Assembly (NCBI GenBank): GCA_015491485.1
Contig: WFVT01000284.1
Span: 243-64,242, forward strand
Source: Candidatus Zhuqueibacterota bacterium
GTDB lineage: Bacteria; Zhuqueibacterota; Zhuqueibacteria; Zhuqueibacterales; Geothermadaptataceae
DNA length: 64,000 nucleotides
Direction: 5' to 3'
In this document: piece after piece, positions 1 through 64,000 of the stretch
Layout of the letters: each line of letters starts with the position of its first letter
Numbering within the stretch: the stretch's first letter is position 1
Translations under genes and position numbers: made by a program
The notes under the pieces: model-generated
The model's input: only the letters and a program-made list of their open reading frames with translations
What the model was told of the DNA's origin: nothing
Databases searched by the model: none

Positions 1-320
1 ATTGAGGAAAATGGCAATGGATTGTCAGGAAAAATCCCGGTTTGACGGCGGTTCGTCCGGCAGGGGTTGCGTTCATATGAATGGAGCATTACCATGTTCA
101 TAATCGGGCGCACCGGCACCGATCCGAAGCCAGTTCCGGGCGGCGCCAGGGCTTCCGCGGAAACGCCGGAAACAAAGCCGCCTTGCAAAAGATTGTCGCG
201 GCCGATCGGCCATTGCATCCCGGGCTTTCGGATGGGACCGGCATACGGGGCGCCATGCTGTTTTCGCCTGTACAGTTATCGCTGTTTCAAGCAATTCTCT
301 ACCAAAAATGGGAATACGTC

Positions 321-2651
321 ATGCTGAAATCCATGCTGATAGGTTGTCTGTGCTTCATTGGATTTTCCGCGACGGTGATCTCGGCAGAAGGAGGGGACGG
401 CAAAGGTTGGGTGGAATTTGAAATCCGGGAGCGCGAAAACCGCCGCCTCATACCGGGTAAACTGGTTTTCTTGCAATCCGGTCGTCGCATTGATCTTGGC
501 ATCGCATCCGAAGGCATGATTGCCAGTCGGCGCAATGTGGTTTATACGGCCAATGGACGGGGGCGGGTTCCGGTGCCCGCGGGCCGGTATGAAGTCTGGA
601 TTGGACGCGGAATCGAATACTCGGCGGTGGTGCTGCCCATTGAAGTGATCGCCGGCGATACGACGCGCCTTTCCGCGGAGCTGGTCCGGGAAGTGAAGAC
701 GCCCGGATTCGTCTGCGGCGATATGCATTTGCACACCCGGACGTTCTCCGGTAGCGGCGATGCGCGGGTGGATGAGCGCATCATTTCCTGCATCGGCGAG
801 GGGCTGGAGTGGGCGGTGGCAACCGATCACAATCATCACACGGATTATGATACGGTCAAACAAACCCTGGATATGGCGGCGCCGTTGGCAACCACTGTGG
901 GCAATGAAGTGAGCACGCCGATCGGGCATTTCAATGCGTATCCGCTGCCGCCCAGTCCCGCTCTGCTTCCTTACCAGTTAAAAGATGCGAGAAAGCTGTT
1001 CAAACTGATTCGTGAAATGGCGCAGGACGCGGTGATCCAGGTGAACCATCCCCGATGGCCCGGAGCTGCCTATTTTTCCGAATTCCACCTCGACCCCAAT
1101 TTTGCCACCACGCATCACCCGCAGTGGAGCTGGGATTTTGATGCATTTGAAATTCTCAATGAAAACCGGGGACTGGGTTGGTATGCCGAACCGGACAATC
1201 CCATATCCGTGCGCCAGGACTGGTTTAATATGTTAAACAAAGGACAGCGATTTACCGGCGTGGGCAATTCGGACAGCCACGATGTGGAAAAGCTGCTTGC
1301 CGGCATGCCGCGCAATTACATCGCCAGCTCTACGGATGATCCCGCCGCGATCCGTGAAGCGGAGCTGGTGGAGAACATCAAGCGCCACCGGGTATCGGTG
1401 AGCCGGGGGCCGTATATTGAATTTACCGCCAATGATGGCGTCCCCATCGGCGGTGAGACTCGTACGGTAGATGGCAAAGTGCGATTGCATATCCGGGTGC
1501 AGGCGGCACACTGGATCCGCTGCGATACCGTGCGCATCATCGGCAACGGCGAAGTGGTGCAGACCATACTACTCCAGGATCAATCCGGAACCGTTCGCTT
1601 TGAAGGCACAGTGACGTTGCAACCCAAAATGGATACCTGGTACATTGTCGAGGCCACCGGCTCAGAGTCTATGGCGCCGCTGGTGCCAGATGCGCCGGTG
1701 CCCATCATGCCGCTGGCGTTCACCAATCCCATCTGGGTGGATGCCGACGGCGATGGCCGTTTTACGGCTTTGCGCGAGTACGCCGCTGAAATCATCCAGA
1801 GGTTACGCAATCAACCCGGAAAGCTCATCGAGCGTCTTGCCGGACATCCGCAAATGCTCAAGCAGGCGGTCGCCGTTTTAGCGGAGACGGCATTCCCCCG
1901 CCGTGCAGAAGTTTTGGCCGGATTGCTTCCTCATGCCGATCTGGATTTGCGGCTGTCCATGTATCCGCTGCTGTCCCATGCCGATGCGCCGGAGGCGGAT
2001 GTGGCATTACAGCAGGCGGCTGAGCGCGCCGAAAGCGCAATCGAAAAATTGGTGATCGGGTTGGCGCGATTCGAGCGCGGAGACAGTCGTGCATGGGATA
2101 CGGTGGTCGCCAATGTCCCCCTCGTGAAGGATGAGCGCTATCTGCAGGAAGCGTTCCGCTCCGTGACAGCCCGGCCCGTATCGCTGAAATGGCAGGTGAT
2201 CGGTCCGTTTGCGGTAAACGGCGATCACGGCCTGGATGAGCGGTTTGCCCCCGAACAGAAACCGAATGCACCGGCGGCGCCGGCTACACAAAACGGCCGA
2301 CGCATGGAATGGCAAACCGTGGAGATCCCCAAGGACGGTACGGTGAATCTGGAAGCGTTGTTGGGCCGCCATGAGCGGGTGGTGGCCTATGCGTTTGCCG
2401 AATTCGCAGCGCAGCGAAACGGCAAGGTGATTTTCCGCGCCGGCAGCGACGACGGCATCGCGGTATGGATCAACGGTCAGCGCGTCCATTATCATCACGT
2501 ACATCGGGGACTTTCCCCCGGAGATGATACATTTGTGGCGCCTGTAAAAAAGGGGCGCAATGCCGTGCTGGTCAAAGTAGAGAACGGCGGCGGACGGTGG
2601 GGATTTCTTCTGCAAGCCGTGGACCCCATCGGGATTTTGGCCGGACAATGA
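321..2651 (+). CDS. Secreted PHP-domain (CehA/McbA-like) metallohydrolase with extra N- and C-terminal beta-rich regions
   Basis: ORF 81..2651. Start placed at ATG 321 because MLKSMLIGCLCFIGFSATVISAEG looks like a signal peptide. PHP-type metal motifs GDMHLHT, ATDHNHH, VNHPRW, GNSDSHD. Confidence 0.7.
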   Translation: MLKSMLIGCLCFIGFSATVISAEGGDGKGWVEFEIRERENRRLIPGKLVFLQSGRRIDLGIASEGMIASRRNVVYTANGRGRVPVPAGRYEVWIGRGIEYSAVVLPIEVIAGDTTRLSAELVREVKTPGFVCGDMHLHTRTFSGSGDARVDERIISCIGEGLEWAVATDHNHHTDYDTVKQTLDMAAPLATTVGNEVSTPIGHFNAYPLPPSPALLPYQLKDARKLFKLIREMAQDAVIQVNHPRWPGAAYFSEFHLDPNFATTHHPQWSWDFDAFEILNENRGLGWYAEPDNPISVRQDWFNMLNKGQRFTGVGNSDSHDVEKLLAGMPRNYIASSTDDPAAIREAELVENIKRHRVSVSRGPYIEFTANDGVPIGGETRTVDGKVRLHIRVQAAHWIRCDTVRIIGNGEVVQTILLQDQSGTVRFEGTVTLQPKMDTWYIVEATGSESMAPLVPDAPVPIMPLAFTNPIWVDADGDGRFTALREYAAEIIQRLRNQPGKLIERLAGHPQMLKQAVAVLAETAFPRRAEVLAGLLPHADLDLRLSMYPLLSHADAPEADVALQQAAERAESAIEKLVIGLARFERGDSRAWDTVVANVPLVKDERYLQEAFRSVTARPVSLKWQVIGPFAVNGDHGLDERFAPEQKPNAPAAPATQNGRRMEWQTVEIPKDGTVNLEALLGRHERVVAYAFAEFAAQRNGKVIFRAGSDDGIAVWINGQRVHYHHVHRGLSPGDDTFVAPVKKGRNAVLVKVENGGGRWGFLLQAVDPIGILAGQ

Positions 2652-2925
2652 TGAACACGCGGATTGGGAAACGCTTCGCAGGGGCGGTAGGTAGAACATC
2701 GTAAGCCTTGCCCTGGCGAGAGCCGTACAATGACGCTTTTCATGATATTGGATGTGAATTTACGGAGCGGCGCTCGCGCCCGCCGACAATAAGATCAAAG
2801 GCGTCACAGGCAAACGGTTTTCTTGCCCTTTTTGCATTCAATTTCCTGCAAAGCCACTCATTCTGACGGTTCCCCGCCATGAGCATATTTCCCAAAACGG
2901 TTGGTCTTCACGAAAGTTTTTCTGG

Positions 2926-3711
2926 TTATCGCGGCGATAAGCACGAAGCCACCTCGATGCCCAGGGCGATTGTGAGATTAAACACTTGAGAAAACTGATC
3001 CATAAAATCAGGAAATTCATCCACAAAATGTCGCCACAATGCCCAATTTTGTGGATCGGTCAACCAGTGCAGCCAATCGTAATAGACGACCTGAAGCTTA
3101 AAGGCGTTGGCTGAAGAAGAAGGCTCCAACAAGCGCCAGAAGCGCGCGACCGCATCCCCTTCCGCGCTGGTTTTGCGCCGTTCGAGCAGCTCACCCACCT
3201 CGCGTGATGATTTAAATGAAAGGAATTCGGCAAGCGTACCGGGAATTAGCGAATGCAAAAAATCGGTCATGGCGTAATCAGCAAGCCGGATGTTGAATTT
3301 GAGATCGGAATTGGATAGCGCAGAGCGAGCCCGGCATGACCAGACCAGCCCTTCGGCGGGAACGATTTCAGAAACGGCATTGGCCGGAAAAATCAGCGGA
3401 GTGCAATACAGATTTGCCAGAAACACCTGTGAAAGCCACCCCGATGAGGCGGTCTGGAGCTGTTCCGTCAGCGAAGTCAGCGGCGCCGGTAACGCGAGGA
3501 ACACAAACGGCGGTTTTTGTAACCGTTTCCAGAACGGCGCAAGTGTGGGATCGCCGGATTCCCCGGCCTCTGAACCGGCGTACCAGCAACCGATGTGGCG
3601 GTTGCGAAAGCGCATCCCGAGCCATTTAATCAGCGGTTCCGGGTCGGTCGTCCCGGGTAGAACCAGAATGCCCTTCAGATTTTTTACGCGGTACAGAAAT
3701 TCGTGCATCAT
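2926..3711 (-). CDS. Hypothetical protein, downstream partner of the Clp1-like kinase
   Basis: 261-aa ORF with protein-like composition and no motif I recognise. Start ambiguous: ATG 3711 overlaps the kinase ORF by 86 nt; the alternative Met33 at 3615 gives no overlap. Confidence 0.5.
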   Translation of the reverse strand: MMHEFLYRVKNLKGILVLPGTTDPEPLIKWLGMRFRNRHIGCWYAGSEAGESGDPTLAPFWKRLQKPPFVFLALPAPLTSLTEQLQTASSGWLSQVFLANLYCTPLIFPANAVSEIVPAEGLVWSCRARSALSNSDLKFNIRLADYAMTDFLHSLIPGTLAEFLSFKSSREVGELLERRKTSAEGDAVARFWRLLEPSSSANAFKLQVVYYDWLHWLTDPQNWALWRHFVDEFPDFMDQFSQVFNLTIALGIEVASCLSPR

Positions 3712-4699
3712 GGCTCTTTTGTACCTGCTTCGATTGGGCCTCGGATCGCACCGGCGCTTTTTCGATCTCGCCGGCGCTGACCGCCCGATGATCCGAACGG
3801 CTGCGTTCGGGAGCGGGAAACGTCCGGCGGCCCATCAGTTGAACGCCGGAGATATCCAGATGGATCGATCCGAAATGTACCGCAGCGGTTTTTTGGACCG
3901 GAAAAGGCGGAGCCCAAAATTGGATTTCGGTAGGCGGCCAATTGATGGTCTGAACAATGCCGAGGGCCAATAGAAAATGCTCCCGATCACACAAACCAAT
4001 GAGCTGGTTGCGGCTGTGCATTGGACCGGCCGCGGGAATTCGGCCATACAGTGCCAGATGCCGGGTTTGCAAGCGGTATGACCGGGCGTCGGAAAAATAG
4101 TCGCGGAACCGCTGTTCACGATAGTTGCGGCGCTGCGGTTGCATCCTCGGCGTTATCTCATCCGAGACCGGCAAGCGGTGAACATGCATGTGTGGATGTC
4201 GGTCGAAATGCGCTAAAATGCTTTCCAGTTCCGTACCCCGCTGCAGTGCCACAATATGCGCCGGATGCAGCAAGTCCAGCAGGTGGATTTGGAACTCCTG
4301 CGCCGCACGTCCCAAACAGAAACCGGAAGAATCGAAAAGCATGAAATCGGACTGGAATTGCAGCGCTTTGTCCGCCAACCGTTTGATGCCGGTTTGCATC
4401 GGCAGCAGATGACCTAACGGCGTGGTGGAACCAATGGAGCGGAGCAGGGGATGGCGCAGCATAGGCCGGTGGTGATGAAACAACTGCATGCCAAGGGTCG
4501 TTGGCGGCCCAATGGACGACTGCCCCGGATCGCAATCGATGTACGCCACCGTGCCGTGCTCCTGCAGTTGATCTCGCAGGAAACGGCACAGGGTGGATTT
4601 TCCGGTATCCATGGCGCCGAAAATATACACCGTGGCGGGCCGGCGGGCCTGTAAAATCGTGTGCAACAGCTTGTGCCAGCGATCCGATGTCGTGCTCAT
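3626..4699 (-). CDS. Clp1/Grc3-family P-loop polynucleotide 5'-kinase-like protein
   Basis: Walker A FGAMDTGKST followed by IDCDPGQSSIGPPTT, GSTTPLGH and RRNYREQRFRDYF, in the order typical of the Clp1 P-loop domain. The last ~65 aa are charged and low-complexity. Confidence 0.65.
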   Translation of the reverse strand: MSTTSDRWHKLLHTILQARRPATVYIFGAMDTGKSTLCRFLRDQLQEHGTVAYIDCDPGQSSIGPPTTLGMQLFHHHRPMLRHPLLRSIGSTTPLGHLLPMQTGIKRLADKALQFQSDFMLFDSSGFCLGRAAQEFQIHLLDLLHPAHIVALQRGTELESILAHFDRHPHMHVHRLPVSDEITPRMQPQRRNYREQRFRDYFSDARSYRLQTRHLALYGRIPAAGPMHSRNQLIGLCDREHFLLALGIVQTINWPPTEIQFWAPPFPVQKTAAVHFGSIHLDISGVQLMGRRTFPAPERSRSDHRAVSAGEIEKAPVRSEAQSKQVQKSHDARISVPRKKSEGHSGSTRDDRPGTAD

Positions 4700-5074
4700 A
4701 GTGCACCAAAACGCTCAGGGTGATATCTGCCGTGATCTGAAATGCAAATTCTTTCCATAAAATAACCTATATCCAGGCCGACCTGCATGTTTTGGCCCAC
4801 GAAAAATCGTGACCTTGTGGTTGCGTGAAACGGGCTTCTTCAGCATCCGGGTGGTATCCAGAGCTACACAGGCTATCGTTCCGCTTTGATGGTGCATGAT
4901 AAAGTCGGGCGGTGCATGAACCGGTAACAAAGATTTGATTTGCGTTTTTGCGAAAAAAATTTTAGAATGCAGCCGCATTCCGAGGATTGCCTGATAATAT
5001 ACACGTTTGCGGAGCCAATAGCTACTGTTTCATAACGTTCGACGCCTACAATCCACACCGTGTCAGAGGAGCTT

Positions 5075-5626
5075 ATGGCCAGAGAGATGGTGGTGCTGGT
5101 CGATGAAAACGATCGGCAAATCGGTGTTTCTGAAAAAATGCATGCGCATCATCAGGGATTGCTGCACCGCGCCTTTTCCATTTTCCTGTTTAACCGCAAT
5201 GGTGATATGCTGCTGCAAAAACGTGCGCTGCATAAATATCATTCCGGCGGATTGTGGTCTAACGCCTGCTGCAGCCATCCGCGTCCGGGCGAAAGTTTGC
5301 TGCAAGCGGTGCATCGACGTTTGCGGGAAGAGTTGGGCATGACCTGCCGTATCCGCAAAGCCTTTAATTTTATTTATAAAATCCAGTTGCGTTGCGGCCT
5401 GATCGAGCATGAATTGGACCACGTTTATTATGGCGTGTACAGCGGTCACATTCAACCCAATCCGGATGAGGTGGCGGATTACCGTTGGGTGAACATCGAG
5501 GCTTTGATGGATTCGCTGCGCCGGCAACCGGAAAAATATACGGAGTGGTTCAAAATTATTTTGCATGAACACGACCTCATCGGGCGATTGCAGGCTGCGT
5601 TCAGGCGGCACGGCGTGGCTTTATAA
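5075..5626 (+). CDS. idi: Isopentenyl-diphosphate delta-isomerase, type 1 (Nudix fold)
   Basis: LHRAFSIFLFN, LLQKRALHKYHSGGLWSNACCSHP and RRLREELG are typical type-1 IDI/Nudix motifs. ATG 5075 is preferred over GTG 5060 because AGAGGA lies just upstream. Confidence 0.85.
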   Translation: MAREMVVLVDENDRQIGVSEKMHAHHQGLLHRAFSIFLFNRNGDMLLQKRALHKYHSGGLWSNACCSHPRPGESLLQAVHRRLREELGMTCRIRKAFNFIYKIQLRCGLIEHELDHVYYGVYSGHIQPNPDEVADYRWVNIEALMDSLRRQPEKYTEWFKIILHEHDLIGRLQAAFRRHGVAL

Positions 5627-5644
5627 TATGGAATGATTCAGAAA

Positions 5645-5672
5645 GATCGGCATTCCGGACGCCGGTCTTTTT
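5645..5672 (+). terminator. Rho-independent terminator after idi
   Basis: Stem GATCGGC / GCCGGTC (7 bp, one G-U), 9-nt loop, then TTTTT. Confidence 0.55.
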
Positions 5673-5976
5673 CAGAAATATTGCTAAAATTTAAAATTTC
5701 ATAAGAACAATATTATTTAAGTATTAAAATAAATTGTTGCTGTTGAAAAAATTTTTCTTGCGCATTGATGAGTTGGAATATATATTTGTGCCTTGTGCCC
5801 ATTCCCCTCTATTCGCAATGGCGGAGGCATAACACTGGCGGAATCACATCGTACTCCTATGCCTTGCCTGGTTAATTAATTTCCTGATTCATTAATAAGA
5901 CAACATTACCTTCATATAGTTTCTGCTAATGGGATTTTTGTATTTAGCGTGAACCAAACCATAAGGAAGGCATCCG

Positions 5977-6624
5977 TTGGCGCAAATTTTTCCTAAGTGG
6001 ACGAATCGGCTTCCGCTCATCATGGCATTGGGCGGTTTGCTTGTGGTTGGAGGCGGTGTCGGTTTCTTTTGGTATTATGGCTCACCCAAATATCTGGAGG
6101 TGGGTTACCGTCCGGAGCAGCCGGTGCCTTACAGCCACAAGTTGCACGCAGGTGATTTGGGAATTGATTGTCGTTACTGTCACAACTTTGCTGAGGTTTC
6201 GCATGAAGCCAATGTTCCTCCCGTGCAGACCTGCATGAATTGCCACACCTTAATCAAACCCAACAGTGAAAAATTGGCCGCTGTTCAAGAGAGTTGGGCA
6301 ACAGGGCGCCCGTTGCAATGGATTCGTGTGCACAAGCTCCCCGAGTATGCGTATTTTGATCACAGCGCACATTTGCGCGCCGGGGTGGGGTGTGCCAGTT
6401 GCCATGGCAACGTGGCGGAAATGGAAAAAGTCACCAAAGTCGAGCCCATGAGTATGGGCTGGTGTCTTGACTGTCACCGAGACCCGGATATGCACCTTCG
6501 TCCTCTGGATCAAATCACAAACATGAAGTGGGTGCCGCCGCCGAATCAATTGGAGTTTGCGGCTAAAGTGAAGAAGGAACGAAACATTCTGCCACCGGAG
6601 AACTGTTCAGCATGTCATCGATAG
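5977..6624 (+). CDS. actA: Alternative complex III subunit ActA, pentahaem cytochrome c
   Basis: N-terminal TM helix and five CxxCH motifs (CRYCH, CMNCH, CASCH, CLDCH, CSACH). TTG start 6 nt after AAGGAAGG. First gene of the act cluster. Confidence 0.85.
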   Translation: MAQIFPKWTNRLPLIMALGGLLVVGGGVGFFWYYGSPKYLEVGYRPEQPVPYSHKLHAGDLGIDCRYCHNFAEVSHEANVPPVQTCMNCHTLIKPNSEKLAAVQESWATGRPLQWIRVHKLPEYAYFDHSAHLRAGVGCASCHGNVAEMEKVTKVEPMSMGWCLDCHRDPDMHLRPLDQITNMKWVPPPNQLEFAAKVKKERNILPPENCSACHR

Positions 6625-9611
6625 AAAAAAAGATTCAAAAGAACTTGCAGGGCAAAGAGTACTGGCGCAGTCTGGAGGAGCTCGCGGAAACTCCGGAATT
6701 CAAAGAGTTTTTGCAGCGGGAGTTCCCAGAGGGCGCTTCGGAGCTGAGTGATGCAATGTCTCGGCGGCAATTCTTGACCTTGATGGGCGCTTCCATGGCC
6801 CTGGCCGGTTTGATGGGCTGCCGCCGCCCGGTTGAAAAGATCGTGCCTTATGTGAAGGCGCCGGAAAATGTCATTCCCGGGGTGCCCAAATATTACGCGA
6901 CCACCATGCCGTTGGGGTTGAATGCCACGGGTCTGCTGGTGGAAAGTCATGAAGGGCGTCCCACGAAAATTGAAGGTAACGAAAAGCATCCGGCATCTCT
7001 GGGCGCAGCCGGCGTGTTTCAGCAGGCTTCGATTTTAAATTTGTACGATCCTGACCGGTCGAAATTTGTGTTGCGACAGGGCGCACAGGCCCAGTGGGCC
7101 GATTTTGTCGCATACTGGCAGGAGCAGTTCAATCAGTTCTCGCAGAATCGCGGCGAAGGGCTGGTGGTGCTGTCCGAGGCGTTTTCGTCTCCGACGCTGG
7201 CACGGTTGCGTACGGAATTCCTGCGCCGGTTCCCGCGCGCTCGTTGGGTGGCATACGAACCGGTCAGCGATGAAAACATCATCGAAGGCGTTCGTGTGGC
7301 TACCGGCCGTGCTCAATTGCCGGTGTACCGCCTGGATCAGGCAGAGGTCATTCTGTCGCTGGATTCCGATTTCCTGACCATGGAAGGCGACAGTTTGGTC
7401 AACGCCCGCGGATTTGCAGACGGTCGCCGGGTGCAGGACGTAAATGATTCCATGAACCGGCTCTATGTGGTGGAATCGACTTATACGGCAACCGGCGCTG
7501 CTGCGGATCATCGGATGCCCTTGCAAGCCCGGCAGATCGGTGCTTTCACTGCCGCTCTTGCGCTGGCGCTGGAAAAACAGGGACTGCGCATTCGCGTTGC
7601 CGATGAATTGAGTCAGTACGCCAATCACTCGTTTGATCAAAAATGGATTAATGCCGTAGCCAAAGACCTGCTGCGGGCACGCGGCCGCAGCCTGGTTATG
7701 GCGGGTCGTCGGCAGCCGGCTTCGGTGCATGCGCTGGTATTTGCCATCAATAATGCCCTCGGCAACGTTGGCAAAACGGTGGCATACGTGGAGCCGGTGG
7801 ATAAACTGCTTCCCAACACGCAGGATTTGAGTGCTGTTGTGGAAGATATGAAAGCGGGCCGGGTAAAAACCCTGGTGATGTTCGGCGGCAATCCGGTTTA
7901 CAATGCGCCGGCGGACCTTGCTTTCGGAGCGGCGCTCAAGCGAGTGGAACAAACCATCCATTTCAGTACGCATGTGGATGAGACTTCCAGTCAGGTGGAA
8001 TGGCATGTGCCGCAAGCGCATTTTCTGGAGAGCTGGGGTGATGCGCGTGCACTTGATGGCACCATGAGCGTCATCCAGCCGCTCATTCAGCCGCTGTTCG
8101 GAGCAAAAAGTGACGTGGAGTTTGCAGCGCTTCTGGCGACCGGGCAGGATGTGCGTGGTTATGATGTGGTTCGTGAAACCTGGAAAGCCGCGCTGGGTAA
8201 CCGCAATTTCGAGCGCAAGTGGCGGCGGGTGTTGCATGATGGAATCGCCGAAAATACGCAATTGACTGCGCGGGCTCCACGGGAACGGAGCAATGAAATC
8301 GCCCGCTATTTGAACGCCAATCCGTTTGCCAGAGATGCGGCGGATAAGGATAAACTGGAAATCGTGTTTGTGGCCTCGTCTGCGGTATTTGATGGCCGAT
8401 ATGCCAATAACGGCTGGCTGCAGGAGCTGCCCGATCCCACAACGAAGCTGACCTGGGATAACGCTTTGCTGGTGAGCCCCAAGACCGCCAAAGAGCTCAA
8501 TCTGGCTTCCAATGAACTGGTACTGGCGGAGGTCGAGGGGCGCCGGATGAAATTGCCGGTGTTCGTCATGCCCGGTCAGCCCGACTATTCCGTGGCGGTG
8601 GCGCTGGGTTACGGCCGCACCCACGCGGGCCGGGTCGGCAACGGTGTGGGATTCAACACCTACCGGTTGCGTTCTTCAGGCAGTCCGGATTTTGCCCTGG
8701 GTGTCAATTTGGTTCGCACCGGCGAACGCTATGTGCTTGCCTCTACCCAGGACCACTGGAGCATGGAAGGCCGGCCGATTGTTCGCGATGCGGATCTCGA
8801 TTATTACCGGCAGCATCCGGAGTTCGCCCGCGAAATGGTCGAGCATCCGCCGCTGACCTCCCTGTGGAAAGAACATACCTATGATACCGGCTATCAATGG
8901 GGCATGACGGTCGATCTGAATGTGTGCATCGGCTGCAATGCCTGCGTTACCGCCTGCCAGAGCGAGAACAACATCCCGATTGTGGGGAAAGAGCAGGTCT
9001 GGCGCGGGCGCGAAATGCACTGGATGCGCATCGATCGGTATTTCCAGGGCGGTGAACTGGATTCGCCGGCCATGGTATATCAGCCGATGATGTGTCAGCA
9101 TTGCGAAATGGCGCCGTGCGAGCAGGTGTGTCCGGTGGCAGCAACCGTGCATGATGAGGAAGGGCTGAACGTGATGGTTTACAACCGCTGCATCGGAACC
9201 CGTTACTGTTCCAACAACTGCCCGTACAAAGTGCGGCGTTTCAACTTCTTCAATTACACCAATGAAACGCCGGAAATTGTGAAGATGGCGATGAATCCGG
9301 ATGTGACGGTGCGTTTCCGGGGTGTGATGGAAAAATGCACCTTCTGTCTGCAGCGGATTAATGAAGTGAAGATTCGGGCGAAAAATGAAGGGCGTGAAGT
9401 TCGTGACGGCGAAATTCGTACCGCGTGTCAGCAAACCTGCCCGACCAACGCCATCGTCTTTGGCAATATCAATGATCCTGAGAGTGAAGTCTCGAAAATC
9501 AAACAGCAGAACCGCAATTATGAGGTTCTGTCTGAACTGAATACCAGGCCGAGAACTTCATATCTGGCAAAGCTCCGCAATCCCAATCCGGAGCTGGTGG
9601 CAGAAAGTTGA
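6612..9611 (+). CDS. actB: Alternative complex III subunit ActB (fused molybdopterin-oxidoreductase-like and 4Fe-4S ferredoxin modules)
   Basis: 999 aa. Tat-type signal [22 protein letters not shown]-terminal Cys clusters [41 protein letters not shown]...CQQTCP. Confidence 0.9.
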
Positions 9612-9650
9612 AATGGGAAATCGTAAACTCAAACATGGAAAAAGAAGATC

Positions 9651-11060
9651 GTGAAAGCAAGCGCTGAAACCACTGCACTTCAAGTTGATGACGGCCAGTT
9701 GATCCAGGGAAATCCGACGTTTCATACCGTGTCGGAGTCCATCAGCCGAATTGTCGAGGTAAAGACCACCAAGGCGTGGTATGTGCTGTTCGGCTTCTTC
9801 AGCTCCCTGGCGCTGATGTTCGTGGTGATGATCGGCTATCTGTTTTGGGAAGGTACCGGAATCTGGGGCTTGCAGATACCGGTGGCCTGGGGCTGGGCGA
9901 TTGTCAACTTCGTGTTCTGGGTCGGTATCGGTCACGCCGGCACCCTGATTTCGGCGATTTTATTTCTGTTGCGCCAGCCCTGGCGAACCTCCATTAACCG
10001 CTTCGCCGAAGCGATGACGATTTTTGCCGTGATCTGCGCCGGAACATTTCCGGGCATTCACGTCGGTCGCGTCTGGGTGGCGTACTATATGTTCCCGCTG
10101 CCCAATCAAATGAGCATGTGGCCCAACTTCCGGAGTCCGCTGCTGTGGGACGTGTTTGCCGTGGGTACCTACTTTACCGTTTCGCTGCTGTTCTGGTACA
10201 CCGGATTGATCCCGGATCTGGCCACTTTGCGTGACCGCGCCAAAAGCAAAATCCGGAAAGCCGTGTACGGCGCTTTCGCTCTGGGATGGCGAGGCAGTCA
10301 TCGCAACTGGCAGCATTACGAATTGGCCTATTTATTACTTGCCGGCCTGGCCACGCCGCTGGTGCTTTCCGTGCATAGCGTGGTGAGTTTTGACTTTGCC
10401 GTAAGTAACCTGCCCGGATGGCATACCACGATATTCCCGCCGTACTTCGTCGCTGGTGCGATCTTCTCCGGTTTCGCCATGGTGATGACCCTGGCGCTGA
10501 TCGCGCGCAAGGTGTATAATGTTGAAAACTTCATCACCATGCGGCACCTGGAAAACATGAATAAAATTATCCTGGTCACCAGCTTGATGGTGGGATACGC
10601 TTACAGTATCGAGCTATTCATCGCCTGGTACAGCGGCAACCCCTTTGAGCGGTTTGCCTTCTGGAACCGCGCCACCGGGCCCTATGCCTGGGCGTATTGG
10701 ACGATGGTGTTCTGCAATGTCGTGGTACCCCAGGTGTTCTGGTCCCGGCGCATGCGCCGAAATATCCCGGTGATGTTTGTGGTCTCTATTTTGGTGAATA
10801 TCGGAATGTGGTTTGAGCGTTTCGTGATCGTCGTGAGTACCCTGGCAAACGACTTTTTGCCTTCCAGTTGGCATTACTTCAAACCCACCATCTTTGATGT
10901 TGGTATGCTCATCGGATCGTTTGGCCTGTTTTTCACGCTGTTCCTTTTGTTCTTGCGCTTCCTGCCCATGATCGCCATGGCGGAAGTGAAAGCCGTGTTG
11001 CCGCAGGCCGATCCGCACTATTATGAACACCATGGAAACGGAAAAGAAGCATCGGTTTAA
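9651..11060 (+). CDS. actC: Alternative complex III subunit ActC (NrfD/PsrC-like polytopic membrane subunit)
   Basis: 469-aa multi-TM protein directly after actB. GTG start. NrfD-like hydrophobic pattern. Confidence 0.85.
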
Positions 11061-11075
11061 GTTTGGGAGCCATGC

Positions 11076-11660
11076 ATGAGCAATAAAAATGGAAAAGTCG
11101 TCGGCATTCTGGCCGAATTTGAAAATCCGGCTGCTCTGATTAAAGCAGCCAGTGCGCTGCGCGACAACGGCTTTAAAGACTTTGATTGTTACACGCCGTT
11201 TCCGGTGCATGGCATGGATCGCGCCATGGGACTGAAGCGATCCAAATTGGGATTTGTGGTTGGCATCATGGGACTTCTGGGCGGTTCGGGCGGTTTGCTC
11301 ATGCAATGGTGGATGAGCGCGGTCGATTATCCGCTGATCATCTCCGGCAAGCCGTTCTTCAGTCTGCCCGCGTTTATTCCGGTGGTGTTTGAATTGACCG
11401 TTTTGCTGGCCTCGTTCGGCGCCGTGTTTGGGATGTGGCATTTCAACCGGCTGCCGCGGTTGCACCATCCGGTCTTCTATTCCGAGCGGTTTTCCAAAGC
11501 CACCGATGATGGCTTTTTTGTTGCGATCGAAGCCAGCGATCCCCAATTTGATGCCCAGAAAAACGAAGAATTGTTCAAATCTCTGGGTGCTGTGCATATC
11601 GAGCTTTTGCAAGAAGATGAGCAAGAAGTCAAAGAAGAACCTGTTCTGCAGACGGCCTGA
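11076..11660 (+). CDS. actD: Alternative complex III subunit ActD (DUF3341-type)
   Basis: VGILAEFENPAALIKAASALRDNGFKDFDCYTPFPVHG, then two TM helices; position between actC and actE. Confidence 0.8.
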   Translation: MSNKNGKVVGILAEFENPAALIKAASALRDNGFKDFDCYTPFPVHGMDRAMGLKRSKLGFVVGIMGLLGGSGGLLMQWWMSAVDYPLIISGKPFFSLPAFIPVVFELTVLLASFGAVFGMWHFNRLPRLHHPVFYSERFSKATDDGFFVAIEASDPQFDAQKNEELFKSLGAVHIELLQEDEQEVKEEPVLQTA

Positions 11661-11721
11661 AAGCCGCAGGGCAGGCAATTTCCGTGCATTGAATCAGGAT
11701 TATTGAATCAGAGAGATAGCA

Positions 11722-12360
11722 ATGCGAATCCGAAACCATCGTAAGTTGATTGTTCCCCGTCGGTTGTTGCTGTTCAGTCTGTTAGCCGGGGTGGCATTTA
11801 CGGGCTGTTTTCGGGGGAAGCCGTTTGAAGATACCCCGATTTACATTCCGCATGGAATGGAAAATCAGCCCAAATACCTGCCACAGGGACCAAGCGAATT
11901 TTTTGTCGATGGCGCGGCCATGCGCATGCCGGTGCCCGGCACGGTAGCACGTGGAGAGCTGTATGAGGATACGGCGTTTTACTTTGGCGTGGATGCCAAT
12001 GGCGACACGCTGCGGGAGATGCCGGTGCCCATCACTATGGACCTGCTCAAGCGCGGGCGTGAGCGTTATGATATTTTCTGCGCGCCGTGTCATAGCCGCG
12101 TCGGAGATGGAAAAGGCATTGTCGTACAATACAATTTCCTGCCCCCGCCGACGTTCCATGATGATCGGCTACGCAATGTCAAAGACGGACATCTCTTCAA
12201 TGTGATTTCCAATGGCATTCGAAATATGCCCGGTTATCGCCATCAAATCAATGTGAAAGATCGATGGGCGATTGTGGCTTATATCCGTGCCTTACAAAGA
12301 AGTCAAAATGCTACGATTGATGACTTGCCAGAGGAGATAAGGGCTCAATATGAAAACTAA
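11722..12360 (+). CDS. actE: Alternative complex III subunit ActE, monohaem cytochrome c lipoprotein
   Basis: Lipobox-like LLAGVAFTGC and a single CAPCH haem motif; position in the cluster. Confidence 0.8.
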   Translation: MRIRNHRKLIVPRRLLLFSLLAGVAFTGCFRGKPFEDTPIYIPHGMENQPKYLPQGPSEFFVDGAAMRMPVPGTVARGELYEDTAFYFGVDANGDTLREMPVPITMDLLKRGRERYDIFCAPCHSRVGDGKGIVVQYNFLPPPTFHDDRLRNVKDGHLFNVISNGIRNMPGYRHQINVKDRWAIVAYIRALQRSQNATIDDLPEEIRAQYEN

Positions 12361-13540
12361 GTTTAATCGCGACACGTTTCGAATCACCGAACCCGGAAAT
12401 CTTGGAAAATTCGCCCTGATCGCCGGCATCGGCGGACTGGCGCTCAGCGCAGCCGGCTATTTCACCGATTCGAAGCAGTTTTACTTTTCCTATCTCACGG
12501 CTTTCGCATTTTGGGCCACCATCGGCCTCGGCGGTCTGTTTTTTACCATGCTGCATCATCTGACCAGTGCCACCTGGAGCGTGGTTCTGCGCCGCTTGAC
12601 CGAAACCGTGATGGCGTCTCTGCCGATTTTGATCATCCTGTTTCTCCCCGTGGTTTTGGGGATGCACGATCTTTATCACTGGACCCATAAAGATGTCGTG
12701 GAGCAGGATGCCGTCCTGAAAAGCAAAGCCGCCTATTTGAATGTTCCATTTTTTCTGGTTCGCACCGGTCTTTATTTTCTGATCTGGTTCCTGCTTTCGC
12801 GCAGCCTTTATGGAACCTCGCTGAAAGAAGATCAGGGTAGTTCACCGGATTTGACCATGAAAATGAAGCGGGTCAGCGCTCCGGGAATGGTGCTCTTCGG
12901 CCTGACCCTGACGTACGCCTCCTTCGACTGGCTCATGTCCCTGGATCCGCACTGGTATTCCACCATTTACGGCGTCTATGTATTCAGCGGATCCGTCCTT
13001 GCCATTCTTTCTTTTTTGGTGCTGGTGGCACTCTATCTGCGTAAACAGGAAATCCTCGACGATGTGATTACCGTTGAGCACTACCACGATCTCGGCAAGC
13101 TGCTTTTTGCATTTACGGTTTTTTGGGCGTACATCGCGTTCTCCCAGTTCATGCTGATCTGGTATGCCAATATTCCGGAAGAAACGCTGTTTTTCCAACA
13201 CCGCTGGCACGGCTCCTGGAAAGTCGTCAGCATGATTATCCTGTTCGGACATTTTGTGATTCCTTTCGTGGTTCTTTTGACCCGCGCCGCCAAACGCAAT
13301 CTCCTGATTCTCAAAGTGATGGCGGTCTGGTTGCTGCTGATGCACTGGGTGGATATTTACTGGCTGGTCATGCCCACACTGCACAAAGAAGGCGCGGTGG
13401 TTTCCTGGCTGGATGTGACCACCATGGTCGGTGTTGGCGGCATCTTTGTCTGGCTATTCTGGAATCGTTTCGTCAGCCAACCGATTGTCCCGGTAAATGA
13501 TCCCAAGTTTGCGGCTTCAGTTCAGTTTGAAAATATTTAA
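12350..13540 (+). CDS. actF: Alternative complex III subunit ActF (second NrfD-like membrane subunit)
   Basis: 396-aa polytopic membrane protein. Overlaps actE by 11 nt. Position after actE. Confidence 0.8.
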   Translation: MKTKFNRDTFRITEPGNLGKFALIAGIGGLALSAAGYFTDSKQFYFSYLTAFAFWATIGLGGLFFTMLHHLTSATWSVVLRRLTETVMASLPILIILFLPVVLGMHDLYHWTHKDVVEQDAVLKSKAAYLNVPFFLVRTGLYFLIWFLLSRSLYGTSLKEDQGSSPDLTMKMKRVSAPGMVLFGLTLTYASFDWLMSLDPHWYSTIYGVYVFSGSVLAILSFLVLVALYLRKQEILDDVITVEHYHDLGKLLFAFTVFWAYIAFSQFMLIWYANIPEETLFFQHRWHGSWKVVSMIILFGHFVIPFVVLLTRAAKRNLLILKVMAVWLLLMHWVDIYWLVMPTLHKEGAVVSWLDVTTMVGVGGIFVWLFWNRFVSQPIVPVNDPKFAASVQFENI

Positions 13541-13549
13541 GGTGACATT

Positions 13550-13897
13550 ATGGGTGAGATGAAAGCGCAAGATTCACATCAGCAAACGAGCGGCGGATAC
13601 GAAAAACAGGATATTGATATCAAATCCATTTTTATGTGGGCTTTGCTGTCGTTCGTGGTGATTGCCGGCATGCTGATTTTCCTGTATGAATATTTTATCG
13701 TTGAGAAAGAAAAAGAAGTATATGAAGCGGTTCTGAAACCGGAATCACCGAAGCTGATGCTGTTGCGGATCACGGAAGATGATATTTTAAACAATTATGC
13801 CGTCATCGATGCCAACAAAGGCATTTACCGCATTCCGATTGATAGCGCCATGAAAATCGTGGCGCAGGAAGCGGCGCAGCGCCGTTCACGGCGATGA
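13550..13897 (+). CDS. Small single-TM membrane protein, possible ActG-like or oxidase accessory subunit
   Basis: 115 aa with one TM (IFMWALLSFVVIAGMLIFLY). 9 nt after actF; its stop overlaps the SCO start (ATGA). Confidence 0.5.
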   Translation: MGEMKAQDSHQQTSGGYEKQDIDIKSIFMWALLSFVVIAGMLIFLYEYFIVEKEKEVYEAVLKPESPKLMLLRITEDDILNNYAVIDANKGIYRIPIDSAMKIVAQEAAQRRSRR

Positions 13898-14742
13898 CTC
13901 ACAAATCTCTTTTGCGTGCTGTCATGAAAAGGCAAATGCAGCGCAGAGCCCGTTTAGGGCTGCTGTTCTTTTTTATTATAATGCCGGCGGCGAAGGGCCA
14001 GATCATCTCCGATAAACCGCCGCAGCCGCTGATGGACGTCGGCGTCGAAGAGCGGTTGGGCGAGACCATCCCGCTGGATTTGTTGTTTGTCAATTCGCGC
14101 GGCGATACGGTGACGCTGGGGCAATACTTCAAGCAGGGCAAACCGGTGCTTCTGTCCATGGTCTATTACGAATGCCCCATGCTTTGTACCCTGGTTTTAA
14201 ACGGACTGACCAACGCCCTGCAACAAATACCATGGACGCCGGGTCGGGAATTCCAGATGGTCACCGTCAGTATCGATCCGGAAGAAACCCCGGACTTAGC
14301 CGCTCAGAAAAAGTATCGCTACTTGCGGAGTTTGCGTAAGCCCGGTATTCCTGAAGAGGGCTGGGTGTTTTTGGTCGGCGACTCGAGCCAATCCAAAAAA
14401 TTGGCGGATGCGCTCGGATTTCGCTATAAGTATGATGCCAAACAAGACAATTACGCCCATCCGGCGGTGGCTTTTCTTCTGACCGAAAACGGCAAAATCT
14501 CGCGGTATTTGTACGGTATCGAATTCAAGGAACGCGATCTGCGTCTGGCGCTTCTGGAAGCCGGTGAAGGAAAAATCGGAAATACGCTGGACAAAATCAT
14601 TCTGTTTTGCTACCATTACGATCCGGATTCGCAGAGTTACACCCTGTTTGCAACCAATTTGATGCGCCTGGGTGGTGTGCTGACCGTGATCGTTTTGGGA
14701 ATTCTTCTGGGGATTCTCTGGAAGAAAGATAAATTCAAATAG
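13894..14742 (+). CDS. SCO1/SenC-family copper chaperone (thioredoxin fold) with C-terminal TM anchor
   Basis: CxxxC motif YYECPMLCTLVLNG, a downstream His (YAHPAVAF) and a C-terminal TM helix. Confidence 0.8.
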   Translation: MTHKSLLRAVMKRQMQRRARLGLLFFFIIMPAAKGQIISDKPPQPLMDVGVEERLGETIPLDLLFVNSRGDTVTLGQYFKQGKPVLLSMVYYECPMLCTLVLNGLTNALQQIPWTPGREFQMVTVSIDPEETPDLAAQKKYRYLRSLRKPGIPEEGWVFLVGDSSQSKKLADALGFRYKYDAKQDNYAHPAVAFLLTENGKISRYLYGIEFKERDLRLALLEAGEGKIGNTLDKIILFCYHYDPDSQSYTLFATNLMRLGGVLTVIVLGILLGILWKKDKFK

Positions 14743-14774
14743 ATGATTTAATGCAAGGTAAGGTGTAAGCGAGC

Positions 14775-15719
14775 ATGGAAAATTCGGGAACATTTTGGTT
14801 ACCGAGAGCAGCTTCAACCTATGCTGCCGACGTGGACGGATTGTTCTACTTCATTTTATGGACATCCGTCGTTATTTTTGCCCTGGTGGTCTTCGGGCTC
14901 ATCTACCTGAGTATTCGCTACAAAAAACGCGGAAAAACGGAGCTGACCGCGGGGATCTCCCACAACACCAAATTGGAACTCACCTGGACGATCATTCCCA
15001 CCTTGCTGATTCTGGTGGTCTTTGTGTGGGGATTTCGCGGTTACATGAAAATGCGTGTTGTGCCCAAAGATGCGATTGAAATTCGCGTCACCGCTCAAAA
15101 GTGGTTCTGGAGTTTCGACTATCAGGAAGGGATCAACTCGGTGGGTGAGCTGGTGGTCCCTGCCGGTAAGCCGATTAAACTGCTCATCTCATCCCGGGAT
15201 GTGATTCACAGCCTGTTCGTTCCGGACTTTCGCCTCAAAATGGATGCCGTCCCCAACCGCTATACCATCGCCTGGTTTCAGGCTGACGAGCTTGGCGAAT
15301 ACCAGCTTTACTGCACCGAATACTGTGGTACAGAACATTCAAAGATGCTGGGTAAAGTCCGGGTCCTGTCGCAGGGTGACTATGAAAACTGGGTCAATGA
15401 AAATTCGCAGTTGGGACAGGGGTTGACCTTGGAAGAATTCGGACGCCAACTGTACGAAAACAAAGGCTGCATGCCCTGCCACTCCTTGGACGGAACGACG
15501 AAAATCGGCCCGAGCTTCAAAGGCATTTTCGGCCACGAAGTACAACTCACCAGCGGAGAAACCGTGATTGTTGACGAGAATTATATTCGTGAATCCATCC
15601 TGAATCCACAGGCGAAGATCGTTGCCGGCTTTCAACCGGTGATGCCGCCTTATCAGGGCATCCTGAAGCCCCAGGAAGTGGATGCATTAATCGCTTTTAT
15701 CAAATCTCTGAAAGAGTAA
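14775..15719 (+). CDS. ctaC: Cytochrome c oxidase subunit II with fused C-terminal cytochrome c domain (caa3 type)
   Basis: Two N-terminal TMs, CuA motif HSLFVPDF...CTEYCGTEHSKM, and a C-terminal CMPCH haem c motif. Confidence 0.9.
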   Translation: MENSGTFWLPRAASTYAADVDGLFYFILWTSVVIFALVVFGLIYLSIRYKKRGKTELTAGISHNTKLELTWTIIPTLLILVVFVWGFRGYMKMRVVPKDAIEIRVTAQKWFWSFDYQEGINSVGELVVPAGKPIKLLISSRDVIHSLFVPDFRLKMDAVPNRYTIAWFQADELGEYQLYCTEYCGTEHSKMLGKVRVLSQGDYENWVNENSQLGQGLTLEEFGRQLYENKGCMPCHSLDGTTKIGPSFKGIFGHEVQLTSGETVIVDENYIRESILNPQAKIVAGFQPVMPPYQGILKPQEVDALIAFIKSLKE

Positions 15720-15737
15720 CGGAAAGAGAGGCTTACC

Positions 15738-17366
<1,629 letters not shown>

Positions 17367-17434
17367 GGGCATTTATAAATCCAATAACACGGCTAAATTT
17401 GACAGTAACCGATTGAAAACCTTTGGGAAGAATC

Positions 17435-18082
17435 ATGGACGTAGCCACTGATCGACCGGCCTATCTTGCCGAACACTTCACCGACGCCGAGCAGCAAAAA
17501 GAGTCGGCAAAGTTGGGCATGTGGGTTTTTCTGCTGACAGAAATTTTGCTTTTCGGTGGATTGTTTTGCGCTTATGCAATTTACCGGGCGTGGTACCCAG
17601 ATATGTTCTATAACGCCCATAAGCATCTGGATGTCGTTCTCGGCGCTGTGAACACCGTGGTGCTGATTCTCAGCTCCGTGACAGTCGCTCTGGCAATTCA
17701 TGCCATTCAGCATAATAAGCGCAAACAGTCCATTATCTTTTTGACGGTTACTTTGCTGTTCGCCGCGACATTTCTGGTGATCAAATATTTCGAGTACAGC
17801 CACAAAATTCATCTCGGAATGTTGCCGGGTAAATTTTACACCTATACCGGAATTGAAGGTACTAACCCGCATATTTTCTTCACCATTTACTTTACCATGA
17901 CCGGCCTGCACGGATTACACGTCCTCGCAGGAATGATTGTCATCGGTTGGGTATTGATTCGAACGATCAAAGGACATTTTAACTCGGAATATTATACGCC
18001 GGTTGAAAATGCCGGACTCTACTGGCACCTTGTCGATATGATCTGGATTTATCTATTTCCTTTACTGTATCTCGTAGGGTGA
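17435..18082 (+). CDS. ctaE: Cytochrome c oxidase subunit III
   Basis: Multi-TM protein with WVFLLTEILLFGGLF, YFTMTGLHGLHV and YWHLVD motifs. ATG 17435 preferred over TTG 17423. Confidence 0.85.
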   Translation: MDVATDRPAYLAEHFTDAEQQKESAKLGMWVFLLTEILLFGGLFCAYAIYRAWYPDMFYNAHKHLDVVLGAVNTVVLILSSVTVALAIHAIQHNKRKQSIIFLTVTLLFAATFLVIKYFEYSHKIHLGMLPGKFYTYTGIEGTNPHIFFTIYFTMTGLHGLHVLAGMIVIGWVLIRTIKGHFNSEYYTPVENAGLYWHLVDMIWIYLFPLLYLVG

Positions 18083-18086
18083 AATC

Positions 18087-18473
18087 ATGAGCAAAAAAGA
18101 CCATCAAGAGCATGTGATTCCTTTAATGGTTTATCTGGCGGTCGGTGCTGCCTTGTTGGTATTGACCGTGATTACGGTGGCCGTTTCTTATGTCAATCTC
18201 GGCCCTTTTAATCTGGTTGTGGCGATCGGTATCGCGACTTTTAAAGCCATGCTGGTTGCCCTGTTTTTCATGCATTTACTTTATGATAACAAGCTTTTTA
18301 TGGCGGTGTTTCTATCCGGATTGATGTTTCTTGGCGTTTTCATCATCCTCACGATGTTCGATACCATGAAACGTGATATGATTTACGATGAAGTCGCCAA
18401 GCCCATAAACCCCAAAGCCGTGATTTATCAAGAGTCCGCGCCGCCGACGGATCAGACAGGCGGTCAGCAGTAA
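18087..18473 (+). CDS. ctaF: Cytochrome c oxidase subunit IV (prokaryotic caa3 type)
   Basis: 128 aa, 3 TM, FKAMLVALFFMHL motif; 4 nt after subunit III. Confidence 0.75.
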   Translation: MSKKDHQEHVIPLMVYLAVGAALLVLTVITVAVSYVNLGPFNLVVAIGIATFKAMLVALFFMHLLYDNKLFMAVFLSGLMFLGVFIILTMFDTMKRDMIYDEVAKPINPKAVIYQESAPPTDQTGGQQ

Positions 18474-18497
18474 AACGACAAGACTTCATGCCTGTGA

Positions 18498-18541
18498 TAC
18501 CCATTCCGTATCCATCCGTGTTATGGAATGGGTTTCTTTTT
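18498..18541 (+). terminator. Rho-independent terminator after oxidase subunit IV
   Basis: Stem ACCCATTCC / GGAATGGGT (9 bp), 17-nt loop, then TTCTTTTTA. Confidence 0.5.
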
Positions 18542-18659
18542 ATGTACAGTCTCACGATATTTTAGATTTAACACCGGCGTGTTCTGGAAGGGAGCCTCTT
18601 TCGGCTCCGCAAATGTAGATCACATGGTTCTGAAAAATGGGCTAAAACAGGTGAAAACC

Positions 18660-19262
18660 ATGAGTCGTGAAAAGCGGCTATTTCGCATTTTATTGTGGCT
18701 GGGCTTGCTTTCGGTCGTTGCTGCGGCCGGGGCGCTGTATATGATCTCCCGGCAGAAGGATGTACGCCACGAGTTGCCTGTTCTCGGCGCGGTGCCGTCA
18801 TTTACGTTTTCTGAGTGCCGCGGAGGTGAGGTGACAGATCAGGCCCTTCAGGGAAAAATCACCGTTCTGGATTTCATTTTCACGCGCTGTAAATCCGCCT
18901 GTCCGGTGATGAGCGGCAAGATGCTGCAGCTTTACAATTTGTTCCGCAGCAGCGACCGGGTGCAGTTCATCTCTATTTCGGTGGATCCGGATTACGATAC
19001 CCCCGAGGTTTTGCGACGCTATGCCGAAAAACTGGGGGTGACCGATTTGCGGTGGCTGTTTTTGCGTGGACCGATTGAAGACGTGAAAAGGTTGTCAGAA
19101 GAGGGATTCAAGTTGAGCGGGGAATTTCCCGGCATGCACAGCACGAAACTCATTCTCATCGATGAACGTGCGCGCATCCGCGGCTATTATGATCCGTATG
19201 ACAACATCAGCATGCACAAACTCAAAACGCATATCCGACAACTGCTCGCCCAAATGCCATGA
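18660..19262 (+). CDS. Second SCO1/SenC-family copper chaperone
   Basis: Start placed at ATG 18660 (MSREKRLFRILLWLGLLSVVAAAG = TM anchor). CxxxC motif FTRCKSACPVMSG. ISISVDPDYDTP is typical of the SCO fold. Confidence 0.8.
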   Translation: MSREKRLFRILLWLGLLSVVAAAGALYMISRQKDVRHELPVLGAVPSFTFSECRGGEVTDQALQGKITVLDFIFTRCKSACPVMSGKMLQLYNLFRSSDRVQFISISVDPDYDTPEVLRRYAEKLGVTDLRWLFLRGPIEDVKRLSEEGFKLSGEFPGMHSTKLILIDERARIRGYYDPYDNISMHKLKTHIRQLLAQMP

Positions 19263-19672
19263 ATGTTCAAGACTTACCGACTCTGAATGCCGTTCTCAAC
19301 AGCATTAGTGCGGTCTTCCTGAGCCTTGGATATATACAAATCAAAAAAGGGCGTCGGGAACAGCACCGCAAATGGATGATTGCGGCGCTGGTTACCTCGG
19401 CCTTATTTCTGACATCCTATCTCATCTACCACAGCCAGGTCGGCTCCGTTAAGTATCCACATTACGATTGGACGCGTCCCGTCTATTTTGCCGTTTTGAT
19501 TCCCCACATCATTTTAGCCGCAGTCATGACGCCGTTCATCCTTATCGCCGTATGGCATGCCTGGCATGCGCGGTTTGAGAAGCATCGGCGGCTGGTGAGG
19601 TGGATATGGCCGGTTTGGATGTTCGTTTCCGTCAGCGGTGTGGTGGTTTATTGGATGTTGTATCATCTATGA
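19259..19672 (+). CDS. DUF420-family membrane protein (CtaM-like oxidase-associated protein)
   Basis: 137 aa, 4 TM. N-terminus LPTLNAVLNSISAVFLSLGYIQIKKG and conserved His residues typical of DUF420. ATGA overlap with the SCO gene. Confidence 0.7.
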   Translation: MNVQDLPTLNAVLNSISAVFLSLGYIQIKKGRREQHRKWMIAALVTSALFLTSYLIYHSQVGSVKYPHYDWTRPVYFAVLIPHIILAAVMTPFILIAVWHAWHARFEKHRRLVRWIWPVWMFVSVSGVVVYWMLYHL

Positions 19673-20545
19673 TGGGTGCTGGCGATAACCGCGCAATCGG
19701 ATTTTCTCAATCGTTTTGCCTACCAACCAGCGGGCCCGGCACCATCTCGAAGTTAAATAGCCTCGCCATTTATCGGCCCTTTCCGCAAAAAAAGCCGAGC
19801 CGGTCAAATCCGAAAGAATCCGAAGCAGCCGGATATGCACGAGTACGTACATCGGTGAAGCCAGGCGGTGCGTCGGATGGAGATCATACAAATTCCAGTA
19901 GCCCAGATCATATCGGTATAAATTGCGTTTAAGACCACTGATCGCCTGTTGCCATAAATTCTGGATGGCGTCATCCGGAAAAAAGGCGAGATAATCGTGC
20001 AGGCCAATTAATGAAAAGATGTGACCATTCAACACCTGTGACGGCGGATCCGTGGGAAATTCTTCGAAGATGGGGGAGCCATCCGGAAACGATGAACGCA
20101 CGCCTCCGGCTTTCACCTCATGCTGAAAGGGAATGACCGCCCGGCGGACGAGGTCTAAAATGCGGGGGTCGGGCTGGATTTCGTGAAGGCGCAACAGCAG
20201 AGAAATCGCCTCACCCTGCGCCATCGCGGAGATCCATGGAGCCCGGGGGCCATAAAATGCAAGATCATACTGGAAAATCCAGGCGAGTGCATCGTGTTTC
20301 CAGGGACGCGCGTTTTGTAACAGCCAGTTGCCGGCGGTTTGAGCGATTTGCAATGCCGAAGCATCCTTATTCTTGAAATGCATACGAAGATGGTGCAGGC
20401 CGTACTGCGCGATCGTGATGGGATTATACTGCAAGCCCCATCGTTCATCAATCCAAACCTGCGGAATTCCCTGCGCATCTTTTGGATATTGAAAATCATC
20501 CACCCCATCCCAATCAAACGGATAAATGGGATTGAGACGCGGCAT
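19667..20545 (-). CDS. D-glucuronyl C5-epimerase C-terminal-domain family protein
   Basis: YNPITIAQYGL, WISAMAQGEAISLLLR, NGHIFSLIGLHDY and YDLGYW resemble the C5-epimerase C-terminal domain. Confidence 0.6.
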   Translation of the reverse strand: MPRLNPIYPFDWDGVDDFQYPKDAQGIPQVWIDERWGLQYNPITIAQYGLHHLRMHFKNKDASALQIAQTAGNWLLQNARPWKHDALAWIFQYDLAFYGPRAPWISAMAQGEAISLLLRLHEIQPDPRILDLVRRAVIPFQHEVKAGGVRSSFPDGSPIFEEFPTDPPSQVLNGHIFSLIGLHDYLAFFPDDAIQNLWQQAISGLKRNLYRYDLGYWNLYDLHPTHRLASPMYVLVHIRLLRILSDLTGSAFFAERADKWRGYLTSRWCRARWLVGKTIEKIRLRGYRQHPS

Positions 20546-21204
20546 CCAAAAAACTCCTTTTTAATTTGGTGTGAGGATCAATTCGGGACGGAAATTTATA
20601 TATTTAAAGATACCGTTTACGATGATCAACCGCAGCAAAACTGCAGGGATTGGATTGTGTTTTTGGCGAGCCGATGGTTATTCGCCCTGAAGAGGTTAGC
20701 ATCCCGTGGTTTACCCCGGGATGGATAATGAGCAGGGACGATCGAAATCAGACGGCGGCGCCAGGTATATCATTAAATATAATCAAATATTTTAAAATTT
20801 CCAAATTTTAATTATCAGAAACGGAAGATTGAATAATGAAAAACCGGTTTGAAAAGAGCGGGGCGACATAATTGGAGAAAGCGTTTTTTCAACCTCAAAG
20901 CACACAACGAATACAGAGGGAATGATTGGGTTTAAACCATTTGTGTTGATCGTGGTATTTCAGTGACGAAGTCATGATGATGAAATACGAATAGTCTCAA
21001 TTGCGGATATCCCGGCTGAGTATTTTCTGTGGCAAATCCAACAACGGCGGCATGGTTTCGATAGATCATTTGCGCAAAGTTGTATCACGGAATCGCTCCA
21101 ATTTCAGGCAATTGCACCATCTTTACGTGCAAAATTGTGGATGCCCTTCCGTTTTATTCTCCAAAGGCGAAAAAAGTTGTATTTTTCTCAGCAATTTTAT
21201 ATAA

Positions 21205-21224
21205 TTGACCTACTGGTCGGTCAA
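21205..21224. promoter_or_regulatory. Imperfect palindrome, candidate TetR operator
   Basis: TTGACCTACTGGTCGGTCAA matches its own reverse complement at 16 of 20 positions. It lies 37 nt upstream of the TetR start, after TTTTATATAA. Confidence 0.35.
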
Positions 21225-21260
21225 AAACAGCCATGTCACATTCTTGAACCTTCATCTGCC

Positions 21261-21875
21261 ATGCCGAAGATCGTCGATAAAGCCGCCAAGCGGGATGATA
21301 TTTTACAAGCGGCGCTGAAAGTATTTGCCCGAAAGGGGTACAATTATACCAAAATGATTGATATCGCCCGGGAAGCCGATATCGGGAAGGGGACCATTTA
21401 TGAATACTTCCGCAGCAAGGAAGATATTCTGTTAACCGCCTACAACCAGTACGTTCAAAGAAGCCGGCGTGTGGTGGACGATATTCTTGCCGGTTCCGTG
21501 TCGCCCCTTGAGAAGATTCGGCAAATCATTCTGCAGACCATTTCCATCTATGCGCAGGATCCGAGTGTCATGCGGGTCTTTTTTGACTTCTGGATTGAAA
21601 GCACTCATAACGACAGCGTCACGGATATGGATTTTAAAAAATTGTATGCCGATTACCGTTCCCTGGCAAAGCGGTTGCTGGATGAAGCACAGGCGGCAGG
21701 GCAAATCCGCCGAGACATCGGCAAACACGTTTCTTCTATTCTGATTGCCGTGGTCGAAGGAACCTTCCTGCAATGGATCATCGATCCCGAAGCATTTGAT
21801 TTGTCTGAAATGGCGGAGGATATTGTGGATACGCTCATTCGCGGCCTGGCGGCACTGAACGAAGGGGCGACCTAA
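21261..21875 (+). CDS. TetR/AcrR-family transcriptional regulator
   Basis: N-terminal HTH ILQAALKVFARKGYNYTKMIDIAREADIGKGTIYEYFRSKEDIL. Start placed at ATG 21261. Confidence 0.9.
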   Translation: MPKIVDKAAKRDDILQAALKVFARKGYNYTKMIDIAREADIGKGTIYEYFRSKEDILLTAYNQYVQRSRRVVDDILAGSVSPLEKIRQIILQTISIYAQDPSVMRVFFDFWIESTHNDSVTDMDFKKLYADYRSLAKRLLDEAQAAGQIRRDIGKHVSSILIAVVEGTFLQWIIDPEAFDLSEMAEDIVDTLIRGLAALNEGAT

Positions 21876-21900
21876 TTGCAAAGGCAAAAGGAGGATCGCC

Positions 21901-22665
21901 GTGAAAGCGCTTTCAATGGCATTCTGGCTTGTTTTGATTTTGGGATCCGGAGTCATTGCACAGCCCGATGACCGGGCAACCGAAATTATTCGCCGTGCCG
22001 ATGAATTGCTGCGCGGAAAGACCCAGCAAGGGACTTATAAAATGATGGTTATCCGGCCGGAATGGCAACGCACCATGCGGTTTAAATTCTGGTCGGAAGG
22101 AACAGAAAAATCCTTTATCCTCATTCTGGAGCCGGCCAAAGAACGCGGCATCACCTTCCTGAAAATCAAAAACGAGATGTGGAATTATATCCCGCGAATC
22201 AATCGCATTATTAAGATTCCGCCTTCCATGATGCTGCAATCCTGGATGGGGTCTGATTTCACCAATGATGATCTGGTCAAAGAATCGAATGTAGTTGAAG
22301 ATTACCGCCATCAATTATTGGGAGAGGAAGTCCTCGAAGGGGAGCCCGCTTATAAACTTGAACTGACTCCAAAGGCGGAGTCGGCGGTGGTATGGGGAAA
22401 AATCGTTGAATGGATCCGTAAAAAAGACTACGTGCCCTTGCGGGCGGAATATTATAATGAACGCGGAGAGCGCATCCGAATCATGCTGTTCAAAGACATT
22501 AAACGGATGGGCGGACGGGTGATTCCGACCCGCATGGAATTGTTGAATGAAAAAAAGCCCGGCAACCGGACGGTTCTGGTGCTGGAAAATGTGGTTTTTG
22601 ATCGTCCCATTCCCCGGTCGGTTTTTACCATGACCTTTCTAAAGCGTGCGCGGTCATTGCGATGA
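21901..22665 (+). CDS. LolA-like outer-membrane lipoprotein-sorting (carrier) family protein
   Basis: Signal peptide MKALSMAFWLVLILGSGVIAQP. About 250-aa beta-rich protein with WMGSDFTNDDL and YKLELTPK motifs typical of the LolA_like family found next to FtsX permeases. Confidence 0.6.
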   Translation: MKALSMAFWLVLILGSGVIAQPDDRATEIIRRADELLRGKTQQGTYKMMVIRPEWQRTMRFKFWSEGTEKSFILILEPAKERGITFLKIKNEMWNYIPRINRIIKIPPSMMLQSWMGSDFTNDDLVKESNVVEDYRHQLLGEEVLEGEPAYKLELTPKAESAVVWGKIVEWIRKKDYVPLRAEYYNERGERIRIMLFKDIKRMGGRVIPTRMELLNEKKPGNRTVLVLENVVFDRPIPRSVFTMTFLKRARSLR

Positions 22666-23900
22666 AGAAATTCGTGAAAATTGCCTGGCGGAACATCTGG
22701 CGAAACCGCCGGCGCAGCCTGATCACGATGACGGCGATTATGTTCGCCATTTTGATTACCGGCGTCACCCGGTCGCTACAATACGGCACTTATGATACGC
22801 TGGAATCCTACGCGGTACGGCTGATGACCGGAGAAATGCAGCTTCAGAAAAAAGGCTTTTTTGAACACCAGACCCTGGCCTATTCCTTTCCTGAAAATTT
22901 GTACCCGTGGGATCGGCTGATGGATGAATACGATTTTGTGGAAGCATACGCTCGCCGAATCACCAGTTATGGGCTTGTCGGGTCCGCAACTACCAGCGCC
23001 GGTGCGATGATTATCGGGGTCGAGCCGGGACGAGAAAAACAGGTGACCTATTTTATGACCCAGCTTGCAGCCGGTGAAACCCTCGACGACGGCGACGACC
23101 GCCGTGTGCTTCTGGGGAAAGGATTGGCGGATAATTTAAACGTGACGCCCGGAGATACGGTGGTCGTGCTGACCCAGGGATTCCGGAACCAGTTGGGCGC
23201 GGATATGTATGTGGTGAAGGGACTGATTCGAAGCGGTAATCAGGAACTCGACCGTGCCCTGATGGTGATGCCGTTGCATAACGCGCAGGATCTGTTTTCC
23301 CTGTACGGCCGCATCACCCAGATCGTGCTTGCCACCCGTGATTTCCGCCGCACCGAAGATTACGCCAGCCGAATGCACATCGCCATGGACGGGGAAGAGC
23401 TGCGTGTGCTGCCCTGGCAAACGCTGATGCCGGAATTGTTGCAGCTCATTGCACTCGATAACATCAGCGGTGCGATTTTTCTCTTATTCCTGCTGCTCAT
23501 CGTCGGGTTCGAAATCATGAATACGACGTTAATGGCGATTATGGAGCGGATCAAGGAATTTGGCATCCTGCAGTCGTTGGGCGTGAAACCGCGGCAAATT
23601 TCGCTGATGCTGCTATTGGAAACCGGTATGAAAATTAGTCTCGCCGTCTCCACGGGCCTGCTGCTTACATTTCTTTTTATCCAACTGATCAAGGATTACC
23701 CGATTCCACTCAGTAGCGAGCTGAAAAAGGCGATGGAAGCCTGGGGATTTTATACGGATTTTTATTTCACCGATCGAGTCCGCGTGTTTATCGAGCCGCT
23801 GGTGGCAATTTCTGTTATTGCTGTGCTGTCGGTCATTTATCCGATCTGGACAGCCAGTCGCCTGCGGCCGGTGGATGCGCTGCGGAAAGGACAGCTTTGA
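22662..23900 (+). CDS. ABC transporter permease, FtsX/MacB/LolCE type (copy 1)
   Basis: N-terminus IAWRNIWRNRRRS plus TM1, a large extracytoplasmic domain, three C-terminal TMs, and a C-terminal YPIWTASRLRPVDALR motif. ATGA overlap with the upstream gene. Confidence 0.85.
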   Translation: MKKFVKIAWRNIWRNRRRSLITMTAIMFAILITGVTRSLQYGTYDTLESYAVRLMTGEMQLQKKGFFEHQTLAYSFPENLYPWDRLMDEYDFVEAYARRITSYGLVGSATTSAGAMIIGVEPGREKQVTYFMTQLAAGETLDDGDDRRVLLGKGLADNLNVTPGDTVVVLTQGFRNQLGADMYVVKGLIRSGNQELDRALMVMPLHNAQDLFSLYGRITQIVLATRDFRRTEDYASRMHIAMDGEELRVLPWQTLMPELLQLIALDNISGAIFLLFLLLIVGFEIMNTTLMAIMERIKEFGILQSLGVKPRQISLMLLLETGMKISLAVSTGLLLTFLFIQLIKDYPIPLSSELKKAMEAWGFYTDFYFTDRVRVFIEPLVAISVIAVLSVIYPIWTASRLRPVDALRKGQL

Positions 23901-24027
23901 TACCGTTTCTCCGTGTGCTGTGGACGGTTCGGCATGATGCGGAGCTGAGGCGACCTTTTTGAGGCCGCTACAACAGGCACAAGCTGCAGCGGTTTATTTT
24001 CAACTGAATCGTGGGTTTGCCTTTTTA

Positions 24028-24116
24028 TATCCGTCCGGTGAAGTACAGGTTGATTATCAGGGCGAGAAGCCATGTTTGCCTGGGGTCTAACGCGAGGCGT
24101 CCCTGCCGAGCGCTCC
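24028..24116 (+). repeat. Dispersed intergenic element, copy A
   Basis: TATCCGT..GAAGTACAGGTTGATTATCAGG..GAGAAGCCATG..GAGGCGTCCCTGCCGAGCGCTCC aligns along its length with copies at 33743 and 38526, in the same orientation. Confidence 0.7.
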
Positions 24117-24483
24117 ACCCACCTTCGGCCAGAGGCCTCGGGATAGTTAAAAATGATTCGGACGGCGGCACCGGGCTGGCAGGGAATTCTTTTACCGGCC
24201 GCCTTCGGGTTAGCAGGAAAAATTTGGGATTCACCGATCCGCCGGTCAGATTGAAGTTTGGCGCAGTGTGGAAACCTTGCGACAGGTTCAGAGCCTCTGC
24301 AAACCGCAGACGCATGAGTTGCTACTCGAGTTGACCTTCATCACACGGATGTGCCTTTTTCAGAAAGGCCGATAGAGAAAATTCAATCAAGAAAACGTAC
24401 CCTTTCCATAGGTAAGGAATGCGTAACGTTTGCGCATACAGCATATGCTTTAAACTAAAAACGACACCAGTCGGTGATCTCCC

Positions 24484-25707
24484 ATGAAAACGACCCTGAA
24501 GATTGCCTGGCGCAACATCTGGCGTAATCCCCGGCGGAGCTGGGTGCTCATAACCACCGTTGTCGTGGCGGTTATTGGATATGTGGGAACGACCAGCTTC
24601 ACGCGCGGATTTATGTATGAGATGGTCAATTCCGCCATTCGCTATTATGGGGGGCATATTCAGATCATCCCCGAAGGCTATGATACCAAGCCGAACATCC
24701 AATTGCGGCTGAGCCACCCGGATCGCATGGCCGAAGCCCTCGCCCGGGTGCCGGGAATTCACTTTGCTCCACTGGTCACATTCAAGGGCATGGCCAGCAG
24801 CAGCGAGGCCTCCGGCGGAGTGGTGATCAACGGGATCGATCCTCAAAAAGAGCGGCAGGTAACCATTGTATCCGAAAAGATCATCGCCGGAGACTATTTT
24901 GAATCCGAAACGGCCAATGCGGCAGTGATCGGGGAAGAATTGGCTGAACGGTTGAACGTTCGGCTGGGGGAGAAAATCATTCTCATGGCCAGCGCACTGG
25001 ACCAAAACATCGCCAGCGGGGCGTTCCGGGTGGTCGGGATTTTTCGAACGGTCAGTACAGATTTTGACCGTGCTTTTGTGTTTATCCGGCTCGACGATGC
25101 GCAGAAGCTCATCGGGTATCAGGATGAGATCACGGCCTTCTCGATCCACCTCCAGCAAGGTTATGATTTGCAACAAACTGTGGAACGGCTACGGGAGACG
25201 CTGCCCCCGGGTGATTTTAAAATCCAGACCTGGCGCGAACGCAACCCGGTTCTGGTGCTGTCGCTGGAAGTGTATGAATATTTTATTTTTCTTTTTCTGC
25301 TTATCATCGTGACGGCGGTGGCGTTTACTATTGTCAATTCGTTCCTCATGGTGATTTACGAGCGCATCCGCGAGTTTGGGGTGATGATGGCCATGGGAGT
25401 GTTGCCCAAACGCATCCGGAGGATGCTCTATTGGGAAACGCTGTTTTTGACCCTGATCGGCTCGACCGTCGGGATTGTCCTATCCTATTTGATTTTTGGA
25501 TACTGGCGCCGCCATGGGCTTGATCTCAGCGCCACCTCCGATGCCCTGGGGAAACTTGGTATCAGCACCGTCATTTATCCGGAAATTCTGATGTCAGACC
25601 TGCTGATCGGACTCGGTGTCATCGTAAGCCTCACCTGGATTGCCGTGCTGTATCCAGCCTATAAAGCAAGCCGGTTTCATGTCGTCGATGCATTGAATTT
25701 TGTTTAA
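24484..25707 (+). CDS. ABC transporter permease, FtsX/MacB/LolCE type (copy 2)
   Basis: Same architecture and N-terminal IAWRNIWRNPRRS motif as copy 1; C-terminal YPAYKASRFHVVDAL. Confidence 0.85.
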   Translation: MKTTLKIAWRNIWRNPRRSWVLITTVVVAVIGYVGTTSFTRGFMYEMVNSAIRYYGGHIQIIPEGYDTKPNIQLRLSHPDRMAEALARVPGIHFAPLVTFKGMASSSEASGGVVINGIDPQKERQVTIVSEKIIAGDYFESETANAAVIGEELAERLNVRLGEKIILMASALDQNIASGAFRVVGIFRTVSTDFDRAFVFIRLDDAQKLIGYQDEITAFSIHLQQGYDLQQTVERLRETLPPGDFKIQTWRERNPVLVLSLEVYEYFIFLFLLIIVTAVAFTIVNSFLMVIYERIREFGVMMAMGVLPKRIRRMLYWETLFLTLIGSTVGIVLSYLIFGYWRRHGLDLSATSDALGKLGISTVIYPEILMSDLLIGLGVIVSLTWIAVLYPAYKASRFHVVDALNFV

Positions 25708-25721
25708 TTGCGGGTATTACT

Positions 25722-26411
25722 ATGGACATTGTTCAAGTGGAAAATCTGGTCAAAGTGTATGAAGATCAAAATCAGGTGCCGGTTCGGGCACTGGATGGGA
25801 TTGACCTGCAGATCGGGGAAGGGGAATTTACGGCGATTGCCGGCCCCTCTGGATCGGGAAAGACCACCCTGCTCAACCTGATCGGTGGATTGGATAAACC
25901 GACGTCCGGTTCGGTTCGTGTTGCGGGACAGGATTTGAACGAACTGGATGGCAATGCACTGGCTGAATTCCGGTTGCGAAATCTCGGATTTATCTTTCAA
26001 GCCTATAATTTGATTCCCGTGCTGAGCGCCCTGGAAAATGTGGAGTTTATTTTGCTGCTGCAGGGCGTTCCGGAAGAAGAGCGGATCGAACGGGCACGGC
26101 AGGAACTGGCGGAACTGGGCATCAGTGACGACATGATGCACCGGCGGCCGTCCGAGCTATCCGGAGGCCAGCAGCAACGAGTGGCGGTGGCCCGAGCCAC
26201 GGTCGCCCGACCGCGAATCATTCTTGCCGACGAACCCACAGCCAACCTGGATTCGAAAACCGGTGGGTTGTTGCTGGATAAAATGCGTGAAATGAACGAA
26301 AGCCGCGGGATCACGTTTTTATTTTCCACCCATGATCAAATGGTGATGGAGCGCGCCCGACGGCTCATCCTGATTCGTGACGGTAAAATTGTGGAGGACC
26401 GGCAGCGGTGA
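25722..26411 (+). CDS. ABC transporter ATP-binding protein (LolD/MacB-type)
   Basis: Walker A GPSGSGKTT, signature LSGGQQQRVAVARA, Walker B ILADEPT, H-loop STHD. Confidence 0.9.
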   Translation: MDIVQVENLVKVYEDQNQVPVRALDGIDLQIGEGEFTAIAGPSGSGKTTLLNLIGGLDKPTSGSVRVAGQDLNELDGNALAEFRLRNLGFIFQAYNLIPVLSALENVEFILLLQGVPEEERIERARQELAELGISDDMMHRRPSELSGGQQQRVAVARATVARPRIILADEPTANLDSKTGGLLLDKMREMNESRGITFLFSTHDQMVMERARRLILIRDGKIVEDRQR

Positions 26412-27565
26412 GGCGAATCTGGCGGACAGGCACGGCACTGCTGCTGTTCGGCTTTATCTGCTTGTTCAGCAGAGAAAATGCCCGGGCAGCCGGCGCTATT
26501 GCCATGCAATTTTCCGGCTACGCCAAAACGCTGGCCATCCGGAGTCAATCGCTGTTTACCCCCCGACCGTATTTTTATGACCTGTCACGCTTCCGGCTCA
26601 AAGGGCAGATTTTCATGGGGAGCCAATTTCAATTTGAAGGTTGGCTCGACACGGAACTTCATGCCGGTAACTTTCTGGAAACATTGGATTACCGTTTCGC
26701 TCAGCTTCTGCGCCCACAAATGTATTTTGATCTCGATTGGGACGTGATCTCCGAATCCCGTCTTCAAGTGCAACAGCGTCTGTTTCGGCTGTTTGCCACC
26801 CTGTTCGTCGGCGACATTCAAATCACCGCAGGGCGTCAGCGAATCGCCTGGGGCACCGGCTTTGCATGGAATCCCACCGATCTGCTCAATCCATACAATC
26901 CATTTGCCGTGGAACGGGAAGAAAAAGACGGCGTGGATGCAATCTACGTGGCTGTGCCTCTCGGTGCGTTATCCCGTGTCGAAGTCGCAGTCGCGCCGGG
27001 GAAAACCGGTTTGCCGTCGCGTACGGGAGTTCGCGGCCATACGAATGTGAGCGGAGTGGATGTATCCATGATGGCCGGCCGATTCGGGGGACGCTGGGTC
27101 TGGGGCGGCGATGTTGCCGCGTATCTCGGCGGGGCGGCTGTTCGCGCCGAGTGGGCTTATGTCCGGCAGAGCAACCGCGCCGTTTATTGGCGATTTGTCG
27201 CCAATGCGGATTATAATTTTTCCAACGGCATTTACGTACTGGTGGAGTATTATTTCAACGGCCGGGGGACGGCCAACAAAAATGATTACAACCTGCTGGC
27301 GCTGCTCAGCGGGGAGACTTTCGGGCTGGCACGGCATTATACCGCCGCCCTTCTCAGCAAAGATGTGACGCCCTTGCTCAAATTGCAATTCTATGCCATT
27401 GCCAATTTGAATGATAAGAGCGCGCTGTGGGGACCGGCGGTTTCCTATTCTCTCGCCCAGAATCTGGAATTGCTGGTAAGCGGCTACCTGTTTGCCGGGG
27501 AATCGGGGAGTGAGCTGGGAGCATTGCATAACACCTATTTCGCCAGTCTGCAATATTTTTTTTAG
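26408..27565 (+). CDS. Putative outer-membrane beta-barrel protein
   Basis: Signal-like N-terminus, alternating amphipathic pattern rich in Y/G/N, C-terminal SLQYFF (aromatic terminus typical of OMP barrels). GTGA overlap with the ATPase stop. Confidence 0.55.
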   Translation: MRRIWRTGTALLLFGFICLFSRENARAAGAIAMQFSGYAKTLAIRSQSLFTPRPYFYDLSRFRLKGQIFMGSQFQFEGWLDTELHAGNFLETLDYRFAQLLRPQMYFDLDWDVISESRLQVQQRLFRLFATLFVGDIQITAGRQRIAWGTGFAWNPTDLLNPYNPFAVEREEKDGVDAIYVAVPLGALSRVEVAVAPGKTGLPSRTGVRGHTNVSGVDVSMMAGRFGGRWVWGGDVAAYLGGAAVRAEWAYVRQSNRAVYWRFVANADYNFSNGIYVLVEYYFNGRGTANKNDYNLLALLSGETFGLARHYTAALLSKDVTPLLKLQFYAIANLNDKSALWGPAVSYSLAQNLELLVSGYLFAGESGSELGALHNTYFASLQYFF

Positions 27566-27619
27566 GAAAACGTGAAACGCGAAACATGCTTTTACCCCAC
27601 ACCGGGGCGGTGGAACGCA

Positions 27620-28444
27620 TCAGTTGGAAGGGGGAGCAGCGTCGGGTGCGGCGTTTTCGGTCGACCCGGTCGTGTCAGAACGGTTCTGCAATTCCCAGAT
27701 TTTCATATACAGCGCCATTTTGACCATCGCCGTAACCAGAGCCAATAAAAAGCCATGCATGCCGTCCCGGTAGCCCCGAAGGCCGATATATTTGTTGAAA
27801 AATGCGGCGATGGGATGCAATAGGATATGATACCAGCGAACACGCTTGCCACCGAGCCGATCCAGCGCCTCCAGACTCGAATACCGATTCAGCCGATCAA
27901 AACTTTCCTTCAGATTCTGGTGGGTATAGTGCAACAGATGATGCTGCAAAGTCCCAATGGGGCCGTCCACCTCAAAACCTTCATGCACCCACCTTTCCGT
28001 GACCCGGGTTCGATTGCGCTGAAACAACCGTAATTGGTATCCCGGATACCATCCGCTGTGGTAGATAAATTTGCCAAGAAAGGTGCTCAGCCGCGGAATA
28101 CGAAAACCGGCATAGGGAAGATCATCCCGGCTCAGGATACTCCGTATTTCATCCCGGAGTTCGGGCGTCACCCGCTCGTCTGCGTCGATACTCAGAACCC
28201 AGGAATGACTCGCCTTTTGCAACGCATAACGCTTTTGGGCGGCATAGCCGGGCCACGGATTGTGAAACACCCGATCGGTGAATTCACGCGCCAGCTCGAC
28301 CGTCCGGTCCGTACTCCCGCCATCGACCACCACGATTTCATCCGCCCAGCTAACGGATGCCAAACATTCGCGGATGTGGCGCTCTTCATTTTGCACGATG
28401 ATAATCACCGACAGCGGCCGCCGGCGAGACGTTCCCTGGTTCAT
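27620..28444 (-). CDS. Glycosyltransferase family 2
   Basis: LSVIIIVQNEERHIRECLASVSWADEIVVVDGGSTDRT and SIDADE (DxD-like). Start placed at ATG 28444, which overlaps the upstream stop (ATGA). Confidence 0.8.
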   Translation of the reverse strand: MNQGTSRRRPLSVIIIVQNEERHIRECLASVSWADEIVVVDGGSTDRTVELAREFTDRVFHNPWPGYAAQKRYALQKASHSWVLSIDADERVTPELRDEIRSILSRDDLPYAGFRIPRLSTFLGKFIYHSGWYPGYQLRLFQRNRTRVTERWVHEGFEVDGPIGTLQHHLLHYTHQNLKESFDRLNRYSSLEALDRLGGKRVRWYHILLHPIAAFFNKYIGLRGYRDGMHGFLLALVTAMVKMALYMKIWELQNRSDTTGSTENAAPDAAPPSN

Positions 28445-29514
28445 GAATTCAGCCCCTGAAGCTCCAGCACCTCTACCGCATTTTGGAGAACCGGATCCAC
28501 TTCCAGCCGGTTCATGCAATCCAGTGTTTGAATGGGACAGGTCGTTTGGTTACAGCCCAGGCAGGATAAGCCCTCGAGGCGAGCGACCCGGTGCCCCTGA
28601 CCCCACGGCCCCTGCAAATCCGGACGAGTGGGACCGAAGATCGCCACCACCGGCGTTCCCATGGCCGCCGCCAAATGCATCGGTCCGCTGTCGTTACTGA
28701 TGAGCAGGTGCAGCCGTTTCAAGATCGCCGCCAGTTGCAGGAGGTCAGTCTGTGGGGCGATGATGGGTTGATGTTTCATACTGCGGGCGATTTCCTGCAC
28801 GTCCTGCAGTTCGCCCGGTCCCCACAGCAGCAAAATCCGGCATGAAAGCTGTTCGGTAAGGCGGTCTCCCAGCTCGGCAAAACGGTGCAGCGGCCAGCGT
28901 TTGGTGTACCAGCCCCCGGAACTATTCATGCCGATCACCAGAGAACCGGTCAGGCCTGACTCCTGCCAGTACCGCTCCGCAAAAGCCTCTTCAATGTCGC
29001 TGAGTTCGATGCGCGGGTCTCGGGTATGCACCGGGATGCCGAGTGCCTGCAGGGCATCCAGATTGAATTGCACCTCATGGACGCGATCTCCGCGGGGAGG
29101 GATGCGATAATTGTAAGCGTATTGCCGGCCACGGAAAGCATAGCCGATGCGATAGCGGGCGCGTGTTGCCCACGCAAACTGAGCCGATCGCGGATTGCCA
29201 AACAAATCGAATACCAGATCGTATTTCCGCCGGTAAAGTTCGCGGAAAAAAGCGAGGTTCTCACGCAGCCAGGCTAAGCCGGATTTGGAGTCCACATAAT
29301 TTCGTTCGAACACCAGGACGTCATCGAGGTCGGGATGATGTTTCAGCAGCGGCGCGGCGGGCGGTTCTGTGAGGAAGTCGATCTGTGCATCCGGAAAAGC
29401 GCGACGCAGATTCTCGATAACCGGTGTGGCCAGAATCACGTCGCCGATGGCCCGCAGTTTGATCACCAAAATGCGATTCACTTGCTGGCGAATTTGGTCG
29501 TATTGCAAGGGCAT
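28441..29514 (-). CDS. Glycosyltransferase family 9 (LPS heptosyltransferase-like)
   Basis: ILVIKLRAIGDVILATPVIENLRRAFPDAQIDFL and SNDSGPMHLAAAMGTPVVAIFGPT. Start placed at ATG 29514, downstream of GGAGG. Confidence 0.8.
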   Translation of the reverse strand: MPLQYDQIRQQVNRILVIKLRAIGDVILATPVIENLRRAFPDAQIDFLTEPPAAPLLKHHPDLDDVLVFERNYVDSKSGLAWLRENLAFFRELYRRKYDLVFDLFGNPRSAQFAWATRARYRIGYAFRGRQYAYNYRIPPRGDRVHEVQFNLDALQALGIPVHTRDPRIELSDIEEAFAERYWQESGLTGSLVIGMNSSGGWYTKRWPLHRFAELGDRLTEQLSCRILLLWGPGELQDVQEIARSMKHQPIIAPQTDLLQLAAILKRLHLLISNDSGPMHLAAAMGTPVVAIFGPTRPDLQGPWGQGHRVARLEGLSCLGCNQTTCPIQTLDCMNRLEVDPVLQNAVEVLELQGLNS

Positions 29515-29570
29515 GGATGGATTCCTCCGTGAATCAGCAGCGGTGGCGTCGGGAGTTCGCTGTGACAGAG

Positions 29571-31097
29571 TTACAGCCGCTGTAGTTGTTTCCAGCCGCG
29601 CAAACGCCATGCCGAAGCCGGACGGTGGTTCGCCGCTTGTACAGCTTGCGAAACCGGAGCGGCCTGCCCGTTCTCCTGAAAAAATGCCATGGCCGCGGCG
29701 GCGGCGATTTTTTCATCTTCCGTCAAATCGGATGAAAGTTCGTCCAGCCGGGGCAAAAATTCATTCGGTACAAAATGGGTGTCAAAATCTCCGGAACGGA
29801 ACCGGTCGTTGCGCATGACCCAGGTACAGAAGGGAATGGTGGTTTTTACCCCGAAAACCCGGTATTCTTCCAATGCCCGGAGCATGCGTTCGATGGCCTG
29901 AAGGCGGTTCTCGCCGTGCACAATCAGTTTGGCGATCATCGGATCGTAATACAGCGAAATTTCATCACCGGAGGTTACGCCGGAATCCACCCGGACCCCG
30001 GGCCCGTCCGGGTTTTGCAAAAATTCGACCTTGCCGATGGATGGCAAAAAGTTGTTCCGCGGGTCTTCGGCATAGACACGGCATTCAATGGCATGTCCCT
30101 GCAGTCGGACGTCGTCCTGGGTGAACGGTAAAGGCTGCCCCATGGCGACGTGCAATTGCAGCCGCACCAAATCCATTCCCACCACCATTTCTGTGACCGG
30201 ATGCTCGACTTGCAAGCGCGTGTTCATCTCCAAAAAATAAAAATGCCGGTCCTGATCGACCAAAAATTCGATTGTACCGGCGTTGACATACCCGCATGCC
30301 TGGGCGGCTTTAACAGCCGCTTCGCCCATTTGGGCGCGCAATTCCGGGGTCATGAGCGGAGAGGGCGACTCTTCGATGATTTTTTGATGCCGTCGCTGAA
30401 TGGAACACTCGCGCTCGCATAGATGCACCACATTGCCGTGCTCATCGGCAAAGACCTGAAACTCGATGTGACGCGGTCCCTGAAGATATTTTTCGATATA
30501 AACACGGCCGTCGCCGAACGCGGATTGCGCCTCCGATGACGCCGCTCGGAATGCGGATTCCATTTCCTCCGCGGATGAAACCACGCGCATGCCTTTGCCG
30601 CCTCCACCGGCCGCTGCTTTGAGCAAAACCGGGAAGCCGATCGACCGGGCGACCTGAACGGCTTCCCGGACATCAGAAAGCGGTGCCGGACTGCCCGGTA
30701 CGATAGGAACACCCGCTTTTTTCATGGTGTCGCGCGCGGCGGTTTTGTCGCCCATAATTCGCATCGCCTCGGGCGGCGGACCGATGAAAATCATACCGGC
30801 GGCATTGACCTTTTCGGCAAAGGCGGGATTTTCCGCAAGAAAGCCATAGCCCGGATGAATCGCCTGCGCACCGGCGCGTTTGGCGATATCGATGATGCGG
30901 TCCTGCTGAAGATAACTCTCCGAGGCCGCAGGCGGTCCCAGATAATAGGCTTCATCCGCCATGCGCACGTGATAAGCCGTTCGGTCGGCTTCCGAATAGA
31001 CAGCCACCGTTTCGATGCCCATTTCCCGGCAGGTGCGCATGATGCGCACGGCAATCTCTCCGCGGTTGGCGATGAGAACTTTGTTGATGTGTTTCAT
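29571..31097 (-). CDS. accC: Biotin carboxylase subunit of an acyl-CoA carboxylase
   Basis: KVLIANRGEIAVRIMRTCREMGI, an ATP-grasp glycine-rich loop KAAAGGGGKGMRVV, and EMNTRLQVEHPVTE. About 55 extra C-terminal residues; no biotinyl (AMKM) motif. Confidence 0.9.
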   Translation of the reverse strand: MKHINKVLIANRGEIAVRIMRTCREMGIETVAVYSEADRTAYHVRMADEAYYLGPPAASESYLQQDRIIDIAKRAGAQAIHPGYGFLAENPAFAEKVNAAGMIFIGPPPEAMRIMGDKTAARDTMKKAGVPIVPGSPAPLSDVREAVQVARSIGFPVLLKAAAGGGGKGMRVVSSAEEMESAFRAASSEAQSAFGDGRVYIEKYLQGPRHIEFQVFADEHGNVVHLCERECSIQRRHQKIIEESPSPLMTPELRAQMGEAAVKAAQACGYVNAGTIEFLVDQDRHFYFLEMNTRLQVEHPVTEMVVGMDLVRLQLHVAMGQPLPFTQDDVRLQGHAIECRVYAEDPRNNFLPSIGKVEFLQNPDGPGVRVDSGVTSGDEISLYYDPMIAKLIVHGENRLQAIERMLRALEEYRVFGVKTTIPFCTWVMRNDRFRSGDFDTHFVPNEFLPRLDELSSDLTEDEKIAAAAAMAFFQENGQAAPVSQAVQAANHRPASAWRLRGWKQLQRL

Positions 31098-31399
31098 ACG
31101 TCTATTGCCTTTCCTGTATCAGCAAAGTGTTACTGTCAACCCTGATGCTCTGGTATCATTTTCGAGACGGCCGAAACCTCCATCCCCGGAAGAGGACGGC
31201 GTTTCTGAGCCAGACCTTTTTTGCATGACGCTCCCGGCCGACCCCGCTGATGGAGAGAAGCACCGCCTCCGTGACGGATGGTGGCCTCGCAACCCGGGTT
31301 TTTACACGCCGCCCCGATAGGCCAATCGGAACCGGCATTTATGAAACAGAGCCCGGGAGAGTGCGCAAAAAGAGCAATCTCCGGGGGCCTGGCAAACCG

Positions 31400-31750
31400 C
31401 TATCCGGCCGCTTGCTGAAAACTCGCCAGAGCCTCGTCTTCGTTATCAAACGATTCGATGACATCATCCAGTTTGGCGATCCGAATCAGATTCAACACGC
31501 GTTCGTTGAGATGAACCAGTTTCAAATCGCGGCCCTGTTCCCGGCCCTGGCGGATGCCGAACAAAATGGCGCCGAGACCGGTCGAATCTGCGTAATGAAC
31601 TTGCTTCAAATCCAACAAAATGCCTTTATTTTTGCCGGACACCAATTTGAGCAGTTCCATTTTCAAATCATGGGCGACCTCGGTATCCAGCCGTTCGTGG
31701 TGCACGCGCAGAATACTCACATCGTTTTTGTGTTCTACCGTATAATGCAT
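31400..31750 (-). CDS. STAS-domain protein (anti-sigma-factor antagonist, SpoIIAA-like)
   Basis: 116 aa. LDLKQVHYADSTGLGAILF contains the DSTG(L) phosphorylatable-Ser-type motif of STAS/SpoIIAA proteins. Confidence 0.75.
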   Translation of the reverse strand: MHYTVEHKNDVSILRVHHERLDTEVAHDLKMELLKLVSGKNKGILLDLKQVHYADSTGLGAILFGIRQGREQGRDLKLVHLNERVLNLIRIAKLDDVIESFDNEDEALASFQQAAG

Positions 31751-31779
31751 GACGGGCTCCCCAAATCGACAGTTGTCCG

Positions 31780-33330
31780 CTAAAGCGGTATGTTACCGTG
31801 CTTTTTGCGTGGATTGGAATCGACTTTGTTCTCCAGCATGTTCAAAGCGCGGATGAGTTTCGGCCGCGTTTCGGCCGGCTCGATCACATCATCGATATAA
31901 CCGCGTTCGGCGGCAATATACGGATTGGCAAATTTCTCACGATATTGCCGTTCTTTTTCGGCCAGAGCCGCCTGCGGGTCGTCTGCAGCTTCGATGTCTT
32001 TTTTGAAGATAATTTCCACCGCGCCTTTCGGCCCCATCACCGCAATCTCGGCAGACGGCCAGGCAAAATTGATGTCCCCCCGGATATGTTTGGAACTCAT
32101 CACATCGTATGCGCCGCCATAGGCTTTGCGCGTGATGACGGTCAGTTTGGGGACGGTGGCTTCACAATAGGCGTACAGCAGTTTGGCGCCGTGTTTGATA
32201 ATACCTCCCCATTCCTGGTCGGTGCCGGGCAGGAAGCCGGGCACATCCACAAACGTGAGCAACGGGATGTTGAACGCATCGCAAAAGCGCACGAACCGGG
32301 CGCCTTTGATGGACGAGTTGATGTCCAGCACCCCCGCCAGCACCGCCGGCTGATTGGCAACGACCCCCACCGGCTTGCCGTCCATTCTGGCAAATCCGAC
32401 CACCAGATTCTGCGCGTAATCGGCATGCACCTCCATAAACTCGCCGTCATCAACAACTTTGACGATGATCTCTTTAATATCGTACGGCTTATTGGGATTG
32501 TCCGGCACGATGTGATTCAGCGATTCTTCGGTGCGTGATGCCGGATCCTCGGTGGGTTTGACGGGTGGATCTTCGGCATTGTTTTGCGGCAAATAGCCTA
32601 AAAGCCGCCGGATGTTTTTCAGACACTCGATCTCATTTTCTTCCAGGAAGTGCGCGACTCCGCTTTTCGTGGCGTGAGTTTCCGCTCCTCCCAGCTCCTC
32701 GAAGCTCACATCCTCATGCGTGACCGTTTTTACGACATCCGGGCCGGTGACAAACATGTAGCTGGTCTTTTTGACCATGAAGATAAAATCGGTGATGGCG
32801 GGGGAATAAACCGCGCCGCCGGCGCAGGGGCCTAAGATGGCGGAGATTTGGGGAATGACACCGGAGGCCAGGGTGTTGCGCAAAAAGATATCCGCGTAGG
32901 CGCCGAGGCTGACCACGCCTTCCTGAATGCGCGCTCCCCCGGAGTCATTCAGGCCGATCACCGGCGCCCCGTTTTTCATCGCCAGGTCCATGATTTTGCA
33001 AATTTTTTGACCGTGCGCTTCAGAAAGCGAGCCTCCAAACACGGTGAAGTCCTGAGAAAAAACATACACCAGCCGGCCGTCGATCGTGCCGTAGCCGGTC
33101 ACTACGCCATCGCCGGGAATGCGTTGTTTATCCAGCCCGAAATCGTGCGAGCGGTGCATCACCAGCATGTCCAGTTCTTCGAAACTGCCCGGGTCCAATA
33201 ACAATTCGATGCGTTCTCTGGCGGTGAGTTTGCCTTTGGCGTGCTGTGCTGCGATCCGTTTTTCTCCGCCGCCTAATTGAGCCTGTTGTTTCCGCTCACG
33301 CAATTGCTGAAGTTTATCGGTTGTCGCCAT
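31780..33330 (-). CDS. Acyl-CoA carboxylase carboxyltransferase (beta) subunit, propionyl-CoA/methylmalonyl-CoA type
   Basis: 516 aa. [31 protein letters not shown] and [12 protein letters not shown] motifs of the PccB/12S carboxyltransferase family. Confidence 0.9.
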
Positions 33331-33742
33331 GGTTCCTTCGAATCGTTTAATTGGTCGTTTACTGGAATTATTTAAATCGGATCAAAGACTTGCAATGTCG
33401 ATATGGCCGGCCGGCGACAGTAGAGCCGTAATTGCAATGCGTGTCGCCGGATGGCACCATCATAGCGGTTTCCAACCGCAAACGCCCGCCGGAAGCGGGG
33501 AGAGAAAGACAGTGACGCTCAAAATATTTCAGATTATAACAATACGCAATCATGAATTGAAAATCAATGAGGAAGTGCCCAAAAACGGAACGGGCGCCGT
33601 TGATTTTCAATCGGTTCCAGCAAGAAAACTGTTCATCCAGCCACGAAAATGCTTTCCGCCGGGAAGATGGTGCTGCGTTTTCGGGGCGGTGAGAATTTCA
33701 TGGAGGGTGGACACGGAGCAATGTTCCGGGCTGGATTGTTTG

Positions 33743-33832
33743 TATCCATTTTATGAAGGCCAGGTTGATTTTCATAACGCGAAGGCATCCTCACCGGTGC
33801 TCCGAGTGTGAAGGCGTCCTCGCGGGCGCTCC
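33743..33832 (+). repeat. Dispersed intergenic element, copy B
   Basis: TATCCAT..ATGAAGGCCAGGTTGATTTTCAT..CGAAGGCATCCTCACCGGTGCTCCGAG..GAAGGCGTCCTCGCGGGCGCTCC. 38 of the first 44 core positions are identical to copy C by manual count. Confidence 0.7.
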
Positions 33833-34035
33833 GCGAACCCCGCAGGGATGATTCGCCCATCCCCCGGTTCGAAACGAGCAAAACCCGGGAACCGGGATAA
33901 CAATTTGTCGTTGTCAGGGGTGACGGCTGGAGAAACATTCGGTGAACACAGCCGGAATGTAAAAAATATGTAAAGGTTCAAATAAAACGGACAAACCGGG
34001 CGATAATAAGGGCATAGAGAACATTTTTCCCGGGA

Positions 34036-34542
34036 ATGCGTGATGGTAACATGCACAGTCTCATATTAAAGCCGTTTGAATGCCGTCTGATCGAATCCCT
34101 TTTGCCCGTCATTCTGCCGTCCATCCCCGTTCAGGAGCAACGATTTCGCCGACGGGTGATGTATCATATCGATCGATTTTTGATTAAAATGCCGTTGTTG
34201 TTCCGGTGGCTGTTTCATCTGGGAGCGTGGCTGTTTGATGTTTCGCCGATTTTGTTCTTATCCCGTCCGCAACGCTTTCACCGTAGCCCACTGACTTTCC
34301 GTCAATACTGGACAGATCGTACGTACCGCACCTCCGTGATGCCGCTCTACCGATGGTTTCACATTATCAGGGGCCTGATTTTGCTGGTGTATTACAGCCA
34401 GGACGAGCAGCACCGCCGTATGCGCTATTACCCGGCCGATTGGGTGAAATTCAATGTAATGAAGCGCCGACGGAAATTGAATTTAGTGGAAGAGGCTCCT
34501 CATGACTCACAACCTTCGCGGTTCCAGCCCCGATCCTCCTGA
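34036..34542 (+). CDS. Hypothetical protein preceding the GMC oxidoreductase
   Basis: 168-aa ORF with hydrophobic segments (LLFRWLFHLGAWLFDVSPILFL). Overlaps the GMC gene by 41 nt. No recognised motif. Confidence 0.45.
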   Translation: MRDGNMHSLILKPFECRLIESLLPVILPSIPVQEQRFRRRVMYHIDRFLIKMPLLFRWLFHLGAWLFDVSPILFLSRPQRFHRSPLTFRQYWTDRTYRTSVMPLYRWFHIIRGLILLVYYSQDEQHRRMRYYPADWVKFNVMKRRRKLNLVEEAPHDSQPSRFQPRSS

Positions 34543-36028
34543 GCGCTGCCAGATATGCGTCATCGGCTCCGGAGCCGGCGGCGCCGTGGTGGCGGCCGAA
34601 TTGGCGGAAGCCGGTTTCGATGTGGTGGTGCTGGAGGAAGGAGGTTACTACCCTACCTCTGAATTGTCCCATGACCCGCTACGCATGCTGCCGCGGCTGT
34701 ACCGCAATGCCGGCGGCGACAGCACTCTCGGTCGTGCGCCGGTCATGTACACCGAAGGCCGCTGTGTCGGCGGCAGCACCGTTATCAATGCCGGGGTGTG
34801 TTACCGTACCCCGTCGGATGTGCTTCACCGGTGGGCTATGGGCCTTGGCAGTGATGAGTTCTTGCCGGAAAACCTTGCTCCGCTGTTTGAGCGCGTGGAA
34901 AAGGAATTGCATGTGAGTCGGGTTCCGGAGTCCCTTTACAGCAAAGATTCAAAACTCATGCTGGAAGCCGCCCGTGCGAAAAATTATCATACCGTTCCGG
35001 TGATGCGAAATATCCATGCGTGCCAGGGCACAAACATGTGCATTCTGGGGTGTCCCACCGGCGCAAAACAAAGCACTCTGGTAACCTATTTACCGCGGGC
35101 GGAGCGCGCGGGGGCGCAGATCTTTGCCAATTGCCGCGTCCAGAAAATCGAGCTTGACGGAGCGAAGGCGACCGGAGTGGAATATCACGTGCTTGATCCG
35201 CTGACCGGCAAACGCGGTCCGACCCGTTTTTTGCGAGCCGATTGGATTTTTGTGGCCGGCGGCGGGATGCAGAGCCCGTCCATCCTGTTTCGCAGCGGCA
35301 TTACCCGGAAATTGAAATGGGTGGGAAAGACTCTGTTTCTGCATCCCAATACCAAATGTGTGGCGATCTTTCCGGATGAAGTGAACGCCTGGCAGGGCTC
35401 TATCCAGGGCTTTCAGGTGGATGAGTTCGCCGACCAGGGTTTGACGTTCGGTACCACATTTTTGCCGCCCGGCATTCTGGCGCTGGCGCTGCCTTTTTAT
35501 GGCCGTGAAATGGACCGCATTATGGAACAGTACCACCATCTGAGCGTTTGGGGCGTGCTGGTGGAAGATTCCCATCCGGGCAGGTTGCGATTTACGCCCA
35601 AGGGCCTGCCGATCGCAAGCTATAAACTGACCCGCGCCGATGTCCAACGGTTCAAATTCGGGATTCTGAAATTGGCGGAGCTGTTTTTTGACGCCGGTGC
35701 CAGAAAAGTATTGCTGCCGATCCGTGGATTTGAATATGCCGAACATCCGGATGACCTGCGCATGCTGGAGCGTTATCCCTTGAAGCCGGGGCAGTTAAGC
35801 CTGTTTTCAGTGCATTTGATGGGTACCTGCCGTATGGGGCATTCTTCCCGTACGTCGGTGGTGGACGTCAATCACCGCGTTCACGGTTTGCGCAATCTGT
35901 TTATCGCCGATGCCAGTGTGTTCCCCGGGCCGATCCGCGTCAATCCGATGGTGACCATCATGGCCATGGCCACTCGCGCCGCACAGAATTTCGTGGAAAA
36001 ACAGCGAAACTTTCTGCAGGCGGCTTAA
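34502..36028 (+). CDS. GMC-family FAD-dependent oxidoreductase
   Basis: N-terminal dinucleotide fold CVIGSGAGGAVVAAELAEAGFDVVVLEEGG. C-terminal HLMGTCRMG and LFIADASVFP are typical of GMC enzymes. Confidence 0.85.
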   Translation: MTHNLRGSSPDPPERCQICVIGSGAGGAVVAAELAEAGFDVVVLEEGGYYPTSELSHDPLRMLPRLYRNAGGDSTLGRAPVMYTEGRCVGGSTVINAGVCYRTPSDVLHRWAMGLGSDEFLPENLAPLFERVEKELHVSRVPESLYSKDSKLMLEAARAKNYHTVPVMRNIHACQGTNMCILGCPTGAKQSTLVTYLPRAERAGAQIFANCRVQKIELDGAKATGVEYHVLDPLTGKRGPTRFLRADWIFVAGGGMQSPSILFRSGITRKLKWVGKTLFLHPNTKCVAIFPDEVNAWQGSIQGFQVDEFADQGLTFGTTFLPPGILALALPFYGREMDRIMEQYHHLSVWGVLVEDSHPGRLRFTPKGLPIASYKLTRADVQRFKFGILKLAELFFDAGARKVLLPIRGFEYAEHPDDLRMLERYPLKPGQLSLFSVHLMGTCRMGHSSRTSVVDVNHRVHGLRNLFIADASVFPGPIRVNPMVTIMAMATRAAQNFVEKQRNFLQAA

Positions 36029-36189
36029 CCAATAGGATGAATGGGTTTGATTTTTCCACATTGCCTTTCTATTTTTTGATAACAAATCCACGATATGATT
36101 TGCATTCCCCGGCGGCACGGAAAACCACGTCGCCGGTATATGGGAATCCTACATAGGAGGATGGGAAAACCTTTCTGATCGATATCCCT

Positions 36190-36711
36190 GTGATGGCCCT
36201 CATCGGGCTGCTGTACGCGCCCTTTGACCGGCCCACGGGACAATCTCGCGTGAGCTCGCCGGCATTTCGGGCAAGCTTTGCACTGGCATCGGCTTTTGTT
36301 GTGCTGGTGGCGCTGAGCTATGGCCTCAATCCGGCCTGGATGTGGATGTACTACGTGGATCCGCAATCCGTTTCGGTACCGGCACTGTTATACGTGCTCA
36401 TCGGCCTGTACGCGTTGCCCTGGATCGCCGGCTATGCCATCGGCCTGGAGCTGATCCGGCGCAGCCGCAATGCCTGGCGAACCGCGGTGGCGGCGGCGCT
36501 GGTGATGGAAGGATGGTTGCTTGCCGAATTATGGGATCGGTATAATTGCCTTGCGGACTATCAGCAATTCTTGCAGGGCGAATGCCGGCCGCTTTTGGGC
36601 AGTACCGAGCCGCTTGCCCTGGTGCTCAACTTAGGGGGATTGATGCTTGTAGGACTGGCGGTGTTTTTGGGATGGCGATTGAAACGGCAAATGGACGCAG
36701 GGGGCAATTAG
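36190..36711 (+). CDS. Hypothetical polytopic membrane protein
   Basis: 173 aa with 4-5 predicted TM stretches; GTG-ATG start. No recognised motif. Confidence 0.45.
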   Translation: MMALIGLLYAPFDRPTGQSRVSSPAFRASFALASAFVVLVALSYGLNPAWMWMYYVDPQSVSVPALLYVLIGLYALPWIAGYAIGLELIRRSRNAWRTAVAAALVMEGWLLAELWDRYNCLADYQQFLQGECRPLLGSTEPLALVLNLGGLMLVGLAVFLGWRLKRQMDAGGN

Positions 36712-36872
36712 AAGCGTAGAAATCGCATTTGCTGATCGGGATCGTACTTTGCAACAGCGCCGTTTCGCATTATCAGAATGTCCTCGAAAACCCACTTACA
36801 GCCCCGCCGACAGCGCATGAGCGGCGGCTGCCGTTCGTTCCGGGAATCGCGTCAAACAACGTACCGGTTCGG

Positions 36873-38411
36873 TTATTCCAATAAAATCAGTTTCTGCGGC
36901 CGTCGGACATTTTCATTCCATTGCAGCAATTCAAAATCCCACACCCCATTGCGATCCTTCTCGAACTGCACATAACTCATGGTGTGTTTCATGGGAATCC
37001 AATGATGCAACCGGCTGATGACGTGGGCCCAGGTCCCGCTGTTGACATACCACCAGCCCTTTTCCAACCGATGAACTTCGGGCCGGTGAATGTGGCCGAG
37101 AACCAGAAACCGATCCTGTTTCGGATGGGCCGGTGGCGCCGTTTTGCGTTTGGCCTGCTGCAGCGCACTTTTGATGTCAAAATGATGCGTGCGGCCGATA
37201 AAGCGCAGCAGCCACTTGGCGGTGGCAAACGCTGCGACGATCAGGCTGAGATGCAGGAACCAGTTGCGCACCAAAAACCGGCCGATTGAACCGGTGAAAG
37301 AAAAAAACAGCTCGGCGTAATCGTCCCACAGCAAAGGCAGGACAAACCCCAGCAGCGTGTAGGCGCCAGCGAGCAAGTGGGGCAGGATCTCTGCCAGCAG
37401 CACCAATCCGTCACGCCGGTACTGGCGGTACAGGATTTTGCCGGTGATGGGCAGGTGGCGGATGAGTATGCGCAGCGCCTGTAACTTCTGTTTCAGTCCC
37501 AGCGTTTTAAAGACATCCGATAGCGGATTGATGTTGTTGATGAACGGAATCATGCTTTCAATCGCGTTGATGAGGTAGCGGTTTAAGATGGATCCCGGCG
37601 GCAGAGTCAGTTCGCCGTTTTGCACCGGCGGGCCTTCCACGCGCGTGATCGGCATGTACTGATGGCCGTGTTCAATGTAAATGGTCCGGTCGATGATGAC
37701 CGCTTTCTGGACGAAGAGTACATTTTTGCGGATGAACTTCATTCGTTCTACGGCATGGCGATATTCTCCGTTCACCGATGGCAGATGCCGGGCGAGAATT
37801 TTGTGAAATTCTCGCCGGACTCGCGGCCAGTAAAACTCCAGATCGTGGTTGCCTTTGACCAGAATCAGTTGATTGCCGTTGACGATAAAATCGGCCAGGG
37901 CGCGAAATACCCGCGGATGTCCTTCCGCAATGCGCTGGAGCTTCCAGGTGGATTTGAGTTCCTGTGACCCGAGGCCGAAATCGTACTCCTGTTTGTGAAA
38001 CAGGGGCTCGCTGTCCCGCAAATCCTGCCCCAAACTGCGGATATAGCGCCGGAACAATCGGTGTTCGCGATCGCCCGGCACCGCCCGAATGCGGATAAAA
38101 TCGAGAAAGTCGCCGTTGATGATGAGTGTCACCGGCCGGTCACGTTCCACAGCAAGAAATTGCAGATGTTCCAGAAACGCCTCGAACGCTTCATCGTTAA
38201 AGAAGTTTTCCGTACGTGAAAACCGGCGCTTATGCGGCAGAAAACCTTCCCCCATGTGAAAGTCGCTTACCACCACGATGAGTCTGTTCTCACCATCGAG
38301 CAGCAGGTCTTCGATGAGAGGATCGGGGTCGGTCCCGGAGTTGCGTTTTGAAGTTTGCGTGATCATACATCCTGTGCGGGTTGCGGATTTTATCGGATGA
38401 TGGGAGTTCAA
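36873..38411 (-). CDS. Calcineurin-like metallophosphoesterase with an internal membrane-helix insertion
   Basis: Motifs in order: VVSDFHMGEG, INGDFLDF, VKGNHDLEF, IEHGHQY, then about 150 aa including hydrophobic helices, then LGHIHRPE. Alternative start at ATG 38366. Confidence 0.75.
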   Translation of the reverse strand: MNSHHPIKSATRTGCMITQTSKRNSGTDPDPLIEDLLLDGENRLIVVVSDFHMGEGFLPHKRRFSRTENFFNDEAFEAFLEHLQFLAVERDRPVTLIINGDFLDFIRIRAVPGDREHRLFRRYIRSLGQDLRDSEPLFHKQEYDFGLGSQELKSTWKLQRIAEGHPRVFRALADFIVNGNQLILVKGNHDLEFYWPRVRREFHKILARHLPSVNGEYRHAVERMKFIRKNVLFVQKAVIIDRTIYIEHGHQYMPITRVEGPPVQNGELTLPPGSILNRYLINAIESMIPFINNINPLSDVFKTLGLKQKLQALRILIRHLPITGKILYRQYRRDGLVLLAEILPHLLAGAYTLLGFVLPLLWDDYAELFFSFTGSIGRFLVRNWFLHLSLIVAAFATAKWLLRFIGRTHHFDIKSALQQAKRKTAPPAHPKQDRFLVLGHIHRPEVHRLEKGWWYVNSGTWAHVISRLHHWIPMKHTMSYVQFEKDRNGVWDFELLQWNENVRRPQKLILLE

Positions 38412-38525
38412 ATATATTATCGGAAGATAACGAATGGAGTGGATAAACGTGTCAATTTGTTAAAATTTGGAGCAGAATATCTCCCGTTTTCTCTTTCATG
38501 CCGGATATTCATGATGGAATACGGG

Positions 38526-38614
38526 TATCCGTACAGTGAAGTACAGGTTGATTTTCAGGTCACGAAGGCATCCTCACCGGTCGTATAGCGCGAAGGCGTT
38601 CTCGCCAAAAGCAC
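38526..38614 (+). repeat. Dispersed intergenic element, copy C
   Basis: TATCCGT..GTGAAGTACAGGTTGATTTTCAGGTCACGAAGGCATCCTCACCGG..CGAAGGCGTTCTCGCC. Bracketed by the 10-mer GGGTATCCGT at 38523 and 38644. Confidence 0.7.
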
Positions 38615-39031
38615 ATTCATCAACGACGGCCGCCGTTTACAATGGGTATCCGTGACCATCTGTATCATCCGTTTCATCCGCGTTTGCGTTTTCCTGCCAG
38701 CGCCGCACAGTGCACAGAGATGCGCAGCCCCAAAACGTGGAATGAGGCGAGGAAGTTCCCATTCCCGTACATAAGCCGATAAAACGCCAAAATTTTCTTT
38801 TATATGGATAAAACATTTTTAAATTTATGAACTAAGCGCCGGATGGTGGCGCTGATAAAAAGCCATCAAGGCAAGCCCGAGCGGGTCGAACCATGAGAAA
38901 TCGATACCACCGAAATCCCATTCGGGCGATTCAGGAATATCTGTTGTTTGTGGCGTATCCGACATGCTGCGGCTTATCATCACGGAGGGATCACGCCACC
39001 TGTGAAAATAAATAAGCATAGAGGAGAAACC

Positions 39032-40993
39032 ATGCAGCCGATGACGCTAACGGAAAAAATCCTGTTGCATCACGCGATTGGATGGGACAAAGATTATGTC
39101 AAACCCGGGGATATATTGACCATTTCAGTGGACTGGACCATTGCCAGCGAGCTGGCCTGGAACGGGATGAATCAAACCTACGACGCGCTCGGCCGGCCGC
39201 CGCTGTTCAACAAAGACCGCTTTTATCTGGCCATTGACCACACGGTGGATCGCAACACCCTGGCCAACGATCCGCGCACTCAGCGCCTGGTGCAGTTGTC
39301 CCGCAGTTTTGCCCGCGAGGCGCAACTGAGCTATTTTTACGACGCCAATGAGACCATCATGCACACGGAATTTTACCGCCAGTTCGTGCGGCCCGGCGAT
39401 GTCATCCTCGGCGCCGACAGCCACACCAGTTCGCACGGCGGGCTCGGCGCGTTCGCCATCGGGCTCGGCGGCGCGGATATTGCCGTGGCCATGGTGCTGG
39501 GCCGGTCATGGATACAGGTGCCGGAGGCGATCCGGGTGCATTACGCCGGCCGTCTGGCTTTCGGCCTCACCGGCAAGGATGTCATCCTGAAGACCCTCGG
39601 CGAGCTGGGCCGCAACACCGTGGCGCTGGAACGTACGGTGGAATACACGGCGGACCATCTCGAGGATTTTACGCCGGATTTTCGCTTTACCATCGCGAAT
39701 ATGACCGCCGAATTCGGCGGCCTCAACGGCATTTTCCCGCCTGACGGTCACGTGGCTTTGTTCATGTCACGCCGGTTCCGGGAGGAGTTCCGCGAGGGCG
39801 GACTGTGGTTCCGTGCCGATGAGGATGCGCAGTATGTCGAAACCTTCCGCATTGATCTTGCCAATCTGGTGCCGCAAGTGGCGAAGCCGTTTTCGCCGGA
39901 TAACGTGTTTCCGGTTGATGAAACCGTGGGGCAGGAGCTGGACGGTTGTTTTATCGGCGCTTGCACCACCACCCAGGAAGAGCTGGTGCTGGCGGCGCTG
40001 GTGCTGGAAGCGGGCCTGAAAGAGGGCCGCAAACCGGTGGACCATCCCAACCGGCTGGTGATCCCGGGCAGCCGCGAGGTGGCGCGAAATTTACAGGAGG
40101 CGGGACTGTTGCAGATTTATGAGCAGTGCGGTTTCCGCATCGGGGAACCCGGTTGCAGCATGTGCCTGGGCATCGCCAGTGATCGCGCACAGCCCGGTGA
40201 AGTCTGGCTGTCGTCGCAAAACCGTAACTTCCCCAACCGCATGGGCAAGGGCAGTCTGGCCTGGCTGGCCAGCGCGCCGACCGTGGCCGCCAGCGCTTTC
40301 GATATGCGGATCAGCGATCCCCGTCCCTTGCTCGAAAAAGCGGACCGTGAAAAATACGAACGGTTGGCCGCACCGCGGCAGGGGCTGCCCGAAGTGGTGT
40401 ACACGGAACCCCGGGTGCAAAAAGGAACGGCGGTGGCCGAGGAATCCGGCGACGGCGCAGCGGAACTGGCGGCGACCGTGGAGGGGCGGGCGCAACTGTT
40501 CGGCGACAATGTGGATACCGACGCCATGATCGCCGGCGAATTTTGCCATTTGAACGACCTCAAAGAGTTGGGCGAAAAGGCGTTTTATCACTTCCGGCCG
40601 GAGTTTCCAGAGCGCGTGCGTAACGGCGAAAACATCATCGTGGCTGGCGAGGGCTGGGGCTGTGGTTCGAGCCGGGAACACGCCGCCTGGGCGCTGAAAG
40701 GCGCCGGCGTAAAGGCGATCGTCGCCAAAAGTTTTGCCTATATCCACAAGCGCAATCTGGTCAACGAGGCGATTCCGTTCATCATCATGCGCGATGAGCG
40801 GTTTTACGAGCGCGTCAAAGATGGCGATCCACTGGTGATCGATTTGCAAAAAGGCACGGTGACCCTGCATGGTGAAACCTATCAGGGCGAGCCGTTGCCG
40901 GGAATCATGCGGCGCATCATGGCCAGCGGCGGTATTGTGCCGCATGTAAAGAAGCGGCTGGCCGCCGCGGCGCAGGATACGGTGGCGCGATAA
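39032..40993 (+). CDS. Aconitase-family dehydratase, fused large and small subunits (3-isopropylmalate dehydratase/homoaconitase-like)
   Basis: Start at ATG 39032 after GAGGAG. Large-subunit motifs [28 protein letters not shown]. About 60-aa linker, then small-subunit motifs [10 protein letters not shown] and [17 protein letters not shown]. Confidence 0.8.
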
Positions 40994-41220
40994 GCTGCGC
41001 GCGGGGTGTGGTTTGAAATGAAGTTGCCGCTAACCCGAAACGCGCGAAACAGTGATGGATTGAGTACCGTTTCCGCTGCCATGCCGGCAGGGAGGCCCAT
41101 CCCTGCCAGCGTCCACTATTGAACGACGAAGAACACCAGAAGAGACGACGGCCGTACGACTAATTTTAAATGCCGTGCCTCGTAAGGTGGAAGTTCGTGC
41201 CCGATCGCCCGGTCCAAAGC

Positions 41221-41967
41221 CTAAAGCTGCTGCTGAATCATCTCGCGCAACAGGCGGGCGTTTTGCACGGCAAATCCGGCGATATCGTTGTTGAAATAGG
41301 CAAACACATCGAAACCGCTGCGCAGCCACTGCACGGATTTGCGCGCAAACGGACGCAGCATCTCCTCGGTATAATTGCCCTGGTAAAGCCCGTCACGGCC
41401 GTGAAATCGCAGATAAATCCAGTCCGCCGTGACGCGGTCCAGTTCGGGAAACCCGTTACCGGAATCCGCCATGCACAGGGCGATGTTGAATTCGCGGTAC
41501 AGCTCAAGGCACGGCGCGGCGAACCAGCTTTCATGCCGCGGCTCAACGGCGAATCGTTGGTTCGGCAGCCGCCGGGTGATGAGCTCAAAAAACGCGTGCG
41601 CGGTTTCGGCATGGAACGGCAGGTTGGGCGGGAGTTGAATCAAAATCGGGCCGGTTTTTTCGCGCAGCGGCGCCATGCGCTCGAGAAATTTTTCCAGAGC
41701 GTCTTCCACATGGCGGAGTTTTTTCTGGTGCGTAATGAACCGGCTGAGCTTCATGGCAAATATAAATCCCTCGGGAACGGTGGAGTACCATTTGTGCACC
41801 GTGGTTTCTTGCGGCAGGTGATAGAAGGTGTTGTTGATTTCCACCGTGTCGAAATGCCGGGAGTAATAAGCCAGCCACTGTTGCGGTTGGAGCTGCTTTG
41901 GATAAAAGACCTCAAGCCAGTGTTTGTAACTCCAGCCGGAGGTCCCGACTCGCAATTCGCCGCTCAT
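41221..41967 (-). CDS. DUF72-family protein (YecE-like)
   Basis: LRVGTSGWSYKHWLEVFYP...FDTVEINNTFYHLP is the characteristic DUF72 N-terminus. Confidence 0.85.
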   Translation of the reverse strand: MSGELRVGTSGWSYKHWLEVFYPKQLQPQQWLAYYSRHFDTVEINNTFYHLPQETTVHKWYSTVPEGFIFAMKLSRFITHQKKLRHVEDALEKFLERMAPLREKTGPILIQLPPNLPFHAETAHAFFELITRRLPNQRFAVEPRHESWFAAPCLELYREFNIALCMADSGNGFPELDRVTADWIYLRFHGRDGLYQGNYTEEMLRPFARKSVQWLRSGFDVFAYFNNDIAGFAVQNARLLREMIQQQL

Positions 41968-42269
41968 GGCACCATCCCATGTGCTTGTTTCCCCGAAAGC
42001 AGTGCCTTCGATTGCCGATGGGACGTGGGCAAATCAGGTTCCCCGGGCTGTGAAGGAAACCGCCGTTTCCGCGTCATGTCCGCTTGCTCGCATCGAGGAT
42101 GAAGAAAACCGTATGCATGAACTCACGGAAAGAGCGTCCGGCAAGGATGCGGGTGCCGCCGGAGCAAGTTCACCAATAGCTGAGAGTGTGCGAATGCAGA
42201 TGCCATCACGCAACATCATGCGAGCGCGATTGACATTCTTTCCGGATGTTTGTATATTAATAAAATTCA

Positions 42270-42797
42270 GTGCTGAACGCAAATGAGAAACGCAGCAATA
42301 GCGGAGAATGCTCAGGCATGTTCTGGCGACGCAATTCCTCTGCCGGCAGCTTCGAGGCCGGAGAAAATGATGAAACGGTCGATTTGTTATTCGTATATGG
42401 CACCCTGATGCGGGGTGGCGTCAATGAACGGTTTTTGGCGTCGCCGGAGCGCGCCCGGTTTGTGGAAGAGGCGCGCGTGCGAGGTCAGCTCTACGATATC
42501 GGTGAGTTTCCGGCGCTGGTGACGGACGTGGGACCGGAGGCGGAGGAAAGCTGGGTTTACGGGGAAATTTACGCCCTGGAGGATGCCGATATTCTGCTCA
42601 GAACCCTGGATGTGATCGAGGGCGTCAATGAAGCCTATCCGGAGCGCAGTCTGTTCCGGCGCGAGCGTTTGAAAGCATTCAGCGCCAGCGGCGAGAAGAT
42701 GGTCTGGGCTTACATCTATAATCAGCCGCTGCACCATTTTCCTCGCATTCCATCGGGCAATTATCGGGAGTATTTGAAATCGCGGCAAACCGCCTGA
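42270..42797 (+). CDS. Gamma-glutamylcyclotransferase (AIG2/GGCT-like) family protein
   Basis: LFVYGTLMRGG, GQLYDIGEFPALV and VYGEIYAL. Start uncertain (42270 or ATG 42318). Confidence 0.7.
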   Translation: MLNANEKRSNSGECSGMFWRRNSSAGSFEAGENDETVDLLFVYGTLMRGGVNERFLASPERARFVEEARVRGQLYDIGEFPALVTDVGPEAEESWVYGEIYALEDADILLRTLDVIEGVNEAYPERSLFRRERLKAFSASGEKMVWAYIYNQPLHHFPRIPSGNYREYLKSRQTA

Positions 42798-42980
42798 TCG
42801 GCGGCGAAATAGGTTGCGCACATCGGCGGTTGCAAGACAAACCGCACCTATCGGCGAAATCAGGGGCCGTTACATAGAATGACTTCCCCGGAATGAGACG
42901 CCTGTTTTGGGGGTTGCCTGAAAAATGACGCCGGCAGTTGAACGTTATATTCATATCAGGACAAGGTCGAAGGAGGACGC

Positions 42981-44207
42981 ATGATTATCCGCCGTAGTTT
43001 CTGGCTGGCAGCCATCCTGTTGCTGGTGATCGGCAATGATCCCGCCAAAGCACAATTTGAATTTGAGAAAATCAAACCCCGTTTTGCGTTTCAGCCCGAA
43101 CGGGTAACGACTTTTTATTCCAACTCACGTTACAATCGCATCGAAGGCCTGTATTTGAATCTCGGTGTGCGCGTGCAGCCGCGCAAAGCACCAAGCTGGC
43201 AATTTTTTGCCGATGCGGGATACGGCTTCAAAAACGAAAAAGGCAAACGCTGGCGATATAACATCGGGCTGCAAAAGGAACTGATCAGTCCCAATCTGTT
43301 TACGGTGGGCTTTCGTTATTTCAATGACCTGTACACCCTGGATCGCTGGGTGATCAATATGACCGAAAACAGCGTCGCGGCTCTGTTCAGCCACAGCGAT
43401 TTCATGGATTATGTCGGTCGGAAGGGCTGGCGGCTGTTTTTGGATTATAAATGGAAACAGTTGCACACTTTGCGGGCTGAATGGCTGCGGTATGAATATG
43501 AGCCGCTCAGTGTGGCGCCAAATACGGAATGGAGCTTATTTGCACGCAAAAAGCGGTTTCCGAACAATCCGCATCCGGCGCCGGTATATGTCTTTATGCC
43601 CGGCAGCGAAACCGCGCTGCGGCTCATGGCCGCTTTCGATTTCCGCGATAATCCCATCTTTCCGCTGATCGGCTGGTATTTCGAAGGGATTTTCGAGAAA
43701 ACCACCGGCGATTTTTCCACCACTGGCTTGTTTCTGACCCTCAAACGCTTTCAGCCGACTTTCGGCAATCAGCGGCTTAAAGCCAAGCTGCTGTTTGGGA
43801 CGCGCAGCGGCAGCTTCGCATACCAGCATTTAATGACGCTCGGCGGTATCGGCAATCTGCGTGGATATGATAATAAAGAATTTATCGGTAACCGGTTGCT
43901 TTACGGCACGCTGCAATACAATTTCGGCGGGGATATCCTGCAAAGGATTCCGCTGGAATTCATCCCACTCTGGGAAACCATGACGCTGGGCGTGTTCGTC
44001 GATGCCGGCTACGCCTGGTTCGCCGATGCCACGGATGCCGGTACCGGTCTGTTCCGTCTGGGCGATTTCGAGCTACGGGACATCCGCGCCGATTACGGCA
44101 TTTCGCTGATCTTTACCGAAGGCCTGTTGCGGCTGGATATTGCCCGTCGGGCCGATCGCAGCGGCGCCGCCTGGCAGGTGTATTTTCGCATTCTGGATAA
44201 GTTCTAA
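42981..44207 (+). CDS. Omp85-superfamily-like outer-membrane beta-barrel without a recognisable POTRA domain
   Basis: Signal peptide MIIRRSFWLAAILLLVIGNDPAKAQ, barrel-like alternation, LGGIGNLRGY motif, C-terminal RILDKF. Confidence 0.55.
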   Translation: MIIRRSFWLAAILLLVIGNDPAKAQFEFEKIKPRFAFQPERVTTFYSNSRYNRIEGLYLNLGVRVQPRKAPSWQFFADAGYGFKNEKGKRWRYNIGLQKELISPNLFTVGFRYFNDLYTLDRWVINMTENSVAALFSHSDFMDYVGRKGWRLFLDYKWKQLHTLRAEWLRYEYEPLSVAPNTEWSLFARKKRFPNNPHPAPVYVFMPGSETALRLMAAFDFRDNPIFPLIGWYFEGIFEKTTGDFSTTGLFLTLKRFQPTFGNQRLKAKLLFGTRSGSFAYQHLMTLGGIGNLRGYDNKEFIGNRLLYGTLQYNFGGDILQRIPLEFIPLWETMTLGVFVDAGYAWFADATDAGTGLFRLGDFELRDIRADYGISLIFTEGLLRLDIARRADRSGAAWQVYFRILDKF

Positions 44208-44212
44208 TTTTT

Positions 44213-45607
44213 ATGACGGCCATGAACCCTTGGATCCGACTGGGGTTGTGGGGAGCATTGCTGCTTTGGGCGGCAGCGCCGCATGCCGCCGCTCAAGAAC
44301 AGCAGCGCACGCCAAGCGATCCCGCCCGACAGCGGATTTTTATTGAGCAAATTGTAGTGCTCGGCAACAAAAAGACCCGCACCAGCGTGATTTTGCGGGA
44401 GATGAAAAGCCGCGCCGGTCATTATACGACCCGGGAACAACTGGAATTGGACCGCCGCCGCATCGAGAGCCTGGGGCTTTTCAACCGGGTGGAAATGCAT
44501 CTGCAGCCGCGCGAAAAAGGCTATTTGCTGATCATTGCGGTAAGCGAACAGTGGTATCTTTTCCCATTCCCGATCCTGTTTTTCAACGACCGCGACATCA
44601 GTCTCAAAAAACTCAGTTACGGCCTTGGCGTGATCCATACCAACTTTCGAGGCCGCGCCGAGCTGTTGCAATTCGCAGGCTGGCTTGGTTACAATCCCAC
44701 CTTATCCCTCATATACAACAATCCGTGGATTTTCGGCCGTCGCCAGTTTTTTATCCGCCTTGAGCTACTGATCGCCAACCTGGTGAACAAAACCTATGAT
44801 ATCCTTGATCAGCGCGTCAATGAAAAACGGTTGGGGGTGGGCTGGAGCATCGGCAAGCGACTGACCCTGCATACCTCCGTGAGTGTATCGATGTTTTATC
44901 AACGGGTCCGTTTGCAGCCGGCCGTTCCGGGCCAGACGCTCGATCCGTCCGGACTCGACCGCATTCTGCGGCTCGGTTTCAGTTATGTGCGCGATTACCG
45001 TGATCTGGCGTGGTATCCGACCCGCGGTTCGTATGTGCAGGTGGATTACGTGAAATCCGGATGGCCCGGAGCGAAATATATCGATTATGGTCAATTTAGC
45101 CTGGATGCCCGCAAATACATCCCGTTGGGCGCACAAACCGCGCTGGCATTCCGGTTTGCCGCCGACCTCACCCATGGTAGAGTGCCGATTTACGACCGCC
45201 TGTATTTTGGCTACCGGTGGCGGATCCGTGGCCATTTCAAACGGCGTCTGGAAGGAGAACACCGCATGCTTGTCAGTGCCGGATTGCGGTTTCCGCTGCT
45301 GCCGGTGCGCTATTTTAGCATGGACATGGGGAAAATGAGCGCGTATGGCCAGAATTTGCGGTTCGGCATCAGCGGCGAAATTTTTGCCGATGCCGGTACC
45401 TTGTGGTTTCAAAATCGCACCGACCGCACCGGGATGCCGCTTACCAGTGGACCCTTTGGCCTGCAAACCCGCCCCGGAACCTGGCTTGTCGGCGCCGGCG
45501 TGGGACTGAATTTTCATTTGCCCTATGTCAATATCCTTCGATTGGAAGCCGCCGTAAATCCGCAGCGGCAAACCGAATTGATCGTGGATATTGAGGTGGC
45601 ATTTTAG
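44213..45607 (+). CDS. Omp85/BamA-family protein with a single POTRA-like domain
   Basis: Signal peptide; POTRA-like IFIEQIVVLGNKKTRTSVILREMKSRAGHYTTREQLELDRRRIESLGLFNRVEM; barrel ending IVDIEVAF. Confidence 0.65.
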   Translation: MTAMNPWIRLGLWGALLLWAAAPHAAAQEQQRTPSDPARQRIFIEQIVVLGNKKTRTSVILREMKSRAGHYTTREQLELDRRRIESLGLFNRVEMHLQPREKGYLLIIAVSEQWYLFPFPILFFNDRDISLKKLSYGLGVIHTNFRGRAELLQFAGWLGYNPTLSLIYNNPWIFGRRQFFIRLELLIANLVNKTYDILDQRVNEKRLGVGWSIGKRLTLHTSVSVSMFYQRVRLQPAVPGQTLDPSGLDRILRLGFSYVRDYRDLAWYPTRGSYVQVDYVKSGWPGAKYIDYGQFSLDARKYIPLGAQTALAFRFAADLTHGRVPIYDRLYFGYRWRIRGHFKRRLEGEHRMLVSAGLRFPLLPVRYFSMDMGKMSAYGQNLRFGISGEIFADAGTLWFQNRTDRTGMPLTSGPFGLQTRPGTWLVGAGVGLNFHLPYVNILRLEAAVNPQRQTELIVDIEVAF

Positions 45608-45904
45608 AGCTGGCCGAAAAAGCGGTTGGATCCACGGTCAAAACACATACCGCTAAGCCTTTGAGGGGGCCACAGCGCGGTGGGATGATGGAGGCCGACC
45701 GATTCCTTCCCCGGAATGGTAACATCGCCTCTGAAGGCCGGCGCCGGTGCTCGATGACTGCCGATTGTCCCCCGATTTCACCCCAGAGCCATCCACCGTT
45801 TTTCGAAAGTCGCGAAGCCCGGTAGGGTTCATCAGCCGCCGGGATCCAAGCGAATGAAACGCTGGCGGAAACCGATCCCGGGGGACACGGGCTGCATTTG
45901 CAAA

Positions 45905-45943
45905 TAAAAAAACAGGCTGTTCCGCCGGAGCGAAACAGCCTGT
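45905..45943 (-). terminator. Rho-independent terminator after glnN
   Basis: 10-bp stem ACAGGCTGTT / AACAGCCTGT, 12-nt loop, followed on the minus strand by a run of 7 T. Lies 22 nt after the glnN stop. Confidence 0.7.
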
Positions 45944-45964
45944 GCCAGGCTTCCCTATTTCGCA

Positions 45965-48178
45965 CTACATGATGAACAGCATCTCACGGTATTTGGGCAG
46001 CGGCCAGAACGTATCCGGGATCAGCTCTTCGAGTTCGTCGCTGATTTCGCGGATGCGGTCCATCATCGGACGCACGGTTTCGGCGAAGCGAAAAGCCTTT
46101 TGGGTTTCGTCTCCGAGCGCCTCGACGGTTTCCAACTCGCCGTGGAGCTGTTCGAGCGCCTCCTGAAGTTTCTCAAGGTGTTCCGTAATCGCAATGAGCA
46201 GCTTTGCCTGATGATCGGTTTGCCCTGCCTTACCCACGATGTTTTTCAAGTCGTGTAATCCGCGCACATTTTGGATGAGTCGGTTCTGATATTCAAGCGC
46301 CGCCGGAATCACCATGGTCTGACAGAGATTGGTGAGGGTCTGCACCTCGATGGTGAGCGTTTTGCAGAACTGCTCGATTTTGGTGTTATAGCGTGATTCG
46401 ATTTCGCTTTCGGAATAAACACCGAGGCGGGTCAACATGGCGATGTTTTCCTTTTTACGAAATGCCTGCAATGCTGCCGGGGTGTGCGGCAGATTGGGCA
46501 AACCACGTCGGGCCGCTTCCTGTTTCCATTCCTCGGAATAGTTGTTGCCTTCAAAGCGAATCGGTTTGGTTTCTTTAATTTGCGCCCGAAGCACTTCGAA
46601 GGTGGCCGTGCGCAGGTCTTTGCCCGACTGCATCCGGTTTTGAATTTCATCATGAATGAAATTCAGCGAGTCGGCCACCGCCGCATTGATGATCGTGGCC
46701 GGCAGCGAAATGCTGGCCGAAGATCCCACCGCCCGGAATTCGAACTTATTGCCGGTGAAGGCAAAGGGCGAGGTACGGTTGCGGTCGGTGTTGTCCTGCA
46801 GAATTTTGGGCAGATTGGAAATACCCAGATCCAAAATCTTCTGTTCGCTCACGGGCTCATCACTGCCGGATTCAATGCTGTCGAGGATTTTGCTGATGGT
46901 CGCCCCGAGAAACACCGACATGATTGCCGGTGGCGCTTCGTTGGCGCCGAGCCGGTGGTCGTTACCGGCCGAGGCGATGGAAGCCCGCAGGATATCCGCA
47001 TAGCGGTGAACGGCGCGCAGCACCGAAACCAAAAACACCAGAAATTGCAGGTTTTCTTTGGGGGTCTGGCCCGGATCCAGCAAATTGTGGTTCTGATCAT
47101 CCATGATCGACCAGTTCACGTGCTTGCCGCTGCCGTTGACGCCCTGAAACGGCTTTTCATGCAGCAGGAGCGCCAGGCCGTGCCGCGCGGCGACTTTCTT
47201 CAGAATTTCCATCACCAGTTGATTGCGGTCGGCGGCCACATTGGCCTCGGCATGAATCTGGGCGATCTCATACTGATGCGGCGCCACCTCGTTGTGGCGG
47301 GTTTTGGCCGGGACCCCCAGTTTGTACAACTCCACCTCGGCATCCTGCATGAACGCCAGCACCCGCTCTTTGATGCTGCCGAAGTAATGATCCTCCATTT
47401 CCTGCCCCTTTGGCGGTCGCGCGCCGATCAGCGTGCGGTTGGCGAGAATCAGGTCCGGGCGGCGGTTGTAATAGTCCAGATCGATCAGAAAGTATTCCTG
47501 TTCGGGGCCGAGAGTACTGATGACGCGTTCGGCATGGTGACCGAACAGCTCCAAAACTTTGCGAGCCGCCTGATCCAGCACCTGCATCGAACGGAGCAAC
47601 GGAGTTTTCTTGTCCAGCGCCTCGCCGTTGTAAGAAATAAAAACCGAGGGAATGCAGAGAATGCCGCCGCGCGGTCCTTCCAGGATGAACGCCGGACTGG
47701 ACGGATCCCACATGGTGTAGCCGCGCGCCTCGAAGGTGGTGCGCATGCCGCCGCTGGGGAAGCTGGAGGCATCGGGCTCGCCTTGAATCAGTTGATCGCC
47801 GCTGAACCGCTCGATGATCTGGCCGTCGGCGTCGATGCTCAAAAACGCATCGTGTTTTTCGGCGGTGAGCCCGGTCATGGGTTGAAACCAGTGGGTAAAA
47901 TGGGTCACGTTGTTTTCCAGCGCCCACTCTTTCATGGCATGCGCCACCGTATCGGCAAGGTCCCGATCCAGCTTTTTGCCCTTGCGGATGATCTCTACCA
48001 ATCGTTTGTAAGCCTCCTTGGGCAGTTTTTCGCGCATGACCCGGTCGTTAAACGTGTTCTTCCCGAAATAGTCCACGGCCCGCTGCGGATGAGAACCGTT
48101 GCCGGACAAAACCGCAGAAGCCGGACGGGCATAACTCGGGATTTGGACGTTGGTCGGATCAACAGATTTTACAGCCAT
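45965..48178 (-). CDS. glnN: Glutamine synthetase type III
   Basis: About 738 aa from ATG 48178 (AGGAGA upstream). N-terminus FGKNTFNDRVMREKLPKEAYKRL...NVTHFTHWFQPMTGLTAEKHDAF is typical of GlnN; NGSGKHVNWS lies in the catalytic region. Confidence 0.9.
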   Translation of the reverse strand: MAVKSVDPTNVQIPSYARPASAVLSGNGSHPQRAVDYFGKNTFNDRVMREKLPKEAYKRLVEIIRKGKKLDRDLADTVAHAMKEWALENNVTHFTHWFQPMTGLTAEKHDAFLSIDADGQIIERFSGDQLIQGEPDASSFPSGGMRTTFEARGYTMWDPSSPAFILEGPRGGILCIPSVFISYNGEALDKKTPLLRSMQVLDQAARKVLELFGHHAERVISTLGPEQEYFLIDLDYYNRRPDLILANRTLIGARPPKGQEMEDHYFGSIKERVLAFMQDAEVELYKLGVPAKTRHNEVAPHQYEIAQIHAEANVAADRNQLVMEILKKVAARHGLALLLHEKPFQGVNGSGKHVNWSIMDDQNHNLLDPGQTPKENLQFLVFLVSVLRAVHRYADILRASIASAGNDHRLGANEAPPAIMSVFLGATISKILDSIESGSDEPVSEQKILDLGISNLPKILQDNTDRNRTSPFAFTGNKFEFRAVGSSASISLPATIINAAVADSLNFIHDEIQNRMQSGKDLRTATFEVLRAQIKETKPIRFEGNNYSEEWKQEAARRGLPNLPHTPAALQAFRKKENIAMLTRLGVYSESEIESRYNTKIEQFCKTLTIEVQTLTNLCQTMVIPAALEYQNRLIQNVRGLHDLKNIVGKAGQTDHQAKLLIAITEHLEKLQEALEQLHGELETVEALGDETQKAFRFAETVRPMMDRIREISDELEELIPDTFWPLPKYREMLFIM

Positions 48179-48982
48179 ATCTATTCTCCTTACCCGGTGA
48201 GTTGGTGATATGAGATGAGTTTTTATCAAATAAAGCGTTGTGTTTGCAATGGGACCTTTTTTCCAGCCAACGACGACGGCTGATCGGTTCATGGACGGCC
48301 GGATGGCCAAAAACGATGTGCCGCGCTTGAAGCCCGCCCTTTCGGCAAAACAGGGCCGACGGGCGACATCACACGCGCCGTTGTCTGGAAGAAACGAAAT
48401 TTGGGTGCCGCCCAACCGGCGGCGTTTGCGCGCCGGAAAACACCGGCTTTCCCGTTTCGCCGCATCCCTTTCGCAAACGGGGTCGTGGATGTTGAGCCGG
48501 TCAGAATATGGCCCGGCGGCGCTGATCGGGGATCATCGTGCCAGAGCTGCAGTCCGCGATCCAGGCTGCAGGGGATTCGGCTTTAAAATCGCGGCGTCCC
48601 GGACGTCGCCTGGGTACCGGCATGGTCATGGTTGTGGCTCGAAGGAGATAGCCGCCGGTGCTCCTGGCAAAACCATGCTATACGACGCCCTGACAGACTT
48701 TTGCGATGAAATGCATTGAAATCGCAACGAATTGTTGTATATTTGCTTAATTCCACCACAGGAAAGTCGAACATCGACGCCGAACGAGCATGCAGTCGGA
48801 ATGAGGAACCGGAAACCAAAAACCGCAACAATGACTATGGATGTCTTTCACATTCGGTTGTTGAATGGCATCCCCCTGGTGAAAATCGTCATTCACCTAC
48901 CAAAAACCGTATAAAATTAAATTCAATTATCGCTTAAATATTGGAAAAAATCCAGTACTTTTTTGGCTTTTTTCAAAAAATT

Positions 48983-49744
48983 ATGGCGCGAAAAGAATTT
49001 TTTTATGCTCCACCACAGCACATCGTTTATAAACAGAACCGTCCGATTTCGTTTCGACTACAGGGAGAGGAATACCGGCATCTGAGACGGGTGTTGCGCC
49101 ATCAGATCGGTGACACGATATGGGCGGTGGACGGACAGGGCATGGCCCTGTTCGGTGAAATCATGCGCATGGACGAGACCGCGGCCGAGGTGAAAGTGCT
49201 GCAAGTGCAGCCGCAACTGGGCGAACCGGCATTTCAGTTGACTCTGGCCGTGGGGTTGCCCAAACTGCCGCGGTTTGAACTGGTGGTTGAAAAAGGCACG
49301 GAGCTCGGCGTGCATGCCTTCCAACCGGTCATCAGCCGGTACAGCGTGGTGAAACCTTCCGCATCCAAAGCGGAACGGTGGCAGCGTATCGCGGTGGCGG
49401 CGATGAAGCAGTGCGGCCGCAGCCGGCTGCCGGATGTTCTGGCGCCGGTCGGGTTCGGTGAGCTGATGGCGATGAGCGCGGAATTCGATTACCGCTGGAT
49501 CGCCCATGCACCGGCGCCGCGGGACGCGGTTTTGTGGGACGGCCGCGGCGAAGCCGGGGATGCCCCGGAAAGGGGACGCGGTGTATTGCTGATCGGGCCG
49601 GAGGGGGGCTTTTCGGATGAGGAGCTGCAGCAAGCTGTAGAGCACGGCTTCGCATTCATGGGCCTCGGGCCACGGCGGCTGCGCACCGAAACCGCCTCGA
49701 TTGTAGCCGCCACGCTTCTGCTGCGCCGGTGGGGCGCGCTGTGA
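48983..49744 (+). CDS. rsmE: 16S rRNA (uracil1498-N3)-methyltransferase
   Basis: PUA-like N-terminus (FFYAPP...LQGEEYRHLRRVLR) and SPOUT C-terminus LIGPEGGFSDEELQ. Start placed at ATG 48983. Confidence 0.8.
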   Translation: MARKEFFYAPPQHIVYKQNRPISFRLQGEEYRHLRRVLRHQIGDTIWAVDGQGMALFGEIMRMDETAAEVKVLQVQPQLGEPAFQLTLAVGLPKLPRFELVVEKGTELGVHAFQPVISRYSVVKPSASKAERWQRIAVAAMKQCGRSRLPDVLAPVGFGELMAMSAEFDYRWIAHAPAPRDAVLWDGRGEAGDAPERGRGVLLIGPEGGFSDEELQQAVEHGFAFMGLGPRRLRTETASIVAATLLLRRWGAL

Positions 49745-49901
49745 TTTTGGCGACTCGTCTGGAAGTGGTTTTTTGATCGCCAGAGAAAAGCATCCCGGAG
49801 CCGGCAAAACATGTTTTGCAGTCGCTCCATCCAGACTTGCACATTCCACGGTTTCCGTGTATTTTTAAACATCTTTAAACAAGCTAACAGGAGGCAGGAT
49901 C

Positions 49902-50246
49902 ATGGCCGATTGCATTTTCTGTAGCATCATCTCCGGTGACATGAAGGGCGATATCGTCTTCGAAAACGACACGGTGGTTGCGTTTCGGGACATCAATCCG
50001 CAGGCGCCGGTGCACATCCTGGTTGTGCCTCGCAAGCATATCGCCACTTTGAACGATCTGACCCCGGAGGATGCCAGCATCATTTCCGAAACGGTATTGG
50101 CGGCGAAAAAATTAGCCGCGGATGAAGGCGTGGCCGAAGACGGCTACCGGTTGGTCTGGAATTGCAATCGCGGTGCTGGGCAGACGGTGTTTCACATTCA
50201 TCTGCATCTGCTTGGCGGCCGCACGTTCGGCTGGCCCCCGGGCTAA
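49902..50246 (+). CDS. HIT-family (histidine triad) nucleotide-binding protein
   Basis: CIFCSII, APVHILVVPRKH and the histidine triad HIHLHLLGG. Confidence 0.9.
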   Translation: MADCIFCSIISGDMKGDIVFENDTVVAFRDINPQAPVHILVVPRKHIATLNDLTPEDASIISETVLAAKKLAADEGVAEDGYRLVWNCNRGAGQTVFHIHLHLLGGRTFGWPPG

Positions 50247-50568
50247 AAACCCGGGGCGGCGAATGGCCGGTCTTGCAAAGCCCGCGGAGTGTGCAGAAGA
50301 GTTATCTGAAAGCATGAGCATTGTGGCCCGGTATCCCCGCGGGAGCCCGTTGGTACGGCATGGGTTCAGCCCGATGCCCGTTTGCGGTATTTTTTGTCCC
50401 CCTCCGCGAGAGATGTTTAAAATGAAGGCTCGCAGGGAGACAAGTGCTGTGAAGTCACGCTGCTTGGTTTCACCGCGTGCCGAAGCACACCGGGCCCGGC
50501 AAACACCGAACCGGCCGGTGGCTGGATGGTTGCCAATGAAAAGCCCTATTTCCTTGCAAAAAAAGAAC

Positions 50569-50597
50569 TTGCGAAACGCTTGCAAGTTTGTTATATT
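50569..50597 (+). promoter_or_regulatory. Sigma-70-like promoter candidate for rpsU
   Basis: TTGCGA, a 17-nt spacer, then TATATT. Ends 72 nt upstream of the rpsU ATG. Confidence 0.4.
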
Positions 50598-50669
50598 CAC
50601 TGCGCTTATACGACCCATTGTGTAGTTCACCATTTCAATTCAGTCTTTTGAAAGGAGGTATTGAAGGTT

Positions 50670-50879
50670 ATGCCCTGTGTCATCGTTCGTGAGGGCGAAG
50701 ATTTCGAGAAGGCTCTGAAGCGCTTTAATAAGGCCTGTGAAAAAGCAGGAATTATTTCGGAGATCAAAAAACATCAATTCTTTGAAAAACCCAGCGAACG
50801 CCGCAAGCGCAAAGAAGCGGCGGCACGCCGCAAAATGCGCAAGCTGATGGCCGCGCTGGAAAAGAAAAAACGCCGTTAA
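50670..50879 (+). CDS. rpsU: 30S ribosomal protein S21
   Basis: [48 protein letters not shown] is typical of S21. AAAGGAGG lies 11 nt upstream of ATG 50670. Confidence 0.9.
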
Positions 50880-50958
50880 GTGAGTCAACCTCATCCGGCT
50901 GACATCCCGTCGCGGGACGATCGGGTCCCGGGTACTTGATTAAACTTGTGATGTGACC

Positions 50959-51402
50959 ATGAGCATTATAGAGCGGTTGACCGAGGATATGAAGGCCGCG
51001 ATGAAGCAGGGCGATAAGGATCGCGTTGGCACCATCCGGCAGCTCCGCGCGCAATTGAATAATGCGCGAATTGAACTTGGTCGGGATTTGACCGATGACG
51101 ACGCCATCAAGGTGCTGACCAATGCGGCCAAGAAACGCAAAGAAGCCATTGAAATGTACGAAAAAGCGGGCCGGGAAGACCTTGTCGCCAAAGAAAAAGC
51201 CGAACTCGCGGTCATTCAAGAGTATTTGCCACAGCAGCTCTCGAAAGAAGAATTGGAAGCCATCATCGATGCCGTCATCAAAGATGTGAATGCCACAAGC
51301 ATGAAGGATATGGGCCGGGTGATGGGGCAGGTTATGCAACAAGTCCGCGGGCGCGCTGATGGTAAGCAAGTGCAGGAACTGGTACGCAGCAAGTTACAGT
51401 GA
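50959..51402 (+). CDS. GatB/YqeY-domain protein
   Basis: IIERLTEDMKAAMKQGDKDRVGTIRQLRAQL...EMYEKAGREDLVAKEKAELAVIQEYLP is characteristic of the YqeY family. Confidence 0.85.
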   Translation: MSIIERLTEDMKAAMKQGDKDRVGTIRQLRAQLNNARIELGRDLTDDDAIKVLTNAAKKRKEAIEMYEKAGREDLVAKEKAELAVIQEYLPQQLSKEELEAIIDAVIKDVNATSMKDMGRVMGQVMQQVRGRADGKQVQELVRSKLQ

Positions 51403-51424
51403 TGCTTTGTCGCTGTTTTTCGGG

Positions 51425-51475
51425 AAAAAGTGAATGAAGGCTTCTTCCGGAACCTTTATTCACTTTTTTTATTTT
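51425..51475 (+). terminator. Rho-independent terminator after the yqeY-like gene
   Basis: Stem AAAAAGTGAATGAAGG / CCTTTATTCACTTTTT (one G-U), 12-nt loop, then a T-run TTTTTTTATTTT. Confidence 0.7.
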
Positions 51476-51801
51476 CAGCGCAAAGCGGGCAGGTTTTATT
51501 GGCGCAGACGTTCTAAATGACGTATTTTTAGAATTGAGTCGGGCCGGGTGAAATGGGCGTGAACGGCTCCTGGCCGAGAATTTGTTTATGATGCACCCGG
51601 GGAAAATACACCCCGGAAAGATCCGTGCGGTTCCTACGATGAAGCCACATTGCAGCCGTTGAAAACCGTAACGATGAAATTCAATTATCCATGAAATTCG
51701 GGGCTGTCCCCAAACGGCAACATTCTGTCCGGGGGCCCGGCATGGGGAATCCGCAGAAGGCTGTTTGGGGGACCGCTTCGGCCGGCAAGGGAAGCAAAGG
51801 C

Positions 51802-52443
51802 ATGTCGAACGCACAAATTTACATTTACATCGATCTGTTTCTGGTCCTGATCGTGATTTTGTTTATTTACAAAGGATATCGGAAACGGTTTTTCTCCGAA
51901 TTTGTGAGTTTCCTGGGTTTCATGATCGCCATGACGGGCGGGCTCATGGCGCTGCCGTTCCTGGCGCCGAAAATCGTCACCACCACCCAGTTGACGTTTG
52001 GTGCCAGTTTGGCTTTGGCTTTTCTGCTGGTGTATGCCTTCATCTGGGTGGCGTACCGTTATGTGGAAAAATTTATTTATAAGCATGCTGAATTTAAAAT
52101 GACTGAAAAGCTGGACCACACCTTTGGTGTGATTATTGGAGTGATCAAAGGGCTGTTTGTGGCGAGTCTGGTGGCCATGTTTTTGAAAACCGTGTATATT
52201 AGTGACGAACTGTCCGAACAGGTGCAAAACTCCAATTTCGCACCGTTCGCCGAAAGCGTCGGGCCGGCGATGTACGACCGCATGCGCAAATTCATTCCCG
52301 GGGCAAAAGCGTTTGTGGAATATCTGGAAGCCGCCGCCGAAAAAACCCCGTCGCAATTGGTGGATAATGCGGTGGTCAACTTGTTGATCGATCTGAACTC
52401 GAGCAAAGCGGAACAATGGACGAATTCGAAAGCCAAAAAATAG
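51802..52443 (+). CDS. cvpA: CvpA-family membrane protein
   Basis: Start at ATG 51802. N-terminal TM IDLFLVLIVILFIYKGYRKRFFSEF and four-TM layout typical of CvpA. Confidence 0.65.
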   Translation: MSNAQIYIYIDLFLVLIVILFIYKGYRKRFFSEFVSFLGFMIAMTGGLMALPFLAPKIVTTTQLTFGASLALAFLLVYAFIWVAYRYVEKFIYKHAEFKMTEKLDHTFGVIIGVIKGLFVASLVAMFLKTVYISDELSEQVQNSNFAPFAESVGPAMYDRMRKFIPGAKAFVEYLEAAAEKTPSQLVDNAVVNLLIDLNSSKAEQWTNSKAKK

Positions 52444-54824
52444 ATTTTCTGTTGGAGGCGGCGCAGAGTCTGGAACTGCCCAAAGTGCTCGATATCGTGG
52501 CGCGGTATGCGCACTCGCCGGCGGCGGTGGAGCGCATCCGGCAGTTGCCCATTCTCGATGAGGTGCAGGCCATCCGCACGGAACTGGACCGCGTGTCGGA
52601 TGTGCGGGCCCTGCTGGACCGGGGCGAGGACCTCCCGCTGGAAGAAATCGCTGATCTGGAAGACCTGTTCAGCAACATCAAAGTCGCCGGTGTGGTGCTG
52701 ACGCCGGAAGCGCTGGTGGAGCTCGCCCGGGTGGCGAGGGTGGCACGGCAGGTGCGCCGGCTCTGTCAGGAGCAAAGGGCGCAGATGCCCGCAGTCATGC
52801 CCCTGGCCGAAGATTTACATCCGCTGCGTGAATTCGAAGAGGCGGTTTCCGGAGCGATTGATTTCAAGTCGCACGAGATTCTCGATTCGGCCAGCCCGGC
52901 GCTGCGGCGCATTCGGAGGGAGATTGAGGCGGCGCAGGAAGCGGTTCGCGCCAAATTGCAGCAGATATTGAAAAAAGCGGCGGGCGCCGGTATGCTGCAG
53001 GAACAGCTCATCACCGTGCGCGACGGCCGGCTGGTGCTGATGGTGAAAGACGAGCACAAACGCAAAATCGGCGGCATCGTGCACGATCAGTCCGCTACGG
53101 GCCAGACCCTGTTCATCGAGCCGGTGGAAACGGTGGAGATGAACAACCGGGTGCGGCAGTTGCAGGCGCAGGAACGCCGGGAGATCGAACGCATCCTGGC
53201 GGAGCTGTCCGCACGGGCGCATGAGCACCACGAGGCGCTGGAACGGAACTATCGGATCTTGATCGAGCTGGAGACGCTGCGAGCGCGGGCGGTGTATTCG
53301 CGGCAGGTGGAGGGCAACGCCGCACAGGTCAATGCCAGCGGCCGGATCGTGTTGTACGCGGCGCGGCATCCGCTGCTGCTGGAAAAATACCAGGACCGCG
53401 ATCGCGTGGTGCCGCTCAATTTTCGCCTCGGCGAGGATTTTCATACGCTGGTCATCACGGGGCCCAATGCCGGCGGTAAAACGGTGGCCATGAAAACCGT
53501 CGGTCTGGCCGTGCTGATGACCCGTGCCGGGCTGCACATCCCGGCGAGCCCGGATTCCGAGATCGGCATCATGGGCCGCGTGTTCGTCGATATCGGCGAT
53601 CAGCAATCCATCGAAAACGACCTCTCCACCTTCTCATCGCACATGACCAAACTCAAACGCATTTTGGAGACCGCCGAACAGAACGATCTGGTGCTGATCG
53701 ACGAGATCGGCAGTGGCACCGATCCGGAAGAGGGCACGGCGCTGGCGATCAGCGCCCTGAAAACCCTGAACGAGCGCGGCGTGCGCACCATCGTCACCAC
53801 CCACCACGGGGCGTTGAAGGTGTTTGCCCACAATACCCCCGGGGTGGAAAACGGCAGCATGGTGTTCGATGCCGAGAGTTTGCAGCCCACGTACGAATTC
53901 CGTCCCGGCGTGCCCGGCGCCAGCTATGCATTCGAAATCGCCGGGCGCATCGGCCTGGATGAGCGCGTGATTGGCGAGGCGCGGCGGCTGGTCGGCAGCC
54001 AAAAAGGCGAGCTCGAACGGCTGATTTCGGACCTCGAACGCAAAATTCAGGAGCAGGATGAAAAAATCCGCCAGCTCAAACTGGAAGAAACCCGGCTGAA
54101 CGGCCTGATCAAACTGTATCAGGAGCGGGCGGAAGAGCTGGCCACGCGGCGGCGCAAGCTGAAGCAAGAGGCCATCGAGGAGAGCGAGGCGATCCTCGCC
54201 CGCGCCAATGCCGCCGTGGAGCAGGCGATTCGCGAAATCCGCGAAAAGCAGGCGGCCAAAGAAGCCATCCGGGCGTCCAAAGCGCGGCTGGAGCAGGAAC
54301 GTGAACGGCTGCAGCGCGAAAAACAGAAAATGCGCACCGAAACGCGCGCCCGGCAGGAAGAGGTGGAGGTCGAAACCGCGGTGGAAGACATCGCGCCGGG
54401 CAGCGTGGTATTGTGGCGGTCGCAGAATTCCGAGGCGGTGGTACTCGAACCGCCGGACGGCGAAAACCGGGTGCTGCTGCAGGCCGGGCCGCTGAAACTG
54501 CGCGTGCCGCTGGATGATATCAAGCCGCTGCGCAAGACGCGCCAAGCCCGCGCCCGGGTTTCCATTGAAAAGCCCGAACCGGTGCCGCAAGAGACGGACG
54601 TGCGCGGCATGCGTGTGGATGAGGCGCTGGCCGCGGTGGATCAATATTTGAGTGAGGCGTTGCTGTACGGCTGGGAGGAAGTGCGCATCATCCACGGCAA
54701 GGGCACGGGTGCGCTTCGCAAGGCCATCAACGAGTTTTTGCGACAGCATCCCAACGTGTCGCATTTCGAGCCGGCGCCGCTCGGCAAAGGCGATATCGGC
54801 GTCACCGTGGTGAAATTGAAATAG
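52416..54824 (+). CDS. mutS2: Endonuclease MutS2 (MutS ATPase core plus C-terminal Smr domain)
   Basis: Walker A ITGPNAGGKTVAMKTVGL, DEIGSGTDPEEG, a long coiled-coil, and a Smr domain DVRGMRVDEAL...IIHGKGTGALR. Confidence 0.9.
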   Translation: MDEFESQKIDFLLEAAQSLELPKVLDIVARYAHSPAAVERIRQLPILDEVQAIRTELDRVSDVRALLDRGEDLPLEEIADLEDLFSNIKVAGVVLTPEALVELARVARVARQVRRLCQEQRAQMPAVMPLAEDLHPLREFEEAVSGAIDFKSHEILDSASPALRRIRREIEAAQEAVRAKLQQILKKAAGAGMLQEQLITVRDGRLVLMVKDEHKRKIGGIVHDQSATGQTLFIEPVETVEMNNRVRQLQAQERREIERILAELSARAHEHHEALERNYRILIELETLRARAVYSRQVEGNAAQVNASGRIVLYAARHPLLLEKYQDRDRVVPLNFRLGEDFHTLVITGPNAGGKTVAMKTVGLAVLMTRAGLHIPASPDSEIGIMGRVFVDIGDQQSIENDLSTFSSHMTKLKRILETAEQNDLVLIDEIGSGTDPEEGTALAISALKTLNERGVRTIVTTHHGALKVFAHNTPGVENGSMVFDAESLQPTYEFRPGVPGASYAFEIAGRIGLDERVIGEARRLVGSQKGELERLISDLERKIQEQDEKIRQLKLEETRLNGLIKLYQERAEELATRRRKLKQEAIEESEAILARANAAVEQAIREIREKQAAKEAIRASKARLEQERERLQREKQKMRTETRARQEEVEVETAVEDIAPGSVVLWRSQNSEAVVLEPPDGENRVLLQAGPLKLRVPLDDIKPLRKTRQARARVSIEKPEPVPQETDVRGMRVDEALAAVDQYLSEALLYGWEEVRIIHGKGTGALRKAINEFLRQHPNVSHFEPAPLGKGDIGVTVVKLK

Positions 54825-54841
54825 AAAGGATCAGGACAGCT

Positions 54842-55675
54842 ATGGATTATCCCGAAAATGGGCGGGAGAAGCCCGATAAACAGGTATTGAACACGGCCAT
54901 CGAGGCGGCCAAAATCGGCGGCGAGGTGCTGCTGACGCACATGTCGCGGGTGCAGCACTACGATATTGAACAAAAGGGCGCGTTCGATTATGCCACCGAG
55001 GTGGATCATGCCTCGGAAAAGGCGATCATCGATTACATCCTGTCGCGGTATCCGGATCACCGCATATTAGCCGAAGAAGGCGGCGAAATCGGCGGTACCG
55101 GGGTGTACCGGTGGGTCATCGATCCGCTGGACGGCACCACCAATTACATTCATGGCGTGCGGATGTTCGCGGTGTCTATTGCGGCCATGCGCGGAGACGT
55201 CCCGGTTGTGGGCGTGGTCTATGATCCCGTGCGCGGCGAAATGTTTGCGGCGGCCATGGGGCATGGCGCGTATCTCAACGGGACGCCCATCAAAGTCTCC
55301 GAACATCGCCACATGCACGAGTGTTTGCTCGCCACCGGTTTCCCGTTCCGTTGCAAAGAGCTGATCGAGCCGTATCTGCAGAGCTTCCAGACCTTCTTTG
55401 GCCGGGCTCGGGATATCCGCCGAATGGGCTCCGCCGCCCTGGACCTGGCCTATGTGGCGGCCGGCCGGTTTGATGGTTTCTGGGAGCTGAAACTCAACCG
55501 GTGGGATATCGCGGCGGGCGTGGTGCTGATCAAGGAAGCCGGCGGCGAGGTCAGCGGTTTCCTGGAAGGCGAAGATTACTGGCGCACGGGCAACATCGTG
55601 GCCAGCAACGGCCACATTCACGAGGAGCTGCTCGAAGTCGTGCAGCGGATATTCGAGGGGAAACTGGAGATCTGA
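54842..55675 (+). CDS. Inositol monophosphatase family protein
   Basis: ILAEEGG, WVIDPLDGTTNYIHG and WDIAAG motifs. Confidence 0.85.
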   Translation: MDYPENGREKPDKQVLNTAIEAAKIGGEVLLTHMSRVQHYDIEQKGAFDYATEVDHASEKAIIDYILSRYPDHRILAEEGGEIGGTGVYRWVIDPLDGTTNYIHGVRMFAVSIAAMRGDVPVVGVVYDPVRGEMFAAAMGHGAYLNGTPIKVSEHRHMHECLLATGFPFRCKELIEPYLQSFQTFFGRARDIRRMGSAALDLAYVAAGRFDGFWELKLNRWDIAAGVVLIKEAGGEVSGFLEGEDYWRTGNIVASNGHIHEELLEVVQRIFEGKLEI

Positions 55676-55681
55676 GCGCGC

Positions 55682-56110
55682 ATGGCCATTCGACGCATCG
55701 TTTTGGGGCTGGGAGGACTTCTGGCGTTGTGCTGGTATGCTTATGGCAATCCTCCCGTCCCCTCGCTTGCCGACATCATCAGCCGGGCCGATTCATTTGT
55801 CAACCAGCCGGTGGAACTGTATGTAGAAACCACCGTTGAACGTCTTCAACCGGACGGTTTCTGGCTCCGGCAGCGCGGAGCGCGCATCTTTGTGCGCGGC
55901 GATGCCGGTAAAGCCGCGCCCGGGGATTACGTCACGGTGACGGGGGTGCTGCTGCCCGATACCACCGTGGCGCTGCAGGCCATGTACGTCGGGAAAGGAC
56001 GGCGGATTAAAATGGCGGTTTCGGCGGTGGCGGTGGTACTGGCATTCGCCGTTTTTCTGCGCGGCATCCGCTGGACCCGTCACGGATGGGAGCTCAAGAC
56101 CGATGCCTGA
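55682..56110 (+). CDS. Hypothetical membrane-anchored protein
   Basis: 142 aa with N- and C-terminal TM helices flanking a beta-rich ~80-aa core. No recognised motif. Confidence 0.45.
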   Translation: MAIRRIVLGLGGLLALCWYAYGNPPVPSLADIISRADSFVNQPVELYVETTVERLQPDGFWLRQRGARIFVRGDAGKAAPGDYVTVTGVLLPDTTVALQAMYVGKGRRIKMAVSAVAVVLAFAVFLRGIRWTRHGWELKTDA

Positions 56111-56561
56111 TCTACTGACACACGTCACTTCCGGCTATCTCGTGCGGCAAATCACCGCCGGGCGGCTGCATCTCGGTGTGCTGACCCTGGGCGTTATCCT
56201 TCCGGATGTGGTCACCCGGCCTGTGTACATTATCTGGCCGGAAGCGTACTGGTTCGTCAAACCATTGCATACGCCGCTGGGGCTGGTATTGCTGAGTGTG
56301 GCCGTGTCCGGATTCTTCGCCGCCCGTGATCGCCGGCAGGCGCTGATCAATCTGTTGGCGGGAAATGCATTGCACCTGGCGCTGGACCTGCTGCAGAAGC
56401 ATCTGGTGGGCGGCTATGCGCTGCTGTTTCCGTTCACCTGGAGAAGCTGGGAAATCGGCCTTGTTTGGCCAGAACAAACCCTGATTGGATTGCCGGTCTG
56501 GCTCGGGGTGGCGCTCATCGTGTATTTCTATGGCAGGAAAAAGACGGCGAGAGCGGGATAA
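56103..56561 (+). CDS. Membrane-bound metal-dependent hydrolase-like protein (DUF457/YdjM-like)
   Basis: N-terminus MPDLLTHV and a 4-TM pattern with scattered His/Asp resemble DUF457. Overlaps the upstream gene by 8 nt. Confidence 0.45.
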   Translation: MPDLLTHVTSGYLVRQITAGRLHLGVLTLGVILPDVVTRPVYIIWPEAYWFVKPLHTPLGLVLLSVAVSGFFAARDRRQALINLLAGNALHLALDLLQKHLVGGYALLFPFTWRSWEIGLVWPEQTLIGLPVWLGVALIVYFYGRKKTARAG

Positions 56562-56593
56562 TCCCGCTGAACATGCAAACCATGTGATCCGAC

Positions 56594-57778
56594 ATGCGAT
56601 CCAAAATTTATGACTCCCCCCAGTCATTAAAATCGGTCCTTTTTGTATTCGCGATTGCGATTATTTTGTTATTGCTTCTGTACACGCAACATCTGGTCAA
56701 TACCTTGCGCAATGAAGCGCGGCAAATTCTGGAATTCTATGCCAGCTTTTACGAACGCGCCATTACCGAAGCCGATGACACCGAATTAAATTTTATTTTC
56801 GAGGAAATCATCAAGCGCACCGATTTCCCGATGATCATGACCGATGAACAGGGCAATCCCACCGGGTGGAAAGGCATCGGCATCGATCCCGGAGATTACT
56901 CCGAAGAAGCCCTGAAAAAGGTTCGGAGTTTGGTCGAAGCCATGGCGGAAGAAATTGACCCGATTCCGTTGCGCTACAAGGACATCCCGCTGGGCTATCT
57001 GTACTACGGCGATTCCAAATCCATCCAGCAGTTGCGCTGGCTGCCCTATGTGGAAATTCTGGTCATCGGGCTGTACATTATGATCGGTTTTTTCGGGATC
57101 AACAGCATCCGGCGCAGCGAGCAGCAATTCATCTGGATCGGCATGGCCAAAGAAACCGCGCATCAGCTCGGAACGCCGCTGTCGTCACTTATGGGCTGGA
57201 TCGAACTGCTGCGGCATAAAACTCGTGGTGAAGAGGTGCGGAAGATTGTGGATGAGATTCAGCAGGATGTGGATCGGCTGAACAAAGTGGCGCAGCGGTT
57301 TTCGCGTATCGGCTCGCGTCCGGAGCTGATGCCCACCGAGTTGGCGCCGGTGGTCGAAGACGTGATTTCGTATTTCCGGCGGCGATTGCCGCAAATGGGC
57401 AAGCGCGTGGATATCCATTTCGAGGATCGGCTGCGGCAGCCGGTTCGCATTAATCCGGAACTGTTCGAGTGGGTCCTGGAAAATCTCATCAAAAACGCTC
57501 TGGACGCCATCGGCACCGAACGGGGTGAAATCCGCATTGTTGTGGATGCGGCACCGGATAAAAAATATCAGGCGGTGATCGATGTTATCGATACCGGACG
57601 CGGCATTCAGCCGCAGGATCGCAATAATATTTTTCGTCCCGGGTTCAGCACCAAAAAACGCGGCTGGGGATTGGGCCTCAGTTTGTCACGCCGCATTATC
57701 GAAAATTATCATAAAGGAAAATTGATTTTGAAACACACGGCACCAGGGAAAGGCACCACCATGCGGATTCTGATTTGA
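56594..57778 (+). CDS. Sensor histidine kinase (two TM helices, extracytoplasmic sensor domain)
   Basis: H-box ETAHQLGTPLSSLMGWIELL, N-box NLIKNALDA, G1 DTGRGI, G2 GWGLGLSL. No response regulator gene nearby. Confidence 0.85.
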   Translation: MRSKIYDSPQSLKSVLFVFAIAIILLLLLYTQHLVNTLRNEARQILEFYASFYERAITEADDTELNFIFEEIIKRTDFPMIMTDEQGNPTGWKGIGIDPGDYSEEALKKVRSLVEAMAEEIDPIPLRYKDIPLGYLYYGDSKSIQQLRWLPYVEILVIGLYIMIGFFGINSIRRSEQQFIWIGMAKETAHQLGTPLSSLMGWIELLRHKTRGEEVRKIVDEIQQDVDRLNKVAQRFSRIGSRPELMPTELAPVVEDVISYFRRRLPQMGKRVDIHFEDRLRQPVRINPELFEWVLENLIKNALDAIGTERGEIRIVVDAAPDKKYQAVIDVIDTGRGIQPQDRNNIFRPGFSTKKRGWGLGLSLSRRIIENYHKGKLILKHTAPGKGTTMRILI

Positions 57779-57817
57779 TCGCAAACGTCACGCGGAACAG
57801 ACAAACGGGGAACGGTT

Positions 57818-58531
57818 ATGCTGACTCCCTTTTCCAGTGATCAGCTTCTCTGGGGTGGATTGGCGCTGATCACTTTCGGTTTCATGGGGCTGTTTCTGTT
57901 CGTATCGCGCTATTTTTCCAAACGGCGTCGGCGCAAACAGGGCGAAAAGGTTCGCCGCCGGGGACTGCTGTTTGGCCTGGTGGAATTGCTGATTTTGTTT
58001 TTGATGATCATCACCGGCCTGTTCAGCATGACTCTGGTGGTGTTTCAGGAAAGTTACCGGGCCTTCACCGAACGGCAGCCCATCCTGCGGGTGCGGGCTT
58101 TTTACAGCCAGCCTCAAAACCGGGAGATGGTGCTGCAGCTCCAGTGGCTCACACCGACCGCAGATACCCTGCAGGTCAAGCGGGTTTATCTGCGGGGCGA
58201 TCAGTTTGAAATCGAAGGGCAGATTTTGCTCTGGGAAGATTTTCTGACCGCGATGGGTTTGAAACCGGGATACAAGCTCACCCGAATCCGCGGGCGGTTT
58301 GTGGATGTGGAAATGGAGCGCGCCGCGCAACCCACCATTATCCGGTTGCATGATGAGGCTATCGATCCTCACTGGGAATGGTTGCTGAAAAATGCCGCCC
58401 GCATTCCGGGTGTGCGCGCCGTCTTTGGGCAGACGGTCTATACCTATCCGGATCCCAAAAGCGTGTTTGAAGTGCAAGTGACGCATGAAGGCTTTGTCTT
58501 GAAAACGTTGAACCCGGCAACCTGGAAATAG
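57818..58531 (+). CDS. Hypothetical two-TM membrane protein
   Basis: 237 aa. Two N-terminal TM helices separated by an Arg/Lys-rich loop (KRRRRKQGEKVRRR), followed by a soluble domain. Confidence 0.45.
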   Translation: MLTPFSSDQLLWGGLALITFGFMGLFLFVSRYFSKRRRRKQGEKVRRRGLLFGLVELLILFLMIITGLFSMTLVVFQESYRAFTERQPILRVRAFYSQPQNREMVLQLQWLTPTADTLQVKRVYLRGDQFEIEGQILLWEDFLTAMGLKPGYKLTRIRGRFVDVEMERAAQPTIIRLHDEAIDPHWEWLLKNAARIPGVRAVFGQTVYTYPDPKSVFEVQVTHEGFVLKTLNPATWK

Positions 58532-58535
58532 GACC

Positions 58536-59810
58536 ATGTATCGAATTCACAGACTCTGGATGGTATCCGCCTGGATGATGGCGGTGGCGCTGACGGGCTG
58601 CGGTGATGCGCCAAAGTCCCCGGATTTTCGGCTGGTAAACTTTGATTATCTCGATCGCCTGTGCCGGCCTTTTGCATGGCCGGACGGCGAAACGGTCTAT
58701 TACATGCACCACCGAACCGACCGGCAGGGCGAGCCGGCCGGTCCCGGACCGTACGGCATCGGCCGCATCGACGACGCCGGACGGGCGCTGCTGGTGTATT
58801 TGCGCTGGCACGAGCTTACCGGGGATACAGGCCACGTCCGACAGATGCGTGGGCTGGTGAAGTTCCTGCTGCGCATGCAGGCGGAGGACGGCCGGTGGTT
58901 CCGCTGGCTCACCGCCGATGGCAGGCGCGCCGGCGAAGGCGATATTGAAAATCCCGGGATCGGCAATGGTGCGGCCAAGGCGGTGTGGGCGCTGGGTCGG
59001 TATGTGCAGGTGGGGCGGGCGAAATCCTGGCCCCTGGTGCAGGAGGCCGGGCAGGCCGTGGAGCGGACGCTGCTGGCGCTCCGGCCGTTCCTGGAGCAAT
59101 ATCCGAATATGGAGACCATCGGCGATGTGGAGGTGCCGCGCTGGTTGCCCAACGGCAGCAATGCCGATGTGGCCAGCGAACTGCTGCTGGGGCTGGTGGC
59201 CTATCAGCGCGCGGGACACCGGAGCGAGCTGCTGCAGGCGGCTTTAGACCGACTCACCGCCGGAATCGCCATGATGCAGCAGCGCCAAGAAGGTGAATTT
59301 GCCTACGGCGTGCATTTATCCTACCGCACCACCTGGCACGCCTGGAGCAACGCGCAGGTGCAGGCGCTGGTGGCCGTGCACCAACTCACGCAGCGGCCGG
59401 AACCGCTGCTGACCGCCCGCCGCGAGGCCGAGCAGTTTTATCCCTGGCTCCTTGAAGAACAATTCGCCGACCGGTTCGACTGGCTGGAAGCGCGAAATAA
59501 CCGCAAGGCCATCGACTGGTTCCCGCAGCGGCCCGAGCATGTGCGCCCCGTTGTGTTGGGGTGTCTGGCGCTTTTTGAGGTCACCGGTGAAAAGAAATTC
59601 GCCGAAATGGCAGGTCGTGCGGCGCGCTGGTTGTTGGGTGACAATGCGGCTCACGAGGCGGTGTATGATCCGACCACCGGCGGAGCCAGGGCTGCGGTGA
59701 AAGCGCGGAATTCCGTCCGCCGCGAAATCAGCGCCGAAGCCACCGCCGAAGCCCTGCTGATGTTGATGGAAGTGGGAAAGAATGCAATGGCTTTGAAGGC
59801 TTTATTATAA
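58536..59810 (+). CDS. Hypothetical lipoprotein, possibly an alpha/alpha-toroid fold
   Basis: Lipobox MAVALTGC. Repeated helix-pair pattern with W/R-rich motifs (EDGRWFRWL). The fold assignment is a guess. Confidence 0.45.
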   Translation: MYRIHRLWMVSAWMMAVALTGCGDAPKSPDFRLVNFDYLDRLCRPFAWPDGETVYYMHHRTDRQGEPAGPGPYGIGRIDDAGRALLVYLRWHELTGDTGHVRQMRGLVKFLLRMQAEDGRWFRWLTADGRRAGEGDIENPGIGNGAAKAVWALGRYVQVGRAKSWPLVQEAGQAVERTLLALRPFLEQYPNMETIGDVEVPRWLPNGSNADVASELLLGLVAYQRAGHRSELLQAALDRLTAGIAMMQQRQEGEFAYGVHLSYRTTWHAWSNAQVQALVAVHQLTQRPEPLLTARREAEQFYPWLLEEQFADRFDWLEARNNRKAIDWFPQRPEHVRPVVLGCLALFEVTGEKKFAEMAGRAARWLLGDNAAHEAVYDPTTGGARAAVKARNSVRREISAEATAEALLMLMEVGKNAMALKALL

Positions 59811-60132
59811 TTGTTTGGATCATTATGCGGGGCCTACAGCGATCAAAAAGCGATTGATACTCTAAATCAACAGAAGCCATCTGTTCGATCCGGGGTTGTC
59901 TCAGCCGAATTTAAGACCCATGGATTTGTACATAAATCAACGTAAGTTTCTACCTGTGCAATTAAATATTTTCATATTCCAAAAAGTGTCGGGTATTAAG
60001 GGCTTAAAAAGCTTTACAGCGCTTATTCATGAAATAAATTAAACCTTGATGAAAACCGTTTTAGGTTTTATTATTGCTAAGAATCATGTTTGAAACCGCA
60101 AATCGAACAGTAAGTTGAAGGTGATAGTCATC

Positions 60133-60375
60133 ATGGGTGCCAAATTAACCCTTCGGATGGATCCTCACTTGATTGAGGCCGCAAAAAAATACGCCGCAAA
60201 GTCAGGGCGATCGCTATCGGAAATTGTCGCAGAGTACTTTCGTGCATTGCTCAGGGAAGACGAAAGTGCGGGCTCACCAATTTCACCTGCGGTCCGCTCA
60301 TTGAAAGGAGCATTAAAAAATATACGGATCGATGAAAAGGATTATAAAAAATACCTGGAAGAAAAATATTCATGA
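60133..60375 (+). CDS. Antitoxin, DUF6364-like (RHH-type partner of PIN toxins)
   Basis: KLTLRMDPHLIEAAKKYAAKSGRSLSEIVAEYFRAL...SLKGALK...DYKKYLEEKY. Its stop overlaps the toxin ATG (ATGA). Confidence 0.7.
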   Translation: MGAKLTLRMDPHLIEAAKKYAAKSGRSLSEIVAEYFRALLREDESAGSPISPAVRSLKGALKNIRIDEKDYKKYLEEKYS

Positions 60376-60794
60376 AAATATTATTTGATACCAATGTAAT
60401 TCTTGATATTATGTTGGATCGGGAACCCTTCTCCGAACCAGCAGCTATTCTATTATCGAAGGTTTAGCAATCCGATGCCATTGGCTTTCTTTGTGCTACG
60501 ACTGTGACTACGATTCATTATCTTGCCTCGAAGAGCCTCGGTGCAAAAGCAGCTAAAAAACACATAGCTACTCTTCTTTCGCTTTTCGAAATCGCACCTG
60601 TAAATCGGATTGTGCTCGAACATGCCCTTTCTTCGGATTTTAATGATTTCGAGGACGCCGTATTGCATGAATCTGCGTTGCACGCTGGCGTGGATTACCT
60701 GATCACTCGAAATCGTTCCGATTTCAAATTTTCAAAATTGCCGGTGTTTGAACCCAAAACCTTCTTGATGGAATTTGATAAATTTATGAAATAA
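60372..60794 (+). pseudogene. vapC: PIN-domain (VapC-type) toxin interrupted by an in-frame TAG
   Basis: MKILFDTNVILDIMLDREPFSEPAAILLSKV, TAG at 60465..60467, then the same frame continues QSDAIGFLCATTVTTIHYL...DFEDAVLHESA...YLITRNRSDF. I verified the frame codon by codon. Confidence 0.75.
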
Positions 60795-60862
60795 CCCACC
60801 GGTTGTAATTTCCGTCTCCATTCCAGGTTGGTTATAACTGTGTTTTTTTACCTCCCCGTTTT

Positions 60863-62560
60863 TTACTTCCCCTGCGCCTTCTCAATTTTGGCCCAGGTGT
60901 CTTTCAGAGTAATGGTCCGGTTGAAGACCGGTTTGCCGGGTTTGGAGTCGCGGGTGTCCACGCAGAAGTAACCCTGGCGCTCAAACTGGAAACGCTCGCC
61001 GGGCTGCGCTTCGGCCAGTCCCGGCTCCGCATAAGCGGTGATCACCTTCAGCGAATCGGGATTGAGAAAGTCTTTGAAATCCCGGCCCTCCTTGTCCGCC
61101 TCGGGATACGGCACGGAAAACAGGCGATCATACAACCGCACCTCAATGGGCACGGCATGCTTCGCCGACACCCAGTGCAACGTGCCGCGGACTTTGCGGC
61201 CATCGGGAGACCAGCCGCCCCGTGACTCGGGATCGTAGGTGCAGTGCAGCTCCACAATTTCGCCGTTCTCGTCTTTGATCACATCCACGCAGGTGATGTA
61301 GTAGGCATACCGCAGCCGCACCTCGCGGCCGGGAGCCAGCCGGAAGAACTTCTTCGGCGGATCCTCGCGGAAATCGTCCCGCTCGATATACACCACCTTC
61401 GAAAACGGCACCTTGCGCTTGCCCATGCTCTCGTCTTCCGGATTGTTGATGGCCTCCATCTCTTCCACCTGCTCATCCGGATAATTGATGATGACCACCT
61501 TGAGCGGATTGAGCACCACCATCCGGCGCGGCGCCACTTTGTTGAGGTGGTCGCGCACGCAGTGTTCCAGCAGTGCCACATCCACCACGCTGTTGGCTTT
61601 GGCCACGCCGATCCGGTTGCAAAAGTCGCGGATGGCTTCGGGCGTGTAACCACGGCGCCGCATGCCCGAGATGGTCGGCATGCGCGGATCATCCCAGCCA
61701 TCCACATGGCCGCCATTCACCAGCTCCAGCAGTTTGCGCTTGCTCAGGACCGTATAGGTCAGCTCCAGCCGCGCAAACTCGATTTGCTGCGGATGATGGA
61801 TGCCGAGCTGATCCAGGAACCAATCGTAGAGCGGCCGGTGGTCCTCAAATTCCAGCGTGCAAATGGAGTGCGTGATGCCCTCAATGGAGTCCGACTGCCC
61901 GTGCGCCCAGTCGTAGGTCGGAAAAATACACCACTCATTGCCACGGCGGTAGTGCGGTGCCTTGATGATCCGGTACATCACCGGATCGCGCATGTTCATG
62001 TTGGGATGCGCCATATCGATTTTGGCTCGCAGCACTTTCGAGCCTTCGGGGAATTCGCCCTTGCGCATGCGCTCCAGCAGGTCGAGATTCTCTTCCACGC
62101 TGCGGTTGCGGTACGGGCTTTCTTTGCCCGGCTCGGTGAGGGTGCCGCGGTACTGACGGATCTCCTCGGGCGTGAGATCATCCACATACGCCTTGCCTTT
62201 TTTCACCAGATCGACGGCGAACTCATACAATTTCTCGAAATAGTCCGACGCAAAATAGAGGTGCTCGCCCCAGTCATAGCCCAGCCAGCGCACGTCTTCC
62301 TGAATCGACTGCACATATTCCATACTTTCTTTCAACGGATTGGTATCATCAAACCGCAGATGGCAGCGCCCGCCGAACTCCTCGGCTATGCCGAAATTGA
62401 GCACGATGGATTTGGCATGGCCAATGTGCAGGTAACCGTTCGGCTCCGGCGGAAACCGGGTGATCACTTTGCCGCCGTAGCGCCCGGTGCGAATGTCCTC
62501 TTTGATGATGCTGCGAATAAAATCGGTGGAATTGCCAGTTTCATGCTTTTCCTGAGCCAT
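60863..62560 (-). CDS. glnS: Glutamine--tRNA ligase
   Basis: [17 protein letters not shown] (HIGH), [14 protein letters not shown] (KMSKS-type), and the C-terminal anticodon-binding beta-barrel region typical of GlnRS. Confidence 0.9.
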
Positions 62561-63033
62561 GGGCCGTTCCTCAAACGCGTTTGATAATGATGTTTTCAGA
62601 TTGCGTGCAATTTTTAGTTATGCTTTCAAAGCCGCGAATGGACGCGGATTTGCTCTGTAAAACGGGTCCAGTTGCTTTTCAGTCATCCAACATGGATTTT
62701 CGCCGCTTATGGTAAGGAATCCCGCCGATGGCCACGGACACGGTCGATCCGTGACCATGCGTGACATCCGTGGTCCAATATGCCGATTTTCAGAGGCGTA
62801 AATTTATGAAAAATTTATCCAAGATGCAAATGAAGTTCAGGTTACGAATTGGATTGTCGCGGTTTACGGTGGCTGTTGTAATTTCATATCTGCTGCCGGG
62901 GGTTGGGGAATGCCATGTCGAAGCGTGCCCGGGTGTTGATGGGTGACGCCGTCTTTCAACCGTTTTTGCTTGCCCGGACGGGATGGTTTCGCTATAATCT
63001 ATCCATGTCCTGCTAACTTGACAAAGGAGCCCC

Positions 63034-64000
63034 ATGAAAACACAAGCCAAATTGCTATTTGGGGGATTGGCTCTGCTGGTGCTGGCCTGCGGCAAGCCGC
63101 CCACGTTTGAGGTGCCGGAGACCGCTGGCATGCGCTGGTTCAAAGGCAATACGCACGCCCACACCAATAACAGCGATGGCGACTCTCCGCCGGAATATGT
63201 GGCGCGGTGGTACAAAGAGCACGGCTATCATTTTCTGGTCATGTCCGATCACAACGTGCTGACCAATCCGCAAATCGTCGCGCATCTGGTGGACTCGTCT
63301 TTCATCGTTATTCCGGGAGAAGAGGTGAGTTCGGGCTTCAACAAAAAGCCGGTGCATGTCAACGGCCTCAATATTTCGCATCGGGTGGAGCCGCGCGTGG
63401 ATTCCAGCATGGTGGCGACGATTCAGGCCAACGTGGATGCGGTGCGAGAGGCCGATGGCGTGCCGCACATCAATCATCCCAATTTTCTGTGGGCGTTTTC
63501 GCACCGGGAGCTGCTGCAAATCCGCAACGACCGGCTGCTGGAAATCTACAACGGGCATCCGCTGGTGAACAACTGGGGCGGCGGTGGCTGGCCCAGCATG
63601 GAACAGGTGTGGGATCATCTCCTCACGGCCGGTAAGCGCATTTACGGCATTGCGGTGGACGACGCGCACGATTTCCAGGGCGAATTTTCGCCGCGCGCCT
63701 CCAATCCGGGCCGGGGTTGGGTGATGGTGCGCGCTCACCGGCTCGATCCGCTGGAGATTGTGCAGCATCTCGAGAAGGGGCTGTTTTATGCCAGCACCGG
63801 GGTCGTTCTGGAAGATGTCATCGTTACGCCGCAGCGCATGGAAATCCGCATCCACCCGCAATGGGATTTCAAATACCGCACTCAGTTCATCGGTGACGGC
63901 GGGCAAATTCTGTCAGAAAGTGTGGATAATCCGGCGGTGTTCGAGTTGACGCAAAAGACCTCTTATGTCCGCGCCAAGGTGATGAGCTCGGGTGGATTTG
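63034..64000 (+). CDS. PHP-domain metallohydrolase lipoprotein (partial; runs off the window end)
   Basis: Not in the ORF track because no stop is reached. ATG 63034 after AAAGGAG. Lipobox LLVLACG. GNTHAHTNNSDGDS, LVMSDHN, INHPNF and VDDAHD metal motifs. Confidence 0.7.
   Translation, partial: MKTQAKLLFGGLALLVLACGKPPTFEVPETAGMRWFKGNTHAHTNNSDGDSPPEYVARWYKEHGYHFLVMSDHNVLTNPQIVAHLVDSSFIVIPGEEVSSGFNKKPVHVNGLNISHRVEPRVDSSMVATIQANVDAVREADGVPHINHPNFLWAFSHRELLQIRNDRLLEIYNGHPLVNNWGGGGWPSMEQVWDHLLTAGKRIYGIAVDDAHDFQGEFSPRASNPGRGWVMVRAHRLDPLEIVQHLEKGLFYASTGVVLEDVIVTPQRMEIRIHPQWDFKYRTQFIGDGGQILSESVDNPAVFELTQKTSYVRAKVMSSGGF

What the first reader, a model, noticed from the sequence alone, without database searches (positions are those of the whole stretch)
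33743..33832. Dispersed ~90-nt intergenic element (reference copy B): small hairpin plus two tandem GAAGGCRTYCTC units
Three long intergenic spacers (23901-24483, 33331-34035, 38412-39031) each carry one copy of the same ~90-nt sequence, all in + orientation. The shared layout is TATCC(G/A)T, about 6 nt, then (G/A)TGAAG..CAGGTTGATT(T/A)TCA, then CGAAGGCATCCTCACCGG, then a second unit GAAGGCGT(C/T)CTCGC. By manual count B and C are identical at 38 of the first 44 core positions. A and C differ at 1 of the first 22. The two tandem units are about 28-29 nt apart, which is not a multiple of 3. The copies show no codon-like substitution pattern and have stops in different places, so this looks like a nucleotide-level element rather than a peptide. 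The flanking genes are unrelated (ABC permease, carboxyltransferase/GMC, phosphoesterase/dehydratase). That argues for a REP/MITE-like repeat, an sRNA family or a shared protein-binding module rather than a gene-specific leader. I do not recognise it as any named RNA or IS end.
Basis: seen in the sequence. Interest (0 to 1): 0.55.

Follow-up and report, generated by a model that had tools for sequence, protein, structure and literature searches.

The report
MITE transposon family in KSB1 bacterium
The repeated ~90-nt intergenic sequence is the 5' part of a small non-coding "hitch-hiker" transposon (a MITE, 210-360 bp) that has spread through the genome of an uncultured hydrothermal KSB1 bacterium; it is a new family of an ordinary kind of element.

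Summary
But the 90-mer is only the 5' part of a larger element.

A metagenome scan found 16 more copies in one JGI metagenome. That metagenome also holds this lineage, candidate division KSB1. Complete copies there are 208-212 nt and end in 13-bp terminal inverted repeats (GTATCCGTCCGGT...ACCGGACGGATAC). They are flanked by 7-8-bp target-site duplications in 11 of 11 complete copies (permutation p<1e-5). They have no coding capacity, sit between unrelated housekeeping genes in mixed orientation, and often coincide with contig ends.

The interior is a run of five 26-33-nt units with the core GCGARGGCGTYCYCGC.

- **Copy A** is a complete 326-nt long-variant copy (24027-24352) with a perfect TSD, GCCTTTTT.
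- **Copies B and C** are degenerate or truncated 5' parts.

No Rfam match appeared even at E<=1, and there is no covariation. No transposase with matching ends was found.

Verdict: a new MITE family, that is, a new member of a known kind. Low to moderate interest.

The parts
24019..24026 (+). Left target-site duplication of copy A (GCCTTTTT)
   Evidence: Identical 8-mer directly flanks both ends of the element
24027..24352 (+). Copy A: complete 326-nt 'type 2' MITE. 5' TIR ATATCCGTCCGGT (24027-24039); 5' module plus one degenerate unit plus the last unit (to about 24172); a 180-nt 3' extension; degenerate 3' TIR ATCACACGGATGT (24340-24352)
   Evidence: nhmmer hits to model positions 2-54 and 127-192. 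Full-length alignment with L115 and L119, which end in GGCGGATAC. blastn 24022-24327 against L115 and L119
24353..24360 (+). Right target-site duplication of copy A (GCCTTTTT)
33742..33823 (+). Copy B (the finding): 5' part of a diverged MITE copy. Degenerate 5' TIR GTATCCATTTTAT, the 5' module and two units (33781, 33810)
   Evidence: nhmmer model positions 1-81, E=5e-12
33824..33899 (+). Probable diverged 3' part of copy B, ending in a degenerate 3' TIR-like ACCGGGATAAC. No convincing TSD
   Evidence: Read from the sequence. Not detected by the long-form profile. Inference only
38525..38630 (+). Copy C: 5' half of a long-form MITE (TIR GTATCCGTACAGT, the 5' module, units 1-2). 88-97% identical to the metagenome copies
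   Evidence: nhmmer model positions 1-106, E=9e-31; blastn
38631..38653 (+). Rearranged tail of copy C. A remnant of the 3' end (GCCGTTTAC) is joined to a second GTATCCGT motif instead of the 3' TIR. The same structure is present in the 96%-identical relative L128
Evidence: Sequence; start of the L128 contig.

Best explanation
[quoted passage not shown] It is a non-coding, non-autonomous DNA transposon that is cut and pasted by a transposase encoded elsewhere.

The transposase would recognise the 13-bp terminal inverted repeats (GTATCCGTCCGGT / ACCGGACGGATAC). It would make staggered cuts 7-8 bp apart in the target, and repair of those cuts leaves the flanking direct duplications.

The family has spread in a lineage of candidate division KSB1 from hydrothermal sites. 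The interior is modular:
- a 26-nt 5' module (GAAGTACAGGTTGATTTTCAGGGCAC);
- then up to four further 28-33-nt units with the core GCGARGGCGTYCYCGC, an imperfect GCGAGG-CGT-CCTCGC hairpin;
- then a G+C-rich hairpin region and the 3' TIR.

Units have been gained or lost, giving subfamilies of about 150-210 nt. A 326-357-nt variant carries an extra 3' segment.

In the window, A is a complete long-variant insertion between two MacB permease genes. B and C are old, degenerate or truncated copies.

Shown: TIRs, TSDs, multiplicity, dispersal, absence of coding capacity, and absence from two relatives at about 80% nucleotide identity. Inferred: mobilisation in trans, a DDE-type transposase, and the origin of the internal units by tandem duplication.
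For: - **More copies:** 16 further copies lie on 16 contigs of one metagenome, each starting sharply at GTATCC with unrelated upstream flanks.
- **Defined ends:** 9 complete long-form copies are 208-212 nt, with 13-bp TIRs and 91% mean pairwise identity.
- **Target-site duplications:** flanking 7-8-bp direct repeats are present in 11 of 11 complete copies, including window copy A (8/8, GCCTTTTT) and L119 (8/8). They show 6-8 identities, against a control mean of 2.5 and maximum of 6. None of 100,000 permutations reached the observed sum.
- **Unrelated neighbours:** flanking genes are unrelated housekeeping genes (trypsin-like protease with PDZ domains, ROK regulator, glycogen debranching enzyme, TamB, methylmalonyl-CoA mutase, TPR protein and others). 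None is a transposase.
- **Orientation:** orientation relative to neighbours is mixed, and all copies are intergenic.
- **Assembly breaks:** many contigs end inside or beside the element, as expected of a multicopy repeat.
- **Not coding:** copies differ by frame-breaking 1-nt indels, and the longest open stretch (61 codons) contains no methionine codon (ATG).
- **Not a structured RNA:** there is no Rfam match, and TIR substitutions are uncompensated.
- **Lineage-restricted:** the element is present in assemblies 96-99% identical to the window. It is not detected in the 22-kb orthologous loci of two relatives at about 80% nucleotide identity.
Against: - No autonomous element or transposase with matching ends was found in the window or next to any copy.
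- No empty or filled site polymorphism was found. Every close relative examined shares the same insertions. The distant relatives' spacers are too diverged to give a clean empty site. Recent mobility is therefore inferred, not shown.
- One type-2 copy (L115) has no recognisable TSD.
- The element is G+C-rich (57%), unlike the classical AT-rich MITE description.
- That all 16 metagenome contigs come from one KSB1 genome is likely but not proven.
Confidence: 0.9

Rival explanations
1. A family of small RNA genes or cis-regulatory leader RNAs. The terminal inverted repeats would form a closing stem, and the repeated units would be protein-binding hairpins (a CsrB-like sponge or a leader shared by several operons).
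For: All three window copies lie upstream of, and in the same orientation as, + strand genes. The consensus folds better than its shuffles (z = -3.9 as single-stranded DNA). The units contain small hairpins.
Against: - No Rfam match even at E<=1.
- Orientation relative to genes is mixed in the 16 other copies, including antisense placements and placements between convergent genes.
- Substitutions in the terminal stem are uncompensated in 5 of 9 copies. Only 1 of 62 predicted pairs shows a double change, and that change is shared by two related copies.
- A locus-specific 7-8-bp duplication flanks each copy. An RNA gene family has no reason to show this.
- No promoter-like site lies in or before the element.
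Confidence: 0.04
2. A REP/BIME-type repeat: extragenic palindromes spread by a RAYT (IS200-like HUH) transposase, or maintained as binding sites for gyrase or IHF.
For: It is intergenic, G+C-rich, contains short imperfect palindromes (GCGAGG-CGT-CCTCGC) and is modular like BIMEs.
Against: REPs are 20-40-nt palindromes without terminal inverted repeats of a larger unit and without target-site duplications. Here each 210-nt unit has 13-bp TIRs and a 7-8-bp TSD. No RAYT-like gene lies in the window or beside any copy.
Confidence: 0.03
3. Remnants of a duplicated coding fragment, or a short conserved peptide gene.
For: One frame of the consensus is open for 61 codons. The ORF listing gives ORFs across copies A and B.
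Against: That frame has no methionine codon (ATG). Copies differ by single-base indels that break any frame. Substitutions show no codon pattern. The flanks are unrelated immediately outside the TIRs.
Confidence: 0.01

Closest known systems
BOX elements of Streptococcus pneumoniae (boxA - boxB(n) - boxC)
   Same: A small interspersed intergenic repeat, regarded as a MITE, built from a 5' module, a variable number of tandem internal modules and a 3' module (PMC3049150, read). Here the layout is a 5' module, 1-4 further units of 28-33 nt, and a 3' module.
   Different: No sequence relationship is expected, as the phylum differs. For BOX I did not see TSDs reported in the passages of PMC3049150 returned. 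Here TSDs of 7-8 bp are clear. The internal units here are diverged from one another (Tandem Repeats Finder finds nothing), rather than near-identical boxB copies.
BrickBuilt MITE of Porphyromonas gingivalis (a MITE containing a minisatellite)
   Same: A MITE with small inverted-repeat ends, 'leader' and 'tail' subunits, and an internal tandem repeat whose copy number varies. It is always intergenic and has about 19 copies per genome (PMC4596501).
   Different: BrickBuilt's repeat is a 23-nt unit without spacers. Here the units are 26-33 nt, each a conserved ~15-nt core plus a unit-specific spacer. Promoter activity was shown for BrickBuilt and was not tested here; the consensus scans found no promoter-like site.
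IS66-family insertion sequences (possible source of the transposase)
   Same: IS66 members make 8-bp direct repeats and have terminal inverted repeats that start GTAAGCG (PMC11946415). This element makes 7-8-bp duplications and its TIR starts GTATCCG, identical at 5 of 7 positions including GTA.
   Different: The TIR here is 13 bp, against 20-30 bp. No IS66-type transposase with these ends was found. The link is a lead from two shared features, not a tested relationship.
Correia elements (Neisseria) and ERIC/RUP-type bacterial MITEs
   Same: Non-coding TIR-bounded elements of 100-200 bp that are dispersed in intergenic regions and can affect neighbouring transcripts (background in PMC3049150).
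   Different: Correia elements have 26-bp TIRs and, from my own knowledge, a TA duplication. This element has 13-bp TIRs, 7-8-bp duplications and an internal array of units.

Membership tests
MITE (non-autonomous TIR transposon) | Small size (tens to a few hundred bp) | tested here: met
   208-212 nt (long form) and 326-357 nt (type 2)
MITE (non-autonomous TIR transposon) | Terminal inverted repeats | tested here: met
   13-bp GTATCCGTCCGGT / ACCGGACGGATAC with 0-2 mismatches in all complete copies
MITE (non-autonomous TIR transposon) | Target-site duplications that differ from locus to locus | tested here: met
   7-8-bp flanking direct repeats in 11 of 11 complete copies; none of 100,000 permutations reached the observed sum. 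One further type-2 copy (L115) lacks one
MITE (non-autonomous TIR transposon) | Many dispersed copies at unrelated loci | tested here: met
   3 copies in the window plus 16 contigs of one metagenome, next to unrelated genes
MITE (non-autonomous TIR transposon) | No coding capacity | tested here: met
   No methionine codon (ATG) in the one open frame; frame-breaking indels between copies
MITE (non-autonomous TIR transposon) | A cognate autonomous IS with matching TIRs in the same host | tested here: inconclusive
   None in the 64-kb window, in the 16 contigs, in viral contigs or in plasmids. Whole KSB1 genomes could not be scanned
MITE (non-autonomous TIR transposon) | Insertion polymorphism (an empty site in a relative) | tested here: inconclusive
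   Relatives at 96-99% identity share the insertions. Relatives at about 80% lack the element, but their spacers cannot be aligned
REP/BIME | A 20-40-nt palindromic unit without TSD, associated with a RAYT transposase | tested here: not met
   The unit is 210 nt with TIR plus TSD. No RAYT-like gene was seen
Any Rfam RNA family | A covariance-model match at or near the gathering score | tested here: not met
   0 matches at gathering score in the whole window. Nothing overlapping the element at E<=10 in spacer B. Nothing at E<=1 in spacers A and C or in a full-length copy
IS66-derived MITE | 8-bp direct repeats | tested here: met
   7-8 bp. The family feature is taken from PMC11946415
IS66-derived MITE | TIR of 20-30 bp starting GTAAGCG | tested here: inconclusive
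   The TIR starts GTATCCG (5 of 7 identical) and is perfect for only 13 bp
IS66-derived MITE | An IS66-type DDE transposase (with TnpA/TnpB accessory genes) bounded by the same ends | not testable with these tools

The most novel reading that the evidence does not exclude
The family could be more than a passive parasite. One reading is that its array of GCGAGG-CGT-CCTCGC hairpin units has been co-opted in KSB1 as a portable transcription-attenuation, RNA-processing or protein-binding module. An example would be copy A, which sits inside the TetR - MacB1 - MacB2 - ABC ATPase gene row. A second reading is that it is mobilised by a transposase group not yet catalogued, since no known family has GTATCCG ends. 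Nothing here excludes either reading, and nothing here supports them beyond the conserved modular interior.
Probability: 0.1. Interest if true: 0.45.

Novelty: new member of a known kind. Interest (0 to 1): 0.25.

Why it matters
MITEs are common in bacteria, so the kind is not new. The family itself appears undescribed: no paper in the library holds both 'KSB1' and 'miniature inverted-repeat transposable', and there is no match in Rfam or among plasmids.

Practical value:
- It explains part of the unusually long intergenic spacers here: 326 of 583 nt in spacer A, roughly 160 of 705 in B and about 130 of 665 in C.
- It explains why assemblies of this lineage break at these places.
- It gives a ready marker (TIR plus consensus) for strain typing and for finding the partner transposase in KSB1 genomes.
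- It warns against annotating these sequences as sRNAs or riboswitch-like leaders.

If the internal hairpin units affect transcription, copy A could matter for expression of the MacB-type ABC transporter genes.

Tried and rejected
- **Genome-contig scan, wasted.** The 17-base pattern GAAGNNCAGGTTGATTNTCA returned 97 or more matches, all chance or coding, among them a conserved Ignavibacteria gene. None carried the rest of the element.
- **Viral contigs:** no match to the 29-nt 5' end.
- **Plasmid collection:** no blastn match to the consensus.
- **Rfam:** nothing at gathering score or at permissive E-values.
- **Tandem Repeats Finder:** found nothing on a full copy, because the internal units are too diverged.
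- **RNAalifold on the three window copies:** a weak, unconvincing structure. On nine full copies there was no meaningful covariation.
- **Search for an empty site:**
  - Orthologous loci in relatives L124 and L127 (about 80% identity) lack the element but cannot be aligned.
  - L125, L128, L131 and L133 (96-99% identity) share the insertions.
  - The L110 locus is also filled in MAG GCA_015490205.1.
- **Promoter and terminator scans:** nothing above chance within the element.
- **Considered and rejected:** sigma-54, ECF or sigma-70 promoter; iterons; CRISPR-like array (the 'spacers' are conserved between copies); peptide gene.

Full report

Yes. The three spacers contain one copy each of a shared sequence, all on the + strand. 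The pattern TGAAGNNCAGGTTGATTWTCA occurs exactly three times in 64 kb (24039, 33754, 38537), against 0.04 expected by chance. The repeat finder reports the family at 24028, 33743 and 38526.

B and C match at 38 of 44 positions from TGAAG, and A and C differ at 1 of 22. The GAAGGCRTYCTC units are 29 nt (B) and 28 nt (C) apart. Copy A lacks clean units. The ORFs flanking the spacers are as described: MacB/FtsX permeases, a carboxyltransferase, a 168-aa protein plus a GMC oxidoreductase, a metallophosphoesterase and an aconitase-family protein.

**2. More copies, and the real boundaries**

My first collection scan was badly designed. It used 17 specified bases against 596 Gb, and it returned only chance and coding matches.

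A 22-base pattern against the JGI metagenomes gave 16 contigs, all from one metagenome (Ga0256830), each with one copy. Aligned, these copies all begin sharply at GTATCC, with unrelated sequence upstream.

Nine copies are complete. They are 208-212 nt long and start with GTATCCGTCCGGT. They end with its exact inverted complement ACCGGACGGATAC. Mean pairwise identity is 91%.

The 7-8 bases immediately outside the two ends are the same at each locus but differ between loci. Examples are GGTGGAAC, GATTGGAA and CCGGCAAC (long form) and ACCCGATG (type-2 copy L119). I scored the 11 complete copies, counting the best of the 8-mer and 7-mer registers. The flanks share 6-8 identities. Mismatched pairs of copies give a mean of 2.5 and never exceed 6. 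None of 100,000 permutations reached the observed sum.

Terminal inverted repeats plus locus-specific target-site duplications are the signature of cut-and-paste transposition.

**3. Anatomy**

The consensus is given. It consists of:
- the TIR;
- a 26-nt 5' module, GAAGTACAGGTTGATTTTCAGGGCAC;
- four further units starting at consensus positions 40, 68, 101 and 134 (periods 28, 33 and 33 nt), each with the core (GC)GARGGCGTYCYC(R)CC;
- a G+C-rich hairpin region (CCCTCGGCCAGAGGCCTCGGG, then GCAT-AAAAAG-ATGC);
- the 3' TIR.

The core is an imperfect palindrome (GCGAGG-CGT-CCTCGC). This is why neighbouring units can also pair with each other in the predicted folds. The units are too diverged for Tandem Repeats Finder.

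The number of units differs between copies and subfamilies: L112, L117, L122 and window copies A and B have fewer.

A second form ('type 2': window A, L115, L119, and partly L112) keeps the 5' module and the last unit. It has a decayed internal copy of the 3' TIR, then about 180 nt more, and ends in a second 3' TIR (GGCGGATAC in L115 and L119). Perfect 8-bp duplications flank window A (GCCTTTTT) and L119 (ACCCGATG). L115 has none.

**4. The three window copies**

A profile built from the nine complete copies finds only these three places in the window.

- **Copy A (24027-24352)** is a complete type-2 insertion between the two paralogous MacB permease genes. Its TSDs are at 24019-24026 and 24353-24360.
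- **Copy C (38525-38630)** is the 5' half of a long-form copy, 88-97% identical to the metagenome copies. Its tail is rearranged: a remnant of the 3' end (GCCGTTTAC) is followed by a second GTATCCGT. The same arrangement is present in a 96%-identical relative.
- **Copy B (33742-33823)**, the reference copy of the finding, matches model positions 1-81. It is the most diverged, and its TIR has decayed to GTATCCATTTTAT. A probable 3' end (ACCGGGATAAC, about 33899) and the lack of a TSD are read from the sequence only.

**5. Host and distribution**

Aconitases at least 90% identical to the window's are named 'candidate division KSB1 bacterium' in NCBI. The window matches hydrothermal metagenome scaffolds and several MAGs at about 99%.

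The metagenome that yielded the 16 copies also contains this lineage. Contig Ga0256830_1042534 encodes a MacB permease 98.8% identical to the window's, and it starts within spacer A, with the MITE beginning about 89 nt in. One of the 16 loci (L110) is present, with its MITE at the same site, in MAG GCA_015490205.1.

Relatives at 96-99% identity share insertions A, B and C. Two relatives at about 80% nucleotide identity (L124, L127) show no profile hit in 22 kb of orthologous sequence. Their spacers share only short islands with the window, so I obtained no clean empty site. The family is therefore lineage-restricted, but ongoing mobility is not demonstrated.

**6. What it is not**

- **Not a known RNA.** There were no Rfam matches at gathering score in the window. 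In spacer B the only matches at E<=10 (E 0.45-3.3) are far below gathering score and lie outside the element. Nothing appeared at E<=1 in spacers A and C or in a full-length copy.
- **Not a structured RNA family.** Five of the nine complete copies carry substitutions in the terminal stem that break pairing. Only one of 62 predicted pairs shows a double change, and it is shared by two related copies.
- **Not a leader.** The 16 other copies lie in all orientations relative to neighbours. They occur upstream, downstream, antisense and between convergent genes, next to unrelated housekeeping genes.
- **Not coding.** There is no methionine codon (ATG) in the one open frame, and copies differ by frame-breaking indels.
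- **Not REP/BIME.** Those lack TIR plus TSD.
- **No promoter-like site.** Nothing above chance was found in the element.

**7. Mechanism**

The most likely mechanism is a non-autonomous DNA transposon mobilised in trans by a DDE-type transposase. That enzyme would bind the 13-bp ends and make cuts staggered by 7-8 bp. The transposase was not found in the window, beside the copies, in viral contigs or in plasmids.

One lead is the IS66 family. Its members make 8-bp duplications and have ends that start GTAAGCG (PMC11946415), compared with GTATCCG here. This rests on two features and is untested.

The internal units most likely arose by tandem duplication and loss. The same is described for boxB modules in pneumococcal BOX elements (PMC3049150) and for the minisatellite inside the BrickBuilt MITE of Porphyromonas gingivalis (PMC4596501). 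Whether the units bind a protein or affect transcripts is unknown.

**8. Verdict**

It is a new family of a known kind. It is useful for annotation, assembly and strain typing in KSB1, but it is not surprising. Interest is 0.25. Confidence that it is a MITE is 0.9.

Noticed in passing
window 38810-38854 (and L124 about 9699-9745): Spacer C is otherwise unalignable with the relative at about 80% identity. Within it, a 29-nt island AAAACATTTTTAAATTTATGAACTAAGCG is identical in both genomes and is followed in both by a G+C hairpin (GCGCCGGATGGTGGCGC in the window). It lies about 200 nt upstream of the aconitase-family gene and may be a promoter, operator or small RNA feature. A second shared island, AAACGTGTCAA(T/A)TTGTT, lies at about 38445-38461.
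   Followed up: partly
window 33558-33568 and 33599-33609: Spacer B holds an inverted repeat TGAAAATCAAT ... GTTGATTTTCA, about 30 nt apart and about 150 nt upstream of copy B. It shares the 10-mer TTGATTTTCA with the MITE's 5' module. GTTGATTWTCA-like sites are over-represented in the window (12 against 2.8 expected). The meaning is unknown.
   Followed up: no
window 38525, 38646, 38955: There are three GTATCCG motifs (the start of the TIR) in + orientation within 430 nt of spacer C. The second and third are not followed by recognisable MITE sequence. They could be relics of older insertions of the same or a related family.
   Followed up: partly
L111, L117, L120, L122 (contig ends), L128:1-63, L133 (element at about 89-235): Metagenome contigs of this lineage repeatedly stop or start inside or within about 100 nt of the element. 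The MITE is a cause of assembly fragmentation in KSB1 MAGs.
   Followed up: partly
window 24174-24339; L115 about 2060-2240; L119 about 853-1040: The 180-nt 3' extension of the type-2 form is conserved at about 70-75% between three loci and has no counterpart in the 210-nt form. It could be a piece of the parent transposon's end.
   Followed up: no
window 22662-23900 and 24484-25707: Two paralogous MacB/FtsX permease genes lie in tandem; their first 57 nt are 79% identical (D2). They are followed by an ABC ATPase and preceded by TetR and TP_0789-like genes. The MITE copy A sits between the two permease genes, inside what looks like one operon.
   Followed up: no
window 34036-34542 / 34502-36028: A 168-aa protein without any Pfam match overlaps the start of the GMC oxidoreductase gene by 41 nt. 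It is kept next to that gene in all relatives, at 139-168 aa. It is possibly a small subunit of the dehydrogenase.
   Followed up: no
L004, L011, L022, L024, L029, L035, L041, L042, L048 and others: The short pattern of the wasted genome scan hit the same conserved sequence (…GAAGAYCAGGTTGATTCTCA…, apparently coding) in about 15 Ignavibacteria or Melioribacter genomes. It is unrelated to the MITE.
   Followed up: no
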